This document shows positions 1 to 5,669 of a stretch of 5,669 nucleotides of DNA, in pieces. The notes under the pieces are model-generated. The model was not told where the DNA came from and searched no databases. It saw only the letters and a program-made list of their open reading frames with translations. Within the stretch, counting starts at the first letter, position 1, and each line of letters begins with the position of its first letter. Made by a program: the position numbers and the translations under genes. This stretch comes from Candidatus Woesearchaeota archaeon (GTDB lineage Archaea; Nanobdellota; Nanobdellia; Nanobdellales; Nanobdellaceae), in assembly GCA_964468425.1 (NCBI GenBank), contig CAYXSZ010000091.1, positions 1 through 5,669 of the forward strand. Direction: 5' to 3'.

Positions 1-259
1 GAATCCTCCGAACGATCCAAAAGTCTCTTGCAATGACTAAAATTCCTAGCATTACGATCCATGGAAGTATTGACCAGCCAATGCTTACTAAAATGTACAC
101 TGCAGACTTCGCAGACGCTTGGGGATTAGCCGCAATCGATAGAACGCCAAAGATGACTAATATAACGATAAACGAGATTATCGCTATTAGAACATCCTCC
201 AAAATCACCTCTAAACGCTCCATCGTTCTTCGAACCTTTTTAACCTGTTGCTCGACCAT
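1..259 (-). CDS. Membrane protein, N-terminal part; the gene continues beyond the left edge
   Basis: My own minus-strand translation: ATG at 259-257, in-frame TAA just upstream at 268-266, then 86 codons with no stop down to position 2. Sequence: MVEQQVKKVRRTMERLEVILEDVLIAIISFIVILVIFGVLSIAANPQASAKSAVYILVSIGWSILPWIVMLGILVIARDFWIVRRI. A charged N-terminus is followed by two clear hydrophobic helices. It has the same orientation as the adjacent membrane genes. It is missing from the ORF track because it is open-ended. The competing + ORF 33..269 is its antisense and is T/S/I-rich and unprotein-like. Confidence 0.55.
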   Translation of the reverse strand, partial: MVEQQVKKVRRTMERLEVILEDVLIAIISFIVILVIFGVLSIAANPQASAKSAVYILVSIGWSILPWIVMLGILVIARDFWIVRRI

Positions 260-281
260 TAACTTTTAATAGGTTTCTAGG

Positions 282-292
282 AATAAAAAGTT
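282..292 (-). terminator. Possible oligo-T termination signal after the third membrane paralog
   Basis: The minus strand reads TAA AAC TTTTT ATT directly after the stop at 295-293. Archaeal terminators are typically short oligo-T tracts. The tract lies in the palindrome AATAAAA-AG-TTTTATT (282-297). The signal is weak because the next gene starts only 33 nt further on. Confidence 0.2.
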
Positions 293-913
293 TTATTGTT
301 CGTTTTTTCCGATTTCATCCATTAAGTCTGCAAAGCTCTTTAAGAAATTCTTAGTTTTATCCTTTAAAGATGGTGTTCCTTGTTGATCAGATTCAGCTGT
401 GAGCCATTTGTACAGTATGTAAAACGCCACGAGGAGAACTACGAATACTATTAAACCAGTGTTGAAAAGAAGGTCGTAAATGAACTTCATGAAATCAAAA
501 GACATAGTTCCCGCTTGCTCTGGATTGGACATGTACGCGTAAAGGGCTGCGATCAGAACGGTTAATCCTAGAACTCCGCTAGCAGCATTCCTCCAAGTTT
601 CTCCAACACTATCCCCACTTCCTCCCCAAAATAGCGCGACAACCATCAAGACGAGTAGAAGAGCTAGCATTTCGTAGAAAAACATCGCAAAGAATCTCTG
701 AGTAAACAAAATAGTACCTATGTTCGCGATGTAGTACATGCTAAATCCAAAGGCAACCACTGCGGCGATTCTTTCATGTTTTCCAAACAAGTTAACCTTT
801 CTCAAGAGACCGTAACTCAGGGAAAATATCACTAAAAATGGTCCAAATAGTGTGGATATTCCATAATCGTTCAAAAGGTGCATGAAGAATGAGAATGAAA
901 TCTCGAAGGTCAT
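293..913 (-). CDS. Integral membrane protein, ~5 TM, paralog C of a tandem triplicated family of unknown function
   Basis: 206-aa ORF with an ATG start, 6 nt downstream of the paralog B stop. It shares the N-terminal TM1 motif G-x6-P-[WF]-[IL]-[LV]-[VI]-[YF]-[AS]-[IL]-x-[FY] (here YGISTLFGPFLVIFSLSY) and a colinear five-helix hydrophobicity pattern with the two upstream ORFs. It has a unique charged C-terminal tail (TAESDQQGTPSLKDKTKNFLKSFADLMDEIGKNEQ). Confidence 0.85.
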   Translation of the reverse strand: MTFEISFSFFMHLLNDYGISTLFGPFLVIFSLSYGLLRKVNLFGKHERIAAVVAFGFSMYYIANIGTILFTQRFFAMFFYEMLALLLVLMVVALFWGGSGDSVGETWRNAASGVLGLTVLIAALYAYMSNPEQAGTMSFDFMKFIYDLLFNTGLIVFVVLLVAFYILYKWLTAESDQQGTPSLKDKTKNFLKSFADLMDEIGKNEQ

Positions 914-919
914 GGGATT

Positions 920-1447
920 TTAGGAATTTTGATTTTCTCCGCCTTTGCCGATCCACCACAGCAACACGAAGAACATTATTATTATTACTACGATACCTAT
1001 TAAATCTGTTAGCACTCCGTGAAGGGCTGTTACTATATCAGAGACAGGACTTCCACTAACACCAACTCCTTCTGCAGCTAAGATAATTATCACTAAAAGA
1101 GCTATTAAATATATAAAACCTTTCATGTATCCCTGCATCTTAGAAGGCATTACCAAAAGTGCCATCGCAACAGCGAACAGGAACAGCGCAAGGATGAAAA
1201 CTGTGGCATTTGGAATTAGGAACAGTAACCATTTGATCAATTCCTGATGCGCTATCGCCATCAACGCGAATCCGAATGAGAACAAAGCATGAAGCTTTTT
1301 ACCTGTTTTATCGTTATTGTCTTTGGTAAGTAGTCCGCTAGACTCCAAGAGCAAGAAGATTAACGAGTAAATCAAGATAAATGGAATAAATATGGAAAAA
1401 ACCCCAATGTTCGCGAATTGCTGGATAGCAGTTTCGTAAAGAGTCAT
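920..1447 (-). CDS. Integral membrane protein, ~5 TM, paralog B of the tandem triplicated family
   Basis: 175-aa ORF. Its ATG overlaps the TGA of paralog A in an ATGA overlap (1447-1444), which suggests translational coupling. TM1 motif IGVFSIFIPFILIYSLIF. The last helix ends in LLWWIGK, matching IVWWTVR in paralog A. Confidence 0.85.
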   Translation of the reverse strand: MTLYETAIQQFANIGVFSIFIPFILIYSLIFLLLESSGLLTKDNNDKTGKKLHALFSFGFALMAIAHQELIKWLLFLIPNATVFILALFLFAVAMALLVMPSKMQGYMKGFIYLIALLVIIILAAEGVGVSGSPVSDIVTALHGVLTDLIGIVVIIIMFFVLLWWIGKGGENQNS

Positions 1448-2043
1448 TGTTGAGTACTATTATTACTCTGTTCTCGCCGTTTTTCCTTAGGCTCTCTCAC
1501 GGTCCACCAGACTATCAATCCAAAGAAAGCTAGGATTATAGCTGCTTCTACAATCTCTTTATTTTCATCAAGAAACGATTGCCAATCGATGCCAGTTCCT
1601 CCACCAGACAAGAATCCAAAGTAGTTCAGGAGCACTAAAATGAATATTATTGAAGCTGGAATAGCTAAAAACTTTTTGTATTTAGTATAAAGGGTATCTT
1701 GACCTGTAACTGCACCTTCTGGGAGGGTGAAAGCTGCGATTACAATGATTAAACAAACCACTATTAAAATGAATAAGGCGAAGAGGGGTACTATGTTTCG
1801 AATGTTTGTAACAGCTTGATAGGATCCTATTACGAGAGAAGCAACTGAAAGAGCTACTAAAGATGATAAAGTTCTTGCGTTTTTCGCAGCTTCCTTGTTT
1901 GATGTATCAAATGGATTTCCAAAAATTTGAGTTCGAAGAAGAATTCCAAAGGTTATAGCATAAACAAGTATCCACGGAAGTATTATGTTAAAAAATCCAA
2001 ACTTGTCCAGAAGTGCGAGCATTCCTTCGTAAACTGTAACCAT
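1444..2043 (-). CDS. Integral membrane protein, ~5 TM, paralog A of the tandem triplicated family
   Basis: 199-aa ORF with an ATG start. TM1 motif FGFFNIILPWILVYAITF. There are five hydrophobic segments and a basic C-terminal tail (REPKEKRREQSNNSTQQ). Confidence 0.85.
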   Translation of the reverse strand: MVTVYEGMLALLDKFGFFNIILPWILVYAITFGILLRTQIFGNPFDTSNKEAAKNARTLSSLVALSVASLVIGSYQAVTNIRNIVPLFALFILIVVCLIIVIAAFTLPEGAVTGQDTLYTKYKKFLAIPASIIFILVLLNYFGFLSGGGTGIDWQSFLDENKEIVEAAIILAFFGLIVWWTVREPKEKRREQSNNSTQQ

Positions 2044-2066
2044 ATTACTTAATTAGTCTGTGAAGG

Positions 2067-2074
2067 TATAAAAA
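2067..2074 (-). promoter_or_regulatory. Candidate TATA box for a near-leaderless transcript of the membrane-gene cluster
   Basis: The minus strand reads TAA-TTATTTTTATACC. The TTTTTATA sequence is centred about 27 nt upstream of the ATG at 2043, inside the 34-nt gap after the ferredoxin stop. That spacing is typical for archaeal TATA-to-TSS distance. Confidence 0.35.
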
Positions 2075-2077
2075 TAA

Positions 2078-2284
2078 TTACTCTTCGATGATCTCGAGAA
2101 CGATGGCTCCGCTCGGACAAGACCTCGCAGCTTTGAGAACTAGTTCGCGCTCTTCTTCGTTATCGACAACCTTCTTTAATTCCTTCGCCTTGTCTCCATC
2201 TAATCTAAACAATTTATCAGAAATTAGAACGCAAGCTCCGCATCCAATGCACTTATCTTTATCAACGTAAAAAAAGACTTTCAC
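2078..2284 (-). CDS. Single-cluster [4Fe-4S]-type ferredoxin (Pyrococcus/Thermotoga small ferredoxin type), copy 2
   Basis: Contains CIGCGAC...SCPSGAI, i.e. CxxCxxC plus a distal CP, with exactly four Cys. It is colinear with copy 1. I place the start at GTG 2284-2282, giving (M)KVFFYVDKDKC, parallel to MAKVRVDKEKC in copy 1 (68 aa). The track ORF (2078..2326) begins at a TTG, adds an unmatched 14-aa extension (MPRWGYRNRGIILS) and overlaps copy 1 by 34 nt. The family call is firm; the start codon is uncertain. Confidence 0.8.
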   Translation of the reverse strand: MKVFFYVDKDKCIGCGACVLISDKLFRLDGDKAKELKKVVDNEEERELVLKAARSCPSGAIVLEIIEE

Positions 2285-2292
2285 GGAGAGGA

Positions 2293-2487
2293 TTATTCCT
2301 CTATTTCGATAGCCCCAACGGGGCAAGCTTCCTTAGCCTCTTTTACCTTCTCGAGAAGCTCTCCCTCCACATCTTCTACCTTAACTGAAGATTTATTAGA
2401 TGAATCTAGCTCGAAAACTTCTGGAGCGAGCGCGACACAAGCACCACACCCTACACACTTTTCCTTATCAACTCGTACCTTCGCCAT
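2293..2487 (-). CDS. Single-cluster [4Fe-4S]-type ferredoxin, copy 1
   Basis: MAKVRVDKEKCVGCGACVALAPEVFELD...EACPVGAIEIEE, 64 aa with four Cys. It closely resembles the ~60-66 aa monocluster ferredoxins of Thermotoga and Pyrococcus in length and motif order. The track start at 2508 is a TTG; the ATG at 2487-2485 gives the canonical N-terminus. Confidence 0.9.
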   Translation of the reverse strand: MAKVRVDKEKCVGCGACVALAPEVFELDSSNKSSVKVEDVEGELLEKVKEAKEACPVGAIEIEE

Positions 2488-2512
2488 AATTATTATTGAG
2501 TATCGCAAACCT

Positions 2513-3016
2513 TTAAGTTATATTCGTTTTTCGCAAAACACTACTTACAGCTCGTCTAACTTTGTTATAAACATCCCACCAATCATCGAGCCAAATGTAG
2601 CTCGGAACCAAGTGAAGAAACTTTCTGTGAACAACGGAAATTACATTGCAATTTTCTTTCAGGATTTTCTCGACAAGTTCTTTGAACTTATCTGAGTAGA
2701 ACTCCATCGGACCGATCTCGTCAAGGACCAAGATTTTATCTTTTCGAAAATCTTTTAAAAACCTCTCAGAGAACCTGTCCAAAACGTCTTTCCGAACAAA
2801 GTATTTTCCGACTCTATAAGGAGTTCTCAGCTCTTCGTGAGCTAAAATCTCGTTTTCTCCCCATGTTGAAACAATCCTGAAACCAGATCTTTTTTTGTTT
2901 TCTTTAATCTCTTCAACCCAAAATCCGAAAAAGTTGTCTAGCCCAAACTCGCTTATTAATTTTTTAATTATGGTAGTTTTTCCCATTCGCGGCATGCCCG
3001 ATATGAAGATCTTCAT
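2513..3016 (-). CDS. THEP1-type nucleoside-triphosphatase (NTPase_1 family P-loop NTPase)
   Basis: 167 aa. Walker A is GMPRMGKT (residues 7-14) and Walker B is ILVLDEIGPME. The family-typical blocks are present in the same order as the Aquifex/Methanocaldococcus THEP1 proteins: GFWVEEI, KRSGFRIV, RVGKYFV, KFKELVEKIL. ATG start. Confidence 0.9.
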   Translation of the reverse strand: MKIFISGMPRMGKTTIIKKLISEFGLDNFFGFWVEEIKENKKRSGFRIVSTWGENEILAHEELRTPYRVGKYFVRKDVLDRFSERFLKDFRKDKILVLDEIGPMEFYSDKFKELVEKILKENCNVISVVHRKFLHLVPSYIWLDDWWDVYNKVRRAVSSVLRKTNIT

Positions 3017-3040
3017 AAGAGTATTATCGTACGATGAAGC

Positions 3041-3048
3041 ATATATTT
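3041..3048 (-). promoter_or_regulatory. Candidate TATA box for the NTPase-ferredoxin unit
   Basis: The minus strand reads AAATATAT, centred about 28 nt upstream of the ATG at 3016. This implies a near-leaderless mRNA. No SD-like sequence is present. Confidence 0.35.
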
Positions 3049-3255
3049 GTATTCAACGCTGCGCACAGGCTGGTGAAGAGCATCTTTTTCTGAAAAATAA
3101 ATTTACAACAGTTAAATTCTGTTTTTGGAACACATTCAAGCGAAAGCTATTCTATACTGCGAAAACATAAGTGAAATCTCAGTTAAAGTAGACTATCAAG
3201 AACTCCTGGTAACGGTTTTAAATATTATTTACGAGCAAACCATTGCTTTTTCAAG

Positions 3256-3288
3256 TAAGCGCAGCATTATTATGTATCTCTGTGCTTA
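3256..3288 (+). other. Hairpin in the long spacer (9-bp stem, 15-nt loop)
   Basis: TAAGCGCAG (3256-3264) pairs with CTGTGCTTA (3280-3288). The one G-U pair (3261/3283) would be an A-C mismatch on the other strand, which mildly favours a + strand RNA. An A/T-rich TATA-like block (TTTTAAATATTATTT, 3216-3230) lies about 25-35 nt upstream. Confidence 0.3.
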
Positions 3289-3342
3289 GCAAGTAAAAAT
3301 AGATTTCAAAACCAGGTTACTTTCGTTAATGAAGGCTCTAAA

Positions 3343-3366
3343 GTTAGTGGAGTAAAAATCACTAAC
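3343..3366. other. Perfect 7-bp hairpin in the long spacer (10-nt loop)
   Basis: GTTAGTG (3343-3349) pairs with CACTAAC (3360-3366). On the minus strand two G-U pairs extend the stem to 9 bp, and the loop carries TTTTT. Confidence 0.3.
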
Positions 3367-3442
3367 CCGTATTACAAGATCAGCGATCCCTTTAAAGATA
3401 GATTCGAGGAAGACCTTTAATGGTACTTAGGCGGCTCACGAG

Positions 3443-3474
3443 TTTATTATTCATAAAAAGATATTTTAAATATC
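3443..3474 (+). promoter_or_regulatory. A/T-rich promoter region of the Cas4-like operon with an embedded 15-nt perfect palindrome
   Basis: TATA candidates are TTTATTATT (3443-3451, centre ~34 nt from the ATG) and ATAAAAAG (3453-3460, ~25 nt from the ATG). The palindrome GATATTT-T-AAATATC (3460-3474) lies between the TATA region and the start codon at 3481, the usual position of archaeal repressor operators. Confidence 0.35.
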
Positions 3475-3480
3475 AACTTT

Positions 3481-4299
3481 ATGATCTACGTTCGAGTCAC
3501 GGATCTCAACGACTACTTGTTTTGTCCCCGGAAGGTTTATTTAAAGAGAGTTCTTGGTTTGAAGGAAGAAAGAGGCTTCGAAGCGATCTTTGGAAGCCTG
3601 ATTCACGAGATATTCGATAGACTTAACGAATGCGAAGAAGAGATTGTTTATCAAATCGACGATGATTACCCCTTCGATTACATCCTCAACCTCTATGAAG
3701 ATACAGCCATTTCGATTGCGAATGAGGTGATAAACAATTTCTCGGAAGAGATCAAGGAACTTCAAGTAGATCGAGATTACTTGCTCCTCAAGATCAAAAA
3801 GCACATTAGTGAGGAACTTTGGGAGCGTGCTAAAAATGTTTACGACGCCATCCAACGCTACAATGAGTATGGATTATTATTGTGGGATAAACTCGAACCC
3901 AAGATATATTCGGAGCTCGAACTTTTATCAGACACTCTAAAAATGGTTGGGAGAATTGATAGAGCCGAATTCTACTCTGAAAGGATAGTACCAGTTGAAA
4001 TCAAATCTGGAAGGTTTTCCAAGAGTCATTTGCTGCAACTTCACGCCTACGCGCTTCTCTTGAAGCAAAACTATCCAAAGTATCACATAGACTGGGGAGT
4101 TATATACTACACTAGTTCCAAGCGTAAGAAGGAGGTAAAATTCTCTAACAAGCTCTACGACAAAGTAATATCGCTTCGCGACGAGATTTTAAAGATCATA
4201 GAATCCGAAACGGACCCAGGTCCTTGCTCGAATTTCAACAAATGTAAAAAATGCGCTCTTCGGGAGTACTGCAAGAAGTTAAATACTTCAAAAAACTAA
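3481..4299 (+). CDS. Cas4/DUF83-family PD-(D/E)xK nuclease with a 4-Cys Fe-S cluster site; stand-alone, with no cas neighbours in the window
   Basis: 272 aa. The N-terminal VTDLNDYLFCPRKVYL carries C15. The remaining motifs are GSLIHE (H42), GRID (D160), EIK (E173/K175), QLHAY (Q186/Y190), and the C-terminal CKKCALREYC (C255-x2-C258-x5-C264) with an extra C249. This is the full Cas4 motif set in canonical order. Confidence 0.85.
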   Translation: MIYVRVTDLNDYLFCPRKVYLKRVLGLKEERGFEAIFGSLIHEIFDRLNECEEEIVYQIDDDYPFDYILNLYEDTAISIANEVINNFSEEIKELQVDRDYLLLKIKKHISEELWERAKNVYDAIQRYNEYGLLLWDKLEPKIYSELELLSDTLKMVGRIDRAEFYSERIVPVEIKSGRFSKSHLLQLHAYALLLKQNYPKYHIDWGVIYYTSSKRKKEVKFSNKLYDKVISLRDEILKIIESETDPGPCSNFNKCKKCALREYCKKLNTSKN

Positions 4300-4306
4300 G
4301 AACTTT

Positions 4307-4675
4307 ATGGAGGTTGAAGGAAGAGTGGAAGCTGTAAGCTACAAGAACAAGGGAATCAAGGTCAACGGAAGATGGTACAATGTTCCAGAAGACATGTTGA
4401 AACAGATTCAAAAGAATCATCGAGTAAAGCTCTTCATAGATGACTTTGGAAATGTCCTCGAGGTGGAAGTTCTGGGTTACGAAGAGCAAATCGACAAGGA
4501 TCTCAAAATCGAAGCCTTGAGAGCGTCGATAGAAATTTTAAAGCTAAACTTTCAGTTTGGACATCCCTACGATTTAGTTCCAGCTTCAGAGCTAAAAAAT
4601 TTCGAGAAGCAAGTCGATACTTCATTAAAACTTCTTGAAAAAACGTACAAACGGGTACTTAAATTGATAAAATGA
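4307..4675 (+). CDS. Hypothetical protein; the N-terminal ~57 aa look like a small beta-barrel (OB/SH3-like) and the C-terminal half is helical
   Basis: 122-aa ORF with an ATG 7 nt after the Cas4-like stop. Its TGA overlaps the next ATG (ATGA at 4672-4675). The N-terminal pattern VEGRVEAVSYKNKGIKVNGRWYNVPEDM...HRVKLFIDDFGNVLEVEVL alternates short beta-like segments, as in small OB-fold nucleic-acid binders. I recognise no family; the fold call is inference. Confidence 0.7.
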   Translation: MEVEGRVEAVSYKNKGIKVNGRWYNVPEDMLKQIQKNHRVKLFIDDFGNVLEVEVLGYEEQIDKDLKIEALRASIEILKLNFQFGHPYDLVPASELKNFEKQVDTSLKLLEKTYKRVLKLIK

Positions 4676-5463
4676 AAATAGAACTTGATGTTCGCTTGTC
4701 TCCCTTCGAAAATGCCGCGAAGTACTACGAAAAGGCTAAAAAGCTCAAACAAAAGTTGGAGAGTCTAAAGCTCCAAATTGAGGAGACCAAGAAAAAGTTA
4801 GAAAATGTAAATCTAGAAATAGAGAAAGAAAGAAAAAAACTTGAGAAAAAGAGAAGGGTAAAATGGTATGAAAAGTTTAGATGGTTTTTTACCTCAAATA
4901 ACTTTTTATTGGTTGCCGGAAAAGACGCTAGCTCGAATGAAGTCTTAATTAGAAAGTACCTTGAAAAAAACGATTTAGTCTTTCACGCAGATATAAAGGG
5001 TTCTCCTTTTGGAATTCTCAAAAATGGGAAAGATGCTAACGAGGTAGACATAAAAGAGGCAGCTCAATTCGTAGCTAGTTATTCAAGGGCGTGGAAACAA
5101 AAGCTAGGAGCGATCGAAGTTTATTACATATATCCCGACCAAGTTTCCAAAAGAGCTCCAGCGGGAGAGTACTTACCGAGAGGATCTTTTATGATTTACG
5201 GAGAGAAAAATTATGTGACAATGGAGCTAAAAGTTGCTATTGGGGTAGATCAAGAAGGAAACGTAATCCCAGGAGTTCCTTCGTCCGTAGAACGAAAATC
5301 TAAGAAATATGTTATCTTAATTCCAGGGGATATCAGACCAAGCGAAATAGCCAAGGAGATTTCAAAATTTCTCGAAGCGGATTTAGAAGATATTCAAAGG
5401 TTCGTTCCTGGAGAAGCCCGGATTATTTCAAAGATCGATAAGCTTATAAATGCAAAGTTATGA
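4672..5463 (+). CDS. NFACT-family protein (RqcH/Rqc2/FbpA family), C-terminal half only: coiled-coil helix + NFACT-R (DUF814) + NFACT-C
   Basis: 263 aa. IELDVRLSPFENAAKYYEKAKKLK matches the conserved LD..LS..ENA..YF.KYKK segment at the start of the second coiled-coil helix of full-length family members. KWYEKFRWFFTSNNFLLVAGKDASSNEVLIRKYLEKNDLVFHADIKGSPFGILK is the NFACT-R/DUF814 core. APAGEYLPRGSFMIYGEKNYV...AIGV...IPGD is the archaeal/eukaryotic NFACT-C region. An in-frame TAA at 4660-4662 prevents any upstream extension. Confidence 0.9.
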   Translation: MKIELDVRLSPFENAAKYYEKAKKLKQKLESLKLQIEETKKKLENVNLEIEKERKKLEKKRRVKWYEKFRWFFTSNNFLLVAGKDASSNEVLIRKYLEKNDLVFHADIKGSPFGILKNGKDANEVDIKEAAQFVASYSRAWKQKLGAIEVYYIYPDQVSKRAPAGEYLPRGSFMIYGEKNYVTMELKVAIGVDQEGNVIPGVPSSVERKSKKYVILIPGDIRPSEIAKEISKFLEADLEDIQRFVPGEARIISKIDKLINAKL

Positions 5464-5508
5464 TTCATCGTTAGTAGTCAAAATTCTATACGCGTTGGCA
5501 AATACAAC

Positions 5509-5525
5509 CGAAAATTTTTTAAATA
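5509..5525 (+). promoter_or_regulatory. BRE + TATA promoter for the downstream secreted-protein gene
   Basis: CGAAAA (5509-5514, BRE-like) is immediately followed by TTTTTTAAATA (5515-5525). The TATA centre is about 24 nt upstream of the ATG at 5546, implying a leaderless mRNA. The T6 run could also terminate the upstream operon. Confidence 0.45.
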
Positions 5526-5545
5526 CCTACACCAAATAGTAGTGT

Positions 5546-5669
5546 ATGGTGTCCCTCAGAAAGATCCTACCCCTTGTAGGTATAGTAGCATTGTTAGCTA
5601 GCGTCTTTGCACAAACAGAGCCAACGGTGAGTTTAAAGTTCGTAGAATATCCACAATACATTACTCCTA
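5546..5669 (+). CDS. Secreted or extracellular protein, N-terminal part with a Sec-type signal peptide; the gene continues beyond the right edge
   Basis: My own translation: MVSLRKILPLVGIVALLASVFAQTEPTVSLKFVEYPQYITP. It has a basic n-region, a hydrophobic h-region and a VFA/QT cleavage-like site. It is open to the window end and sits behind a good promoter. It is absent from the ORF track because it has no stop. Confidence 0.6.
   Translation, partial: MVSLRKILPLVGIVALLASVFAQTEPTVSLKFVEYPQYITP

Follow-up and report, generated by a model that had tools for sequence, protein, structure and literature searches.

The window analysed here, a 5,669-nt stretch of archaeal DNA, carries in a row on one strand a Cas4-family nuclease gene, a gene for a small protein and a gene of the NFACT family; the question that it raises is whether the nuclease and the NFACT protein work together, in ribosome rescue or in defence as the initial annotation had suggested, or share an operon for other reasons. 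On balance (with a probability of roughly 0.55) the locus is a lineage-specific housekeeping operon and not a dedicated machine of nuclease and NFACT protein, and coupling between the two is unproven. The window stems from a tiny symbiotic nanoarchaeon of the Nanopusillaceae type, and the block, which is conserved throughout the family and probably co-transcribed, starts with a solo Cas4; an optional small OB-like protein comes next, then the C-terminal part of an RqcH that is encoded in two pieces, and finally a surface protein.

The solo Cas4 and the small protein

The three open reading frames, their strands, the 7-nt gap between genes 1 and 2 (positions 4300-4306) and the ATGA overlap of the gene 2 stop with the gene 3 start (4672-4675) were reproduced exactly as first described; homologs of equal length were found repeatedly, with E-values down to 1e-160, and the three frames are therefore real genes and not chance. 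Gene 1 (3481-4299, + strand) encodes a stand-alone Cas4-family PD-(D/E)XK nuclease of 272 aa with a four-cysteine Fe-S site. It reached 105.8 bits with TIGR00372 (cutoff 65) and 78.2 bits with PF01930 (cutoff 22.7; E 1e-21), and it also matched PDDEXK_1 (E 2e-20), only Cas4 models in PADLOC, and Cas4 structures in the PDB (Cas4-Cas1 7mi4, 4r5q, 8d3l). The RecB-type motifs (D, ExK, QxxxY) and the four Fe-S cysteines are all present, and residues C15, D160, E173, K175, Q186, Y190, C255, C258 and C264 are invariant in 10 Cas4 orthologs, which bears out the earlier statement that all catalytic and Fe-S residues of a Cas4 nuclease are in place.

A search of the window found no cas1, no cas2, no repeats, no tRNA and no Rfam RNA, in agreement with the original claim on cas1, cas2 and CRISPR repeats, and none of the related loci has cas1, cas2 or CRISPR next to Cas4; gene 1 is thus a solo Cas4 and not the Cas4 of an adaptation module. 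The Cas4 orthologs sit in a cas operon in no locus that could be judged. Solo Cas4 has already been described in DPANN archaea; it is widespread in archaea, vertically inherited and typical of DPANN (PMC5704561), and in the YN1 genome Cas4 is the sole cas gene reported, with no CRISPR (PMC11420986).

Gene 2 (4307-4675, + strand) encodes a lineage-restricted protein of 122 aa that has no match in Pfam, NCBIfam, PADLOC or PHROG; a word-indexed search gave 14 homologs, and only 12 clusters were found among 1.84 billion representatives. Its AF2 model (pLDDT 84) has an N-terminal five-strand OB-like barrel followed by two long helices, and Foldseek returned weak matches only, to PilY2, RuvA domain I, aIF1A and RPA.

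The idea of an anti-virus defence module built around Cas4 draws on the PADLOC Cas4 models that match gene 1, and on the observation that some solo Cas4 genes of DPANN lie beside restriction-modification genes, for which defence roles have been suggested (Hudaiberdiev et al., 2017; PMC5704561). This explanation is disfavoured and very improbable: genes 2 and 3 match no PADLOC defence family, the surroundings are of housekeeping type and lack restriction-modification, cas and CRISPR genes, no relatives occur in the phage collection, and, unlike a defence island, the Cas4 gene occupies one and the same position in all genomes of the clade that were examined. A viral or mobile origin was considered separately and rejected, as tblastn gave no phage match for Cas4 or the small protein, genes 2 and 3 had no PHROG match, and BFVD fold matches were not significant.

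Gene 3 and the division of RqcH

Gene 3 (4672-5463, + strand; 263 aa) encodes the C-terminal part of an archaeal RqcH, an NFACT-family protein whose gene is split. It aligns with positions 381-644 of the 645 positions of RqcH_arch (NF041120; E 1e-96) at 324.8 bits; this lies below the full-length equivalog cutoff of 400 bits, as expected because the piece amounts to 41% of RqcH. The reading frame begins at model position 381, without NFACT-N and HhH, and holds one of the two RqcH coiled-coil helices, the second, as a single helix of 48 residues (4702-4845, + strand; aa 11-58; AF2 secondary structure and Pfam NFACT_N 369-415). There follow the NFACT-R (DUF814) domain (4873-5202, + strand; aa 68-177), matched by PF05670 over all of its positions (1-112 of 112; E 3.9e-36), and the RqcH C-terminal domain (5203-5460, + strand; aa 178-263), which is well folded in the AF2 model and is recognised through RqcH_arch (coverage to 644) and the NEMF fold match only. 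The initial annotation had assigned NFACT-R and NFACT-C; the former holds, whereas the Pfam NFACT-C model has no match in gene 3, and the C-terminal domain is identified by way of RqcH_arch and the NEMF fold instead. The protein as a whole gave a profile match to NEMF 461-645 (E 5e-47), and its AF2 model (pLDDT 89.8) matched NEMF, Rqc2 and RqcH in Foldseek.

C-pieces of 250-280 aa that begin at model positions 379-381 occur in Nanopusillaceae, Woesearchaeota and Altiarchaeota, and separate N-only genes of 348-366 aa span the model from position 1 to 338-377. Because the separate N-pieces end at about position 375, where the C-pieces begin (379-381), gene 3 is a piece of a split gene, for which complementary N-only genes exist, and the description as a novel half-NFACT module falls away. 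The complementarity of N- and C-pieces was established on other archaeal contigs. No NFACT-N was found within 10 kb of any C-piece; five look-ups of N-only proteins led to other low-GC or unrelated contigs, and an NFACT-N profile search that scored only 8000 word-sharing candidates gave N-only proteins but none labelled Nanopusillaceae, an absence that carries little weight at this scope. The helix at aa 11-58 presumably pairs in trans with a helix of a predicted partner: the coiled coil would bring the C-piece back together with an N-piece encoded elsewhere that comprises NFACT-N, HhH and the first coiled-coil helix, and the assembled RqcH would be the usual 50S/peptidyl-tRNA ribosome-rescue factor.

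In the COG scheme the NFACT family, COG1293, formerly bore the name [quoted passage not shown]; by way of this old COG name, we take the split protein listed for two Nanoarchaeota to be probably RqcH/COG1293. A "predicted RNA-binding protein" split at the same site was reported, with both pieces present, in N. equitans (NEQ438/506) and in Nst1 (Nst176/251; Podar et al., 2013, Table 1; PMC3655853).

Alternatively, the NFACT-R piece could moonlight as a nucleic-acid binder and bring Cas4 to DNA ends for repair or recombination, in the manner of CCDC25. CCDC25 is a solo NFACT-R protein that binds dsDNA, and it arose by partial duplication beside full-length NEMF. The fold of gene 3 does match CCDC25-DNA complexes (E ~6e-6), Cas4 is by family a DNA-end nuclease, and the adjacency of the two genes is conserved; yet RqcH/NEMF is a far better match than CCDC25 (fold E 3e-14, RqcH_arch E 1e-96), gene 3 retains the RqcH coiled-coil helix and C-terminal domain, and the same piece sits with ribosomal stalk genes in other DPANN, which makes a DNA-directed pair of this kind unlikely.

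Conservation and possible function of the block

The adjacency of Cas4 and the RqcH piece is a conserved feature of related genomes: it is kept in every relative examined (18 genome or contig loci), even though Cas4 identity falls to ~40% (40-50%), and in none of the 31 metagenome loci that extend downstream at all is the junction broken: the RqcH piece is visible in 29, and the other 2 stop inside the small gene or shortly behind it. The conserved block was found in three different flanking contexts; in context B it lies inside an RpoE'-Spt4 ... S13-S4 information-processing array. An unbroken junction despite Cas4 divergence, and across three flanks, usually signals functional linkage and as such speaks against a housekeeping operon. 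Gene 2 is an optional member of the block that, where neighbours are visible (the window clade, context B and the Great Boiling Spring contigs), always comes directly after Cas4, and it precedes the RqcH piece wherever the contig continues. In every context the RqcH piece is followed by a surface protein; the start of its gene in the window (5546-5669, + strand; truncated at the window end) translates as MVSLRKILPLVGIVALLASVFAQ..., with a signal peptide, and its relatives have 500-645 aa, a signal peptide and a C-terminal TM anchor. A mirror-tree comparison of Cas4 with the RqcH piece gave r = 0.86; it is non-discriminating, because the correlations of the surface protein are just as high or higher (0.98 and 0.89).

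An AT-rich, TATA-like stretch at 3443-3472 (+ strand), 10-38 nt 5' of the Cas4 ATG, is a putative archaeal promoter that would give a nearly leaderless transcript; a sigma-70 promoter and terminator scan is unsuited to archaea, and the promoter was read from the nucleotide sequence. Boxes resembling TTTATAAA also lie 5' of context A orthologs, and in context B the Cas4 start overlaps the Spt4 stop instead. The long upstream spacer matches no Rfam family, holds neither a tRNA nor a trace of the MazG-like gene found at this position in relatives, and has a folding z-score of only -1.6. Co-transcription of the three genes, as originally claimed, is likely, since they share a strand and since in all relatives stop and start still overlap or nearly abut; the common strand, the tight spacing and the gene order persist across rearranged genomes. 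The stop/start overlap of 10-17 nt that is retained in relatives could allow translational coupling and fixed stoichiometry, and its retention is a further observation at odds with a plain housekeeping operon. The locus had been called tightly coupled; the spacing is indeed tight, but it is not a special signal, because overlaps are the norm in related genomes (of the 18 pairs of adjacent same-strand genes at the Nanobdella locus, 11 overlap or are ≤5 nt apart).

Outside the clade, no Cas4 homolog was found within 10 kb of 70 other loci (35 with another half-RqcH, the others with full-length or fragmentary RqcH), even at E 10; half-RqcH there adjoins genes for L10, L11, L1, CRS1_YhbY, a 50S GTPase or T2SSF, and in other DPANN its neighbours are ribosomal genes and never Cas4. 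The link between Cas4 and the RqcH piece is confined to one clade.

The block could instead be a ribosome-rescue module, in which Cas4 would have been recruited to act with the RqcH C-piece where 50S subunits are obstructed or ribosomes stall, and would cut tRNA or mRNA, as Vms1, Cue2 and SmrB do elsewhere, with the OB-like protein as an accessory nucleic-acid binder. We regard this as a tentative reading, clearly less probable than a housekeeping operon. The junction is strictly kept in three flanking contexts, the overlapping stop and start are conserved, the small gene, where present, always lies between Cas4 and the RqcH piece, the context B block stands among transcription and translation genes, and purifying selection acts on the active site of the nuclease; all of this is consistent with a joint role. 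On the other hand, characterised Cas4 enzymes are DNA nucleases, and we know of no RNA activity in the Cas4 family. The operon lacks the catalytically relevant N-piece of RqcH, none of the other DPANN and Bathyarchaeia loci examined shows the link, and the block also includes a surface protein. A nuclease partner of archaeal NFACT has nonetheless been predicted before, the Mut7-C PIN RNase (Burroughs and Aravind, 2014; PMC4075521), whose place Cas4 would take in the rescue module; the initial annotation, which knew of no described functional link between Cas4-family nucleases and NFACT proteins, was too strong on this point. Mut7-C beside NFACT elsewhere makes a recurring theme of a nuclease beside NFACT conceivable, which would count against the housekeeping operon. 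Somewhat more doubtful still is the specific version in which Cas4 of Nanopusillaceae-type archaea has become the nuclease arm of RQC, made in a fixed ratio by way of the overlapping reading frames, docking on the RqcH C-piece, sometimes joined by the small OB-like adaptor, and cutting tRNA or mRNA on obstructed large subunits.

The case for a joint function is weakened by the split gene, the known occurrence of solo Cas4, the routine nature of the overlaps and the unrelated surface protein in the block, and we infer that Cas4 and RqcH are not directly coupled. In the housekeeping operon, Cas4 would most likely serve in DNA-end processing, presumably on a DNA substrate as for solo Cas4 elsewhere in archaea, and genome compaction together with overlapping reading frames would maintain the linkage.

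Solo Cas4 occurs in ~90% of archaea, and the locus may bear on its role outside CRISPR as well as on how archaea release or degrade the substrates of ribosome rescue. Unbroken across deep divergence, the junction offers a cheap and concrete hypothesis to test, with two cultivated systems at hand (YN1 and Nanobdella aerobiophila). If Cas4 did act as an RQC nuclease, this would be the first cellular role assigned to solo Cas4, and an archaeal counterpart of Vms1, Cue2 or SmrB. If the link is one of co-expression only, annotation is still tidied: "DUF814/NFACT RNA-binding" proteins of ~260 aa are C-pieces of split RqcH, the split is widespread in DPANN, and the C-pieces are to be paired with N-pieces of ~360 aa.

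Comparison with known systems

The window's Cas4 resembles the archaeal and DPANN solo Cas4 proteins in being a COG1468/PF01930 nuclease with RecB motifs and four cysteines that belongs to a DPANN archaeon with a small genome and has no cas1, cas2 or CRISPR beside it; it differs in that an insertion of ~95 aa separates the N-terminal Cys motif from the RecB core, and in its fixed position directly 5' of an RqcH C-piece, a context that the survey of solo Cas4 does not mention (PMC5704561). With the NFACT-Mut7-C-AMMECR1 neighbourhood (PMC4075521) the locus shares a nuclease gene conserved beside an archaeal NFACT gene, but the nuclease is a PD-(D/E)XK Fe-S Cas4 and not a PIN protein, and AMMECR1 is missing; neither Mut7-C nor AMMECR1 appeared among 103 neighbours at 29 full-length RqcH loci or among 130 neighbours at the 35 other half-RqcH loci. 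To SmrB/MutS2, Cue2/NONU-1 and Vms1 the likeness is in the proposed role only, that of a nuclease acting with rescue machinery; the proteins are not homologous (PD-(D/E)XK here, Smr or eRF1-like folds there).

What gene 3 has in common with RqcH, Rqc2 and NEMF is the second coiled-coil helix, NFACT-R and, as recognised by RqcH_arch and the NEMF fold, the C-terminal domain, together with all family motifs. In sequence and fold it comes closest to NEMF, Rqc2 and RqcH in their large-subunit complexes; it has no NFACT-N, no HhH and no first coiled-coil helix. Like CCDC25/Jlp2, the eukaryotic solo NFACT-R proteins, it combines a stand-alone NFACT-R domain with a coiled-coil segment (fold E ~6e-6), but in contrast to CCDC25 it is one part of a split gene and has retained the C-terminal domain of RqcH. 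A further parallel is the split protein of the Nanoarchaeota, which likewise comes in two unlinked pieces divided at the same site, in distant nanoarchaea (PMC3655853). The Nst1 locus has the same arrangement of Cas4 and C-piece as the window; Podar et al. (2013; PMC3655853) do not mention the Cas4 neighbour, and the split is found more widely here, reaching Woesearchaeota and Altiarchaeota.

Components of the three-gene array

The three plus-strand genes reported in the initial annotation were found at exactly its coordinates: a Cas4-family nuclease gene (ORF 1, 3481-4299, 272 aa), a small orphan (ORF 2, 4307-4675, 122 aa) and a predicted C-terminal piece of the NFACT-family protein RqcH (ORF 3, 4672-5463, 263 aa), with a 7-nt gap between ORF 1 and ORF 2 and an ATGA overlap between ORF 2 and ORF 3. 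The same genes also turn up on hot-spring contigs from ENA and JGI. Among named organisms, the closest are Nanopusillus, Nanobsidianus stetteri (Nst1), Nanoclepta minutus, Nanobdella aerobiophila and strain YN1, which assigns the window to a nanoarchaeon of Nanopusillaceae type.

ORF 1 scored 105.8 bits against TIGR00372, above the curated Cas4 cutoff of 65, and matched PF01930 (E 1e-21); in the PDB it is related to Cas4 and Cas4-Cas1 proteins. The full catalytic and Fe-S residue set originally read from the sequence was borne out, as C15, D160, E173, K175, Q186, Y190, C255, C258 and C264 are retained and invariant in ten of ten orthologs. No cas1, cas2, repeats, tRNA or Rfam RNA was found in the window, in agreement with the earlier statement that cas1, cas2 and CRISPR repeats are absent. 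Most DPANN archaea have a solo Cas4 of unknown function (PMC5704561), and the YN1 genome paper describes a lone Cas4 with CRISPR absent; the literature search found no mention of NFACT alongside Cas4 in archaea.

ORF 2 has no family match in Pfam, NCBIfam, PADLOC or PHROG, and its homologs are lineage-restricted (14 matches in the indexed search; 12 clusters among 1.84 billion representatives). The structure predicted for it (pLDDT 84) combines a five-strand, OB-like barrel with two helices, and its fold matches are weak only.

ORF 3 and the predicted RqcH split

ORF 3 carries the NFACT-R domain originally assigned to it in complete form (PF05670, E 4e-36), and aligns over positions 381-644 with the archaeal RqcH model, which has 645 positions (E 1e-96); its 324.8 bits fall short of the 400 set for full-length members. 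In Nanopusillaceae, Woesearchaeota and Altiarchaeota the protein is normally such a half, 250-280 aa long. An NFACT-N profile search recovered separate genes of 348-366 aa with the N-terminal part only, each on its own contig; on the RqcH_arch model these N-pieces extend from position 1 to 338-377, and C-pieces begin at 379-381. The alignments point to a clean complementary split at the coiled-coil tip, with N-pieces drawn from other archaeal contigs. The complementary N- and C-pieces mark ORF 3, formerly labelled "half-NFACT", as a probable piece of a split RqcH gene.

The AF2 model of ORF 3 (pLDDT 89.8) consists of a lone 48-residue helix, then NFACT-R, then a C-terminal domain, and the folds closest to it are those of large-subunit-bound NEMF, Rqc2 and RqcH. 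A helix of this length standing alone would have to pair with another, for which the first coiled-coil helix of the N-piece is the simplest candidate. "Predicted RNA-binding protein" is the old COG1293 name for the NFACT family. For a protein of that name, a split at this same site is listed in both N. equitans (NEQ438/506) and Nst1 (Nst176/251) (Podar et al., 2013, Table 1). In a Bathyarchaeia genome (L045), RqcH occupies a 395-aa N-terminal ORF (8813-10000) and a 184-aa C-terminal ORF (10289-10843) separated by 289 nt, which could reflect a frameshift, an assembly error or an independent split.

Conservation and flanking contexts

The genome scan used one genome per species and the RqcH C-half alignment as query, and the best 80 loci were taken. 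A Cas4 ortholog lies directly upstream of the RqcH half in 13/13 Nanopusillaceae-type loci (ten from the scan, three from contigs found separately), usually with an overlap of 10-17 nt; Nanobdella has the identical arrangement. A reverse scan of metagenome contigs with the Cas4 alignment gave 42 loci; the RqcH half followed in all 29 with enough downstream DNA, two further loci showed the small gene and then the contig end, and no other downstream gene was seen.

Clustering of flanking genes, with three further look-ups, defined three contexts. Context A has three membrane ORFs, ferredoxins and sometimes an NTPase divergently upstream; context B reads RpoE'-Spt4-Cas4-small-RqcH half-surface protein-S13-S4; context C has TmcA divergently upstream and S13 downstream. 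All three have in common just Cas4, the RqcH half, the small gene (optional) and a protein of 500-645 aa without a Pfam family (for example L011 10802-12739), which its signal peptide and C-terminal membrane anchor mark as a surface protein. In every context this protein comes after the RqcH piece, and it diverges fast (25-30% identity across lineages, against 40-50% for Cas4 and 45-60% for the RqcH half); its gene begins at window 5546 and is cut by the window end at 5669, the signal peptide and anchor being those of its relatives. ORF 2 homologs occur in the window clade, context B and Great Boiling Spring contigs, always directly after Cas4 and before the RqcH piece wherever the contig continues; the small gene is absent in Nanoclepta, Nanopusillus, YN1 and Nanobdella. 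Since the adjacency is unbroken across loci and contexts, the arrangement in the initial annotation stands on two counts: it is kept in relatives, and the Cas4 orthologs are followed by an RqcH half instead of normally sitting in cas operons.

On the minus strand of the window, three paralogous membrane ORFs (293-2043; ~175-206 aa) that match no family precede two ferredoxin genes of the single-cluster type (2078-2508); this block, kept across the examined context A loci, the window and Nanobdella included, may be an uncharacterised membrane/ferredoxin module. A 1-nt indel relative to the public ENA contig (window 913-1447 vs L001 910-1446) alters the middle membrane ORF call (175 aa vs 178 aa), which makes the window a third copy of the locus, slightly different from the others. 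A THEP1-type NTPase gene (2513-3016, minus strand; PF03266 E 3e-33; NF010248 140 bits vs cutoff 156), divergent from Cas4, occurs only in some relatives, and is accompanied by a small MazG-like gene in YN1-like genomes and Great Boiling Spring contigs (L138). The spacer between NTPase gene and Cas4 (3017-3480, 464 nt) is very long for a compact genome; in both public contigs from this organism it is longer by 67 nt, a relatively GC-rich segment (TCGGAGACGCGGAGGTCTCAAGACC...) that is missing from the window between 3313 and 3314 (L001 3314-3380). Neither an Rfam match nor a tRNA was found here, the folding z-score is -1.6, and 139 loci gave no further copy; descent from the MazG-like gene that occupies this site in relatives was rejected.

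Interpretation of the Cas4-RqcH junction

A search with E values up to 10 found no Cas4 homolog inside 10 kb of any of the 70 other genome-scan loci (35 other DPANN half-RqcH loci, plus full-length or fragmentary RqcH, mostly from Bathyarchaeia); the link is clade-specific. In those 35 DPANN loci (L018, L132 and 33 more), the RqcH half adjoins L10, L11, L1, CRS1_YhbY (CRM), 50S-binding GTPase or T2SSF genes; the frequent neighbors from the ribosomal stalk region (L10, L11, L1), CRS1_YhbY and the 50S-binding GTPase form a translation setting that fits a ribosomal role. At L132, the C-piece start overlaps the L11 gene. Close packing is the norm in these genomes (at the Nanobdella locus, 11 of the 18 same-strand pairs overlap or lie <=5 nt apart), and since the conserved block includes an unrelated surface protein, conserved order does not guarantee shared function. 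The mirror-tree correlation of Cas4 with the RqcH half (0.86) is no better than those with the surface protein, so this test does not discriminate. We favor, with a probability of about 55%, a lineage-specific housekeeping operon that would co-express a solo Cas4 DNA nuclease with the C-terminal part of a two-piece RqcH, the two having no direct mechanistic coupling.

Cas4 working with the RqcH piece in ribosome rescue is a doubtful but real alternative, because the junction is unbroken; it would also echo the Mut7-C RNase predicted beside NFACT in other archaea (PMC4075521), a neighborhood not seen in the sampled RqcH loci. A DNA-directed, CCDC25-like Cas4/NFACT-R pair is less likely, at long odds, and the defence module offered earlier as an alternative is the least likely, and very improbable.

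Neither the components nor the RqcH split is of a new kind; the novelty lies in how strictly the junction of Cas4 with an RqcH piece is kept across the family, a modest but testable lead on solo Cas4 function.

Follow-up and report, generated by a model that had tools for sequence, protein, structure and literature searches.

A short NFACT gene in an archaeal contig is the C-terminal half of a split gene known from Nanoarchaeota and probably encodes one of two chains of RqcH

The stretch of DNA analysed here (5,669 nucleotides; hereafter the window) is an entire contig, C91, of a 475-kb archaeal assembly that comprises 96 contigs and is approximately 70% complete. On its reverse strand, three tandem membrane-protein genes (293-2043; 206, 175 and 199 aa) gave no Pfam match and share similar hydrophobic N-terminal segments, an appearance like that of paralogues. 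Two adjacent genes for single-cluster 4Fe-4S ferredoxins (82 and 71 aa; longest ORFs overlapping) occupy 2078-2508, also on the reverse strand, and this pair adjoins a THEP1-type NTPase gene at 2513-3016. The features that concern the gene of main interest are listed below.

3481-4299, forward strand: Cas4-like PD-(D/E)XK nuclease, 272 aa (Pfam Cas_Cas4, 1e-21; TIGR00372, 2.2e-30)
4307-4675, forward strand: 122-aa gene of no recognisable family, with a stop/start overlap with the next gene as ATGA (ORF list)
4660-4662, forward strand: in-frame TAA, 9 nt 5' of the ATG, closing the reading frame (read from the sequence)
4672-5463, forward strand: C-terminal half of a split RqcH/NFACT gene, 263 aa, orthologue of NEQ506 (ORF list)
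4675-4698, forward strand: aa 2-9 (KIELDVRL), last beta-strand of the M domain, directly past the break (alignment with eight fused relatives)
4702-4854, forward strand: aa 11-61, second coiled-coil helix (single 51-residue helix in the AF2 model; Pfam NFACT_N positions 369-415)
4873-5202, forward strand: aa 68-177, NFACT-R (DUF814) (Pfam PF05670 NFACT-R_1, E 3.9e-36; the genome search gives the same coordinates)
5209-5457, forward strand: aa ~180-262, beta-rich C-terminal domain, also present in fused archaeal RqcH (full-length alignment to fused relatives; confident fold; RqcH_arch match to position 644)

The 263-aa ORF lies in the interior of C91, with other genes on either side. Its ATG (4672-4674) places the N-terminus at the segment '..IELD..S..ENA..YY.KAKK'. 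The original prediction had described a start in this conserved part of the second helix, an in-frame stop at 4660-4662 and an unrelated upstream gene in another frame, and all of this was confirmed from the sequence; the upstream ORF is read in a different frame and overlaps the gene by 4 nt (TGA/ATG). It had also described a short ORF devoid of NFACT-N, HhH and the first coiled-coil helix, a description confirmed by the Pfam domain positions. The NFACT_N model (456 positions) was matched by aa 1-47 alone, at positions 369-415, and the ORF therefore lacks the N-terminal ~370 profile positions that hold these parts. The protein matched positions 381-644 of the 645 of NCBIfam RqcH_arch (324.8 bits) and residues 461-645 of NEMF (E 1.3e-34), and it keeps every residue invariant in the NFACT-R alignment, in which it is itself the reference row. 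The AF2 model (pLDDT 90.2) consists of a short unstructured N-terminus, the helix of residues 11-61, NFACT-R and the C-terminal domain; the best matches by fold were NEMF, Rqc2, RqcH and the FBPS C-terminal structure. In this model of the half by itself, residues 2-9 are coil; in the alignment with eight fused relatives they fall on the strand next after the M-domain hairpin.

As one option of the original prediction had it, the missing N-terminal half was found to be encoded elsewhere in the same genome, on contig C95.

G000:C95:7752-8780, reverse strand: N-terminal half of RqcH, 342 aa, with NFACT-N, HhH, first coiled-coil helix and M-domain hairpin (tblastn with relatives' N-halves)

The proposed search for this half succeeded by one route and failed by the other. 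A Pfam NFACT_N profile search of the genome (~70% complete) recovered no N-half, yielding only the helix of the C-half and a sub-threshold match, whereas tblastn with relatives' N-halves found the gene on C95. The sub-threshold match was considered as an N-half and rejected, being topoisomerase VI subunit B. The profile search missed the N-half because its sequence is too divergent for the model; searched alone, the N-half has no Pfam match, and phmmer against PDB sequences gave no meaningful match. With the N-half of a relative (genome G002) as query, the C95 gene was recovered at E 8.7e-63, with 38% identity across 332 residues (full length), and with NEQ438 as query at E 1.7e-14. The protein matched positions 4-320 of RqcH_arch (122.2 bits), and a profile built from eight N-halves matched NEMF residues 5-357 (E 2.3e-11). 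Its AF2 model (pLDDT 89.6) shows a helix at 234-291 followed by a hairpin at 316-327, and the best fold matches were NEMF, Rqc2, RqcH and crystal structures of the FbpA N-domain. E92-R93 is retained at the position of RqcH D97/R98, the role of which has been described (PMC8373112), as is the ELF..GN motif; the N-halves of close relatives have D-K in place of E/D-R.

The N-half gene is interior to C95, where it sits between ABCE1 and a DHH/DHHA1 gene, with a tRNA-Leu gene nearby. ABCE1/RLI, the ribosome-splitting ATPase (L037:1493-3265, forward), is convergent with the N-half gene (L037:3253-4281, reverse), with 13 nt shared at their 3' ends. This convergent pairing was also observed in all four other loci of the family that were checked (L027-L030).

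The original prediction had called for the exact break point to be sought by alignment to full-length homologues. It was mapped by MAFFT alignment of seven N-halves, four C-halves and eight fused relatives, and the two halves were found to be complementary, tiling the full-length relatives with zero overlap and zero gap. N-halves finish on the second strand of a hairpin ('..KIIVDI', '..YFEIDL'), and C-halves open on the next strand ('KIELD..', 'RIRLP..'), after which come '..S..ENA..YY.KAKK' and the long helix. In RqcH, the M domain is a small, beta-hairpin-containing domain between both coiled-coil helices, and it touches uL11 in Bacillus subtilis (Takada et al., PMC8373112). The alignment thus places the break inside the predicted M domain, between two beta-strands of this small domain at the tip of the coiled coil. 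According to the AF2 models and the alignment, each half holds one long helix (residues 234-291 of the N-half and 11-61 of the C-half) and part of the M domain. The equivalog cut-off of the archaeal RqcH family (400 bits, NF041120) is missed by either half, with 324.8 bits for the C-half and 122.2 bits for the N-half against 571.9 bits for a fused relative. Two features that define membership in archaeal RqcH were found across the pair, NFACT-R in the C-half and NFACT-N plus HhH with D/E-R in the C95 gene.

The two-gene state is not peculiar to this genome. The original prediction had asked whether relatives carry the same split; a short C-half was found in all 21 genomes of the order, together with a separate N-half of 335-367 aa in 21 of 21; four of these genomes are single contigs (G002, G005, G007 and G020) and show the same two genes. 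In a search of 40 relatives, C-half frames from the same family and order were 253-290 aa long except for one of 362 aa (G018), many genomes of this family and order also had a separate ORF of ~340 aa at a distant locus that matched NFACT_N positions ~60-326, and most of the remaining genomes of the class had fused proteins of 560-750 aa. No full-length NFACT was found in the genome under study (~70% complete) by the Pfam NFACT_N search, and the closed genomes of the family have just the two halves. The original prediction had also considered that short forms might be the norm in this clade alongside a separate full-length NFACT. Short forms were indeed found to be the norm, but beside an N-half and never beside a full-length protein. 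Where both halves lie on one contig (G002, G007, G010, G012 and G020, N. equitans included), they are 62-72 kb apart, across the origin in G002; the gene order of N. equitans is otherwise thought to be scrambled.

A likeness to the split genes of Nanoarchaeum equitans had been suggested and proved to be close, the halves being orthologues of a published pair. The halves of N. equitans Kin4-M were identified by exact look-up as NEQ438 (332 aa) and NEQ506 (255 aa). The C-half matched the NEQ506 locus by tblastn at 9.5e-40 and aligns with it end to end, the two N-termini sharing an alignment column. NEQ438 and NEQ506 are listed as a split 'predicted RNA-binding protein' in Table 1 of Podar et al. 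(2013, PMC3655853), with the same split site in Nst1 (Nst176 and Nst251). In the supplement to the N. equitans proteome, both are assigned to arCOG01695 and both have non-zero spectral counts (PMC3149612). The NFACT paper of Burroughs and Aravind makes no mention of the split (PMC4075521), and the N. equitans RNA-seq paper has nothing on NEQ438/506. Overall, the gene in the window adds one more orthologue to a split gene that was already on record for Nanoarchaeota, and the split itself is not new.

The spread of the split was surveyed in a class sample of 301 genomes, 233 of which had an NFACT-R match; frame lengths were taken from the best 150 rows. Among these best 150 rows, frames of 316 aa or less occurred in at least 52 genomes outside the order, most of which also have a separate N-half ORF of ~340-450 aa elsewhere. 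In 46 of 46 extracted split C-halves, homology begins at profile position 1-3, mostly no more than ~30 residues after the preceding stop, indicating that the break site is identical everywhere. By this measure, some 50 more genomes of the class, outside the order, have the same break site. For all other archaea the gene had been stated to be unbroken (Podar et al., 2013, PMC3655853), and the class-wide spread of the split exceeds that statement. A C-half tree of 66 rows grouped families f1 and f2 in one clade (support 97) and 31 other split forms in a second (support 92), and requires at least three changes on well-supported branches; a single clade of all split forms was not rejected by the AU test (p 0.31). 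In the same class sample, few or no NFACT-R matches were found in families f6, f13, f23, f35, f41 and f45, even at a rated completeness of 96-100% (in f6 one genome out of nine had a match, in f13 and f23 no genome did), and RqcH may have been lost in these families. Family f18 has a divergent form of ~277 aa with NFACT-R at the C-terminal end (L081).

A different arrangement was observed in five genomes of another order (families f37, f60, f62 and f83), in which N-half, cysS (the gene for cysteinyl-tRNA synthetase) and C-half lie on one strand with overlapping ends.

L039:1110-4242 (G091): N-half, cysS and C-half
L038:1463-5226 (G272): N-half, cysS and C-half, with a hydrolase gene added
L040:1317-5656 (G179): N-half, cysS and C-half
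L087 (G321) and L101 (G303): N-half, cysS and C-half

In G179, cysS is in two pieces (240 and 251 aa) with a 270-aa phage endonuclease I-like gene between them (L040:2460-4745). In two f75 genomes, cysS adjoins the C-half only, and in two f26 genomes the N-half lies 1-2 kb upstream of cysS. No cysS was found beside NFACT in the fused-form genomes examined or near either half in G002 or G020 (Nanoarchaeales), nor was the gene found in the incomplete (~70%) genome under study. The arrangement may preserve a trace of the way in which the gene was split. The pattern fits an insertion of cysS into an NFACT gene; a later event within that order could also account for it. It is conceivable, though on balance doubtful, that the two-piece RqcH is an old DPANN trait that originated when cysS landed at the M-domain loop, the Nanoarchaeales inheriting the split and then scattering the halves, rather than a by-product of genome collapse specific to Nanoarchaeota.

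Both genes are intact, they complement each other at a single site resolved to the residue, no genome of the order lacks either of them, and they are orthologous to NEQ438/NEQ506. The reading we consider highly probable (approximately 0.88) is that the ORF in the window and the C95 gene together encode archaeal RqcH (NFACT/NEMF/Rqc2) as two separate genes. The N-half and C-half would be translated separately and would then reassemble post-translationally, presumably as the long helices (~58 and 51 residues) pair antiparallel and the strands of both halves together make up the small M-domain sheet. Like its single-chain counterpart in bacteria and eukaryotes, the restored two-chain RqcH would bind obstructed large ribosomal subunits and recruit tRNA for C-terminal tailing. 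Experimental work on archaeal RqcH is not known to us, and this rescue function is therefore transferred from the bacterial and eukaryotic homologues. Since the N-half is divergent, as seen in its want of a Pfam match and in the D-K of close relatives, some change of function in the split RqcH may have occurred.

Both genes could instead be real but no longer parts of one factor, the C-half being a ribosome- or RNA-binding NFACT-R protein, possibly acting with the Cas4-like nuclease, and the N-half a separate tRNA-binding protein. Such a divorce would suit the fast evolution of the N-half and the fact that the halves are unlinked, each with a conserved neighbour of its own (Cas4-like gene upstream of the C-half, ABCE1 convergent to the N-half), and eukaryotes do have solo NFACT-R proteins (CCDC25/Jlp2; PMC4075521), with a fold match here. 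However, the two occur together in each of the 21 genomes of the order, both have retained complementary M-domain strands and long helices whose lengths match, one break site is used across ~70 genomes, as predicted for a site that permits reassembly, and a conserved neighbour is weak evidence for a functional link in tiny, closely related genomes. We therefore hold a separation of the two functions to be improbable. An artefact of assembly or a decaying pseudogene fragment might be suspected given a fragmented assembly of 96 contigs, roughly 70% complete, but this is hardly credible: each half is interior to its contig with genes on both flanks, single-contig G002, G005, G007 and G020 have the same two genes, the invariant residues of the family are kept, and proteomics detects both N. 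equitans proteins.

The original prediction had offered, as its other option, a truncated NFACT-R/C protein that stands alone and leaves its missing functions to the two upstream genes. Translational coupling of the 122-aa gene to the C-half through ATGA speaks for this, as does the constancy of the Cas4-like gene as a neighbour. The latter adjoins the C-half in 11 of 11 relatives' loci checked (f1, f2); in G019 and every family member checked it lies directly 5' of the C-half, often overlapping. N. equitans and G033 lack it at this place. The Cas4-like nuclease is solo, with no other cas genes within the window. A homologue of the 122-aa gene was found only in the same genus and G019 among the loci checked, and in most of the family this gene is missing and the Cas4-like gene abuts the C-half directly. 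The 122-aa protein gave no Pfam or NCBIfam match, and neither upstream protein resembles NFACT-N or HhH by these searches. The upstream genes were accordingly rejected as substitutes for the N-half, the 122-aa protein being without a family and missing from most relatives and an intact N-half being present on C95. The Cas4-like/C-half pair is a real conserved neighbourhood, without sign that the Cas4-like gene replaces the N-half. Since the N-half is retained throughout the order, this genome included, the stand-alone option was not borne out and is very unlikely.

Under the preferred reading of a two-chain RqcH, the gene in the window would be annotated as encoding the C-terminal subunit of a split RqcH; its N-terminal counterpart would be the product of the divergent 342-aa gene on C95. 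A natural two-chain RqcH, cut in the uL11-contacting M domain, would serve as a tool for finding which parts of the factor need covalent linkage. That one break site is widespread in DPANN, and that cysS still separates the halves in some lineages, is relevant to how reduced genomes acquire and keep split genes.

How does this pair compare with known systems? The closest are NEQ438/NEQ506 and Nst176/Nst251 (COG1293/arCOG01695), which belong to the same gene family and likewise consist of two unlinked genes cut at the same site. The N. equitans pair comes from a different species and genus of the same order, and the N-halves of the window's family differ from it in an extra tail of 8-14 residues past the hairpin. 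In the older papers, NEQ438/NEQ506 appear only as an "RNA-binding protein", with no link to RqcH or ribosome quality control and no position of the break in the fold. Single-chain archaeal RqcH (NF041120), bacterial RqcH and Rqc2/NEMF have the same domain order as the joined halves, namely NFACT-N, HhH, coiled coil with M domain, and NFACT-R, and their D/E-R motif is also found in the N-half of the split form. The difference is that two polypeptides are encoded here, cut within the M domain that in B. subtilis contacts uL11 (PMC8373112). The solo NFACT-R proteins CCDC25/Jlp2 (PMC4075521) are likewise short, with NFACT-R beside a coiled-coil helix, and CCDC25 structures were among the fold matches of the C-half. 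In CCDC25, however, the coiled coil comes after NFACT-R and a full-length NEMF is co-present, whereas the C-half in the window has its helix before NFACT-R and is accompanied by no full-length copy. Unlike proteins of the CCDC25/Jlp2 type, it corresponds, in collinear order, to the back half of RqcH.
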